In this document: positions 1 to 46,256 of the stretch, piece by piece
Layout of the letters: each line of letters begins with the position of its first letter
How positions within the stretch are numbered: position 1 is the first letter of the stretch
IMG/VR virus record: IMGVR_UViG_3300037511_000147
Span: 1-46,256 of that record
Reading direction: 5' to 3' (one strand)
DNA: 46,256 nucleotides
Source: a virus
Taxonomy: Duplodnaviria; Caudoviricetes
Translations under genes and position numbers: made by a program
The notes under the pieces: generated by a model
What the model was told of the DNA's origin: nothing
The model's input: only the letters and a program-made list of their open reading frames with translations
Database searches by the model: none

Positions 1-11
1 CTCGGCAAGAC
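1..11 (+). repeat. Terminal 11-bp overlap with 46246..46256 (assembly circularisation)
   Basis: CTCGGCAAGAC at both 1..11 and 46246..46256; the reading frame LGKT continues across the join. Confidence 0.85.
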
Positions 12-198
12 CATCTGGTCTGCGATCGTAGGCGATCCGGAGAAGGGCGTCCCGAGCATCATCACCCAGGCGCAGGGGCGTCCGACGCTGGTTCGCGACT
101 TCGATGCGCGGCCGGAACTCGCCCCGCAGCCGGTCAGCTTCGAGCTGCGCCCGGTCAGTGAAGAGTTCAAGCAAGATGCCGCGGCGGGGTTACTGTGA
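1..198 (+). CDS. C-terminal part of DUF2800/Cas4-like PD-(D/E)xK exonuclease (continues from 45115..46256)
   Basis: Frame 1 reads LGKTIWSAIVGDPEKGVPSIITQAQGRPTLVRDFDARPE...DAAAGLL*; the G-x-P-T-L-V motif is typical of DUF2800 C-termini. Confidence 0.85.
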   Translation, partial: LGKTIWSAIVGDPEKGVPSIITQAQGRPTLVRDFDARPELAPQPVSFELRPVSEEFKQDAAAGLL

Positions 199-374
199 GC
201 AAACGCCAACCCGTGCAAGGTCAGGCCGTTACATACTGCGTCTGCGGCGAGTGGTTCGCGTCGGCGCGCGACGAGCGCGAACACCAGAATGAATGCCCGG
301 GACCGCGCGAGCGCAAGGCCGAGCCGCAGAAACCGGCCGGCATCTGGCGCAACGGCGCGAGGGTGAAGCCGTGA
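195..374 (+). CDS. Small zinc-finger-like protein (59 aa)
   Basis: GTGA overlaps with both neighbours; YCVCGEWFASARDEREHQNEC is a C-x-C...F...H-x3-C pattern. Too short for the ORF track. Confidence 0.6.
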   Translation: MSKRQPVQGQAVTYCVCGEWFASARDEREHQNECPGPRERKAEPQKPAGIWRNGARVKP

Positions 375-640
375 CGCGATTCATCGGCGGCCCGCTGGAC
401 GGGCAGAATATCCATGTGTCGGAGAACCGGAGCTACTACGAGATCGCCAAGATTCCGCGTTTCAGCCTCAAGGAGATGCAGGAGTGTATGGTGCGCGGCT
501 CGCCGGAACCGCAACATATCAGCGTGCACCGCTACGAAAAGCAGCGGCTCGCCGGAACCGTCTTCGCGTTCGTGCTGGCCGGCACTACGCCAGAGCAAAT
601 GTTGTCGCGGTTGTTGCAATACTACTCGCCGCCGACGTAA
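371..640 (+). CDS. Hypothetical phage protein (FxGGPxDG family)
   Basis: GTG start coupled to the upstream stop; N-terminal RFIGGPLDG motif is common in small phage proteins. Confidence 0.65.
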   Translation: MTRFIGGPLDGQNIHVSENRSYYEIAKIPRFSLKEMQECMVRGSPEPQHISVHRYEKQRLAGTVFAFVLAGTTPEQMLSRLLQYYSPPT

Positions 641-718
641 GATTTTCACCGGTTCGGCGACACGGACGTCCCGATCCACCAACTGTCCGATGTGGATGTA
701 ACTTGGAGATTTGACGCT

Positions 719-1447
719 ATGGCCGACTCACCGAATGTGAATGCGCGAAAGGTTCTGACCGTCTCGGGAATCCTGAACTGGGTTTTCCTTGCTCAGCCCT
801 ACCAGTCGAAGAAGTACCCCAACCAAGCCCCCCGCTACAAGACGCAGGTAATGCTGAACCCGCTCGCGCCGGCCGATGCCGCCGAAATCGAGAAGGTGAA
901 GCTCGCCCAGCGCGAGGTCGCCGCCGCTACCTGGGGCGACAACTGGCAGCAGGTTCTGGCACGCATGGGCGCCAAGGATGAACTCGTCCTGCACAACGGC
1001 GACCTGCAGCAGGACGACAACGCCAAAGGTATGGTGATCCTCAACGCTGCCGTGAAGAAGCCGCCGGCCACCCTGGTCACGCTCGGCGGTGGTGCACTCA
1101 AAGCTGCGATTGCAGCGAACCCGAATGCGGATTGGGCAAAGAAGGCGCTGGCCGATAACGCGCAGGCCGCCAACGTGCCGACCGCGCCTGGTCACCCGAT
1201 GTACCCGTACAGCGGCTGCCGCGGCGCTGTGATGTTCGAGCTCTACGTGTACAACAAAGAATCCTTCGTGTGCCAGCTCATGGGCGTGCAGTTTTTGGAG
1301 CACGGCAAGCCGTTCGCCGGTGGCGGTGGTGGCCGCATCGCGCGCGTGGACGAGTTCGGCATCAATCCGACTGACGCCGATGCCGCGATCCCGATGTCGC
1401 AGGCTGATACCGGTGCGGGTGCGGGCGCTGCAAGCGGACTGTTCTGA
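719..1447 (+). CDS. ssDNA-binding protein, DUF2815 / T7 gp2.5-like
   Basis: GGAG RBS before ATG 719; motifs PYSGCRG and LMGVQFLEHGKPFAGGG; flexible acidic tail ending in F; canonical position between DUF2800 and PolA. Confidence 0.85.
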   Translation: MADSPNVNARKVLTVSGILNWVFLAQPYQSKKYPNQAPRYKTQVMLNPLAPADAAEIEKVKLAQREVAAATWGDNWQQVLARMGAKDELVLHNGDLQQDDNAKGMVILNAAVKKPPATLVTLGGGALKAAIAANPNADWAKKALADNAQAANVPTAPGHPMYPYSGCRGAVMFELYVYNKESFVCQLMGVQFLEHGKPFAGGGGGRIARVDEFGINPTDADAAIPMSQADTGAGAGAASGLF

Positions 1448-1452
1448 CCCTG

Positions 1453-1513
1453 ACACCCTCGCCGTCGTACCTAGCGACAAATCGGTCGGTACGGCGGGCG
1501 GCGAGGGTGTTTT
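1453..1513 (+). terminator. Long GC hairpin with T-tract after the SSB gene (rho-independent terminator or attenuator)
   Basis: ACACCCTCGCCG pairs with CGGCGAGGGTGT, with an inner TCGTACC/GGTACGG stem, followed by TTTT. Confidence 0.65.
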
Positions 1514-1538
1514 CTGGAGTGCCGGAATCCTTGACTCG

Positions 1539-3791
1539 ATGGCAATAGAGTGCATTTTTGACTTCGAGACACGGAGCCCCGAGCCGATCAGCTACGGGAC
1601 CGACCGATACACTACGAAGTCAGAGCCGCTGCTGCTCACGTGGGGGCTCCTCGATACGGAGCTCGCGCTCGACCACTCGAAGCAATATCAGAGTGTCGAG
1701 CTCCACGACTGGACTCAGACCGACGACCCGCAGCTGCCGCGCGAGTTCGAGTACATCCTCCAGCAGAAAGACGTCCCGCTGGTAGCGCATAATGCTCCCT
1801 TCGATCGGGCGCAATTCCTGGGTCCGCTGCGCCTGTGGACGCCCTACCTGCCCGTAACTCGCTTCCGGTGCACCCGCGCACAGGCGTACGCGCACGGCCT
1901 GCCTGGCGCCCTGGAAGCGCTCCCTGGCGTACTCGGTCTGCCGCCCGAGACGGCGAAGTTCGCCGACGACGGGCACCGGCTGATTCAGCTCTTCTGCGTC
2001 CCGCGGGCGGTCGACAAGCAGACCGGCGCGCCGCTGTGGCACAGCCGCCATACGCACCCCGCTGAGTGGCTGGAGTTTTGCAATTACGCCAAGCAGGACA
2101 CACGTAGCCTGCGCGCCGTGCGCCGCGCCCTGCCGCGAATAAACTACGAAGGCGAGCACCTCGAAACCTGGTGGCTCGATCAGATGATCAACAATCGAGG
2201 CTTCGGCTTCGACAGTGAGCTAGCCGAGGCCGCGCGCCGGCTGCTGGACGCATCCAAGGCGGAGCTCCGCCGCGACGTCGGCGACGCCACCGGCGGCGCG
2301 GTGGAGTCACCCACCCAGCGCACGCGGCTTCTGGCGTGGCTTGAAGCCAAAGGCTTCGAGGTACCCAACCTGCGCGCGGCCACCATTCGGGAGATGCTCG
2401 ACGCCGACGACCTCGATCCCATGGTCCGGTTCGTGCTCGAATCGCGACTTGAGGCCGCGAAGGCGTCCGGCGCCAAATACGGGCGCGGGCTTAGCATGCA
2501 GGTTGGTGGCCGGCTGCGACACACCATCCAATTCTCCGGCGCCGGCCGCTCCGGGCGGTTCTCGCACAAGGGATTCCAGCCGGGCAACATGGCGCGGCCG
2601 GTCTCCAACGGGGCCGGCAAGAAAGCCGGGACGACGGTCCCGGTGCCGGCGGAGTTCTGTCTTGATGTGCTCGTGCCGGGTATCCTGCGCGGCGACGTCC
2701 TTAAGAATCCGATGCTGTACGACCGACCGCACACCGCATGCGCCAACGCGCTCCGCTGCGCCATCATCGCCGCGCCCGGCAATGAGCTGATAGATCGCGA
2801 CTACTCCGGTATCGAGGCACGCGGCGCGGCATGGCTGGCAGAGGAGGGCTGGCTGCTAGATGCGTATCACGCTCAGGATCGAGGGGAGGGTGCCGACAGC
2901 TACAAGCAACTGGTGTCGCGCTTCTTCGGGATCCCCATCGAGGAGGTCGACAACCATCTGCGCCAGGTCGGTAAGGTCGTGCGCCTGAGCTTCCAGTACG
3001 GTGCCGGCGTCGGCGGCCTCGTGACAATGGCGGCGAATTACAACATGGATCTGGATGCGCTCGTTCCGATAATCCTGCCGCGCGCGACGCCGGAGCAGCT
3101 TAAGAAAGCCGCCAAGATGTGGCGTAAGGCGTTCTTCGCCGGGCTCGACTTCGGGCTCGCGCCGGACACTTATCGGGTGTGCGACGTCCTCAAACAGATG
3201 TATCGCGAAGCTGAGAAGCGCGTCACACAAGTCCGCTACGACATCGATGAAGCTGTCGGCAACGCCATGGAGAACCCCGGGCAGCCGTTCAAGGCGGCGC
3301 GCTCTACCTTCTTCCGGACATCGAGCAACCTGACGATTGTGCTGCCGAGCGGCCGACGGCTGCTCTATTGGCGCCCTGAGTACATCTTGACGCGCGAGGT
3401 GGATCCGGAGACGTTGGAGGAGAAGAAACGTACCGTTCTCACGTTCATGACGCCGCGCGGAAAGAGCTGGGTCCGCGAAAAAACATGGAACGGGCTCTTT
3501 TTCAACAACATCGACCAAGGCATGTGCGCGGACATTCTGCGCAATGGAATGAAAGCGATTCACCGGGACACGTTGACGGTCGCCGCAGTGGCGCGCTACC
3601 TTCACACCCTACCACCAGAGCAACGCACCGCCATCGTTCTCCACGTGCACGACGCTGTAACTCTCGACGTCCCTGTCGGCTCCTACGATCCCGAGCGCAT
3701 GGATCACTGCATGGTGAGCGCCTCGCCGTGGGCCAAGGGTTTCCCTCTTGCAACTGACGGCTGGGTCGGGCCGAGGTACCACTACAAATGA
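1539..3791 (+). CDS. polA: DNA polymerase family A with 3'-5' exonuclease
   Basis: Exo motifs DFETRS, AHNAPFDR, YAKQD; pol motif A DYSGIEAR, motif B RQVGKVVRLSFQYG, motif C VHDA. Start placed at ATG 1539 (MAIECIFDFET). Confidence 0.95.
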   Translation: MAIECIFDFETRSPEPISYGTDRYTTKSEPLLLTWGLLDTELALDHSKQYQSVELHDWTQTDDPQLPREFEYILQQKDVPLVAHNAPFDRAQFLGPLRLWTPYLPVTRFRCTRAQAYAHGLPGALEALPGVLGLPPETAKFADDGHRLIQLFCVPRAVDKQTGAPLWHSRHTHPAEWLEFCNYAKQDTRSLRAVRRALPRINYEGEHLETWWLDQMINNRGFGFDSELAEAARRLLDASKAELRRDVGDATGGAVESPTQRTRLLAWLEAKGFEVPNLRAATIREMLDADDLDPMVRFVLESRLEAAKASGAKYGRGLSMQVGGRLRHTIQFSGAGRSGRFSHKGFQPGNMARPVSNGAGKKAGTTVPVPAEFCLDVLVPGILRGDVLKNPMLYDRPHTACANALRCAIIAAPGNELIDRDYSGIEARGAAWLAEEGWLLDAYHAQDRGEGADSYKQLVSRFFGIPIEEVDNHLRQVGKVVRLSFQYGAGVGGLVTMAANYNMDLDALVPIILPRATPEQLKKAAKMWRKAFFAGLDFGLAPDTYRVCDVLKQMYREAEKRVTQVRYDIDEAVGNAMENPGQPFKAARSTFFRTSSNLTIVLPSGRRLLYWRPEYILTREVDPETLEEKKRTVLTFMTPRGKSWVREKTWNGLFFNNIDQGMCADILRNGMKAIHRDTLTVAAVARYLHTLPPEQRTAIVLHVHDAVTLDVPVGSYDPERMDHCMVSASPWAKGFPLATDGWVGPRYHYK

Positions 3792-4159
3792 CAGCTCCGG
3801 AGCCAAAAGTCGGCGACAACTGGTTTCGCTACGACATCGTCGGCGAGAGCATTTTTCTCGGTTACTATGCGATCGTGCGACGCACGCCGGCCCGCGTGTA
3901 CTTCACCAACGGGGAGTCTGTGCTGCTGAGGGCTCGCAAGCAGTGGGCGTGCTCCACCATCGAACGGGCGCGCGAAGCGTTCATTCGCCGGAAAGAGCGA
4001 CAGATTCGCATCATGGAGCCGATGCTCGACCGCGCCCGCAAGGCGCTCGCTGCGGCGAAGGCGGACGGCTGGCCTGAGAAACCGGGCGAATGGCGAAACT
4101 TCGATAACAGCCCGTCGGAATTTACTTTCGTAGATTTGGAGCTGCCTGATGCCTCGTAA
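3788..4159 (+). CDS. Hypothetical protein
   Basis: ATGA overlap with the polymerase stop; IVRRTPARVY and AREAFIRRK resemble small phage beta-barrel proteins. Confidence 0.7.
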   Translation: MTAPEPKVGDNWFRYDIVGESIFLGYYAIVRRTPARVYFTNGESVLLRARKQWACSTIERAREAFIRRKERQIRIMEPMLDRARKALAAAKADGWPEKPGEWRNFDNSPSEFTFVDLELPDAS

Positions 4160-4370
4160 CCCTCCCGGAACAGTGAAGCGCGAAGCCCCTCCCGGCCCTG
4201 AGATGACCGCGGAAGAGTTCACCCGCGCCATGGAGCAGTTGCCTCGCAACGCCGCCCGCTGGCGCTTCCTGAAGCAGAACCTCTCTAGGGCGCTTACTCA
4301 GCCCCTGGAAATGTGGTCCGGCGCCGATCTGGAGCGATGGATCGATGAGCGTATGGCGGCAGAAAAATGA
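4149..4370 (+). CDS. Hypothetical protein
   Basis: Overlapping gene chain; contains NAARWRFLK, resembling the DAxRYRWL-type phage motif. Confidence 0.65.
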   Translation: MPRNPPGTVKREAPPGPEMTAEEFTRAMEQLPRNAARWRFLKQNLSRALTQPLEMWSGADLERWIDERMAAEK

Positions 4371-4537
4371 AGTTCTGGCGCCGTAAATACTGGCTTCACG
4401 GCCTCATGGCGGCGGATATAGCTGACGGCTGGAATACATGTTTCATCGCTCAGCGCCGCATCTTAATGCAGAAGCAACTGGCGATGACGCCTTGGCAGCG
4501 TCATTGGCAAACCTTAGCGGAGGCGCTTCGCAAATGA
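4367..4537 (+). CDS. Hypothetical protein (56 aa)
   Basis: ATGA overlap with the previous stop; MKFWRRKYWLHG...EALRK*. Confidence 0.5.
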   Translation: MKFWRRKYWLHGLMAADIADGWNTCFIAQRRILMQKQLAMTPWQRHWQTLAEALRK

Positions 4538-4603
4538 AGTTTCGTCGCTACCCGGACGGCTGCTACGCCGTCGTCAAATCAGGTTGGAGAGGACCCTGTG
4601 CCC

Positions 4604-4759
4604 ATGACAAGCCCACTGCTCGAAAACGCTTCCGTCGCTCCGGATTCATCGCCCGCGCCAATACTGGTGCGTGATTTTGAGCCGTGCCGACGAGATGCGG
4701 ACGGCTATTGTTACGCGTGCCAAGCCGACGCGATCGATTGGTGCCCTCAAGATGCTTGA
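4604..4759 (+). CDS. Small Cys-rich hypothetical protein (51 aa)
   Basis: GGAGAGG upstream; PCRRDADGYCYACQADAIDWC; overlaps the VRR-NUC start. The competing ORF 4534..4674 is possible. Confidence 0.45.
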   Translation: MTSPLLENASVAPDSSPAPILVRDFEPCRRDADGYCYACQADAIDWCPQDA

Positions 4760-5081
4760 GTCATCCCTCGAAGACTATTTTCGCATGGCAGTGCTACGAA
4801 CCGGCCGCGGGCGCGCCGATAAAACGGTCGACCTTACGCGCATCGGCGCACCGGATCGCGAGGTGCAGTGGCACGGGATGGGGCTCGACAAGGTTGAATT
4901 GAAACAGCTCGGGAAGAAGCCTGAGCCGCATCAAACGCGGTACCACCAGTATCTGGCTACGTGCTGTGTGCCAGTGTACCTGATCGACAGCAAGGAAAAG
5001 GTGGACCTGTACATCGCCGCGCGTAGTGCCGGTAAGCACTATCCACCGCTCTTTTCCGTACCCTGCGACTTCATCAAATGA
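4752..5081 (+). CDS. VRR-NUC domain nuclease
   Basis: MLESSLE start, GAPDR, VELKQLGKKPEPHQ and VYLIDSKEKVD match the VRR-NUC pattern; lies directly upstream of the SNF2 helicase. Confidence 0.85.
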   Translation: MLESSLEDYFRMAVLRTGRGRADKTVDLTRIGAPDREVQWHGMGLDKVELKQLGKKPEPHQTRYHQYLATCCVPVYLIDSKEKVDLYIAARSAGKHYPPLFSVPCDFIK

Positions 5082-6628
5082 CCGAAAAACGCCGATTCGA
5101 GCCGCGGCCGTACCAGCGCACCGCGGCGCGGTTCCTGCTGGACGTGAAGCGTGCCAACCTCTGGGCGAAACCCGGCATGGGCAAGACCTCCACGGTGTAT
5201 GCAACGCTCGACATCCTTAAGCTCGCGAGTTCCAGCTTTTTTCCCGCGCTCGTTCTGGCGCCGCTGCGCGTCGCGCAGCTCGTATGGCCCGGCGAGCAGC
5301 GGAAGTGGCACGACTTCCAAGGGATGAAGGTCGCGACGATCCTGGGGACCGCGGCCGAGCGCGAAGAGGCGCTCCTTCGCACCGGCTGCGATATCTTCGT
5401 GGTGAACTACGACAACATCCCATGGCTTGTCGAGCGACTCGGTAGCAAATGGCCGTTCCGGATCATCTGTGCGGACGAGTCCACCAAGATAAAGAGCTTC
5501 CGCGGCTGTCTGGAGCGCGATCCGCCGCACCGCTTGAAGCTGAACGGGAAGGGCGGCAAGCGCTCCGCCGCGCTCGCGCACATCGCACAGAATACCGGCC
5601 GATGGATGAATTTAACCGGCACGCCGGCGACAAACGGTCTGCTCGACCTGTGGGGGCAGCAGTGGTTTATCGACTACGGCCAGCGGCTGGGGCGCACGTT
5701 CAGCGACTACAAGAAACGCTTCTTCATGCAGGATCCGTACACCGGCATCACGTCGGCGCAGCTCGGCGCGGAGCCGTTGATCCACCAGTTGCTGGCCGAT
5801 TGCACGATGGCGCTTCGGCCGGAGGACTGGCTGCCGATCCAACAGCCGATCACGACGCGCGTCGAAGTCGAGATGCCGCCAGAGGCCGCCAAGGTTTACC
5901 GCAAGATGGAGCGGGAATACTTCATCGAAGTGGGCGCGGTGAAAACAGAGGTGGAGGCGGCAAACGCGCTCGCGAAGTCCGCTAAGCTCCTCCAGCTAGC
6001 GGTCGGCGCGGTGTACGACGCTGAGAAGCATGTACACCACGTGCATGACGCCAAGCTAGACGCGCTCGAAGATGTTGTTGAAGAGTGCGGCGGTGAACCC
6101 ATCCTCGTCGGGTTTTACTTCCGGTTCGACGTCGCGCGGATCAAAGCCCGCTTCCCTCAGGCGCGCGAGATCCGCACGGAACAGGACGTCGCCGACTGGA
6201 ATGCAGGGAAAATACCTATCGGGCTCGCCCACCCGGCGAGCCTCGGGCACGGGCAAAACTTGCAAGATGGCGGGCGCATCGTTGTATTCTATTCGCATAC
6301 GTGGGATTTGGAGCTCCGGCTCCAGTTCATCGAGCGCGTCGGACCCACCCGTCAGGCGCAAGCCGGCTACAAGCGATCGGTGTTGATCTACGATCTGATG
6401 ACGCGTGGAACGATCGAGCGGGAAGTGTTGATGCGACACGAAAAGAAACTCTCGATTCAGGAGGCGCTGATGCTCGCCCGTGCGACACGGCAAGCTGACA
6501 TGGTGACAGATGTAGAGCTCGCCGCACTCGCTGCTCATGAAGCGGCGCGTCAGCTAAGTCCGTACGAACAGCTCGATTTGAAGCATCTGCGCGAAAACCG
6601 GCTCGGAGCCGCTGCAGGACTGATTTAA
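5078..6628 (+). CDS. SNF2-like superfamily 2 helicase
   Basis: PRPYQ, PGMGKT (Walker A), ADEST (motif II), LTGTP, GHGQNLQ, QFIERVG. Confidence 0.93.
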   Translation: MTEKRRFEPRPYQRTAARFLLDVKRANLWAKPGMGKTSTVYATLDILKLASSSFFPALVLAPLRVAQLVWPGEQRKWHDFQGMKVATILGTAAEREEALLRTGCDIFVVNYDNIPWLVERLGSKWPFRIICADESTKIKSFRGCLERDPPHRLKLNGKGGKRSAALAHIAQNTGRWMNLTGTPATNGLLDLWGQQWFIDYGQRLGRTFSDYKKRFFMQDPYTGITSAQLGAEPLIHQLLADCTMALRPEDWLPIQQPITTRVEVEMPPEAAKVYRKMEREYFIEVGAVKTEVEAANALAKSAKLLQLAVGAVYDAEKHVHHVHDAKLDALEDVVEECGGEPILVGFYFRFDVARIKARFPQAREIRTEQDVADWNAGKIPIGLAHPASLGHGQNLQDGGRIVVFYSHTWDLELRLQFIERVGPTRQAQAGYKRSVLIYDLMTRGTIEREVLMRHEKKLSIQEALMLARATRQADMVTDVELAALAAHEAARQLSPYEQLDLKHLRENRLGAAAGLI

Positions 6629-6650
6629 TCAACCGACGAGGATCATTACG

Positions 6651-6869
6651 ATGGAAGGCAAAGATATCTCCAGCGAGCTGTGGCGTGAGTACGACTTCGG
6701 CGGTCGCGTGTACCGCATCGAATCCCCAAAATTGCTCTTCACGCGCCCAGGCGGGACGACTCACCGGGTGGTTGACGCTGACGATGTTGCGCACTGTGTA
6801 CCGGCGCCTGGTCAAAATGGGTGCGTATTGCGCTGGACCGGCAAGAGCGGACACGGCGTTACGTTTTGA
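6651..6869 (+). CDS. Conserved small phage protein
   Basis: GAGG RBS; DISSELWREYDF...THRVVD...HCVP pattern seen in small phage proteins. Confidence 0.75.
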   Translation: MEGKDISSELWREYDFGGRVYRIESPKLLFTRPGGTTHRVVDADDVAHCVPAPGQNGCVLRWTGKSGHGVTF

Positions 6870-7324
6870 TGATCTACTGGCAGCGCGTCGCAAAGTTCGA
6901 CGCGCGATGCGCCGCGCTCGCCGATCGTCACTACTCACGTCGCACTGTGGGAAGCCCACAATTCATGCCGCCCGGACAGACGGTTGTTCTCTGGCTCCCG
7001 GGAGCTGTGTTCGGCTGGTGGCGCCCGGATCCAGCTAGCGGAATACAGGCGATGAACGGCCTGGACGGTTGGACGTGCACTATATTCAGAAACGAGAGCG
7101 GTATGCGCTCAAGTGACTTGATTCTCGACGCTGAATTGGCGATAAGCGAGGCCGGTTACGCGTGTGGGCCGTCTGGATTCATTACGTATGTGTGGGACCG
7201 CAAAGTACGTTCTGTGAATCCCGGAGCTTGCTTTAAGCGGGCCGGGTGGAAACGCACCGGCCGCAGCGCTGACGACAAAAAGACGCTCTTGCAGAAACCG
7301 TTTTGTCAGGCGGGGTTGATTTGA
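6869..7324 (+). CDS. Mom-like (GNAT-fold) putative DNA modification protein
   Basis: TGATG coupling; ADRHYS, IFRNE, ITYV...NPGACFKRAGW resemble the HY ... (V/I)(S/T)Y ... G..(Y/F)..AGW pattern of Mom-like proteins. Confidence 0.6.
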   Translation: MIYWQRVAKFDARCAALADRHYSRRTVGSPQFMPPGQTVVLWLPGAVFGWWRPDPASGIQAMNGLDGWTCTIFRNESGMRSSDLILDAELAISEAGYACGPSGFITYVWDRKVRSVNPGACFKRAGWKRTGRSADDKKTLLQKPFCQAGLI

Positions 7325-9333
7325 GCTTCGACGAATACATCACCCACGGCTGGCGCCTGTGCCCGATCCCGTTCGGCCACAAAGGTCCCCGGGACCTGGG
7401 ATGGAACAAACCCGGCACGCCGCAGGCGACAATCCCGCCCGGCTGGAATGCCGGTCTCATGCACGTGGAGTCACACACATGCGCGATAGATATCGACAAG
7501 TTAGACGTAGCGCAGCCTTGGCTAAATGCCCGAGGGGTGGAGCTGGCCTCGCTTCTGAATGCCCCTTCTGCAGTGAGAATAAGCTCAGGACGCAGCGGCA
7601 GGGCCAAACTGTTGTATCGTCTTTCCGCCCCTCTCGTCTCCCTCAAGACGGCGCCGTTCAAGGCGCGGAGCCAGAAAAGCGGTAAGGAAGAAACGTACAC
7701 CGCGCTCGACTTCCGGTGCGCCACAAAGGGCGGCCTGTCGATGCAGGACGTGCTGCCACCGTCGATCCACCCGGACACCGGCGCGCCGTATCGCTGGGAG
7801 TACGGCGACGACCTGACGGGCTCCTGGCGTAACCTGCCCGAGCTGCCTACCGAGCTCCGCGCTGTCTGGGAAAGCCTTCTCAGTTCGCAAATAGCGAACG
7901 ACGCCCCCGCTGCACCCTCCGGCGCCACGTTCGATGAGATCCGCACCCTCATCGCCCAGCAGGACCCGAACGCCGCCTATAACGAATGGCTGCGCGTCGG
8001 GATGGCGATCCACCACGAAACGGGCGGCTCGCGCGACGGTCTGCTACTGTGGAACGAGTGGAGCGCCCAGGCTACGGGTCCCGACAAGTACAAAGGTCTC
8101 GCCGACCTTGAGCCCCACTGGCGGTCCTTCAGTGCGACCGCTGCCGGTGCCGTCACGCTGGGCAGCTTGCGCGCCGAAGCTGTGGCAGGAGTCAGCGACT
8201 TCCCGGTAGTGCCGGCCAGCACTGCAAAACGCAAGTTCCAACGTCGCAGCTTTCAGGAGTTCATCAGTGGCAAGCCTCCCGAATGGATCGTGGACGGGAT
8301 TATCCCGGCTGCTACTGTCGGCGCTGTGTACGGAGCTTCCGGCTCCGGTAAGTCGTTTCTCGTCGCTGATCTCGGCCTGCATGTCGCAGAAGGGCGGACG
8401 TGGCGTGGTCAGAACGTACGCAAGGGGCGAGTCGTTTATCTGGTCGCTGAAGGTGTCGCCGGATCCCGGCAGCGCCTTACGGCCGCTCGTGATGAGCTGG
8501 GATTCGATGTTTCTGGGTTCGAGGTCATCGAAGACACCCCGAACCTACTCAACAAGGAAGATCCGCCGGCCCTCGCACGGGAGCTTCAGGCGCCGGACGA
8601 GGAAGGGCATCCCGCGAAGATAGACTTGGTGATCGTTGACACGCTGGCGCAGACCACCCCGGGCGCCGACGAGAACAGCGGTAAGGATATGTCGGTCGCC
8701 CTGGAGCATTGCAAACTAATCCATCAGGCAACTGGCGCCATGGTGCTCTTGATCGCGCACGCCGGCAAAGACGAGTCTCGCGGGCTGCGCGGTTGGTCCG
8801 GCATCCGTGCCGCGCTCGACTGCGAGATCGAGGTCACCGACACGCAGCCGAACACTCCCGGCAGTCTGCGCATCGCCAAAGTCACCAAAATGAAAGACGG
8901 GGAGGAGGGGGCCGAATACCCGTTCCGGCTCAGGGTCGCCGGTAAAAGCTGCGTGATCGATCACACGGACGAGAAGCCGCGCGCGAAGGTCTCAAAGTAC
9001 CGCCCCGGCTCACCGGAAGATTTGATCCGGCAGGTCTACCCCACATTGGCGCCGATGGGGACAGGGCAGGGGGTGGCTGCGTACGACCTAATTGCCGCTA
9101 TCGTTGATCGCATGGCGCCGGAGACACCCGATCGGCGTGCCGATAGGATCGGAAAAGCGCTGAACAGTTTTTGCAATAAGCCGGGCTCGATGCTGCGAAT
9201 CCAGGGAAATATGGTGTTCCCAGTTGAGACCAACCCCTCAACGTTCGATTTGCGTCCCGTGGCAGGTGCTGCCGGCATTGACGTAGAGCTACCGCTCCGG
9301 CAGGATCACAGCGACCTTCTAGGGGTGCAATAA
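7321..9333 (+). CDS. Bifunctional primase-polymerase / PriCT-2 / RepA-like (AAA_25) helicase
   Basis: KGP...W, AIDID, VLPPSIHPDTG (prim-pol); YNEWLRVGMAIH (PriCT-2); YGASGSGKSF, VIVDTL, IAHAGKD, RGWSG (helicase). TTGA overlap at the start. Confidence 0.93.
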   Translation: MSFDEYITHGWRLCPIPFGHKGPRDLGWNKPGTPQATIPPGWNAGLMHVESHTCAIDIDKLDVAQPWLNARGVELASLLNAPSAVRISSGRSGRAKLLYRLSAPLVSLKTAPFKARSQKSGKEETYTALDFRCATKGGLSMQDVLPPSIHPDTGAPYRWEYGDDLTGSWRNLPELPTELRAVWESLLSSQIANDAPAAPSGATFDEIRTLIAQQDPNAAYNEWLRVGMAIHHETGGSRDGLLLWNEWSAQATGPDKYKGLADLEPHWRSFSATAAGAVTLGSLRAEAVAGVSDFPVVPASTAKRKFQRRSFQEFISGKPPEWIVDGIIPAATVGAVYGASGSGKSFLVADLGLHVAEGRTWRGQNVRKGRVVYLVAEGVAGSRQRLTAARDELGFDVSGFEVIEDTPNLLNKEDPPALARELQAPDEEGHPAKIDLVIVDTLAQTTPGADENSGKDMSVALEHCKLIHQATGAMVLLIAHAGKDESRGLRGWSGIRAALDCEIEVTDTQPNTPGSLRIAKVTKMKDGEEGAEYPFRLRVAGKSCVIDHTDEKPRAKVSKYRPGSPEDLIRQVYPTLAPMGTGQGVAAYDLIAAIVDRMAPETPDRRADRIGKALNSFCNKPGSMLRIQGNMVFPVETNPSTFDLRPVAGAAGIDVELPLRQDHSDLLGVQ

Positions 9334-9335
9334 CT

Positions 9336-9605
9336 ATGGCTGATCCAACCGAAAATGTAGTCCGGCGTCCGGACCGTCCTAAAGTCCAGAATCCGAAAGC
9401 TGCCGCTCCTGCTATGGGCGGAGGCGACATGGATGCGGGCGAGGAGATGGGCTTTTTCAAGACGCTCGGGCGATTGCTGGTAAAGCACAACGCCAACGAT
9501 GAGGGCGACGCGCAGGAGCATGCGCAAGGTGGCCTCACGCGACGGCGCAAGGTGGATCAGCTCGTTGATGAGGCCGTGAGCGGCGCCAAGGACGACTCTT
9601 ACTGA
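9336..9605 (+). CDS. Hypothetical protein
   Basis: ORF 2 nt after the primase stop, TGATG-coupled to the endolysin. Confidence 0.65.
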   Translation: MADPTENVVRRPDRPKVQNPKAAAPAMGGGDMDAGEEMGFFKTLGRLLVKHNANDEGDAQEHAQGGLTRRRKVDQLVDEAVSGAKDDSY

Positions 9606-10051
9606 TGTTCGCGCACAATGTCATCGATGACATCATCCGACGCGAGGGTGATACGTACACCGATGACCCAGCTGACCGCGGTGGTCCGACGAAATACGGG
9701 ATCACGCTGGCTCTGCTTCGCCGGCTGCGTCCGGATGCGACAGCGGCGGACGTGCAAAGGCTCACCGAGCAGGAAGCGCGTGACGTATACCGAACCGAGT
9801 TCGTGTTGCCGTTCGACCGGTTTCGCGCATACCCGGACCTGCTCGCCCTGTGCGTCGACTCCGCCGTCCAGCATGGAGTGTCGCGCGTACAGGGGTGGCT
9901 GAAGCTGATTCCTAGCAGTGATCCGGATGTGAACTACATCAGCCTATTCAAGCGCCGGATGGTGTTCTACGGCGAGATCGTGCAGGCTGACTCGTCGCAA
10001 TCTCGTTTCATAAAAGGCTGGCTTGCCCGGCTATCGGAGTTCGCAAGATGA
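9605..10051 (+). CDS. Endolysin, glycoside hydrolase family 108
   Basis: IIRREG.TYTDDPADRGGPTKYGIT, DSAVQHG and FIKGWLAR are GH108 hallmarks. Confidence 0.9.
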   Translation: MFAHNVIDDIIRREGDTYTDDPADRGGPTKYGITLALLRRLRPDATAADVQRLTEQEARDVYRTEFVLPFDRFRAYPDLLALCVDSAVQHGVSRVQGWLKLIPSSDPDVNYISLFKRRMVFYGEIVQADSSQSRFIKGWLARLSEFAR

Positions 10052-10353
10052 GTCGCAAAGTCAAGTTCGATAACCCCACAAAGAACACGGATGGTACCGC
10101 GTTCGACGCGAAGAACAACACGGCCGGCTATGACGTCGTGATCGACGGTCAGCCCGCAGTGAGTGTTCCCGTCGGGTACGCAACCGAAATCGATCTGGAG
10201 AGCCTCGCCGGCTTTTCGGCGCTCAAGGCGGGCAAGCATACGGTGCAGCTCGACGTCGTATCGAAGGAGGGGGCGCGCTCTGATCTGTCTGCGCCCGCCA
10301 CGTTTCCGGTTGTGGGCACCCCGCTGGCTCCGACGATTACTAGCGTGGATTGA
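10048..10353 (+). CDS. Single FN3/Ig-like domain protein
   Basis: FDNPTKNTDGT...AGYDVVIDG...GKHTVQLDVVSKEGARSDLS...P.AP is an FN3-like beta-sandwich pattern; no signal peptide. Confidence 0.55.
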   Translation: MSRKVKFDNPTKNTDGTAFDAKNNTAGYDVVIDGQPAVSVPVGYATEIDLESLAGFSALKAGKHTVQLDVVSKEGARSDLSAPATFPVVGTPLAPTITSVD

Positions 10354-10366
10354 GGATCTGTTCTAG

Positions 10367-10579
10367 GTGAAGCCCGAAACACTCGCAGCATGGCGTGACG
10401 CACTCGGCGGTCGCAGGTTTATCCTGACGCTCGGCGCCGGGGTCGTTGACGCCATGCTGGTGTGGTTCGGCAAGATCACGAGCGCGGACTTCGTGCTCGT
10501 GACGTCCGCGACTGTCGGCCCCTACATCGCGGCCGAGGCGTACCTGAAAGCCCGGACCGCCGGCCCGTCTCCGCAGTGA
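10367..10579 (+). CDS. Putative holin
   Basis: GGRRFILTLG followed by two hydrophobic segments; lies between endolysin and spanins. Confidence 0.6.
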   Translation: MKPETLAAWRDALGGRRFILTLGAGVVDAMLVWFGKITSADFVLVTSATVGPYIAAEAYLKARTAGPSPQ

Positions 10580-10917
10580 ACCCGTACCTACTCATCGCCG
10601 CTCTAGTCATATTCGGGGGCTCACTGACGGCCACCGGGGTCACAGCTTACCGGATGGGCGCCGAGCACGAGATCGCCGCTCAGGCGCGCCAGGATGCCGC
10701 CGTTCAGGCCATGACCGAGGCTGCGGCGAAAGCCATCGCCAGAATCGAGGTGAAGAATGTCACCATCCGCCAGCGCCTGGAGACCGAGATCCGGGAAAAG
10801 CCTGTGTATCGCGATTGCCGTATGGACGCTGACGGGCTGCGCCTCGTCAATGAAGCCATCACCGGGACCGCCCCCGCTGGTGATCGCGAACTGCCCCGAG
10901 ATACCACCGCAAACTGA
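10576..10917 (+). CDS. Rz-like inner-membrane spanin
   Basis: GTGA overlap; N-terminal TM (YLLIAALVIFGGSL), coiled coil, and EKPVYRDC motif. Confidence 0.8.
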   Translation: MNPYLLIAALVIFGGSLTATGVTAYRMGAEHEIAAQARQDAAVQAMTEAAAKAIARIEVKNVTIRQRLETEIREKPVYRDCRMDADGLRLVNEAITGTAPAGDRELPRDTTAN

Positions 10918-11002
10918 CCCGAGCTTCGGCGCAACCGTGCAGAAGCTGACCGAGATCGCCATGCAGTATAGAAAATGCCGCGCCGCGGCGTTAGGACAGT
11001 GA
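10757..11002 (+). CDS. Rz1-like outer-membrane lipoprotein spanin (overlapping Rz)
   Basis: Lipobox LTGC, Pro-rich stretch and C-terminal YRKC, in a shifted frame overlapping the Rz 3' end. Confidence 0.8.
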   Translation: MSPSASAWRPRSGKSLCIAIAVWTLTGCASSMKPSPGPPPLVIANCPEIPPQTDPSFGATVQKLTEIAMQYRKCRAAALGQ

Positions 11003-11008
11003 CGCCCT

Positions 11009-12142
11009 ATGCCGAGCCCTAGAATGTCTGATGCCCTGCTACGTGAAACTGTCGACCAAGTAATGGCGCACGGCGGCGCGTACTCCCGCGCAGCTACCGC
11101 ACTCGGGATACCGGTCCCGACAATGCAACGTCGATGGGATCGCGCCAAAGCGGCCGGTTTTGTCCCGGCTACTGCTCCGGTGCACCCGGTCCCGAACGGG
11201 CAACTGCTGAAGGGGACGTCAACGCTCGTCGGCCCAGACGGAGAAACGAAGCTCCAGTGGATCAAGACGCACATCAACGCCGAGCAGTTCGAGGCGATGG
11301 TGCGCGGGGCGTGCGAGGCCGCGGCGAAGTCCGTGAAGCCACACAAACGCGTGAAGGTGCCGAGCAACACCGCGGCCGATCTGCTGAATCTGTACGTGAT
11401 CACCGACTATCATATGGGCATGCTGGCCTGGGCCCGCGAGACCGGCGCACCGTGGGATCTGGACATCGCCCGCAACACTCTGAAGTCTGTGCTCGGCGAG
11501 ATGCTCGACGCCGCCCCGGACGCCGAGATGGGCATCCTTGAGCAGCTCGGCGACTTCCTACACTTCGATTCGCTCAAGGCGCTGACTCCGGAGCACGGGC
11601 ACCTGCTCGACGCCGACAGCCGCTACCAGAAGGTGGTGGAGGTGACGACCGAGGTTCTCATCTGGTGTGTCGAGCGCATGCTCCAGAAGCACAAGCGCGT
11701 GCACGTCGATATGCGCGAGGGCAATCACGACCCAGCCGGCTCTATTTGGCTGCGCGTCATGTTTGCTCGCCTGTTCGCCAACAACCCGCGCGTGACCGTC
11801 GAGCAGAGTCCGCGGCCGTATGCCATCTACCCGTGGGGTCAGACACTGCTGGGCTTCCATCACGGCCACCTGACCAAGAATCAGAAGCTCCCGGCGCTGT
11901 TCTCGGCACTGTTCCGCAAGGAGTGGGGCGCGGCGTCGCACACGTACATTCACACCGGGCATCTGCACCACATCGAAGAGAAGGAGCACCCCGGCGCCAA
12001 CGTGCTCCAGCATCCCACCCTTGCTGCGCCGGACGCTTACGCGGCGCGCGGCGGATGGCTGTCCAAGCGCCAGGCGCTCAGCATCACGTATCACAAGACG
12101 GCCGGCGAGATCGGCCGACGATTCCACCTACCACCGGAGTAA
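11009..12142 (+). CDS. Calcineurin-like metallophosphoesterase with N-terminal HTH
   Basis: TDYHMG, GDFLHFD, EGNHD, HHGH and GHLHH metal-binding motifs; N-terminal YSRAATALGIPVPTMQRRW helix-turn-helix. Confidence 0.85.
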   Translation: MPSPRMSDALLRETVDQVMAHGGAYSRAATALGIPVPTMQRRWDRAKAAGFVPATAPVHPVPNGQLLKGTSTLVGPDGETKLQWIKTHINAEQFEAMVRGACEAAAKSVKPHKRVKVPSNTAADLLNLYVITDYHMGMLAWARETGAPWDLDIARNTLKSVLGEMLDAAPDAEMGILEQLGDFLHFDSLKALTPEHGHLLDADSRYQKVVEVTTEVLIWCVERMLQKHKRVHVDMREGNHDPAGSIWLRVMFARLFANNPRVTVEQSPRPYAIYPWGQTLLGFHHGHLTKNQKLPALFSALFRKEWGAASHTYIHTGHLHHIEEKEHPGANVLQHPTLAAPDAYAARGGWLSKRQALSITYHKTAGEIGRRFHLPPE

Positions 12143-12189
12143 AAGCCCATGTTCTGGATCATCATTTTCGGCTACACGTGGAGCAACTG

Positions 12190-12822
12190 ATGCCATTCAC
12201 TGCTGACTACATCACGGCCGTCCCGCGGGAGCAGCAGGAGGATAGGCGCAAGATTCGCTGCTTCTCCGGCCGCTACATCAACCCACTCAAGGTCCGAGCG
12301 CGCGAAATCTGCCTTGAGGACATCGCACACCACCTGTCGCAGATAAACCGCTATACCGGCGCATCGCCGTGGCCGCTGTCGGTCGCGCAGCATTCGGTCA
12401 TGTGCGCGGAGCGTGCGGCGGAGCAGTGGGATAGAGGACTTCCTGTGTCCGTCTACGGCGGCATGTGGCGCAGCGGTCTGCGTGGCATGGCATCACGCCG
12501 CGACTGGATCGCCGCCCATCTCCTGCACGACGCCGGCGAGTACCTGTTCAACGACCTGGCGAGCCCCGTGAAGCGCGATCCGCGCATGGCGTGGTACCGG
12601 GAAGCCGAGCACCAGACTACTCGCCTCATGTTCTGCGTGTTCGGGCTCGACCCTGCGTTGCTGGAGCTCACCAAACCGCTTGATGATGCGCAATTCTTTG
12701 CCGAGGCGCGCACCTTCTGGAAAGACAGCAGCGAGGTCATCATGTGGACGCCGCGCGAGGCAGAAACGGCGTTTCATCGTGCGGCGCAATCCCTGAATCT
12801 CTCGCCCATCTGGAGCCACTGA
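12190..12822 (+). CDS. HD-domain phosphohydrolase (YfdR/5'-deoxynucleotidase-like)
   Basis: DIAHHLSQINRYTG, SVAQHSV, LLHDAGEY..DL.SPVK. Confidence 0.88.
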   Translation: MPFTADYITAVPREQQEDRRKIRCFSGRYINPLKVRAREICLEDIAHHLSQINRYTGASPWPLSVAQHSVMCAERAAEQWDRGLPVSVYGGMWRSGLRGMASRRDWIAAHLLHDAGEYLFNDLASPVKRDPRMAWYREAEHQTTRLMFCVFGLDPALLELTKPLDDAQFFAEARTFWKDSSEVIMWTPREAETAFHRAAQSLNLSPIWSH

Positions 12823-13358
12823 TGAAAACGACTCTTCCAACGGACTCTCAAGCCCGCAAGGACGTCCCGCTGTACAGCGGCTGCTTCGCCTACTTCCCGG
12901 CTGCGCTGGCCGGCGTAGCGCGCTGGAGCAAGCTCGGGAACGACAAACACAACCCCGGCCAGCCGCTGCATCACGCTCGCGGCAAGTCGATGGATCACGC
13001 GGATTGCATCCTGCGACACACCATGGATTTGAGCGACATGCTTGCGGACTTCGCGCGCCGGCCGGAAGTACTCAGCGCAGCTGAACGGCAAGCGATTCTC
13101 GATGAGGCCGACGCCCGCGCGTGGCGCGCGCTGGCCGATTCGCAGGAACTCCATGAGCGTTTCGGCGAAGCTCCGCTCGCACCGGCGGCGCGACTGCCGA
13201 ATCCGCCGGAGGCGATAGCGAAGTCACCGGGTCAGACGGATGTCGCACTGAATCGACTCGATGAGCCGGTATTCAAAAAAGCCAGCTGGTTGTGCCCGCA
13301 TGGCGACTGCTGCCTGCCCGTCAAACACGGCGGGCCTCATGTAGATCTTAAGATCTGA
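12822..13358 (+). CDS. dATP/dGTP diphosphohydrolase-like protein (DUF5664-like)
   Basis: FPAALAGVARWSKLGNDKH, DHADCILRH, AWRALA; TGATG-coupled to the HD gene. Confidence 0.75.
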   Translation: MKTTLPTDSQARKDVPLYSGCFAYFPAALAGVARWSKLGNDKHNPGQPLHHARGKSMDHADCILRHTMDLSDMLADFARRPEVLSAAERQAILDEADARAWRALADSQELHERFGEAPLAPAARLPNPPEAIAKSPGQTDVALNRLDEPVFKKASWLCPHGDCCLPVKHGGPHVDLKI

Positions 13359-13557
13359 ACCAGCTTATAACGGTCGCCGCGGCAGCGCCCAGTGTCGCGG
13401 TGATCGAGCCGAGCACGACGAGTGTCGCCCATGATCCTTTGGCCTGATGCATCTGCGCGAGGAGCAGTTCGACGTTATGCGTCAGACGCCCCACGTCCTG
13501 CTGCAAGGCAGCGACTTGCACCTTGAGGGCGGCGATATCCGTTTCGGTACTGCTCAT
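13348..13557 (-). CDS. Small coiled-coil plus C-terminal TM protein (XhlA/holin-like)
   Basis: Heptad N-terminal half and hydrophobic C-terminus; last gene of the structural operon, converging with the + strand genes. Confidence 0.65.
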   Translation of the reverse strand: MSSTETDIAALKVQVAALQQDVGRLTHNVELLLAQMHQAKGSWATLVVLGSITATLGAAAATVISWFRS

Positions 13558-13570
13558 CGAGATTCCTTCG

Positions 13571-14935
13571 TCATGCCGTCTTTCTAAACCAGTCGCTCAG
13601 CAGGATCGCTTGCGCAGAAGCGTGCTCGTTGTCGAATCCTAATCCAATCAGCGCGGGGGTGCCCAGGAAAGTCGCCGAGGCTTCGGAAAATACGGTAACG
13701 AACGTGCCCGCTATGCCGGTCGAACTCGCAGAGAAGACCAACGTCGTGCCGTTGTAGCTGATTCTGAGATATAGCCGATTTGAGAATGACGCGCCAGGAA
13801 TGAACGCCGCCGGGATGGAGTTCGAGACCAGCACCGGGTTGCTGTTGAACGAATTGAAGGCGTTCAGCTTCTGCACGGTGAGCGCAGTGCCGCTGCCGAA
13901 GCCTATCCAAATGATTTTTCCGCCTGTGCCGGCCGCCACAAACATGCCGCCCGACGCGCCCGACGCCAGTGCTGCGGAAGGTGCTTGAGTGGATACCTGC
14001 GCCGTGTACTCCCACGAGCCGGTTACAGGCTGAGAGTAGCCGCCGAAATTGCGCGAGGCGGTGAGCGCCGGGAGAAACACGAGCGACCCGTTCGCTAGAG
14101 TGGTGGTCCCGGTGCTGACATTAAACGCCGTCCATTGACTGGTATTGATCGATGAACCGGTCTCGAACTCGTCATCTTGTGCATTGGGGCTGCTGGGGTG
14201 CGTGTCTGGCGTGATATTGCCGCCCCCGCCTCCGCCGCTTTGCGCGACCCAAGAAGGATTAGCTCCGGCCCCGTTCGTGCTCAGTACGTAGCCTGCGGTG
14301 CCCGCCGGCAGTCGCGCCCAGCTCGATGCGCCGCGATACAGGATATCGCCTTGCGCTGCACTGCCGATAAAGTCGAGCACGTCCGAGAGAGTCAGCTCTT
14401 CGCCGTTGCCGGCGCCACTAGTCTTGCGTCCGAACACTCGTGACGTAGCGGACGCCTGTATGTAGCTCGCATTGATGGTGTCGAAAGACAGTGCTCCGCC
14501 GCTTTCGTGGAGTACCGCCTTGTCGCCTGTCGACTGGATCGCGACCGGCTTACCGCTCGTGTTGTTCGGCCGCCCCCACGCGGAGCGCGCGGAGATGTCA
14601 GCCATATCGAGCGTGGGATTCCCTGCATCGCCATCCGCGTTCGTCACCGTCAGGCGGCCGGTATTGGCGACGGCAATGCTGCGCACAGCCATGTCGCCGT
14701 TCGCCTTGCGGGTGATGAGACCGTTGCCGGTCAGCGCGGCCAGCTTCACGATGTTCGCCGGGATCTCGCGAATAAATCGCCAGATTACCGTCACGACCCC
14801 GGGCGACGTGCCGCTGCTCTTACTGGCCGCGATCGCCGCGGAGATTGCTGCCGTGACCTCCGCGCGTGAGGGTGCATCCGTCTCGATCGAGATGGACTTA
14901 TTTACTGTTCCGATGATCGGGACGCGGACTTTCAC
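13571..14935 (-). CDS. Tail fibre / receptor-binding protein
   Basis: NADGDAGNPT and GDILYRGASSWARLPAGTAGYVLSTNGAGANPSW fibre motifs, a Gly linker, then a beta-sandwich (lectin-like) tip starting at DDEF. Confidence 0.8.
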   Translation of the reverse strand: MKVRVPIIGTVNKSISIETDAPSRAEVTAAISAAIAASKSSGTSPGVVTVIWRFIREIPANIVKLAALTGNGLITRKANGDMAVRSIAVANTGRLTVTNADGDAGNPTLDMADISARSAWGRPNNTSGKPVAIQSTGDKAVLHESGGALSFDTINASYIQASATSRVFGRKTSGAGNGEELTLSDVLDFIGSAAQGDILYRGASSWARLPAGTAGYVLSTNGAGANPSWVAQSGGGGGGNITPDTHPSSPNAQDDEFETGSSINTSQWTAFNVSTGTTTLANGSLVFLPALTASRNFGGYSQPVTGSWEYTAQVSTQAPSAALASGASGGMFVAAGTGGKIIWIGFGSGTALTVQKLNAFNSFNSNPVLVSNSIPAAFIPGASFSNRLYLRISYNGTTLVFSASSTGIAGTFVTVFSEASATFLGTPALIGLGFDNEHASAQAILLSDWFRKTA

Positions 14936-16878
14936 GGCTCATCCGGTGCCAGCAGCTTTGCGAGATCCACGGTCTCCCGCTTCTTCGCCGGGGCCGGCTT
15001 ACGGGACGCCTTACCAACCCGTCCGGGCGGCGGGGCGAGATCGAGCGAAGGGTCGAACCATTGCTCGCCGGGCTTCGGCACGGGCGGCATGATACGGGCC
15101 GGAGCAGCACCTTCCGGAGCCACCAGATTGAGGATGTCCGCCAAGCCGAGATCGGCGCCCGGCATAGGCGTGGGCGGCATGATTCGGGAGGGCGTAACAC
15201 CCTCGGACGGCACAAGATCCATGAGCGGGCCGAGCGCCTCCAGCTGCTCCGTCGGCATGGCGTCGAACGGTCGCTCGATGCGGGCCGGTGCGACGCCCGG
15301 AGGGGCATCCAGGCCGAATCCCTGTGCGAGATCCATGGATTGCTGCGGATTGACCTCCTCCGGCGCCTGGGGCTTCTCCGGCCGTTTGCCGTAGTCTCGG
15401 AAGCTGCTGCGCTCCGCCGGTGTGACGGCCTCGCGCCCGAAATTGTTCTGGAAACCGTCAGCCGTGACGTCGAGTCCGGGAATCTTGCCCAGAAGCCCTC
15501 GCCCCGCGTCCTTGATGGCGGAAAACACCCCCTCGGACTTGACCGAGCTGCGCGTCCCGGTGGCGCCCTGGCTGTGCCGCACCACGTTCTTGGCGTAGCC
15601 GCCGGCATCCGCGATTATCTTCGCGTTGCCGGTGAAGCGGCCGGGGTTCTTCTGGTCCATCCGGAACAGCTTCTGCGCGTCGACCTGGCCGCCGCGCGTT
15701 GCCGTCTCGTAATCGTGTATCTTCGCCAGCGCGCGGCGGGACGCCACATAGTCGGTGTACAGCTGCTGATTGCCGCTCGCCTTGAGCTGGGCTTCGAGCT
15801 GATCCTCCAGTGTGTCGGCCGCGTCGCGATCAAGCTGTCCCTCGCGATTCGTCGCCACGTCCTCGGAGCGAGCTCGCTTCACTTCCTGCCGGCGCAGTGC
15901 GCCGATCACCTGGGTGGTGCTCGGCTTGTCCGTCGGCTTGAACCCGGTTCGAGTCTTGGCCGCCTCGTAGGCCGCTTGCATACTCTCCGACGGGCTCGCG
16001 GATACGGCTTTCTCGACGTCTTCATAGACCTTGAAATGCGGCTGCCGGAGCTTGTCGTAATCGGTCTGCATCAGCGACGTTTTGCCGGTCGCGCCGAGAT
16101 CCTCGGCCGCGAGCTTCGTCGTGGTCGCCTGATTCTCCAGTGTGAAATCTTTGCGCAGCGCGGCCGGATCCTGCAGCGACTCGCGTCGCGTGCCTGGCAC
16201 TCTCTCGCCGGGCTTCATGGCCTGCACGTCAGACGGTCGCAGCTTGTATCCGGCTGCGCGCAGCGTGCCGATCACGTCGCCCTGGCTCGCCTTGGCGGCG
16301 CCGCTCACGGCGGCCTCTTTCAGCGCAGCCGCGCCGGCCTTCAGCGGCACGCGCGCGCCGAGAACGCCGGCAACATCCGGGATTGCCTCTTCCGCACTCT
16401 GCACGATCGTGCGCGCACCGTCCGGCAAGTTCTCCACTGCGCGATCAATCGGCGCGGCGACTTTCTCGGCACCGGCCTGCACCGCGCCGAGCGCGCGCGT
16501 CACAGGGTCGTTGCCCTGCGGCAGCTCTACCTTCGGCATGGAGACGTCGCCGGTTACCAGCCCTTTCAGGCCGCCCAGCGCCTTGAGCCCGGTATTCACC
16601 GCTCCCGCTGTGGCGTGCAGCGCTGCGCCGACTCCAGGCAAGTCCATCAACGTATCGCCGATGCCGCGTTCGCGGCGCAGCGTCTTGCTGCCGTCGTCGC
16701 CGGTGACCGCATAGAAGCCTTTTGGGGCGTCCTCATCTGTGCGCCACGCCGCCCCTTCCGTCGGGTTGGCTTTGACGGCTTCGTGGTCGCTAAACGCGCG
16801 CAGCCGGGTGCCGAGCTCCGAATCGAGCTGATCCGGCATCTCCACGACAGTCCCGTCGGGCATCTGCACCTGTGGCAC
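14932..16878 (-). CDS. Putative internal virion (ejection) protein
   Basis: MPQVQMPDGTVVEMPD N-terminus, Ala-rich helical body, position downstream of the GNAT and nozzle genes. Confidence 0.7.
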   Translation of the reverse strand: MPQVQMPDGTVVEMPDQLDSELGTRLRAFSDHEAVKANPTEGAAWRTDEDAPKGFYAVTGDDGSKTLRRERGIGDTLMDLPGVGAALHATAGAVNTGLKALGGLKGLVTGDVSMPKVELPQGNDPVTRALGAVQAGAEKVAAPIDRAVENLPDGARTIVQSAEEAIPDVAGVLGARVPLKAGAAALKEAAVSGAAKASQGDVIGTLRAAGYKLRPSDVQAMKPGERVPGTRRESLQDPAALRKDFTLENQATTTKLAAEDLGATGKTSLMQTDYDKLRQPHFKVYEDVEKAVSASPSESMQAAYEAAKTRTGFKPTDKPSTTQVIGALRRQEVKRARSEDVATNREGQLDRDAADTLEDQLEAQLKASGNQQLYTDYVASRRALAKIHDYETATRGGQVDAQKLFRMDQKNPGRFTGNAKIIADAGGYAKNVVRHSQGATGTRSSVKSEGVFSAIKDAGRGLLGKIPGLDVTADGFQNNFGREAVTPAERSSFRDYGKRPEKPQAPEEVNPQQSMDLAQGFGLDAPPGVAPARIERPFDAMPTEQLEALGPLMDLVPSEGVTPSRIMPPTPMPGADLGLADILNLVAPEGAAPARIMPPVPKPGEQWFDPSLDLAPPPGRVGKASRKPAPAKKRETVDLAKLLAPDEP

Positions 16879-16879
16879 G

Positions 16880-18178
16880 TTAGAACCCCTTGGACTTCAG
16901 GTAGTCGGACAGCGAAATGGCTCCACCGGCGCCCGGGGGCGCGGCAGCACCTGGCGCCACTCCACCACCCTCCGGCGGCAGCAGCGTATTCGTCAGTATG
17001 CGCGTGCGCGCCTTGTTCAAGCCGTCGAGTACTTCAGCCCATGCGGCGCGCGCGTCCTGCTCGCTGATGCGGGGGTCGACGGCGCGCGTATACGCGTCCG
17101 TAACCTTTGTACCCTCGGCGTTCGACAACGAGCCGAGACCGCGCATCTTCTGAATAGCGATCCCGAAGGTCTGCGCGTCGATGTTCTTCAGTGCCGCCTG
17201 TGCGTCCGTGATGTCCTGGCTCAGCAGACCGGCGACCGTGCGCACGCCTGGCTGGCCCTGAATGTTGCCGTATACGCCAGAGAAACCCGGCTTCTGCAGC
17301 AGTGCAGTAATGTTGCCGGCCAGTTTGTCGAGGTCCGCGAGGCGATCCGGTGCCGCCATCTGGTTCTCGCCGACGGCTTTGCCGACTTCCTTGGCGCGCG
17401 CGATTTCCGCGGCGTTGGCGCCGACCGCTGTCGCCGAACTGACCGGCCGGGCCGGCAGCGCGGCCGGTGCCGGAGTGCCGGCCGGCACTGGAGCGGGCGG
17501 AACGAGACCGCCGACACCGCTAGGTACAGCTGCCGCCGGAGCGGGGGCAGGACCGGGCTGCGGAGCCGGCGGAATCATTGCAGCAAACGGGTTTGCGTCG
17601 ACTGTCGCCGGCACTCCGCCCAGGTCCACGGTGCGCTGAGTCGAGCGCATCACGTCGAACGCCTGTCGGCGCTGTGCTTCCGGTACATGACCGGCGTCAT
17701 CGAGCATTCCGAAAGCCTTGAGCACCTGAATTGGGCCGGCTTCGCCGCTCGCCCCGCCCGGTGTCGGATTCGGGGTCAGTCCGGCCGCGAACTTGTCGCC
17801 CACGCTGCCGCCGACCGCGTAGTAACGCTCGACGGGCCCCGAGGCAACGCCGCGCAGCGCGATATTCGCTGCCTCCGGCGTCGCGTTCGGGTCGGCCGCG
17901 CGACTGCGAAAGCCGACCTCCTGAATGTTCTTGCTCGCGCTGGCGATCTGCTCCGGGTTGACGCCGGCCTGAATCGCCGTCACGTAGGCCGCCGGAATGC
18001 CGAGCTGATCGGCGAGTCCGGTCAGATTCTCCATCGCCGTATTCTGGCGCACGCGCTCACGGGCTTGCTGCAGGGCGCTTTGCGTAGCTGCGCCGAGAGA
18101 TAGCCCTTTCTGGTACGCGAGCTCGTTGCCGGCCCCGTTGCCGACCAGTGCCGCACCGATATCACTAAAATCAGCCAT
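16880..18178 (-). CDS. Putative internal virion (ejection) protein
   Basis: Start at MADFSDIG; MRGLGSLSNAEG resembles the GALSxxE motif of podophage injection proteins. Confidence 0.75.
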   Translation of the reverse strand: MADFSDIGAALVGNGAGNELAYQKGLSLGAATQSALQQARERVRQNTAMENLTGLADQLGIPAAYVTAIQAGVNPEQIASASKNIQEVGFRSRAADPNATPEAANIALRGVASGPVERYYAVGGSVGDKFAAGLTPNPTPGGASGEAGPIQVLKAFGMLDDAGHVPEAQRRQAFDVMRSTQRTVDLGGVPATVDANPFAAMIPPAPQPGPAPAPAAAVPSGVGGLVPPAPVPAGTPAPAALPARPVSSATAVGANAAEIARAKEVGKAVGENQMAAPDRLADLDKLAGNITALLQKPGFSGVYGNIQGQPGVRTVAGLLSQDITDAQAALKNIDAQTFGIAIQKMRGLGSLSNAEGTKVTDAYTRAVDPRISEQDARAAWAEVLDGLNKARTRILTNTLLPPEGGGVAPGAAAPPGAGGAISLSDYLKSKGF

Positions 18179-18863
18179 TGACGCCACCCATCGGAGTCGC
18201 AGGGGTGCGCACACCTCGCGCGCGACCGTATTTCTTTGCGCTGTCTGTCGGAACGCCGAACGCGTCTACCGCGTTCGGATCTTCGAGACCGACATTCCCG
18301 GCCATCGCCGCACCGGCGCCGCTCGCGAGCTGTCCGGCGGCGGTCAGCCACTGGTTCGGCTTCGTCATCGCCAAGCGGAGGCGCGTCAGGAAGTCCTGGC
18401 TCGCGGATCGACTGCGCAACGCATTCAGGTCGACGGTCGCGTTATTCAGTGCCACGCCCTCCTTCTGCCGTTGGTACTGCGGCGCCTCGATCGCAGCAGT
18501 AAGGTCGGCGTTCTGCACGGCCTCTGCTTCAGTCTGTGCGCGCGCTGTGTCCGCGTCCTGTGCAAAGCGCGAGCTGACGGCACCGGAAGCCGGCACAGCG
18601 CCCTCGCGCGCCGGCAGCGACTTGCGGAGCGCATCCAGATACGTCGCACGCTTAGCGGCCTGCTCCGCCGCCGGGTTGGAGGCTGCGATCTGCTGCGTAG
18701 TCTGCGCGACACGCTGATCCGCCTCGCGATTGACCGCAGCCTGGCGCAAGACGCCTTCAGCCGCGATGCGCCGCTGATCGTCCACCAAATCATTCTGCGC
18801 TTTGCGCTGACCGGCTGCGCCGACCGCGGAGAGTGCGTAAGGGAGAACCTGCCAGCACATCAC
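18171..18863 (-). CDS. Putative internal virion protein
   Basis: MC...ALSAVGAAGQ N-terminus, Ala/Gln-rich, as in T7 gp14 / P22 gp7-like proteins. Confidence 0.7.
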   Translation of the reverse strand: MMCWQVLPYALSAVGAAGQRKAQNDLVDDQRRIAAEGVLRQAAVNREADQRVAQTTQQIAASNPAAEQAAKRATYLDALRKSLPAREGAVPASGAVSSRFAQDADTARAQTEAEAVQNADLTAAIEAPQYQRQKEGVALNNATVDLNALRSRSASQDFLTRLRLAMTKPNQWLTAAGQLASGAGAAMAGNVGLEDPNAVDAFGVPTDSAKKYGRARGVRTPATPMGGVNG

Positions 18864-19591
18864 CGAACTCCTGGGCGACCAATGCCGCTACCGTAAACCT
18901 GTTCATACGAGCTCGTGAGCCCGCGGCGCAGATTGCGCGCTTCCTGCAGCGTTTTGTATGTCGCGGCCGTCGACCCGAAGATGTCGCCCAAGGACGCCGC
19001 AGCGCCATTCGCCCCCTGCAGATTCGCCTGAAGCATGCTCGACGTCTGCCCTGCAGCGTTGCCGATATCGCCGCCAGCTTGCGCGAGCGCGATCAGCTGC
19101 GTTCGTGCGTTCTCGTCTTGCGAGCGCAGACCGGCTTCCGCCTGATTGACCTTCGACTGCACCGCCGTCGTACCTTCCGCCATCTCGCGGCCCAGGTCGC
19201 GACCCTTGTCGGCCGCAACACTGCCGCCGGTGAGCCCTGAGCCTGCGAGCTCGAATTTCAGGTTGCGATTAGCGTCCGCGTACTGGCGACTCAGATCGCC
19301 GGTATACTTGGTCTGCAACGCCTTGGCGAAATCGGCATACTGCCGCTCGCGGCCGGCATATGCTGAATTGATGTCCGAAACATTCTTGGTGATTCGCGCT
19401 TGTCGCTGCGCTTCCAGTTCCGCCGCGCTCGTATCCTGAGCCGGCTTCTTCGGGTTGATGCCCAGGACGTTTCCTTCGTCCACAGTGTTGCGGAAGGTCA
19501 TCGGACCGGTGTCGGTCGCCTTCTTGCCGCTCGCTACGCGCATGATCGTGCGGGACGGACTCATCAAACCCGTGATTTTGGAGAAGCACAT
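18860..19591 (-). CDS. Putative internal virion protein
   Basis: MCF start; LKFELAGSGLTGGS motif; helical; overlapping gene chain. Confidence 0.7.
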   Translation of the reverse strand: MCFSKITGLMSPSRTIMRVASGKKATDTGPMTFRNTVDEGNVLGINPKKPAQDTSAAELEAQRQARITKNVSDINSAYAGRERQYADFAKALQTKYTGDLSRQYADANRNLKFELAGSGLTGGSVAADKGRDLGREMAEGTTAVQSKVNQAEAGLRSQDENARTQLIALAQAGGDIGNAAGQTSSMLQANLQGANGAAASLGDIFGSTAATYKTLQEARNLRRGLTSSYEQVYGSGIGRPGVR

Positions 19592-19594
19592 CGT

Positions 19595-20080
19595 TCAATC
19601 GCCCCTTACGGCGACGTATGTCACCAAGTCGGTTCCGCCAGCGCTCGCCTTGCGCGCGGTCGATTCGTATGATAACCCGATGCGCTCGTACCATTCACGT
19701 GCGCGAGTTCTCGTTGCGAGCGTCACAGTTTCGAGTCTGGTCGCTTTCTCCTCGCCGAGCATGTAACGGACGCATCCAGCCGCTGCGGCGGTGATCTGGT
19801 TACCGCGCTTCCATGCGTCTGGAGTAGACATGAACCACGACGCCCACGTGCCAGGTCTTTCAAGTACGTAGCCGCCGACAGCTGCCGGAAAGTTCCCCAC
19901 TGTCTCCCAGAAGGTCCATATGCGCCGCGGGCGCGGATCCAGCCACAACCGAGCCGCGACGTCATCCGGTGCAAACGTCTCGCCGACTTGCTCCAGATAC
20001 GCGGTGCGGTCGTCAAGTGTGATGTTTGCGGCGACCTGCTCGAAGACTCGAAGACTGTGCCCGAACGTCGCACGGATCAC
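19595..20080 (-). CDS. GNAT-fold virion-associated protein (T7 gp13-like position)
   Basis: GTGA overlap with the upstream stop; AAVGG, SWFMST, AREWYERIGLSYE (GNAT motif); located between nozzle and ejection genes. Confidence 0.75.
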   Translation of the reverse strand: MIRATFGHSLRVFEQVAANITLDDRTAYLEQVGETFAPDDVAARLWLDPRPRRIWTFWETVGNFPAAVGGYVLERPGTWASWFMSTPDAWKRGNQITAAAAGCVRYMLGEEKATRLETVTLATRTRAREWYERIGLSYESTARKASAGGTDLVTYVAVRGD

Positions 20081-20394
20081 GTACCGGCCTCCCCGAGCTT
20101 GTAGAGGTTCGTGGCGAACCACTCCCAGGGTTCATCCATGAACGTGATGCGCACCTGAAAACTCGGCGCGGTAAGCGGGAACGGGATCATCCCGACCCCC
20201 GGAAGCGTGTCTCCGTCGATCGGATACGGCGCTGTTGCCTGAGAGCTATCCTTCTGATTGTACCCGATTGAGATTTCTGCGGTGCCGTTGATGATCAGAT
20301 CCAGCCCGGCAAGCTCTTTCTCGATGCCTATTTCGCCAAGATCGAGATAGTTCCAAGCCATGTATCCATCGAATGGTATTCCGTGACATGCCAT
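20077..20394 (-). CDS. Probable C-terminal segment of tail nozzle / tubular protein, encoded separately
   Basis: FDGYMAWNYLDLGEIGIEK...FQVRITF...WEW resembles the C-terminal beta domain of podophage nozzle proteins. Confidence 0.55.
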   Translation of the reverse strand: MACHGIPFDGYMAWNYLDLGEIGIEKELAGLDLIINGTAEISIGYNQKDSSQATAPYPIDGDTLPGVGMIPFPLTAPSFQVRITFMDEPWEWFATNLYKLGEAGT

Positions 20395-20398
20395 AGCG

Positions 20399-23392
20399 TT
20401 AGCTCAGGTAATTTGTGACTACGACAACGCCGGCAGCGCCGCTTCCGCCGTTTCCGCCGCTGTGCGACGTCGACCCTCCGGCCGCGCCGGAGCAGCCACC
20501 ACCACCGCCGCCCGCTCCGTAGGATCCGCCATCGCCGCCATTCCCGCCGTCCGCTCCTCCGACAGTGGATGCCACCGCGCCGCCGCCCCCGCCGCCGCCC
20601 CCGCCGCCATCCTGAGCTGCCGAGGACTCGCCACTCTGTCCGGCCGTAGCGTACGCCCCGCCGGCCCCGCCATCTGGCGTTGGTGACTCAGCGGTAGAGC
20701 CGTTGCCGCCGGCCGCAGAATTGAAATTGAACGGTGCGCCGCCGCCCCCGCCGCCCCCTGCTGGCGCCCCGTTCGAGTCGGACGACTCACCGGCGCCGGC
20801 CGGAGTGTTGAAAATCCCGAACGTGCCGCCGGCTTTGCCGGGGTACCCGGTACCGCCACTGCCGCCGGTACCGCCCGGATTGCCAGGGGTGTTTCCAGGG
20901 ACATTATTGATACTGCCGCCAGCGCCGCCTTTCGCGGTGCAGAAGCCGGCGAAAATCGAGTCCCCGCCGGTGGTGCCCGGCAAGCGCGGGCCGCCTTGGG
21001 GCGCACCGGCGCCGCCGCCACCGCCCGCACCCACCGTCACCGCGACCGTTGACGGCAGATCGGCGGCTGCGATACCGGTTCGTACACGCTTCTCGCCGCC
21101 ACCGCCTCCCGCGCCGCCGTAGCCGTCCGGGATGACGGTACTGCCGCCCCCGCCGCCGCCGCCGCCCGCGATGACTTTGAGGTCGACCGTTATGAGGTTG
21201 GATCGCTTCGTCCACGTGCCGCTGGCCGTGAAGATGTCTATAACGACGCCCGGATGCCCAGTGTCAAGGACGATCGTGTTAGATGGCGAGGATTCTGTCT
21301 GCGCGGTGTACGACGTCACGTAGTACGAATAAATCGTATCCATTGACAAGCCGGAGAAGAGATGATCAAGCGTATCCGGATCGCCGGTGTCGAACAGCTC
21401 AGAATCATCCGCAGCGTTGTAGATTTTATACCCGGTGATCGGGCCGCCGGTCGTTGTCGCCGTCGTCCAGCTGAGCAAGATACTCTCGAAATCTGACTGC
21501 ACTTCGCCGTCGAGCACTGGCGGCGCCGGTCCGCCGATGGGGCCGTCCACCACATTGGAATGTGGAGAGAGCCCGCCGCTCGCCGAGACTGCCACCACGT
21601 AATAGGTGTAATCCGTATTCTCGTCCAGCCCGGCGTCCGGGTATGTCAAGCCGTACACCGTAGCGATCAGCTCGTCGGTGTCCGCATCGTACAAGAGGTA
21701 ATGATCCGCGCCATCGACCGCCGTCCAGCTCAGGTTGTTCGTCGTGCCGCTGCGCACATTGGAGAGCACCGGAGCGGTGTCGACGTCACAATAGACGTCA
21801 TCCGCCGGAGCTCCAGCGAGCAGCGCATCTTCGCTCATCTCCCAGACGAGATCCCCGGCCCGCAAAAGGAGCGCTGTGCCGTCGATGGTCCAGTCGGTGA
21901 TCTCCGCCGGGAACACGTAACGGCTCCAGCTCATGTCCTTGGCGGCAGGTCCGTTGATGGTCAACACCATCGCAGTATCGCCGAACAGGCACCAATACTG
22001 CCCGGCGGCGGGCCACATGACGCCGATAGGGTCGTAGCCGGCCAGACGAGCGGCGGCAAGCAGTGGCTTCACAAGCGGATCAACGCCGATCCCAAAGAAG
22101 CCGGCCTGCAGGTTCGTGCTCGCGCCCGCAATGCCGACGCTGCGGATACCCTGATTGGTCAGTCCGACAAGATCGTTTGCGGCAGGCTGCAGTGACTGGT
22201 GATACTCGAACGGCACCGGCTGCGAGTCCAAGATCGCCATGTTGGCGGGGTTCGGGTCAACCTGCCACATCTGATAACCGGAGCTGCTCGACGCGATGAG
22301 ATTACTGCGATACAGCCCGAGCGCCGCGACCGGATTCGCGCCGTAGGTGTTCAAACCGAACGGGATATAACCCGCATCGTTAGGGGAGCTCCAGTCGAGC
22401 GGGTTGGACGTCGAACTGTACGCCACGATGTCGGTGTCGCCGGCGAAAATCTTGTTCGCCGCGATAGCGACGATCTTCGAGTGCGGGCAGCGTTCGTCGT
22501 CAATCCGTCGACTGACGGCATGCCATACGATCGTGTTATCCACGACGCTACCGCCGACCTGCTCGGGGAAGTCTGGTTCTGTGCTGCCGGATACGAGGAT
22601 CGGCGTCGCTTGCCAAACTACCCGTGAAGTCGCAACCGCCTCCCAGATCACCTCATTGTCGTACACCGTCTCGCCCAGCACCACAGGCCAGGCGGGCTCT
22701 ACCGCACCGGAGAAACCGGCCGCGGGCTGCACTGCACGAAAGACGAGCGCATCACTCGCCGCAGGGCTGATGTAGTCCCATGAGAAGGCGTCGGCATAAG
22801 AGCCGTTCTCACTGTCCTCGCGGGTCGTAAAGAATGCGCCGATCGACGCGCGCGTCGCGCCCGCAGGAGCGACACCAGTCACTGACGACAAAACCCACTC
22901 GCCGGTTGTGCCGAAGCCGCTGGAGCCGGATCCGTACGGGCTCGGATCTTCGTCCACCCGGATCAGATCGTCCGACTCATTGAACCAGTACAGGCGACAA
23001 GCGCCCCAGGTCCAATGCTTGCGGTTGCAAGGCACCGAACGGACGTAGCACTGCGCCGTGATCGACTGGCCGGGCGCGACCGGCGCGCGCAGCGTGTTGA
23101 TCAGCTCGGCTCGCCACCCGCCGCCCGGTCCGGGACCGCCGCCACCACCGGGCGGTGCCTCCCAGCGAAAGCCATGGGTGCCGGTGAAAAAATTGTTGCT
23201 GCCGCAAGCCTGCCCAGTCACGACGGCGCCGCTGCCGTCTGTGTCGAGCTTGTTCAGCTCCCAGTCGGTGAGATCGCCGGTCTCAAATCCGGGGTTATCC
23301 GGCTGCGTAGATGCGCCGCCCGTGGACGAGCGCGGCCGTACCAAATCGCCCGGCTGATATAGAGTTCCTGGGGCCCACACCGGTGTCGTCAT
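20399..23392 (-). CDS. Tail nozzle-like protein with carbohydrate-binding, FN3 and glycine-rich domains
   Basis: NPGFETGDLTDW (CBM-like); EPxWP repeats; propeller-like core (YSSTSNPLDWS ... SWSRY); two FN3 repeats (LSWTAV...YTYYVVAV; LSWTTA...YSYYVTS); Gly-rich C-terminus (FTASGTW...GAGGGGGG). Confidence 0.75.
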   Translation of the reverse strand: MTTPVWAPGTLYQPGDLVRPRSSTGGASTQPDNPGFETGDLTDWELNKLDTDGSGAVVTGQACGSNNFFTGTHGFRWEAPPGGGGGPGPGGGWRAELINTLRAPVAPGQSITAQCYVRSVPCNRKHWTWGACRLYWFNESDDLIRVDEDPSPYGSGSSGFGTTGEWVLSSVTGVAPAGATRASIGAFFTTREDSENGSYADAFSWDYISPAASDALVFRAVQPAAGFSGAVEPAWPVVLGETVYDNEVIWEAVATSRVVWQATPILVSGSTEPDFPEQVGGSVVDNTIVWHAVSRRIDDERCPHSKIVAIAANKIFAGDTDIVAYSSTSNPLDWSSPNDAGYIPFGLNTYGANPVAALGLYRSNLIASSSSGYQMWQVDPNPANMAILDSQPVPFEYHQSLQPAANDLVGLTNQGIRSVGIAGASTNLQAGFFGIGVDPLVKPLLAAARLAGYDPIGVMWPAAGQYWCLFGDTAMVLTINGPAAKDMSWSRYVFPAEITDWTIDGTALLLRAGDLVWEMSEDALLAGAPADDVYCDVDTAPVLSNVRSGTTNNLSWTAVDGADHYLLYDADTDELIATVYGLTYPDAGLDENTDYTYYVVAVSASGGLSPHSNVVDGPIGGPAPPVLDGEVQSDFESILLSWTTATTTGGPITGYKIYNAADDSELFDTGDPDTLDHLFSGLSMDTIYSYYVTSYTAQTESSPSNTIVLDTGHPGVVIDIFTASGTWTKRSNLITVDLKVIAGGGGGGGGSTVIPDGYGGAGGGGGEKRVRTGIAAADLPSTVAVTVGAGGGGGAGAPQGGPRLPGTTGGDSIFAGFCTAKGGAGGSINNVPGNTPGNPGGTGGSGGTGYPGKAGGTFGIFNTPAGAGESSDSNGAPAGGGGGGGAPFNFNSAAGGNGSTAESPTPDGGAGGAYATAGQSGESSAAQDGGGGGGGGGGAVASTVGGADGGNGGDGGSYGAGGGGGGCSGAAGGSTSHSGGNGGSGAAGVVVVTNYLS

Positions 23393-24180
23393 GGCAGGAA
23401 CCCATTATCGGGACCCGGAGCCCCGTAGCGGTCGGTAACGTCCGACCCCGGTTGATTCGATGGCGGAACAGTGACCGTTTGCGGCGCCGCAGAGCCGGCG
23501 TCTGTGTCTTCGGTGATCTGTGCACCCGGCTCGGTCGGCCAAGTCGGCTCCACTGAACCGGAAGCGGGATTAGCCCCGGCGGTGTCCACGACCGTGTAGT
23601 AGTAGTCGTTATATACCGTCGGTTCGATGACATCGCCGAGCGTGCGAGCGACGTTCGGCGCCCAGCTGATATTGGGCGGCGAGAGTCGCACAGCTTTGTA
23701 CGCTAGACCGTTCGGGACGGTCGGCTCCACGACGTCGCCGGCGTGATAGATTTTGTCGGCCTGCCACGCGCCGCTGGTTTGTAGCCAGTAGTGATACACC
23801 GACTCCGCGCCGCTGTCGCCGACCTCAAACTCGGCCACCACATAGAGGAAGCCCAGGAAGGGCGCCGCAAAGTGAATCTTCTTCAGTGGGAAGCCTCCGG
23901 CGGTGCCGGCGTCGAACATCGGATGCGTGAGAACGTGCAGCGTGTAACCGGTCGGAACCGGTACCACTTCGGTTGCGAATACGTGGCGTGAGCCGTCGAA
24001 GGCGCACAAGCCGCGACTGCTGCTTGGTAGCACTGCGCGCCGGAACGTGCCCGGGCGCACCTTGACGGTGTTCTCGCTGGTGACATAACCGTTGATCGAG
24101 TCGTAGAGCGCATCCGGCCGAGCCGCGCCTTTCGTGCGCAGCCGATTGATGCCGCCTTTGACGACCGTCAAAGCGGTCAT
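23389..24180 (-). CDS. Tail protein (nozzle N-terminal-like segment with CBM5/12-like repeats)
   Basis: GGINRLR...NGYVT...VKVRPG resembles tubular protein B N-termini; repeats WQADKIYHAGDVVEP and WAPNVARTLGDVIEP. Confidence 0.65.
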   Translation of the reverse strand: MTALTVVKGGINRLRTKGAARPDALYDSINGYVTSENTVKVRPGTFRRAVLPSSSRGLCAFDGSRHVFATEVVPVPTGYTLHVLTHPMFDAGTAGGFPLKKIHFAAPFLGFLYVVAEFEVGDSGAESVYHYWLQTSGAWQADKIYHAGDVVEPTVPNGLAYKAVRLSPPNISWAPNVARTLGDVIEPTVYNDYYYTVVDTAGANPASGSVEPTWPTEPGAQITEDTDAGSAAPQTVTVPPSNQPGSDVTDRYGAPGPDNGFLP

Positions 24181-24929
24181 GCTGGCTCATTCCCCAGTGG
24201 TAGGAAGCGCGGCGGTGTCATCGGCGGTAGCGGTCGGCCCGGTGCCGGTACGAAGCGCGCCGTGTTGTGCTGACCGCTCGTAATATCCCTGATGCGCTGC
24301 AGCGCCATGCTCTTACCGACGTCGCCAGCAAACTGGCCGCGACCAGAGAGCCCGAGCGCGTACCAGAGCACCGCCGAGTCATCGATCGTAGTGTGATCGC
24401 TATCCTCTACGAGCGGCGCCTTGCCGAAGTTACCTTTCACCCAGAGCGTGTATGCAGCCTGCGGCGCCGGGAAAATCTCGATACACGAGCGAATTTCATA
24501 GTGTGAGGGCCACCCCGGTGTAGTCTGCGCGCGAGTGTAGAACTCGGGCGGGATGCCTTCGGTGAGTGGAACCCACGTCTTGTTGAGATCCTCGAAGCCG
24601 ACCCAGGTGATCTTCTTCGGGTCGAGCGTCAAGCCGGCGCACGCGTCATCGCCGTCCGATATGCCGTAGTAGCGCAGTCCCGGCACCATGTCCCAGGCGA
24701 AAAAGCGCTCGCCGCGGACCTCTTTGTACCGCAGCCAGAGCAAATCCTGCGCCTGATTGAGAAGAAACCGGATCAGCTCCGGCATGCCGGGCGGAGGGTT
24801 CGCCGACTGAGCGGCGTACCCCATACCGACCATCATCTCAGTGCGCAGTTGAGCGAGCGTACGATACGGCGAAACCTCTTCGCAGTCGCAATTGAACTCT
24901 ACGGCTTTGTCGTGTGTCGAGGTCGTCAC
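24177..24929 (-). CDS. Head-tail adaptor (tail tubular protein A-like)
   Basis: TLAQLR...LNQAQ...GWPSHY...IEIFPAP..AYTL pattern; position after the capsid genes. Confidence 0.75.
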   Translation of the reverse strand: MTTSTHDKAVEFNCDCEEVSPYRTLAQLRTEMMVGMGYAAQSANPPPGMPELIRFLLNQAQDLLWLRYKEVRGERFFAWDMVPGLRYYGISDGDDACAGLTLDPKKITWVGFEDLNKTWVPLTEGIPPEFYTRAQTTPGWPSHYEIRSCIEIFPAPQAAYTLWVKGNFGKAPLVEDSDHTTIDDSAVLWYALGLSGRGQFAGDVGKSMALQRIRDITSGQHNTARFVPAPGRPLPPMTPPRFLPLGNEPA

Positions 24930-24939
24930 GCTACACCCC

Positions 24940-24969
24940 AAAAAGCGGCCCAGGTGTTACGCCGGGCCG
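24940..24969 (-). terminator. Rho-independent terminator after the capsid accessory genes
   Basis: Minus strand reads CGGCCCGGCGTAACACCTGGGCCGC followed by TTTTT. Confidence 0.65.
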
Positions 24970-24991
24970 AAGTTCACCCACCCCCAGAAAA

Positions 24992-25309
24992 TCAGGCGGT
25001 GACCGCGGCGTCAATCGCGCGCTGAAGATTCATGACTCCCGTCGCGTGTTTGCCGTAAACCGCCTCCACCATCGGGTCACCGCGACCGCCGTCGTCATGA
25101 ATCTCGACGCCGTAGCGGTCACCGAGACGCTTGTACTCTGAGGACGCGTCAGGAACGTCATCGACTTCAACCGCGGCCGTGGATACCTTCGTGACTCCAG
25201 CAAGGCCGTGAAGCGCTTCGAGCAGCGACACCTCCCACGCGGCTACTTCGAGCCGAATGACGCTGAGTTCGGAGCGGCGGATATCGACAGTATGATACTG
25301 GACTTTCAT
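24992..25309 (-). CDS. Hypothetical virion-associated protein
   Basis: AGGA RBS; VAAWEVSLLEALHG...EYKRL..RYG; inside the head operon. Confidence 0.7.
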   Translation of the reverse strand: MKVQYHTVDIRRSELSVIRLEVAAWEVSLLEALHGLAGVTKVSTAAVEVDDVPDASSEYKRLGDRYGVEIHDDGGRGDPMVEAVYGKHATGVMNLQRAIDAAVTA

Positions 25310-25386
25310 TTTCGTTTCCTTGGGTGGTGAAAAGGCGCCGGGCGGTTGCCGCAATACGGGCCGCCCGGCTATCTAGCTAGAATCAT

Positions 25387-25974
25387 TTACGCGTTCGCGA
25401 GATCGGGCACTCCGGTCACTTCGGCGTCGAGGAACTCGATCGTAATCGCGTCAGCTGCGCCGGTCGTGGCAACGAGACCTACATACAGGTCGTTGTTGTC
25501 GTTGTCGAAGTTCGCGCTGATCGTGTTCACCACGACGCACGGGATCTGCGCATGGCCGGTCGCCGCGAGGTTGTGCACGAGCGTGAACTCGCCCACCATC
25601 TTGCCTGCCGTATTGCTGACCGCGCGCACGACGGCCTCGATGGTCACGATGCCTTCGTCCGCCACCGCAGTGCCTGCCGGCTTGGTGAAGCTGACACGCG
25701 CCGTGTCGGTCGTATCACCCGCCGTGCCGACCGCGATGGCGAATGTGCTGGTAGCCGTGCCGGCTGCCGTCTTCGCCATGTTGAAGCGCCATCGAAACTT
25801 CATGCCAGCCTTCAGGCCGCCGAGAATCTTCAGCGCCGAGCCGGTCAGGTATGTGAGAGTCGCCGCCGTCAGCGCTTGCTGATTGACGGAGCCGTTGCGA
25901 ATGGTAGAGCCGGCCAAGCCAAGGCTTGAAGCGTTGTTCTTGGTCAGCTGCACACCTGGGAGAATCTCGGTCAT
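25387..25974 (-). CDS. Putative capsid decoration / minor head protein
   Basis: Thr/Ala-rich beta-strand protein immediately downstream of the major capsid gene; AGGA RBS. Confidence 0.6.
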   Translation of the reverse strand: MTEILPGVQLTKNNASSLGLAGSTIRNGSVNQQALTAATLTYLTGSALKILGGLKAGMKFRWRFNMAKTAAGTATSTFAIAVGTAGDTTDTARVSFTKPAGTAVADEGIVTIEAVVRAVSNTAGKMVGEFTLVHNLAATGHAQIPCVVVNTISANFDNDNNDLYVGLVATTGAADAITIEFLDAEVTGVPDLANA

Positions 25975-26007
25975 GTTCGTAGTCCTTCAGTGATGAGATT
26001 GTCGGGC

Positions 26008-26030
26008 GGGAGCGGCGCGAGCCGCTCCTT
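26008..26030 (-). terminator. Hairpin directly after the major capsid gene
   Basis: GGAGCGGC-GCGA-GCCGCTCC stem-loop (UUCG/GNRA-type loop depending on strand); the U-tract is weak. Confidence 0.5.
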
Positions 26031-26039
26031 CCCTGTCGG

Positions 26040-27122
26040 TCACGCAGCCAGTGCGAGCACAGCGTGCGCGTTGCGCTTGCCGGTCGTCATGGCGGCCTTG
26101 GAGGTCAGCGCCCAGTAGTGCACATAGCGGTCGTACACGCGGGGTGGACGGCGCGAAACCATCCAGTGACCTTTGATCGGGCGCAGCTTCAGAAACTTCG
26201 TGTTCAGGAAGTAGCACCGCGATGCCCAGCTCACCGTCGGCGCGTCGAGCGCGTCGAGGACGTCGAACACCGGGTCCCAGATGATCTCCACACCCTTGAA
26301 GTACAGCCCGGTGTTGACACCGGAGCCGACCGAGCCGTCGAGAGTCGTAGCCGCACGGTTGCCCGTCGAGCCGCCGACGATCACCTGACGCTGAATCGCG
26401 CCGCCCGGCGAGCCGGCCGCTTCGCGATACGCGTCGATGAAGTCGGAACCCGCCAGGATGAAGTCGGGCGTGCTGCCGCCGTAGCGAATGCACTCACGCC
26501 ACGCTTTCTCCATCTTCTGGAGGAACTCGCCCGCCGTGCTGCCCAGCGTCAGATCCGCGTAGTTCTGCCACCAGCTGTTGCTGGCCGCGATGCCGCCGAC
26601 CGTGCCGCTCGAAGGAGTCAGCGAGACGAGATGATCCAGACCCGGGATGTCGGTCGCCGACTGCGAGCCGTTCCGGTGGATCATCAGATCGAACGCCGCC
26701 TCGAAGCCGAGCTTGAGGGTCTCGGTGTTCTCTTCGAGCAGGTTGGTCAGCTGCACCTTCTCGGCGTCCGTCGGGACCGACGTTTTTTCGTCCGTCACGA
26801 TGATGCCGTTCTGGGCGAGCTCGTCTTCGTTCAGCCCGAAGCCGTCATGGAAGCTGCCCCAGGTGTACTTCGCCTGATCGAGAGTGCGCTTGCGATTGTA
26901 CGAAACCTGCGAGTCGCCGAAGTAGGACTGGAAGTTGCTGTCGTTGCTGAAACGCAGCTGCTCCGTCACGTACTGGAGTCCGCCGACGTACTCCTTTTTG
27001 CCTTCGCCCATCTTCTTGAGGAAGGGGTGCGCGATGTTGATGCTGTCAACCGGATCGTTCCGGAGGAAGTAATCGATGGCGGCCTTGCCGCCGTAAGTGA
27101 TCTGTGCCGGGGTAAATGGCAT
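26040..27122 (-). CDS. Major capsid protein
   Basis: 360 aa; TVGGI...WWQN, FKGVEIIWDP, CYFLNTKFLKL, R.AHAVL are typical of HK97-fold podophage coats; downstream of portal and scaffold. Confidence 0.88.
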   Translation of the reverse strand: MPFTPAQITYGGKAAIDYFLRNDPVDSINIAHPFLKKMGEGKKEYVGGLQYVTEQLRFSNDSNFQSYFGDSQVSYNRKRTLDQAKYTWGSFHDGFGLNEDELAQNGIIVTDEKTSVPTDAEKVQLTNLLEENTETLKLGFEAAFDLMIHRNGSQSATDIPGLDHLVSLTPSSGTVGGIAASNSWWQNYADLTLGSTAGEFLQKMEKAWRECIRYGGSTPDFILAGSDFIDAYREAAGSPGGAIQRQVIVGGSTGNRAATTLDGSVGSGVNTGLYFKGVEIIWDPVFDVLDALDAPTVSWASRCYFLNTKFLKLRPIKGHWMVSRRPPRVYDRYVHYWALTSKAAMTTGKRNAHAVLALAA

Positions 27123-27241
27123 GTGTGCGAAACCTCATGGTGAAAAGGGGAACCCTTAGCCCTTGAGGTGGTGCGTCGCCTCGATTTGCGCACCTACCGG
27201 ACACGACCCCGGCTTACGTTAGAAGGCTGACGACCTGAACG

Positions 27242-28021
27242 TTACGCCGGTGAAACAACCGGTGCAATCTTTCCGGTCTGCAGAAGCGGCGCAGCTTCCG
27301 ATTTCGTGAGCTTGAGCACAGTATCAGCCGGTACCGTATCGTAGTTCGACCAGTGAAACGATCGCACGGCCCGATATTCCGTAGACGGATTCAGCTTTGC
27401 TGTGTACGGAATCACCGGCGCTGGTTGAAAGCGCTCCGCGGGGTCGTACAGCGGCCATCGGGTCGCCAGCAGGCCGGACATCGGCCGTACGTGCGCGTGC
27501 TCAACGAATTGCGCGAGCGCGTTCAATCGCCTATCTGGATGCTGCACGACTGGGCCGCCATTGATCCGGCGACGCTCGCGCGGTGCCTGGGTGCCGTCGT
27601 GAAAGTAACGTCGGCCAGTCGCCCAGAAGTCGAGGCCGGTAACAACGATCGGCGAACCGCCTAGTGCTGCAGCGACCGCCACTGCTGTCGTCCCGCTGTT
27701 GCCGGTGAAGCGCCAGTCTTCAAGGCGCACATCCGCGGTACTCCATCGGCTAATCAGCGGCTTACCGTACTCGCGTAGATGCGGCGCCATTGGGATAGTG
27801 CGACCTTCCGGGGTGCGCTTCATGCAATGCACCTTGTCACAGTGCACGATATAGTCGACCCGGAAAAAGTCCTGTTTGCAGCCGTGCTCGTTGGCGCTCA
27901 GCACAAGCGCGGGTCGCAAATCAACGAGCTTCGGGAGGTCCTCGGCAACTGACGGGCCGCCGCCGATCACGAGAATCGGTCGATCGACGTACAGGCCGAA
28001 TAGATCCGAGATTACGAGCAT
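27242..28021 (-). CDS. Maf/DUF115/GT29-like (sialyltransferase-fold) putative glycosyltransferase
   Basis: ILVIGGGPSV, LSANE, DYIVHCD, NSGTTAVAVAAALGGSPIVVTGLDF, YFH. Confidence 0.7.
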   Translation of the reverse strand: MLVISDLFGLYVDRPILVIGGGPSVAEDLPKLVDLRPALVLSANEHGCKQDFFRVDYIVHCDKVHCMKRTPEGRTIPMAPHLREYGKPLISRWSTADVRLEDWRFTGNSGTTAVAVAAALGGSPIVVTGLDFWATGRRYFHDGTQAPRERRRINGGPVVQHPDRRLNALAQFVEHAHVRPMSGLLATRWPLYDPAERFQPAPVIPYTAKLNPSTEYRAVRSFHWSNYDTVPADTVLKLTKSEAAPLLQTGKIAPVVSPA

Positions 28022-28485
28022 TGCATCACGTAAAAAGGGCCGCGCGTGTACGGGTCGCGTCCGGCCGCTATGGCAACTGCGCGTTCAGCGCTCGCGCCCA
28101 TATCCAGAGCGCCGAACGCGCATTTGGCACCACTGCCGATAGCGTGGTACTCCTCTACGATCGGCTCTGGCTCCATGTTGCAGTCGATTGTGTACCGCTT
28201 CTGCACCATGTCGTGCTGCTCTACCACAATGGCGGAGAAGTCATGCGACTTGCTGAACTCAGGTGGGTTAGCCCAATCCGCGCCGGCGCGGACCCAGTCG
28301 AGAAACATCCGCCAGCCGCTGCCGCCGGCAAAACCTATCGTAAATTTGCGGGCGTACCCTTCTTTGACGTCGCGGCATTGGTACAGCTTGCGACACTGAT
28401 ACTGCCGCGAACCGCCCTCACTGCTTTCTTCCGTTTGACACGAGTCTGCGGCCAGTTCTCCGGCTCGATACACTACGGTCGTCAT
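28012..28485 (-). CDS. Ntn-hydrolase peptidase (HslV / proteasome-beta-like)
   Basis: AGGA RBS; M-T-T-V N-terminal nucleophile, LAADS, KL, IGFAG, AIGSGA, AERAVAIA..RDPYT. Confidence 0.85.
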   Translation of the reverse strand: MTTVVYRAGELAADSCQTEESSEGGSRQYQCRKLYQCRDVKEGYARKFTIGFAGGSGWRMFLDWVRAGADWANPPEFSKSHDFSAIVVEQHDMVQKRYTIDCNMEPEPIVEEYHAIGSGAKCAFGALDMGASAERAVAIAAGRDPYTRGPFYVMQCS

Positions 28486-28572
28486 TTTCTCGTTTCCTGG
28501 ATGGTGGCCAGAGCCCAAGCTCGCGAGCTCTGGCTATGAGCTTTTCGCGTCGGCGCTTGCACGCCTCGCATG

Positions 28573-29706
28573 TCATTCTTCGCCGCCGAGTGCCGCGAAC
28601 ACTGCGTCCTTCATGCTCTTCGGCTCCTTCTTACCGCTCCCGCCGGCCATGGTGGCGGATCGCAGCGGCTGCTGAGCCGGTCGCGCGGCAGGGGGAGCCT
28701 GCACCGGTGCCGGCTTCGGCAGGGCTTCGTATGCTCGCTTGAACGTCTCCGCCCACTTCGACGGGTGCAGCTGCGCCAACACAGGCTTTAGGGCAGCCGA
28801 GAGTACCTGAACCTTGGCGTTATACACTGCGGTGCCGTCACGCGTCGAGAGTGCATTACCGGCTTCGACAAGCGCGGTGCGTCCGGCAGCGTGCTCGCGT
28901 TGCGCCTGGGCGTGCTCATCCGTCGCCGCGGCCGTGTCGGTCGCGACCTTCGCGCGCGAGCGTGCAAGCGCCAGCTCTTTGGCGTGCGCTTCGGTGATCT
29001 GGTTATTGGCCACCGCGTCTTTGAGATCCTGATGGTCCCCCAGGAAGTCGACTGCAACCGTATCGACCTCTCCGAGTTCGAGCGCGAACGCGCGCAGCTC
29101 GGACTTCAAAAATTCATAGGCGCTCCGCTTCTGCTCCGCCGTACCCTTGTGGCGTGCGTGAGCGTAGCCGAGCATCGTAGCGAGCTCGTCCGGCGACATG
29201 CCGCTGTCCGATACCGAGTCAACCAGCAGGTTCGCGTTCTCCAGCAGCGGGCGCATCGTCTTCACTTCGTTCGCCAACAGCTGGATGCGCTCGCGCGTCG
29301 ACTCCTTGAGCCGCTGGTCGATCGGGTCGTTGACTGCCTTGTCGAGCTTCTCCTGGGCGGCCTTTACCGGATCTGCTCCGCTCTTGTCGGCGCCCTCCTC
29401 TTTGACGGTGCCGGTCTTCGCTACCTTGCCGCCTTTGTCGCCCTCTTCCTTTCCCGCTTCCGCTTCGCCCGATTCCTCGTCTCCAGCGGCGCCTTCGTCG
29501 CTCGCGTCAGCGTCTGCAGCGGCGTCGGTGTCTTCTGCTGCTCCAGTAGATCCAGCTTCTCCGCCTCCATCGCCGTTCGCGCTCTCGTCAGTATCTCCGA
29601 CGGCAGCGTCAGCCTCAGCGCGTGCATCATTGTCTCCAGTCGGCGGCGTCTCGCCGAGGTTTTCGATTCCTGCGGTCACTGCATCGAGCAAGGTAGGGTC
29701 AGCCAT
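28573..29706 (-). CDS. Capsid scaffolding protein
   Basis: Acidic disordered N-terminus, helical coiled core, Pro-rich linker and short C-terminal helix; between portal and capsid genes. Confidence 0.75.
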   Translation of the reverse strand: MADPTLLDAVTAGIENLGETPPTGDNDARAEADAAVGDTDESANGDGGGEAGSTGAAEDTDAAADADASDEGAAGDEESGEAEAGKEEGDKGGKVAKTGTVKEEGADKSGADPVKAAQEKLDKAVNDPIDQRLKESTRERIQLLANEVKTMRPLLENANLLVDSVSDSGMSPDELATMLGYAHARHKGTAEQKRSAYEFLKSELRAFALELGEVDTVAVDFLGDHQDLKDAVANNQITEAHAKELALARSRAKVATDTAAATDEHAQAQREHAAGRTALVEAGNALSTRDGTAVYNAKVQVLSAALKPVLAQLHPSKWAETFKRAYEALPKPAPVQAPPAARPAQQPLRSATMAGGSGKKEPKSMKDAVFAALGGEE

Positions 29707-29721
29707 GGGTGGTAGTTCCTG

Positions 29722-31965
29722 TTATGGGATGATCGGCGCGCCCGGCGGCGTGCCGGATGCTTTCTTCGGGGTACCGACTCCGGGCGCCTCTCCAGGTGCC
29801 GGCATCGGTTGGGGCATGAGGGGTGGCACGGTCGACGGCGGGATAAACTTCTCCACGTCGACGCGCGCGTCGAGCCGGCGGATAGTCTCGCGCAGTGTAT
29901 TACGCATCGCCATCGCGAGCGGCGGGTCCGTGACGTCGAATTGGCGGATGGCGATCTGTGCCTCTTTGATCTGCGGTAGCAAGGTCGCCCAGGCTTCGCG
30001 CGCAGCGTCGCCGCCCGGTTTGCCTGTCGAGCCGGCTTCGATGTCGACCTCCACCAACGCCAGAATGTCCTGCTGATCCATGCCAGCGGGCCAGAACGCG
30101 GCAGGTCCGGCGATACGCTGCGCGTATTCGGGCTTTATGCCGTTGGCGCTGAGCGCACACTCAGTGCAGTATTGCGCGAAGTCGCGGAAGACGTCTTCCT
30201 CGGTGTCACGGTCGGTGCCGGTACGGGAGCGGAAGCCGCTCTGCTCGATCTGCGCCTGAGTGGCCGTGATCTCGGGATTCGCGGCGCCCTGCTGCGGCTC
30301 CTGAACACCGGAGACCTTCGCCATGTCGGCCACGATCGGCGTAGTGTCGAAGATGCGCGGGTCATACGTCCCGACAGCCTTCTGTGCGAACAGCTTCTCA
30401 ATAGGCATAGTCGAATCGATCGGATCTAGACCGATGTATTCTTGATGCACGCTGTTCTGAACGTCGCGCATCTGATCCTTGCCGAGCTGCCCCTTGTTGT
30501 AAAGTATGCCCGGCACGCTGCGCTCGCGCGTGAGCCGCTGATTGCTGCGCGCTGCGCTGTATTCGTCCTGCAGCTTGTGCAAGCGCCAGGAAAGCGACTG
30601 CGAGTGCCGCTGGCCGTCGACTTCATAGAAGGCGAGGCGGAAATGCGGGTAAAATCGCGTCGTAGTCTGCGGCGGGCTGTACGGCTCGCGCGCCCAGCGC
30701 TTCACACCGTCGACCATGGTCTTTATCAGCCCGGTTCGCATGTCCCAGAGCTCGACAACCTTGGCGTAATCCATGCCGCGCTGGCCGCTCGCAAGATCGG
30801 GCAACCCTTTGGCGTACATACCCTCGGTCCCGACTTCGTGATCAGGCGATTGGGTAGAGGTATCCTGCGCCGTCGTCTTGCGCTGGAAGTAGCTCGACGT
30901 CTGTGCGACTTCTTGCTGGGTGAGCCGCGGGAAACGCTCCAGCAGCTGCGACTTCGGGATGTAGATATCCTCGGCCAGCCATCCGGCCTCAAGATAGTCC
31001 TCCGTCGATGCCACATCGAGCGATACCGTCATCTGCTCCGCCGGCACAAAATCGATGTGCAGCCCCTGCCGCATGACCTTTTCGAGCTTCGGGCCCATCC
31101 CTTGGATCGTCTGCTCTATCTCGCTGATTTTGTTGTCGCGCTCGGCCGCGCTCGCGAAGCCGTCGAAACTCAGCTCTTTCTGCAGAGCCTGCAGCTTCGC
31201 AAGGCTCGCCTTGAGATCGCGAACTTGACCTGCGATCTGCGGGTCCTCGCCCATCTCAGTGAAAAACAGCGCCTTGAGCCAACCCACCCCGACAGACAGC
31301 GCCGAACGCACCCAGCGGCGAGCCTTGCGCTTGAGGGCAGCGTCTTTCCACAGCCGGTTAATCACCAGCGTGAGAGTCTCGGCGAACGCCTCGGAGTCGA
31401 GCTGATCCTGAGACTGACCCGATGCGGCACCGGGTGCGCCCGGAACCGGCGCCATCCCGGCGGCTGCCGGGGCAGGCAACCCCGCGACGGGCAGAGCCGG
31501 CGGCGGGATCGATGCAGGTCCAGGGGCACCCGGAGCAGCACCGGGCATTGGCGGTGCGAGGTCTGACCCGAGCACGGCCGGATTGACCGGCGGCACCTGA
31601 GCGAGATTCGTTTTCGGCACGACGCGCTTGGCGGGCGTCGCCTCGTAGCTGGGGTCCTTGGCGTACAGATAGGACACCAGAATATCGATGATCGCGCCGA
31701 TCATGTTGGCGTCTGACGCCCAATTCAGCTCCACCGTGCCGGCTGCGTACTTGCGGTCCTTCGTGTACTGCCGGCGCTGATGCTTATCGAACTCGCGCGC
31801 AGAATTGTACTCCTCCCAGGTCCGTTGAACGTCCTCGATCTCCTTCAGGGCGTCCGGGTCGTCCTCTCGCCCAGCGCGATCTACGCCGGACGAGACGGCT
31901 GCAGCCATCCCGCCCGGCGGCGTAACAGGGGCGCCCCCCAGGAGATCGAGGTGTTCGAGTGCCAT
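29722..31965 (-). CDS. Portal protein
   Basis: 747 aa downstream of terL; SALSVGVGWLK, VVELWD, LQDEY, TATQAQI, VDIEAGST, Pro-rich tail. Confidence 0.88.
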   Translation of the reverse strand: MALEHLDLLGGAPVTPPGGMAAAVSSGVDRAGREDDPDALKEIEDVQRTWEEYNSAREFDKHQRRQYTKDRKYAAGTVELNWASDANMIGAIIDILVSYLYAKDPSYEATPAKRVVPKTNLAQVPPVNPAVLGSDLAPPMPGAAPGAPGPASIPPPALPVAGLPAPAAAGMAPVPGAPGAASGQSQDQLDSEAFAETLTLVINRLWKDAALKRKARRWVRSALSVGVGWLKALFFTEMGEDPQIAGQVRDLKASLAKLQALQKELSFDGFASAAERDNKISEIEQTIQGMGPKLEKVMRQGLHIDFVPAEQMTVSLDVASTEDYLEAGWLAEDIYIPKSQLLERFPRLTQQEVAQTSSYFQRKTTAQDTSTQSPDHEVGTEGMYAKGLPDLASGQRGMDYAKVVELWDMRTGLIKTMVDGVKRWAREPYSPPQTTTRFYPHFRLAFYEVDGQRHSQSLSWRLHKLQDEYSAARSNQRLTRERSVPGILYNKGQLGKDQMRDVQNSVHQEYIGLDPIDSTMPIEKLFAQKAVGTYDPRIFDTTPIVADMAKVSGVQEPQQGAANPEITATQAQIEQSGFRSRTGTDRDTEEDVFRDFAQYCTECALSANGIKPEYAQRIAGPAAFWPAGMDQQDILALVEVDIEAGSTGKPGGDAAREAWATLLPQIKEAQIAIRQFDVTDPPLAMAMRNTLRETIRRLDARVDVEKFIPPSTVPPLMPQPMPAPGEAPGVGTPKKASGTPPGAPIIP

Positions 31966-32339
31966 CAGATTCTCTTACCGGCGCGCTTCAGGCGCTGCCA
32001 GGCGTATTCGCGTCGGGACTGGCCAACGATCTGCACGCGATTCGCCATCGCCGCAGCGTACTCCGTCGAGACGGGCGGCAGTCCGGCACTCACGGAGTCA
32101 TCGGCTTCGGGTGTGCTGGTGAGGGTGGCGAGCGGATCTTCGCCGGTCAGCAAAGCGAGCCCTGCGGCGTTGACCTGTTCCGGCGTAGTGCCGGCCGGCA
32201 CTGTCGCATTCGGGTCGGGTGGCTGCGGTTCGGCAGTCTGCAGCGCTTCGGGGACCTTGCGCGGTCTGCCGCGCTTCGGCTTGTCGGCGGCCTGCGCCGC
32301 GACGGGCGCAGCGCCCAGGAGGTCGGAATTGTCACTCAT
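31965..32339 (-). CDS. Hypothetical protein with AT-hook-like KRGRPRK
   Basis: TGATG-coupled to the portal gene; N-terminal SDNSDLLG; KPKRGRPRK. Confidence 0.7.
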   Translation of the reverse strand: MSDNSDLLGAAPVAAQAADKPKRGRPRKVPEALQTAEPQPPDPNATVPAGTTPEQVNAAGLALLTGEDPLATLTSTPEADDSVSAGLPPVSTEYAAAMANRVQIVGQSRREYAWQRLKRAGKRI

Positions 32340-32676
32340 CTTTCGCGTCCTTCACAGCCGCCGAAATGGCGTCTTTCAGTGATCCGCTGGCGGCCTTCTC
32401 GATGCCGATCTGCTCGATTTGCAGCTCGATCTCGTTGCTGTCGTAGTCCTTGCCGTCGACCATGCGGAGCGACTTAACGCTCGCGACGATCTCGACATTG
32501 ACCGTCTGGCCGACCTTGTAATCTTTCGGGGAGATGTCGAGCTTATCGAGGATCTGTTTCCGCAGACACAGACGCGTGTCGTACGGGTAATCCTCGGACG
32601 CGGACATCGGCTTGTCGTACTTCGCTTTCTCGGCCTTTTTCTCGGCTTCGGTGCGTTTCGTAGAGACGAGCTTCAT
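32332..32676 (-). CDS. Capsid staple / cement-like protein
   Basis: MKLVSTK...DYPYDTRLCL...LDKLDI...KVGQ...ELQIEQI pattern of small podophage head proteins. Confidence 0.6.
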   Translation of the reverse strand: MKLVSTKRTEAEKKAEKAKYDKPMSASEDYPYDTRLCLRKQILDKLDISPKDYKVGQTVNVEIVASVKSLRMVDGKDYDSNEIELQIEQIGIEKAASGSLKDAISAAVKDAKDE

Positions 32677-32813
32677 TCCGGCCTGCCTGACAGCCAGGTG
32701 CGGACGAGTTCTACGGCAGTGAAAGCGGCCTTGTGCAACTGCTTCACGACCGGAACTTCCGAAAACAGCGGCGCAACAGCAACGCCGACAACGAAGGCGA
32801 CGATAGCGGTCAT
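32673..32813 (-). CDS. Small hydrophobic hypothetical protein (46 aa)
   Basis: ATGA overlaps at both ends; MTAIVAFVVGVAVAPLF. Confidence 0.55.
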   Translation of the reverse strand: MTAIVAFVVGVAVAPLFSEVPVVKQLHKAAFTAVELVRTWLSGRPE

Positions 32814-33631
32814 GGCATAACCTCACGAACGGCTTTCCAGGCTGTGCCGTCGGACAGTTCGGCCGGCTGCCACTGACACCATGCCAGTTGCGCGGCCCAT
32901 TCAGTACGGGACGGCATCGTAACAGGGTTGCTAAGGTCGTGAGAAGTCACCGGCCACGCCATAGCCCCCTCATCGAGTGTGACGGACGGCACACCTGCGA
33001 GAACTGAGTCGACCGAACTGTTGCTATTCCAGCTAACAGTGAATGCCGCGCCGGCGAGATCCTGCTCAAGCGAGCCCTGCAGGTAGATTCCGCTCGGCAA
33101 CCCGCTCCCTTGGCGAAGCGCCTTCGGGTGCGGCCGAAAACGCACCTTCCATCCGTCCTGCGTGAGCTTCGAGTACCAGGCTCGATACTGATACGCCAGA
33201 TTGACATTGACGCAGGCTTGGTCGCTCTGCACCTGCCCGAGAATCAGAGCGTAGCTGTTCAGCCGTGCGTTTGCGCGGTGGTCGGCTATCTCACGCCACG
33301 GCTCCAGCGTAAAATGCTCCATCCATCGGGCGTAATTACCTCGCGGCTGGAATCTCGCTCGCCCGTTCAGCCCATTCCAGCCGAGCGACGTCCAGTGAAA
33401 CCGGTCGCCGACGTAGCCGCGCTCCATCACGAGTACCGGCACGCGCGGATTGAACTGGCGGACGCGCTTGCCGGTGCGCCAACCCCAGCAGACGACCGCA
33501 TCGACGTCCAGATACTGGTGGCGCGCGAGCGTCTCGACTACTTCGTCGCCGGCGATGCGCATTCCGTTCGCAAGCTGGTCCATTAGCGGCAGGAAATGGC
33601 CGCCGGGCGGGCGTATGGCGGCGATTTTCAT
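32810..33631 (-). CDS. KpsS/KpsC (Capsule_synth)-like putative glycosyltransferase
   Basis: VCWG, LVMERGY, ILGQVQSD, VRFRPHP and VSWNSNSSVDSVLAGVP match the ExG / QxxxD / (K/R)xHP / (IN)S..G.EA...G.P pattern. Confidence 0.75.
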   Translation of the reverse strand: MKIAAIRPPGGHFLPLMDQLANGMRIAGDEVVETLARHQYLDVDAVVCWGWRTGKRVRQFNPRVPVLVMERGYVGDRFHWTSLGWNGLNGRARFQPRGNYARWMEHFTLEPWREIADHRANARLNSYALILGQVQSDQACVNVNLAYQYRAWYSKLTQDGWKVRFRPHPKALRQGSGLPSGIYLQGSLEQDLAGAAFTVSWNSNSSVDSVLAGVPSVTLDEGAMAWPVTSHDLSNPVTMPSRTEWAAQLAWCQWQPAELSDGTAWKAVREVMP

Positions 33632-33840
33632 CGGAACCGCCGGCCGGACAGGTTCAAATGCCGTAACGGGGCGGTCATGTGCGGGTTTTCCTTGATGAAT
33701 CGGCGGAGCGCGCGGCGCACGCGCCGCTTGTCGTACCACGCCAAGTACAGACCGTACGGGTGGCGCCCTATGGCGAAACGGCAGATATCCAGCTCAACTG
33801 CCGTATCGTCTTCGAGTCGCACAACGTTTGTGCCTCTCAT
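33628..33840 (-). CDS. Hypothetical protein (70 aa)
   Basis: ATGA overlaps with both the terL stop and the glycosyltransferase start. Confidence 0.55.
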   Translation of the reverse strand: MRGTNVVRLEDDTAVELDICRFAIGRHPYGLYLAWYDKRRVRRALRRFIKENPHMTAPLRHLNLSGRRFR

Positions 33841-35534
33841 CGGTACCTCAGTGGCGGCTTGTCCGGGAACTCGGTCATGGTGAACCATGCCTCGGTGAAT
33901 GGGCGAATTACGGGGCGCTCGACCACTTCGATCTTCTTCGCGCCGTACAGCTGGTCTATTCCGCGACCGAAGAGGCCGCAAACGTCAGCCTTGTCATCAT
34001 GCCCTGAGCCGCCGAGCGCAATCAACTGCTGGATTACCTGATCCGTCCACGGCGCATGCCGCGGAAAGCGGACTTTACCGATCGCGGCGCGCGCCTGAAA
34101 GTTCATCGCCTTCGCCACCTTGTCCTTGATCGACGGCAGCGAGCGTAGATCACAGAAGACGTCGTGCTTCTTGTGGCACACAGCCGGCTCGTTCGGCCGC
34201 TCCGGGTCAGCGCCGAGGCAAAAATGCTGCCCGGGGCGCATCATTTCGGTCTGACGGCGCTGGAACGCTGGCCGCATCGCCTTGTCGATGACGCCGCCCT
34301 CGTTGAACCAGATCCGGATCTGCTGGCGCTCGATCATCTCAAGCATCTGATCGACCGAAACGCCAGTGTCGCACTGCTTGCTCCACCACTCGGTGATCCA
34401 TAGGGTGTGCTCCCAGTCGACGCCGCCGATTCCGAGCTCAGTAAAGTCGCCACCGGCCGACGTGACGGCGTAGTCGCCCGCTCCGGCCTTGGTGAGCGCG
34501 ACCGGCAGGTCGTCCGGGTCGTAGAAATACGGCTCGAACATCTCCCTGGTGAATTTCCCGATGCCGGCGGTGCTCGGCCGCTGCTGGTACAGGCTCGACC
34601 AGTCGCGTTGCGCCGCCGCACCCGGTGCGTTCTCGAACATCTGCCAGTGTTGGGCCGGGTAGAACTCCGGGAAGATGTACTCCCCAGGCTTGCGCCCTAT
34701 AGGGTCGTCCTGCCGCTCGGCCTTCGCCGGCATGTTCAGGATCTCCCACATCAGGCCGTCCTTGCATTTGATCATGCCGGACTGGCCCTTGTATCCGTCG
34801 GGCAGGATATAGCCGGCCAAGTCGCCCTCCGCCCATCGGGTCAGGATCAGGATCACCCAGGCGCCCGGCAGGAGACGCGACAGGATGGAGCCCTGATACT
34901 CATCGACGTTCTTTTTCTGGATCTGTGGCGAGTCCGCCTCTTCACGGTTCTTCACCGGGTCATCTATCAGCACGCCGTTACAGCGATTGCCGGTGATGCC
35001 GCCGCGGATACCGAACGCACGCACCTCGTCGCCCGTGGTGAGCGACCAGTCGGCCTCCGCCGATCGATCAAGAGCGATCGGGGTGTCCCAGATTTCCTGA
35101 TACCCCGAGCTCGGGATGACGCCCTGCGTGCGCCGGGACTGCAGTCGCGCCAGATCGTCGCCATAGCTCACGATCATGTAGCGGCCTTGCCGCTTCTTCC
35201 AGTGAATCCCGGTCGTGTCGTTGCCGATACACCAGCTGAGAGTCACGGGGCCGGCGTATGTCGACTTAGCCGTACCGGGCGGCATCATGATAATCGCCCG
35301 GCCGAAGGGGCGCGTCACCGTCCGCTGGAGTACCCCGCACAGTTTCGCGAGGTGCGGCGCCATCAACATCTCGGCCGACACGCCGAGCGTCTCGTCCGGG
35401 CGGACCGGCGGGTTCGGATTCATCGGGACGTCAATATTCAACGCATAGGAGTGCAGCGACTCCTGGCAGCGCTTGCGCCGGTAGAGCTCGCGCAGCGCGG
35501 CCTTCCGGTTGATGACGTCCGCGGCGTCAGTCAC
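33837..35534 (-). CDS. terL: Terminase large subunit
   Basis: MPPGTAKST (Walker A), GITGNR, LIDDPVK (Walker B), LTRW...DL.G, SLYQQRP, GDYA, HDDKAD nuclease motif. Confidence 0.95.
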   Translation of the reverse strand: MTDAADVINRKAALRELYRRKRCQESLHSYALNIDVPMNPNPPVRPDETLGVSAEMLMAPHLAKLCGVLQRTVTRPFGRAIIMMPPGTAKSTYAGPVTLSWCIGNDTTGIHWKKRQGRYMIVSYGDDLARLQSRRTQGVIPSSGYQEIWDTPIALDRSAEADWSLTTGDEVRAFGIRGGITGNRCNGVLIDDPVKNREEADSPQIQKKNVDEYQGSILSRLLPGAWVILILTRWAEGDLAGYILPDGYKGQSGMIKCKDGLMWEILNMPAKAERQDDPIGRKPGEYIFPEFYPAQHWQMFENAPGAAAQRDWSSLYQQRPSTAGIGKFTREMFEPYFYDPDDLPVALTKAGAGDYAVTSAGGDFTELGIGGVDWEHTLWITEWWSKQCDTGVSVDQMLEMIERQQIRIWFNEGGVIDKAMRPAFQRRQTEMMRPGQHFCLGADPERPNEPAVCHKKHDVFCDLRSLPSIKDKVAKAMNFQARAAIGKVRFPRHAPWTDQVIQQLIALGGSGHDDKADVCGLFGRGIDQLYGAKKIEVVERPVIRPFTEAWFTMTEFPDKPPLRYR

Positions 35535-35659
35535 TGACCGCCCCAAATGCGGCCGACCGCCTCGTACAGAACGGAGCCGCCCCAGAACCAAGCAGCAATG
35601 AACAGTGCGAGCACTGTAACCGGAATCCAGTTCTCGCGAATGTGATGCCGCGCACTCAC
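35531..35659 (-). CDS. Small membrane protein (42 aa)
   Basis: GTGA overlaps on both sides; WIPVTVLALFIAAWFWGG transmembrane segment. Confidence 0.55.
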   Translation of the reverse strand: MSARHHIRENWIPVTVLALFIAAWFWGGSVLYEAVGRIWGGQ

Positions 35660-35847
35660 GGCTTCACCCAGCCCTGCGCCGCTGCGTCCTTGTAGGCGAG
35701 GGCGACCGCCAGGAACGGGGTATCAGCCCGCCCGCGACCGTGCACGAACGCCTCGTCCGCGGACTTCGGTGACCAATTGCAGTGAAAGACCGAATCGCGC
35801 AGGTACACGTGCACCGGCGCATAGCGCAGCATCTGCTCAAAACTCAT
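35656..35847 (-). CDS. Hypothetical protein
   Basis: GGAG upstream; GRGRADTPFLAVALA motif; inside the packaging operon. Confidence 0.6.
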   Translation of the reverse strand: MSFEQMLRYAPVHVYLRDSVFHCNWSPKSADEAFVHGRGRADTPFLAVALAYKDAAAQGWVKP

Positions 35848-35850
35848 CGA

Positions 35851-36270
35851 TCACTCTCCGCGGTTCAGTTCGTTGAGGATATCTTCGCTCGACTGGTATG
35901 TCCGCTGCTGGTCGCCCTTGTTCACGGTGAGAGTCGCCTCCTTCAGCTGAGGCAACGCGAACTTGGCGATCTCGATGAAGAGCTCGACCGCCTTTGCCGG
36001 GGAATCCTCCGCAACCTTGTGAAGCCACGTCTGCAGGGCGTCGAGGTTCTGTAGCGCCAACAGGTGGAAAGCCTGTCGGATCTTGTTCTGCGTTACGAGC
36101 TTCTTCGCCTTCTCGATCATCATGGTGGGGTCAGGCGGTAGCACGATCACGCGATCGACCGTGCGCGCATGCGGATTCACCAGCTCACCCTGGGGCGGGC
36201 GCGGCTTGGACGGGTTCGGGTTGAACTCTCGCGGTTCACCACCGAGAAGGTCTTCGTGATCGCTCATCAT
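35851..36270 (-). CDS. terS: Terminase small subunit (putative)
   Basis: First gene of the late operon; helical WL..VA..SPAKAVELF.....FALPQLK motif typical of small terminases. Confidence 0.7.
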   Translation of the reverse strand: MMSDHEDLLGGEPREFNPNPSKPRPPQGELVNPHARTVDRVIVLPPDPTMMIEKAKKLVTQNKIRQAFHLLALQNLDALQTWLHKVAEDSPAKAVELFIEIAKFALPQLKEATLTVNKGDQQRTYQSSEDILNELNRGE

Positions 36271-36905
36271 TTCGGGCGGGCGGCGGGTTTATCCATGCGC
36301 GCACGTTTACCAGCTCAGCAGTGGCGGCGTCGCTGCGATTCGCCGGGACTGTGATTCACGTCGCATAGTGCTGGCAGGCACTAGTGAGTCGCCGCTGCAC
36401 CCTATGTGAGTCCTATATAGGGTTTAGAATCCGCGTACCGCAAATCTGCCGTTCGGGTACCCCCTGTACGCAGGGGACCCAAAGCGCGAAACAGGGGGCT
36501 ACCCCCTACCCCTCCCCGCCCGCGAGCAGCGCCGCTGCGCTCGATCGCCGGGCGATGACACGCAAACCCAGGGCATGAAGCAGGCCGAGCTCGTGTCATT
36601 GATTCACGGGCGCGGCAATACAGGCACGTATAATACCCAGCATGTTAAAACGAGCCCTGATTGGCGCATCCCTGGATCAGTCGGGCTCAGAGCCACCCAG
36701 GACGGCGCAACAGCCGTACCCGAGCCGGGCGAATAGGGGTTAGGTTTCTAGCTCGACCGCCAGTCTGTATGCATAGGCTTTAGCGGGCGGCGATTCTCGC
36801 CAGTCACTCTCTACCGCCTTGCTAACCATTGGTAAAGTTGGTTTAGCAAAGGGGTAGATAGGACCTGGCTCGGATGAGTCGTGAGGTCCTTTGTAAACCC
36901 TTTGC

Positions 36906-36988
36906 GCTAAACCCATTGGGCTTTATAGGGCTTCACTTCACCCATCGAACCTGCGACACTGCTAAACCCATTGGGCTTTATAGGGCTT
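36906..36988 (+). repeat. 28-bp direct repeat, two copies, in the divergent intergenic region
   Basis: GCTAAACCCATTGGGCTTTATAGGGCTT at 36906..36933 and 36961..36988. Confidence 0.9.
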
Positions 36989-36993
36989 AGAAC

Positions 36994-37665
36994 ATGCCGA
37001 AACTGTACTCTCAAACCCTTTCCGCAGACTCGCCGGACCGCCAACGCCCGCCGCGCATGCACAAAGGTAATGTGCCGTCTCCCGATCAGTACCCCATCAC
37101 CCTGGGTACTCTGCAGCTGCCGGACGAGCGCTGGACCGTCTCACTACTCCAAGCCCGCATCGGCACGCCCGGTCAGCGCCTGAAGGACGGTCCCGCCCCC
37201 GCATCTGACGATTGGTGGAACATCAAGCTATGGGCAGACGGCCGCGCCCTGCACAAGGCGAACTACTGGACTTCGTGGAGCCCGACCGAGCGGCGCCTGA
37301 CGGCCAGGGGTGACACAAAGGCTTTAGCCGCCCGCGAGCCGCTCATCAAAACCCTGCTCGCCGCGCTGCAGCTCATGACCCTGGAATTTACCGGTAGCGC
37401 GACCTCTATCCCCTTTGTGCGGGCTCAGTGCGATTGCCAGGGTACGATCACCGTCGGCATTGATCCGATGTACGAAGAGCTCTGCGTGTCGACCATGATG
37501 CGGGCGCGAGGTATGGCCGCCGCGCCGCCGCGCGTATTTACTGACGCCGAACGCCCGGCGCTCATGGCGATGGCGCGTATGGTCAACGCTGAGCGCATGC
37601 CTTCGCAGGGGTGGAGCACGGTGCGGGACGAACTCACCGGGGGCTTTACGCTTGTCGCAAAGTGA
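36994..37665 (+). CDS. Hypothetical protein
   Basis: 223-aa ORF with protein-like content (WWNIKLWADGRALHKANYW); true start uncertain. Confidence 0.5.
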   Translation: MPKLYSQTLSADSPDRQRPPRMHKGNVPSPDQYPITLGTLQLPDERWTVSLLQARIGTPGQRLKDGPAPASDDWWNIKLWADGRALHKANYWTSWSPTERRLTARGDTKALAAREPLIKTLLAALQLMTLEFTGSATSIPFVRAQCDCQGTITVGIDPMYEELCVSTMMRARGMAAAPPRVFTDAERPALMAMARMVNAERMPSQGWSTVRDELTGGFTLVAK

Positions 37666-37778
37666 CCTAGAACGTCAGCTTTGCGTCACTTTGTGACACG
37701 CAGTGTCGGTAGGGCTTACACAGTGCCTGCCGGCACTATCGCAGAATCAATGAGTTATAGGTTGGCACGCGCCATGCA
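37654..37778 (+). promoter_or_regulatory. Sigma54 (RpoN) promoter with IHF site and two candidate enhancer boxes
   Basis: -24/-12 element TGGCACGCGCCATGCA (37763..37778); IHF consensus WATCAANNNNTTR matched by AATCAATGAGTTA (37745..37757); boxes GTCGCAAAGTGAC (37654) and GTCACTTTGTGAC (37685). Confidence 0.75.
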
Positions 37779-37804
37779 TACTCTCACTCACCAGATCGCC
37801 GCAT

Positions 37805-38063
37805 GCCACAGGAGCAGCGAACCATGTTAACCAAGATCATCGGCGCCCCGTTTACTGGCGAGCGTGCCGCTAAGCAGGTGCTCACCAAGTTTCGCAAGCG
37901 CCATCGCGTCGCGTTGCGCGGCGCAGTTGTGCTGCAGGACTACAGTGGGGCTTGGTACGTTCACGCACCCTTGGGCGGTACAGGTTTCAGCGCCGCCGAA
38001 ATGGCGGGCGCCCTGCTTGCCGTTCGTGCCGAATAGCGCACGCCACAGGAGCAGCGAACCATG
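37805..38063 (+). repeat. Repeated 22-bp translation-start cassette GCCACAGGAGCAGCGAACCATG
   Basis: Exact copies at 37805..37826 and 38042..38063; variants at about 38304 (CCACAGGAGAAGCAGTCATG) and 40203 (GCCACAGGAGCGACGAATCATG). Confidence 0.85.
37824..38036 (+). CDS. Early hypothetical protein
   Basis: AGGAG RBS cassette; first gene after sigma54 promoter 1. Confidence 0.75.
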   Translation: MLTKIIGAPFTGERAAKQVLTKFRKRHRVALRGAVVLQDYSGAWYVHAPLGGTGFSAAEMAGALLAVRAE

Positions 38064-38276
38064 AACTGCACGCAGATCCATTACACTTCCCAGAAGTATC
38101 CGAGCGACGTGCTCACTCTGGACATCAAGAACAGCGACGGCCGGACCTGTGAGTGGCTCGCGCGCACCCGCGTCCACGGGTACGAAGAGGGAATCGCCGT
38201 CCTCGAATGGCGTGACCAGACTCACCGGGAGATATTCTGGCGTGAGTGGCTCACCCTGAGCGGCCGGATTGGCTAG
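38061..38276 (+). CDS. Early hypothetical protein
   Basis: AGGAG RBS cassette. Confidence 0.75.
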   Translation: MNCTQIHYTSQKYPSDVLTLDIKNSDGRTCEWLARTRVHGYEEGIAVLEWRDQTHREIFWREWLTLSGRIG

Positions 38277-38320
38277 GAAATCTAAGTTTGACGTCTAAGC
38301 ATTCCACAGGAGAAGCAGTC

Positions 38321-38737
38321 ATGCACTACGGTTCACTTTGGTCTTTCGGCAACATCGCCACCGAGATCATCCTTCGCAACATCGCGATCGCGGATCTTCC
38401 GCCCGGGGCTCGCGCCCATGAGCTCGCACGCAACGATCACCCTTCGATAACCATCCTGCGTGCGGTCATCCGCGCCGATACGGAGCGCGGCATTGCCCGG
38501 CGCGCTGCGGTGGCGGCTAAGGTCGCCGCTGCGGTGGCGGCTTCTGCCGCTCCTTCGGTGGCCTGCCCGTTCGAGGCCGGCAGCTATGGCGCCCGCTACT
38601 TCGATAGCCTCGAAGGGATGTCTCAGGAGCATCTGCGCCGCCGTAGGGCGGAACTAAAGCGGCAGCTGACCTATACGATGCACGACGAGTGTCGCCGTTT
38701 GGTAGCCCTGCAGTGCGTTGAGGCTCGGCTGTCGTAA
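38321..38737 (+). CDS. Early hypothetical protein
   Basis: AGGAG RBS before ATG 38321. Confidence 0.7.
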   Translation: MHYGSLWSFGNIATEIILRNIAIADLPPGARAHELARNDHPSITILRAVIRADTERGIARRAAVAAKVAAAVAASAAPSVACPFEAGSYGARYFDSLEGMSQEHLRRRRAELKRQLTYTMHDECRRLVALQCVEARLS

Positions 38738-38766
38738 GCATCACCAACCCATAGGACACATGCACC

Positions 38767-38949
38767 GTGGATACTCTCAGTCTCGCTGATGCACTGTTCG
38801 CCCTGATCGGGCGTCTCGACAGTGCCACCCCGCCCGAGCTGCGCGTCGCGCGCAAACAGCTCAAGGAATTTGCACAGGATCAGGCCAACCCTCGCATGCA
38901 CCGTCGCCTCGCCATGTCGCTGGCTGTCGTGCTGGATGAGGTGAAGTGA
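38767..38949 (+). CDS. Early hypothetical protein
   Basis: AGGA upstream; helical 60-aa ORF in a dense gene chain. Confidence 0.6.
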   Translation: MDTLSLADALFALIGRLDSATPPELRVARKQLKEFAQDQANPRMHRRLAMSLAVVLDEVK

Positions 38950-38950
38950 C

Positions 38951-39169
38951 ATGAGCAAGATCACCTCTGAAGAGATCAGTAGGTCGATTGCGCTTCAGAT
39001 CATCGAGCGCTCGACTGACCCGCACCATATCGAACGCGAGTGCGAACAACTGTCGACCGTCGTAGACCGCGTTGGTGGCATGACGACGTGGACCTTCGAA
39101 GACGGCAGCGAAATCCGCACCGGAAACGGCACAGCGGAGCTTTTGCCGACCGAATGGGTGCGGTCGTGA
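38951..39169 (+). CDS. Early hypothetical protein
   Basis: GAGGTG RBS; WTFEDGSEI motif common in small phage proteins. Confidence 0.7.
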   Translation: MSKITSEEISRSIALQIIERSTDPHHIERECEQLSTVVDRVGGMTTWTFEDGSEIRTGNGTAELLPTEWVRS

Positions 39170-39396
39170 GCCGCCGCAAGGCCGCCCCGGCGCTGCCGGC
39201 CGCCTCCCGCATCCCGTACACCGTTTGGGAGCTGCGCGACGTGATGGGCATACAGCCGCCGGTTACGGTCGTGTACCAATCCAAGGTCGGCGACTTTCAG
39301 GCGCAAAATTGCAATCAGCGCATCCTCGGGCAAGTCATGGCGTACACCAAGGAAGACGCGTTGCGCGAGCTGGCAAAGGGAAATACTGTGAAGTAG
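39166..39396 (+). CDS. Early hypothetical protein
   Basis: GTGA overlap; AYTKEDAL motif. Confidence 0.6.
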   Translation: MSRRKAAPALPAASRIPYTVWELRDVMGIQPPVTVVYQSKVGDFQAQNCNQRILGQVMAYTKEDALRELAKGNTVK

Positions 39397-39431
39397 TTCC
39401 GTTGCATGCCGACGAAAACGGAGAAGTAGTC

Positions 39432-39611
39432 ATGTCAGAAGAGAACCTGTTGCGGGCACTCGGTCCTTCCGAGGGCGGCACCGCCACTTTCCCTGACGAG
39501 CTGATCGTCGTGGCGGAGATCATCGATAGGTATGACCCCGGCAGCGGCCTGGGTCGTCATCTCCGCGAACGGGCCGAGAAAATTCGCACCGCCCTGGAAG
39601 GTGCCGCGTGA
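39432..39611 (+). CDS. Early hypothetical protein
   Basis: GGAG RBS before ATG 39432. Confidence 0.6.
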   Translation: MSEENLLRALGPSEGGTATFPDELIVVAEIIDRYDPGSGLGRHLRERAEKIRTALEGAA

Positions 39612-40078
39612 CTCGCTCACAGGAAACGGGGAAACCTCTCACGTGCGTGGCGCGCATAGCGAGGACGGCGCGTGTTTGTGGCCGTCCAGCAAAATGGAGA
39701 GCGCCCAGCGGCGACCTACTTTGCGGCGTTCATCGTCTGAGCGCCGAGTCTTCTGGAAGCGGTACGCGATTTAAGTGTACTCCTGTGAAGCAAGGCGATG
39801 CAGCTGCATACCGGCTGGCCGTTGCCGCGACACAGGCTGCACGAGAAGCCCTCATCAAGGGCGCGGGGCATGAGCCAAAGAATGACCTCCTGACCATCAA
39901 GCGTGAGCACGCAGAGGCCGCATTCCGAGTGCTCGACGTAGTCGCGGGTTGCCTTGGGCAGTTGGCGTCCAAATCGAATCCGCTGATGTGCCACGGCTCG
40001 GATCTGTGGACCGTGCGTGAGATACGAGATCACGCGAAGGCTGCCGCAAAGATGCTGAAGAAGGATCTGGAGCGATGA
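39608..40078 (+). CDS. Early hypothetical protein with C...C...CxxH motif
   Basis: GTGA overlap; TCVA...VCGRPA...LCGVH, possible zinc ligands. Confidence 0.6.
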   Translation: MTRSQETGKPLTCVARIARTARVCGRPAKWRAPSGDLLCGVHRLSAESSGSGTRFKCTPVKQGDAAAYRLAVAATQAAREALIKGAGHEPKNDLLTIKREHAEAAFRVLDVVAGCLGQLASKSNPLMCHGSDLWTVREIRDHAKAAAKMLKKDLER

Positions 40079-40149
40079 ACGACAACCGTCCCGCACTACG
40101 TGTAAGCGTCACCGTGTTGGCGCTCGCGATAATCGGCTGCACCCGACGG

Positions 40150-40177
40150 TTGACCGACCAGAGCTTGGCGATATAAT
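40150..40177 (+). promoter_or_regulatory. Sigma70-type promoter candidate
   Basis: TTGACC-16 bp-TATAAT upstream of the RBS cassette at 40203. Confidence 0.5.
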
Positions 40178-40221
40178 ATCCGCACACTTTCACCCAACGT
40201 ACGCCACAGGAGCGACGAATC

Positions 40222-40359
40222 ATGCCTGAAGTAATCCGATACGACGTCTTTATCGCGATCCAGCTTAATGCCTGGGTCGACTTTGTCGGTGCTCACTGCT
40301 GGCTGTCTGCCCGCTCGCGCCCGGTCTACCTGCCGGCGCATTTTGAGGTGCAGCCGTGA
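40222..40359 (+). CDS. Small hypothetical protein (45 aa)
   Basis: Preceded by the CCACAGGAG cassette; GTGA overlap downstream. Confidence 0.6.
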   Translation: MPEVIRYDVFIAIQLNAWVDFVGAHCWLSARSRPVYLPAHFEVQP

Positions 40360-40520
40360 GCGCCCTCGTATCCCTGTTCCAGAATGAGTTTGGCAACTGG
40401 TTTATCTGTATCCGGTTGGGGTACGGCACGCCAGCTGAGCGCGCCGAGCTCGTCGCTATAACCTCCATGACCGCCGCGCGCTTCATGGCGCAGGGCTGGC
40501 CGATCCGCAAAGAGATTTAA
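40356..40520 (+). CDS. Small hypothetical protein (54 aa)
   Basis: GAGGTG RBS and GTGA overlap. Confidence 0.55.
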   Translation: MSALVSLFQNEFGNWFICIRLGYGTPAERAELVAITSMTAARFMAQGWPIRKEI

Positions 40521-40523
40521 GCA

Positions 40524-40721
40524 ATGCGCTTCTCCGACTGCTTCGAGACCGACGTCGCGCTCGCGCGATGGGATGCGCAACGCGAGTGGCGCAAATGGCG
40601 AACCATCCTGCGCCGCCTGGAGGCGCGTGGCGCCGCCCGGCAAACCCGAGAGACTGTAACCCTGTGGCTGGCCAACGCCAAAGCGAAATGCCGCCGGCTG
40701 CGAGAGGAGATGCGAGCATGA
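40524..40721 (+). CDS. Hypothetical basic protein
   Basis: In the gene chain; ATGA overlap with the next gene. Confidence 0.55.
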   Translation: MRFSDCFETDVALARWDAQREWRKWRTILRRLEARGAARQTRETVTLWLANAKAKCRRLREEMRA

Positions 40722-41104
40722 CCCGAGCTGAACTTTACGGGCTGATCACCAAGGCGATGCGTGCGGCCGGCGAGCTGTCAAGCTGGCATCCTGGCGAGGA
40801 TGTGTGGCAAATGTGCGCCGAATCGCTGGCCGATGAACTCGCCAAGATCCACCCGCATTTCGACCGCGAGCGCTTTCTGCGGGAGTGCGAAGGCCGCACG
40901 CCGACCCCACCCCCGAGTACGCTACTGCACAGCACGGCGAACATGCTGCTCGCGCTTGTGCAGACCAGCGGCCGGCAGAAAGCCGTGGAGCTGCTGGTGC
41001 AGTACGGCGCACCCCCTGGTGCCCCCACGCTGTCGGGGGTGTCGGCTGATCGCTTACCTGCCTTGCACGCGGAATTGGAGCGGCTATGCCCGCCGTCGCG
41101 TTGA
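40718..41104 (+). CDS. Two-domain hypothetical protein
   Basis: GAGGAG RBS; PHFDRERFLREC motif, then a helical domain similar to the C-terminus of 44459..44902. Confidence 0.7.
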   Translation: MTRAELYGLITKAMRAAGELSSWHPGEDVWQMCAESLADELAKIHPHFDRERFLRECEGRTPTPPPSTLLHSTANMLLALVQTSGRQKAVELLVQYGAPPGAPTLSGVSADRLPALHAELERLCPPSR

Positions 41105-41219
41105 TCCTGCTGCTCGTCGGAATGGGCGCCGCCTGTGCGGCTGCTCGCGCCACGCACCGCTGGCCGAAGTCCGGCGGGCACACCCATCCTTCTTACTTTC
41201 GCAACCCATCGGAGAAACC

Positions 41220-42047
41220 ATGAAATGTCTGACCAGATTCGCCGTCATGCTGTCGATTGCGGCTTTGCTTACGACGGCCGTTGCACATGCCACATCACCG
41301 CCCCACGTGGCCGTACCAACGACTACATTCGGGGGGTCCTCTTCTCCGACTTCGCATCCATCGAAGCACGGGTCTCAGCCGCCAGCCGCGCAGCCGTCGA
41401 ACAACGTCTCGCAGGTCTCTCAGACGAAAAGCTCGGCCAGCTCGTTGAGCAAGTCGGCAGCGAAATCAGACGCCGCTGCCCGCAGTGGCAGCTCGTCGGC
41501 GAGTCAATCATCCAGCACGGGCGGGCACTCTTCGGCGACCGGCGGGAGCAGCAAGCAGGCACAGCGACAGAGCAGCACGAACGAGAGCAGCGGCAACGCG
41601 TCAGCTCAGACCGGTGCAATCTCTGTAACGGGACCGGCTGCGTCCACTGCGAACGGTGATCAGGAAGTAACTATTCATGGCGACGAGACTACGTACGAAG
41701 CCCCCAAGATCCCCGTTTCGACTGCAGTCGCTGGTGGCACTAACACCACGGCAGGTTGCCGCTATTCAGTGGGGGCCGGCGGGCAAGCGACTATTCTCGG
41801 CCTCAGTTTCGGCATCGGCCGGAAAGACCGGGACTGTGAGCGGGTTGCGCTCGCGGAAATGATGTACGACCGCGGCAACCCCGATGCGGGCGACGCCATC
41901 ATGTGCCGCGTTCGCGAGCTGCGAGAGGCGTTCGGCGCTGACTGCCTGGCAATGCTCGCCCGCTCGCGCCCCGCCGTTCCTGCGCAGCCTACAGAGCGCC
42001 AGCTGCGGATGCGCGAGGAATTTGAGCGCGGGGAGTACCGGAAATGA
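41220..42047 (+). CDS. Secreted/periplasmic protein with Ser-rich linker and Cys-containing C-terminal domain
   Basis: GGAG RBS; signal peptide MKCLTRFAVMLSIAALLTTAVAHA; C-terminal CRYSVGAGGQ...GLSFG...DRDCER...IMC. Confidence 0.7.
   Translation: MKCLTRFAVMLSIAALLTTAVAHATSPPHVAVPTTTFGGSSSPTSHPSKHGSQPPAAQPSNNVSQVSQTKSSASSLSKSAAKSDAAARSGSSSASQSSSTGGHSSATGGSSKQAQRQSSTNESSGNASAQTGAISVTGPAASTANGDQEVTIHGDETTYEAPKIPVSTAVAGGTNTTAGCRYSVGAGGQATILGLSFGIGRKDRDCERVALAEMMYDRGNPDAGDAIMCRVRELREAFGADCLAMLARSRPAVPAQPTERQLRMREEFERGEYRK
41225..41659 (+). CDS. Overprinted zinc-finger protein (144 aa) in an alternative frame
   Basis: ATG 10 nt after the same GGAG; HAVDC...CTC, DFASIEARV, amphipathic helices, CNLCNGTGCVHC. 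Confidence 0.6.
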   Translation: MSDQIRRHAVDCGFAYDGRCTCHITAPRGRTNDYIRGVLFSDFASIEARVSAASRAAVEQRLAGLSDEKLGQLVEQVGSEIRRRCPQWQLVGESIIQHGRALFGDRREQQAGTATEQHEREQRQRVSSDRCNLCNGTGCVHCER

Positions 42048-42238
42048 CCGAGATAGTGCCGGAGCTGATCGACGGTATGCGGCAACCGGTATTCCTGGGC
42101 GGTTTCATCCATGCAGATGATGTGCAAACGCGCGTGGATCTGGCCCGATGGCCACTCACGTTCAGGCCGTACTATCGAGTACCGCCCCCTGAAGGAGTCG
42201 ATCCGTGGACTTGGATGGAGCTGGAGTTTCAGCCATGA
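42044..42238 (+). CDS. Hypothetical protein
   Basis: GGAG RBS and ATGA overlap. Confidence 0.6.
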   Translation: MTEIVPELIDGMRQPVFLGGFIHADDVQTRVDLARWPLTFRPYYRVPPPEGVDPWTWMELEFQP

Positions 42239-42501
42239 AACGCCAGCGCAGAGTGCACTACGCCCCGCATGTAGGATCTCGCGCCCTCTGTGGCGCACCT
42301 GTTCCGCCGTTCGGCGCTTCGCCGCAGCTGCTGACGCAAGTAGCCGACGACATCACCTGCCGCGTGTGCATGTTCCACTACCTGGCGCAGCAAGCGCCAT
42401 GGGCGTCTGCGTTCCTGGCCGACCTGCGCGCAGCGGATCCCAGTGCGAAGACGTCGGAAGGCGCGCGGCTGAGGCGGGAGGCTGCGACCCCGGGATGCTG
42501 A
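42235..42501 (+). CDS. Hypothetical protein with H...CG...CxxC zinc motif
   Basis: GGAG RBS, ATGA overlap; VHY...ALCG...ITCRVC. Confidence 0.65.
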   Translation: MKRQRRVHYAPHVGSRALCGAPVPPFGASPQLLTQVADDITCRVCMFHYLAQQAPWASAFLADLRAADPSAKTSEGARLRREAATPGC

Positions 42502-42616
42502 GACTGTTTCGAGGAGTGATGACAACCTTGGCGCGCACGGCGGTTCTGCTGTGCGCGCTTTTTCTTTTACTGCTCGGCTGGCCGACGCGCCGGCTGAAAC
42601 TATTTGACAATAGTTG

Positions 42617-42645
42617 TTGACGCCTTTACATAGTGCGTGTACATT
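42617..42645 (+). promoter_or_regulatory. Sigma70-type promoter candidate
   Basis: TTGACG-17 bp-TACATT in an AT-rich intergenic region. Confidence 0.55.
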
Positions 42646-42708
42646 CTCCCCTGTCGATAGGTAGAACCCGTAACGAATAGGCTTTACATAAAGCGCGGCC
42701 GCAAGGTA

Positions 42709-42743
42709 AATCAACGACTTGCACCGCTGGCACGGGTCCTGCA
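42709..42743 (+). promoter_or_regulatory. Second sigma54 promoter with adjacent IHF site
   Basis: IHF match AATCAACGACTTG (42709..42721) and -24/-12 element TGGCACGGGTCCTGCA (42728..42743); same layout as at 37745..37778. Confidence 0.72.
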
Positions 42744-42803
42744 TATCTAATACCGCCCACCCCGGGCATGTGACTTGGCAATAAACGAACTGGAGAATGG
42801 AAC

Positions 42804-43511
42804 ATGAGCACTCTTGAAGCCCGTAACTACGTCGCCACCGCCGCCGATGCCGCTAACCTGGCCGCCCAGATGTTCGAGGCGCGCGAAGCGACCGACACCG
42901 TGCCGCGCCTCTACCTCCGCGCGCTGGTCGCAACAACCATCCACGAACTGGGTGCGACGCAGCGCCAGCGTGCGGCGAAGCCTGTGAAGATCAACGACGA
43001 GGAGCAAGCCCAGGAGCTTGCCGCACTCGACAAGGTAATCGATCTGCTGTACCCGCCTATCCTGGCGCGGTACAAGGAGAAGCTCGGCGCCGGCCGCTCC
43101 AAGGAGGTGAATAGCGAGACCAACTGGGCCCGCGGCGCTCACCGCGACGTGCGCAACTGGGTCCGTGCCGGGCACAGTCTGACCACCTTCGCCGCCGCGC
43201 GGCTCACCAAGGCTATGCTGGCGGTAAAGACGAAGGCTCGACCGCCGCAGCCCGCCCGCATCAAATCGCGCATGGAGCGCGACAGTCAGGCGATCCTGTC
43301 TGCAGCGAAGGAGCTCGCCGCCCTCGACAGAGACGGCGCTATCGCGAGCATCCAAGTAATCATGGGTCAGCTCGCAAGCCAGCTGCGCGGGCTGGGCGTC
43401 GAGGCAACGAAGGACCCCCGCGAGGCCGTGGCGGAGCATCTGCCGCTGCGCGTCGGCAAGAATGTGTTCTTCCCGACTGACATGCTGCACCAGATGGAAC
43501 GGCCGTCGTGA
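42804..43511 (+). CDS. Hypothetical helical protein
   Basis: GGAG RBS; first gene after promoter 2; 235 aa. Confidence 0.85.
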   Translation: MSTLEARNYVATAADAANLAAQMFEAREATDTVPRLYLRALVATTIHELGATQRQRAAKPVKINDEEQAQELAALDKVIDLLYPPILARYKEKLGAGRSKEVNSETNWARGAHRDVRNWVRAGHSLTTFAAARLTKAMLAVKTKARPPQPARIKSRMERDSQAILSAAKELAALDRDGAIASIQVIMGQLASQLRGLGVEATKDPREAVAEHLPLRVGKNVFFPTDMLHQMERPS

Positions 43512-43732
43512 GCGCGATAGGGCTCGGCACAGGATTGGACCCGATGGAGCGGGCCGCTATCCTGCGGCTGGTCCGATCCCAGCTCGACTCCATGAAGCGG
43601 GAAAGAGATCACATGGAGCGCATGGCGCACTTGGGGGACCGCACGGCCGAGGCCGCTTTCACGGCGCTAGATATGGAGATCCGCGCCGTGGAGTCGGCAG
43701 TAAAAAAGCTCTGGATGGAACGGCCCCCGTAG
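43508..43732 (+). CDS. Hypothetical coiled-coil protein
   Basis: GTGA overlap; followed by a terminator. Confidence 0.7.
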   Translation: MSAIGLGTGLDPMERAAILRLVRSQLDSMKRERDHMERMAHLGDRTAEAAFTALDMEIRAVESAVKKLWMERPP

Positions 43733-43759
43733 ATCCCTAGTGCTGATCAGCACTGAAAC

Positions 43760-43793
43760 ACGCCGCGCGACCCTTGCGCGGCGTTTTCGTTTC
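43760..43793 (+). terminator. Rho-independent terminator
   Basis: ACGCCGCGCGA-CCC-TTGCGCGGCGT followed by TTTCGTTT. Confidence 0.75.
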
Positions 43794-43810
43794 TGGCAGT
43801 CTCGCGCGCC

Positions 43811-44146
43811 ATGTTCTTCAGAAAGGGCGCGGCAGCCGTACTCGCCGCAAGCATCCGAGGCGCACTCATTGGCGCCGTTGAGAAACTCAACGCTCGCAGC
43901 CACCTCAAGGGTGGTATCGCTCTGGAGCGTGCAACGCGGGCCGTCCTGGCACCGCGCCCGGTAATGCCGCTGTTCGGGTGGGGGCAGGAGTCCAAAGGCC
44001 CGCACCGCCGTCATCCCATGTGGCCGCGCAATCACTACTCCACTACGTGGCATCCGTCCGCCCGTCACGGCGAACAGGAATGCGCGCGGCGCCGCCGACA
44101 GATCGCGCGCGGGCAGCTCACCAAGGCGAACGGCCTCACGGTATGA
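43811..44146 (+). CDS. Hypothetical basic protein
   Basis: HGEQECARRRRQIARGQL motif seen in phage hypothetical proteins; ATGA overlap downstream. Confidence 0.65.
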   Translation: MFFRKGAAAVLAASIRGALIGAVEKLNARSHLKGGIALERATRAVLAPRPVMPLFGWGQESKGPHRRHPMWPRNHYSTTWHPSARHGEQECARRRRQIARGQLTKANGLTV

Positions 44147-44301
44147 ACCCGTTCGCGTGGTTCCGCATGCAGACGTTGGTGCGACCGAAGCGTCCGACCT
44201 ACATTGAGCCGCCTGACGTGCCGACCAGTGCGCCGCGGCAATTCTACTCGCGCGTCAACGCGCTGGTGTCGTGGCTCAACTTCCATCGGGAGACCGTATG
44301 A
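44143..44301 (+). CDS. Small hypothetical protein
   Basis: ATGA overlaps at both ends (MNPFAWFR...). Confidence 0.5.
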   Translation: MNPFAWFRMQTLVRPKRPTYIEPPDVPTSAPRQFYSRVNALVSWLNFHRETV

Positions 44302-44432
44302 GCGGCGAAGACTTCGCGTTCTTCTATTGGTACACCCGTAAATGGGGGCAAGCGCAATGCCGCTGCTCCGACTGTCGCGCGATGTTCCACCGCTTCTGGC
44401 GGCGCTGCCAGCGCTGGCAGCGCAGCTACTGA
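44298..44432 (+). CDS. Small CRCxxC protein (44 aa)
   Basis: GGAG RBS; QCRCSDCR motif. Confidence 0.55.
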   Translation: MSGEDFAFFYWYTRKWGQAQCRCSDCRAMFHRFWRRCQRWQRSY

Positions 44433-44458
44433 TTTTTCTACAACCCCGGAGATAGACG

Positions 44459-44902
44459 ATGCTCGAAAAACTTCTGGAGGCTATTGTCGGCCTCACCAAC
44501 GCGCTTAATGCGCACGCTGCGGCGCTGTCCGCAAACCCTACGAAGGCGGCCAAGGGCAAGGCAGCGACGGAAACGCCCCCTGCTGGCGCCGCGGCAGCCA
44601 ATACTGTGACGGGTACGGGCCCGGCTGCCACACCTCAGAGTGTGCAGAGCGCTGCACCCGCATCACAACCTTCGGCCGCTGCGACGGTGAGCGCGCAGGA
44701 TGCCGGCAACGCCATGGTGTCGGTTGCGAATGAGATCAGCCGCGAGGCTGCGGTCGCGATCCTGGCGAATTTCGGTGCGGCGACGTTTGCCGGCGTGAAG
44801 CCGGACAGCTATGCGGCGTTCAAGGCCGCGTGCGACACCGCGCTCGCCGCGCATCGCGCGAAGGCTGCCGCTCCGGCGACTGGCGCCGCTGGGCTGATGT
44901 AA
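44459..44902 (+). CDS. Conserved protein of the DUF2800-DUF2815-PolA module
   Basis: GGAG RBS; N-terminal helix, Ala/Pro linker, C-terminal REAAVAILANFGAATFAGVKPDSYAAF domain. Confidence 0.8.
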   Translation: MLEKLLEAIVGLTNALNAHAAALSANPTKAAKGKAATETPPAGAAAANTVTGTGPAATPQSVQSAAPASQPSAAATVSAQDAGNAMVSVANEISREAAVAILANFGAATFAGVKPDSYAAFKAACDTALAAHRAKAAAPATGAAGLM

Positions 44903-45102
44903 TGTCGCTGAGCTGGGCGCTCAACAATCCCGCCACCCGCGTCGCCATTTCGGTGACGCGGGAGCGGTGTTGGTATGCGACCATGAAGCAGGTTCGGCGT
45001 GCGTACGACGAAGTCGCCGAGAATGCGAAACGGCATCGCATCGGACTGCATATCAGCTGCAACCTGTACGAACTGCAGAAGAATATAACCCCGCCTCTTT
45101 GA
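44902..45102 (+). CDS. Hypothetical protein
   Basis: TAATG coupling to the previous gene. Confidence 0.5.
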   Translation: MSLSWALNNPATRVAISVTRERCWYATMKQVRRAYDEVAENAKRHRIGLHISCNLYELQKNITPPL

Positions 45103-45114
45103 TATGGTGTAGCA

Positions 45115-46256
45115 GTGGCAGGAACACACAGTTTGTGGTCACCGTCGTCCGCCAAGCGTTGGCGGAAGTGTGCTGGCTCCGTCGTCATGAACGAGGGGCA
45201 GGACAAGGCGAGCAAGGAAGCGGCGGAGGGTACCGTCTATCACGGTGTCTCCGAGTGGGCCCTTACAACGGATCAGCCTTGCACAGCTGCGGTCGGGAAA
45301 CAGCTCAGCGCCGACGGCTTCTCGTTCATCGTGAAGGAAGAGGATGCCGACTACGCCCAGGAGTACGTCGACGCGATCCGCGCCCGCGTGCGCGAGGGGT
45401 GCATCGTCAGCGTCGAGATCAAGACGGACACCAGCGAAACGCTGGGCATCGCCGGGCAGACGGGCACCATCGACGCGCGAGTATTCGACATCCCGAGCGA
45501 AACCATCGAGATGCGCGATCTGAAGTTCGGCCGCGGCGTCAAGGTGTACGCCCGCGAGCCAGACGGCAGCCCGAACGATCAGCTTTTCATCTACGGCTGG
45601 TCAGAGCTGAAGCGCACGCTGTTCATGTGCGACTGGCAATGGCTGAAGCTGGCGATTCACCAGCCTCGCATCGGGCACTACGACGAAATCACTTTGAGCC
45701 GCACCGAGTGCGAGATGCTCGCTGTCCAGCTGCGGCACGACGCGCAGCGCTCGTATGCCGCCTGGCAGCGATACCACGAAGACGCCACCGGCCTCGCCGC
45801 CGTGCTTACTCCATCGCTTGAGGCGTGCCGCTGGTGTGCGCGCGGCGGATCTTGCGTAGTGCGCGCTGACGACGTAATCAACGGAGCAGACCTGACAATG
45901 GCCGCAAAGAATCTCCCGCTCATGACCGGGCTTCAACTTTCCGCCGCGCTCGACTGGGCGGAGAAGGCGGAAGCCCTCATTCGCGCAATGCGCGCTGAGG
46001 CGCTGAACCGCGTGGAGCAGAAGTCGCCCGACGCGCCGCCAGGCTGGAAGACGGTGGAGGGGCGCAAGGGTGACCGCGTTGCCGATCCGGCGGATATCCG
46101 GCGCCGCGCTACCGAAGCCGTGAAGCAGCACACCGCCGGCGACGAAACGTCAGCGATGCGCGACGGCTTGCCGGTCGCGCTGTACACCGAGCCGGAGCTC
46201 AAGTCCGTGGCGCAGATCGAAAAGGCGTGCAAGAAGCTCGGCACGCTCGGCAAGAC
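45115..46256 (+). CDS. DUF2800 / Cas4-like PD-(D/E)xK exonuclease (continues at 12..198)
   Basis: HSLWSPSSAKRWRKCAGS, AAEGTVYH, GTIDA, RDLKFGRG, NDQL.IYG, IHQPR, CRWC...C, GWKTVEGR, LKSVAQIEK. Absent from the ORF track because it runs off the end. Confidence 0.9.
   Translation, partial: MAGTHSLWSPSSAKRWRKCAGSVVMNEGQDKASKEAAEGTVYHGVSEWALTTDQPCTAAVGKQLSADGFSFIVKEEDADYAQEYVDAIRARVREGCIVSVEIKTDTSETLGIAGQTGTIDARVFDIPSETIEMRDLKFGRGVKVYAREPDGSPNDQLFIYGWSELKRTLFMCDWQWLKLAIHQPRIGHYDEITLSRTECEMLAVQLRHDAQRSYAAWQRYHEDATGLAAVLTPSLEACRWCARGGSCVVRADDVINGADLTMAAKNLPLMTGLQLSAALDWAEKAEALIRAMRAEALNRVEQKSPDAPPGWKTVEGRKGDRVADPADIRRRATEAVKQHTAGDETSAMRDGLPVALYTEPELKSVAQIEKACKKLGTLGK

Follow-up and report, generated by a model that had tools for sequence, protein, structure and literature searches.

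Long same-strand overlaps in tailed phages are known mostly from lysis genes. The two-component spanins of the lambda Rz/Rz1 type are described in PMC6139136 as two membrane proteins of one lysis complex, one of which has an export signal. In Pseudomonas phage Fc02, the genes olg1 and olg2 occupy two same-strand frames of one transcript; olg1 mediates superinfection exclusion and, in the account of PMC9936078, only its AUG is called well spaced from the Shine-Dalgarno (SD) sequence, while olg2 is given without a known function. In E. coli, the sequences AUGUG and GUGUG allow initiation in two overlapping frames from one SD, both in vitro and in vivo, in a spacer-dependent manner (PMC9841429). 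For viral overprinting it has been proposed that disorder in one frame relieves constraint, and the new frames encode mostly accessory proteins (PMC8227390). Long overlaps are uncommon in DNA viruses, where the median is 15.6 nt in a set made up mostly of dsDNA viruses (10.1101/2021.06.10.447953).

Here we describe a pair of genes in a tailed phage, one nested in the other. Gene A (275 aa; 41220..42047, + strand) very probably shares the segment 41225-41659 with a second gene, B (144 aa; 41225..41659, + strand), lying in its -1 (+2) frame, so that both would be real translated genes. The E. coli ambiguous starts lie 2 nt apart, as given in PMC9841429, against 5 nt for A and B, and the products of A and B are both long and conserved. 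The treatment of overprinting in PMC8227390 covers small eukaryotic viruses, whereas the present overlap covers 435 nt in a tailed phage and spans a signal peptide. The support for B comes from its conservation in relatives, and not from its open frame.

GENOME SETTING

The window, by which we mean the whole stretch of DNA analysed, is a complete virus record (46,256 bases; completeness rated at 100%; GC ~63%). Among its products are a DNA polymerase, helicase, primase, terminase and major head protein, the last sharing 27-28% identity with the head proteins of Rhizobium phage RHph_N65 and Microcystis phage Mae-Yong1326-1. Strains near this phage were found in soil runs; no RNA run was among the matches listed, a blank that carries no weight on expression. 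Since an endolysin and an Rz-like spanin are also encoded, the host is likely Gram-negative. The endolysin gene (9605-10051) precedes the spanin gene, whose 3′ end is overlapped by an Rz1-like lipoprotein frame (to about 11000); these lysis genes (near 9600-11000) are on the replication strand. The structural and early arms diverge, and the non-coding gap that separates them contains a perfect 28-nt direct repeat (36906-36933 and 36961-36988, 55 nt apart), possibly an operator, phage promoter or origin element.

The A/B pair sits among small + strand genes, between a sigma-70-like promoter (40150..40177, +) and an intrinsic-terminator-like hairpin of 13 pairs with a T run (42530..42567, +) that likely closes the operon. 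The promoter is a consensus match only, at 11 of 12 bases, from a scan that found 3 sites where 1.8 were expected in shuffles. We infer that this block of small genes is an early operon holding the pair. Directly upstream of A lies a 45-aa ORF (41086..41223, +), in which all five strain substitutions are synonymous. An 88-aa ORF of the same operon (42235-42501) has an H...C...C-x-x-C pattern and a weak match to Pfam zf-HC3 (E 0.0056, below the cut-off).

A 27-nt repeat containing an AGGAG ribosome-binding site precedes several small early genes (37800-37826, 38037-38063, 40198-40224, and 38299-38316). In strain X2, 245 other bases replace 37818-38037, between two copies of this repeat, which suggests that gene cassettes swap there. 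The same strain carries other sequence at 39607-39891, 44319-44429 and 44904-45116; the early region is thus mosaic, while the A/B locus is kept.

LAYOUT OF THE PAIR AND ITS STARTS

Each codon of B consists of the third base of one A codon and the first two bases of the next. The 435-nt overlap begins in the second codon of A, where the ATG of B exists because A starts M-K-C. It ends with a TGA (41657-41659) in the A codons G146-D147, at the beginning of the family-conserved domain of A, which fits the original prediction that the low-complexity part of A would end about where B stops. Near the other end, C20 and C22 of B fall on Ala22 and Ala24 of A, the predicted signal-peptidase site.

The arrangement of the starts is also as first described: a GGAG SD core (41211..41214, +) is followed by ATGs in different frames at 41220 and 41225, with spacers of 5 nt to A and 10 nt to B. 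Spacers of both lengths are found at neighbouring genes too, both start codons are within usable distance of the single SD, and the start region is weakly folded (z +1.25). On balance we favour the view that one GGAG serves both starts, with reasonable though not high confidence. Because the TGA of the upstream 45-aa ORF overlaps the ATG of A (as ATGA), A may also be started by translational coupling to that ORF. The shared ribosome-binding site is not a clade-wide layout, since six of the eight full-length close homologs of A (P0003-P0006, P0009 and P0010) can hold no -1-frame ATG in their first 15 codons; of these, P0003 is the row nearest to the window. In such homologs B may have been lost, may start elsewhere or may never have been present.

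THE LIKELY EXPORTED PROTEIN FAMILY OF FRAME A

Family and alignment agree with the original reading of frame A as a signal peptide, a Ser-rich low-complexity linker and a Cys domain to 42047. The predicted signal peptide (41220..41291, +) runs from the M-K-C start to Ala22-His23-Ala24, with a hydropathy of 2.27 over residues 7-21; the export signal was called from hydropathy and alignment, and the signal peptides of homologs end PAFA or PAHA. A linker rich in Ser, Ala, Thr and Gly follows (41292..41660, +; residues 25-147, 36 Ser in 123 residues), which varies in length among homologs and has pLDDT <50 in the structure model. The conserved domain (41661..41969, +) is single-coded and carries C180, C206, C229 and C242, which are likely disulfide-bonded. 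All four are invariant in nine close sequences, C180 and C206 are invariant in 32 sequences, and A has no Cys between residues 4 and 179. The Gly-rich alternating stretch between C180 and C206, where the model again has pLDDT <50, may form a disulfide-closed hairpin.

Over its Cys domain A matches the profile of phrog_20531 (E 6.5e-16), as do 31 of the 32 aligned A members, and it matches hypothetical proteins of phages RSL1, RSP15, RsoM2USA and JWDelta. Ten homologs were found among 8000 scored candidates; the eight close ones all have a hydrophobic N-terminus with an Ala-x-Ala-like end, a Ser-rich linker and the four invariant Cys. The named phrog_20531 members (Ralstonia phage RSL1 ORF070, RSP15 ORF122, RsoM2USA_147 and Achromobacter phage JWDelta JJJA_0025) have the same succession of signal peptide and low-complexity linker, and share with A an IPV-x-T-A...C...C domain. 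They differ in their Asn/Gly/Gln-rich linkers and closed -1 frames, and all are annotated as hypothetical. The family (L012-L039) is spread over jumbo, N4-like and small phages; its low-complexity linkers differ widely, while the Cys-hairpin domain is fixed. No function or solved relative was found for it, and structure and family searches with A gave no fold or function beyond uncharacterised phage clusters. A is a widespread phage protein that is likely exported.

FRAME B AND ITS HOMOLOGS

Frame B encodes 144 aa with the HxxDC...CTC motif and amphipathic helices of the original prediction. Its N-terminal H-x3-C-x7-C-x-C (41246..41290, +; residues 8-22, HAVDC...CTC) is a predicted Zn site kept in all three B sequences. 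The best-conserved core is formed by central amphipathic helices (residues 66-102; 41420..41530, +), of which the helix at 66-84 has a hydrophobic moment of 1.55. Near the C-terminus, residues 131-142 read CNLCNGTGCVHC, a CxxC-x4-CxxC (41615..41650, +) that would be a second metal site; homologs keep a Cys cluster there with other spacing. B has no hydrophobic segment (best 0.92). From these motifs, B is likely a metal-binding protein, predicted to bind zinc with a site at each end.

The earlier label 'DnaJ-like' does not hold. A DnaJ domain has four CxxCxGxG repeats. B shares with this zinc-finger type a single CxxCxGxG, which neither homolog (P0019, P0021) keeps, only the C-terminal Cys cluster being retained, and a Pfam scan of B gave no match to a DnaJ-type zinc finger at E up to 10.

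Homology searches made separately for each frame, proposed as a check with the original prediction, led from A to phrog_20531 and many homologs and from B to two homologs. For B, phmmer over 1.84 billion protein representatives returned four matches including B itself: P0019 (117 aa; E 6e-13, matched at B 37-99), P0021 (128 aa; E 3e-4, matched at B 60-138, 33% identical to B) and an unrelated repeat protein, aligned only at the Cys tail, which was dropped. Over B 44-86, P0019 differs very little from the window. Both homologs keep the central helix and end in a Cys cluster of different spacing. In the alignment, which has three rows and was built on B, M1, H8, C12, C20 and C22 are invariant and lie outside the stretches matched by phmmer, and the loop of the N-terminal motif has 7 residues in B against 10 and 8 in the homologs (H-x3-C-x(7-10)-C-x-C). 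A word-index protein search missed both homologs, so its blanks are weak.

No family or fold for B was found in Pfam, NCBIfam or PDB sequences, and structure searches with the B model (pLDDT 58) returned generic helical bundles (ESM Atlas, best 0.79; Foldseek and VIA, best Z 5.3). The phrog_6730 profile reaches E 0.005 to B, in one of the three B members, and at E up to 1 also matches in 7 of 14 control genomes. Resemblances of B 41-51 to a family A polymerase motif and of the B helix to H-NS N-termini were dropped after profile scans lent support to neither.

IS FRAME B OPEN BY CHANCE?

B could be a shadow ORF, A being the only gene, with the homologs resembling B through conservation of A and inherited silent sites. 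In GC-rich DNA, a linker rich in Ser and Ala frequently leaves its -1 frame open, and same-strand shifted-frame runs of at least 144 codons number 11 in the 19 long genes of this genome. For the close A homologs, the frame would be open by chance in 3-12% of cases, and -1-frame runs of 138 and 146 codons, both without a start Met, occur in distant A genes. Databases, moreover, take in only gene-called ORFs, so that open frames are selected for.

Given the A protein, frame B stays open in 1.7% (long-gene codon usage) to 3.0% (context-aware) of synonymous resamplings, and in 0.24% with early-gene codon usage. With 11 runs of such length in 19 long genes, the open frame is not significant on its own, and we rejected it as proof of B, long shadow frames being ordinary here. 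Two other long nested same-strand ORFs with an ATG, of 178 codons in the -1 frame of the helicase gene (5078-6628, +) and of 225 codons in the +1 frame of a structural-arm gene (14932-16878, -), are probably shadows. Codon and amino-acid scores of B fall within the range of stop-free decoys. The pattern CxxC-x(2-6)-CxxC is present in 0.05-0.08% of open decoys and absent from 43,589 shadow-frame residues, for a motif picked post hoc in a very large scan. B has 2 prolines where 10.4 are expected; under the context-aware null this deficit is only z -2.2, the extreme of 50 control windows, and the very strong deficit obtained at first was discounted, since most of it came from a genome-wide bias against C|C where codons meet. 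Judged on this genome alone, B is a real gene at even odds.

CONSERVATION OF B BEYOND A

The first base of each B codon is a silent base of A and can be read from most B residues, so conservation at these positions can be followed in the homologs. Silent third bases of A are kept at 50 of 87 positions in P0019 (34.7 expected) and at 49 of 86 in P0021 (32.5 expected), with z 4.4 and 4.9, respectively, at fourfold sites. Against a null that redraws the silent base of A, the similarity of the B sequences is in excess in all three pairs (z 8.2, 7.5 and 5.3). For B residues 1-25 alone, which lie outside the search match, the same null gives z 4.5, 5.3 and 4.5. The N-terminal motif of B arises in at most 0.36% of resamplings of seven A-type heads.

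These silent-base and similarity nulls assume saturated silent sites. Saturation is likely, because the single-coded domain of A is 73% identical to P0016 and 62% to P0008, and because strain substitutions in neighbouring single-coded genes are silent in 14 cases out of 17. The original prediction had named reduced synonymous variation as a check, and the silent bases of A are indeed over-conserved, the bases being read back from B residues on the assumption of saturation. Within strains, the one that covers the overlap has six substitutions there (three silent in A, two in B and one in neither, with no stops), too few to test selection.

These results weigh against B as a shadow. The His and three Cys of the N-terminal site need particular silent bases in A, kept in three of three sequences despite changed flanks and loop length. 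The similarity excess still amounts to z 4.5-5.3 outside the search match, and P0021, only 33% identical to B, yet keeps 15 of the 28 rarer T/A silent bases. We therefore regard the shadow reading as improbable and prefer B as a translated gene.

DO THE B HOMOLOGS OVERLAP A-FAMILY GENES?

The locus is called differently in different assemblies, as B with a 92-aa stub of A in one and as full-length A alone in another. The expectation that gene callers would miss the pair was right in that one frame is chosen, and wrong in that the locus as such is not missed. A search with the 92-aa stub found two more truncated A calls, P0016 and P0017, each starting just before G-D-Q-E-V, the place in A where B ends in the window. 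P0017, from a contig of 46,872 bases, is an A homolog whose call lacks the front half and begins at that boundary.

P0016 and the B homolog P0019 are each encoded on a single Logan contig of 2183 bases, and we infer that the two lie on the same contig. At nine of nine positions, the final 8 residues of P0019 and its stop agree with the -1 reading of the 10 residues that begin P0016; this was one of 17 registers tried, and the best of 5000 random tails reached 6. No stop in the A frame is forced by either B homolog. In each, the third A residue becomes Cys and the A frame decodes to a hydrophobic, signal-peptide-like head, that of P0019 being able to end A-F-A-T-G as in the A family. The M-K-C head of P0008, read in its -1 frame, is compatible with the first 10 residues of P0021. 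No B homolog was tied to P0017 in the tail-fit comparison; P0017 and P0008, with its M-K-C start, are candidate carriers of further B genes. Protein compatibility and the equal 2183-base contigs thus suggest that B overlaps an A-family gene in relatives as well.

DNA of the relatives' B/A locus was not found in viral contigs searched with B, A, the A alignment, the exonuclease and the B alignment. Metagenome contigs gave no relative DNA, the one locus matched being a false match in another gene, and both loci matched in genome contigs were false. Annotated phages yielded no close-relative DNA by blastn or by tblastn of B. In a dual-frame DNA pattern search, none of 109 loci matched the A or B profiles at E under 0.01.

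The truncated calls bear on another reading, in which only B is translated from this start and A, if made at all, is a short C-terminal protein from a later start. Three gene calls (P0013, P0016 and P0017) do give a truncated A just behind the end of B, as is, however, expected from callers that forbid long overlaps. The A frame is open, with a signal peptide like those of full-length homologs and an M-K-C start 5 nt behind GGAG that overlaps the upstream stop; the B homologs force no A stop and decode to signal-like heads, and the first start after B, that of the 92-aa call, would remove the invariant C180. We consider this reading very unlikely. Still less credible is a -1 frameshift or slippage joining parts of A and B in place of two starts: the starts are 5 nt apart and ATG-AAA-TG contains a short A run, but B has its own ATG in three of three sequences, with the next residue making the third A codon Cys, and a shift so close to the start would yield nearly the same B.

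Two starts and two products remain the preferred reading, and the original figure of about 435 bp of dual coding is upheld by the two B homologs, the exact -1 fit of P0019 and P0016 and the excess conservation at silent positions of A.

WHICH FRAME CAME FIRST

Distant homologs of A were collected from 33 loci, 23 of them distinct. In none of the 23 is the -1 frame open across the signal peptide and linker, and each has at least three stops there. One distant locus that lacks a start Met, L038, also has a C-x-C on the cleavage site in its -1 frame. The window, P0016 and P0008 fall in one clade of 11 rows (support 99/96), above which the tree warns of long-branch joins. In overprinted pairs the more restricted frame is taken as the new one, as stated in PMC8227390. 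By this distribution criterion A is old and B new, since B is found in one A clade only and the distant -1 frames are closed. B likely arose in one clade of the A family, by overprinting on A in the -1 frame.

Tolerance of change in the signal peptide and low-complexity linker would be what makes the overlap possible. The original idea that a tolerant linker hosts the second gene is borne out in so far as B runs over the Ser-rich linker, but it does not cover the best-kept motif of B, which lies on the signal peptide of A.

PROPOSED MECHANISM

One early mRNA, running from the promoter at 40150 to the terminator at 42560, would carry A and B. Ribosomes would start at either ATG from the one GGAG, and at A also via coupling to the upstream ORF. 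A would pass through Sec, be cleaved after Ala24 and become disulfide-bonded in the periplasm, where it might act at the host envelope, for example in receptor masking or in the exclusion of other phages. B would stay cytoplasmic and bind metal at both ends, its central amphipathic helix (66-84) contacting a host protein during early takeover. These functions are guessed from anatomy and position, and we hold them to be rather doubtful.

As to how B gained its ligands, T-ending A codons before Ala or Val would supply the cysteines of B, as the Cys at A position 3 would supply its ATG. A two-site zinc protein may then have been born de novo from the grammar of a signal peptide read out of frame (M-K-C giving a start, Ala-x-Ala giving C-x-C), with one ribosome-binding site setting the ratio of jointly acting exported and cytoplasmic factors in early infection, and with such regions forming a general nursery of genes hidden by callers. 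This is a conjecture that we lean somewhat against in its full form.

COMPARISON WITH KNOWN SYSTEMS

A literature search covering mostly openly available papers found nothing on the A/B pair or on RSL1 ORF070. Like A and B, the two-component spanins of PMC6139136 are same-strand out-of-frame genes of tailed dsDNA phages, with an export signal in one partner. Where spanins form one lysis complex in the membrane, however, A and B appear to be an exported protein and a cytoplasmic metal-binding protein, both likely, in an early operon. No lipobox Cys stands at the cleavage site of A, B lacks any hydrophobic segment, and the pair lies away from the lysis genes; the phage has a separate Rz-like gene of its own (10462-10917).

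The olg1/olg2 pair of Fc02 (PMC9936078) resembles A and B in layout, with two same-strand frames on one transcript. Its starts are 25 nt apart, against 5 nt here, and the starts of A and B both stand behind one SD.

The A/B pair offers a traceable gene birth, with a host family that is widespread without the second frame and one clade that has it. The clade members that cannot hold the same start allow gain of B to be compared with its loss or relocation. For annotation, recurrent N-terminally truncated calls at one boundary in an exported-protein family (here P0013, P0016 and P0017) may be the sign of a hidden overprinted gene. Taken on its sequence features, the pair likely differs from known overlaps in that the nested gene spans 435 nt, takes its start and predicted metal ligands from a signal peptide and has been kept within a clade.
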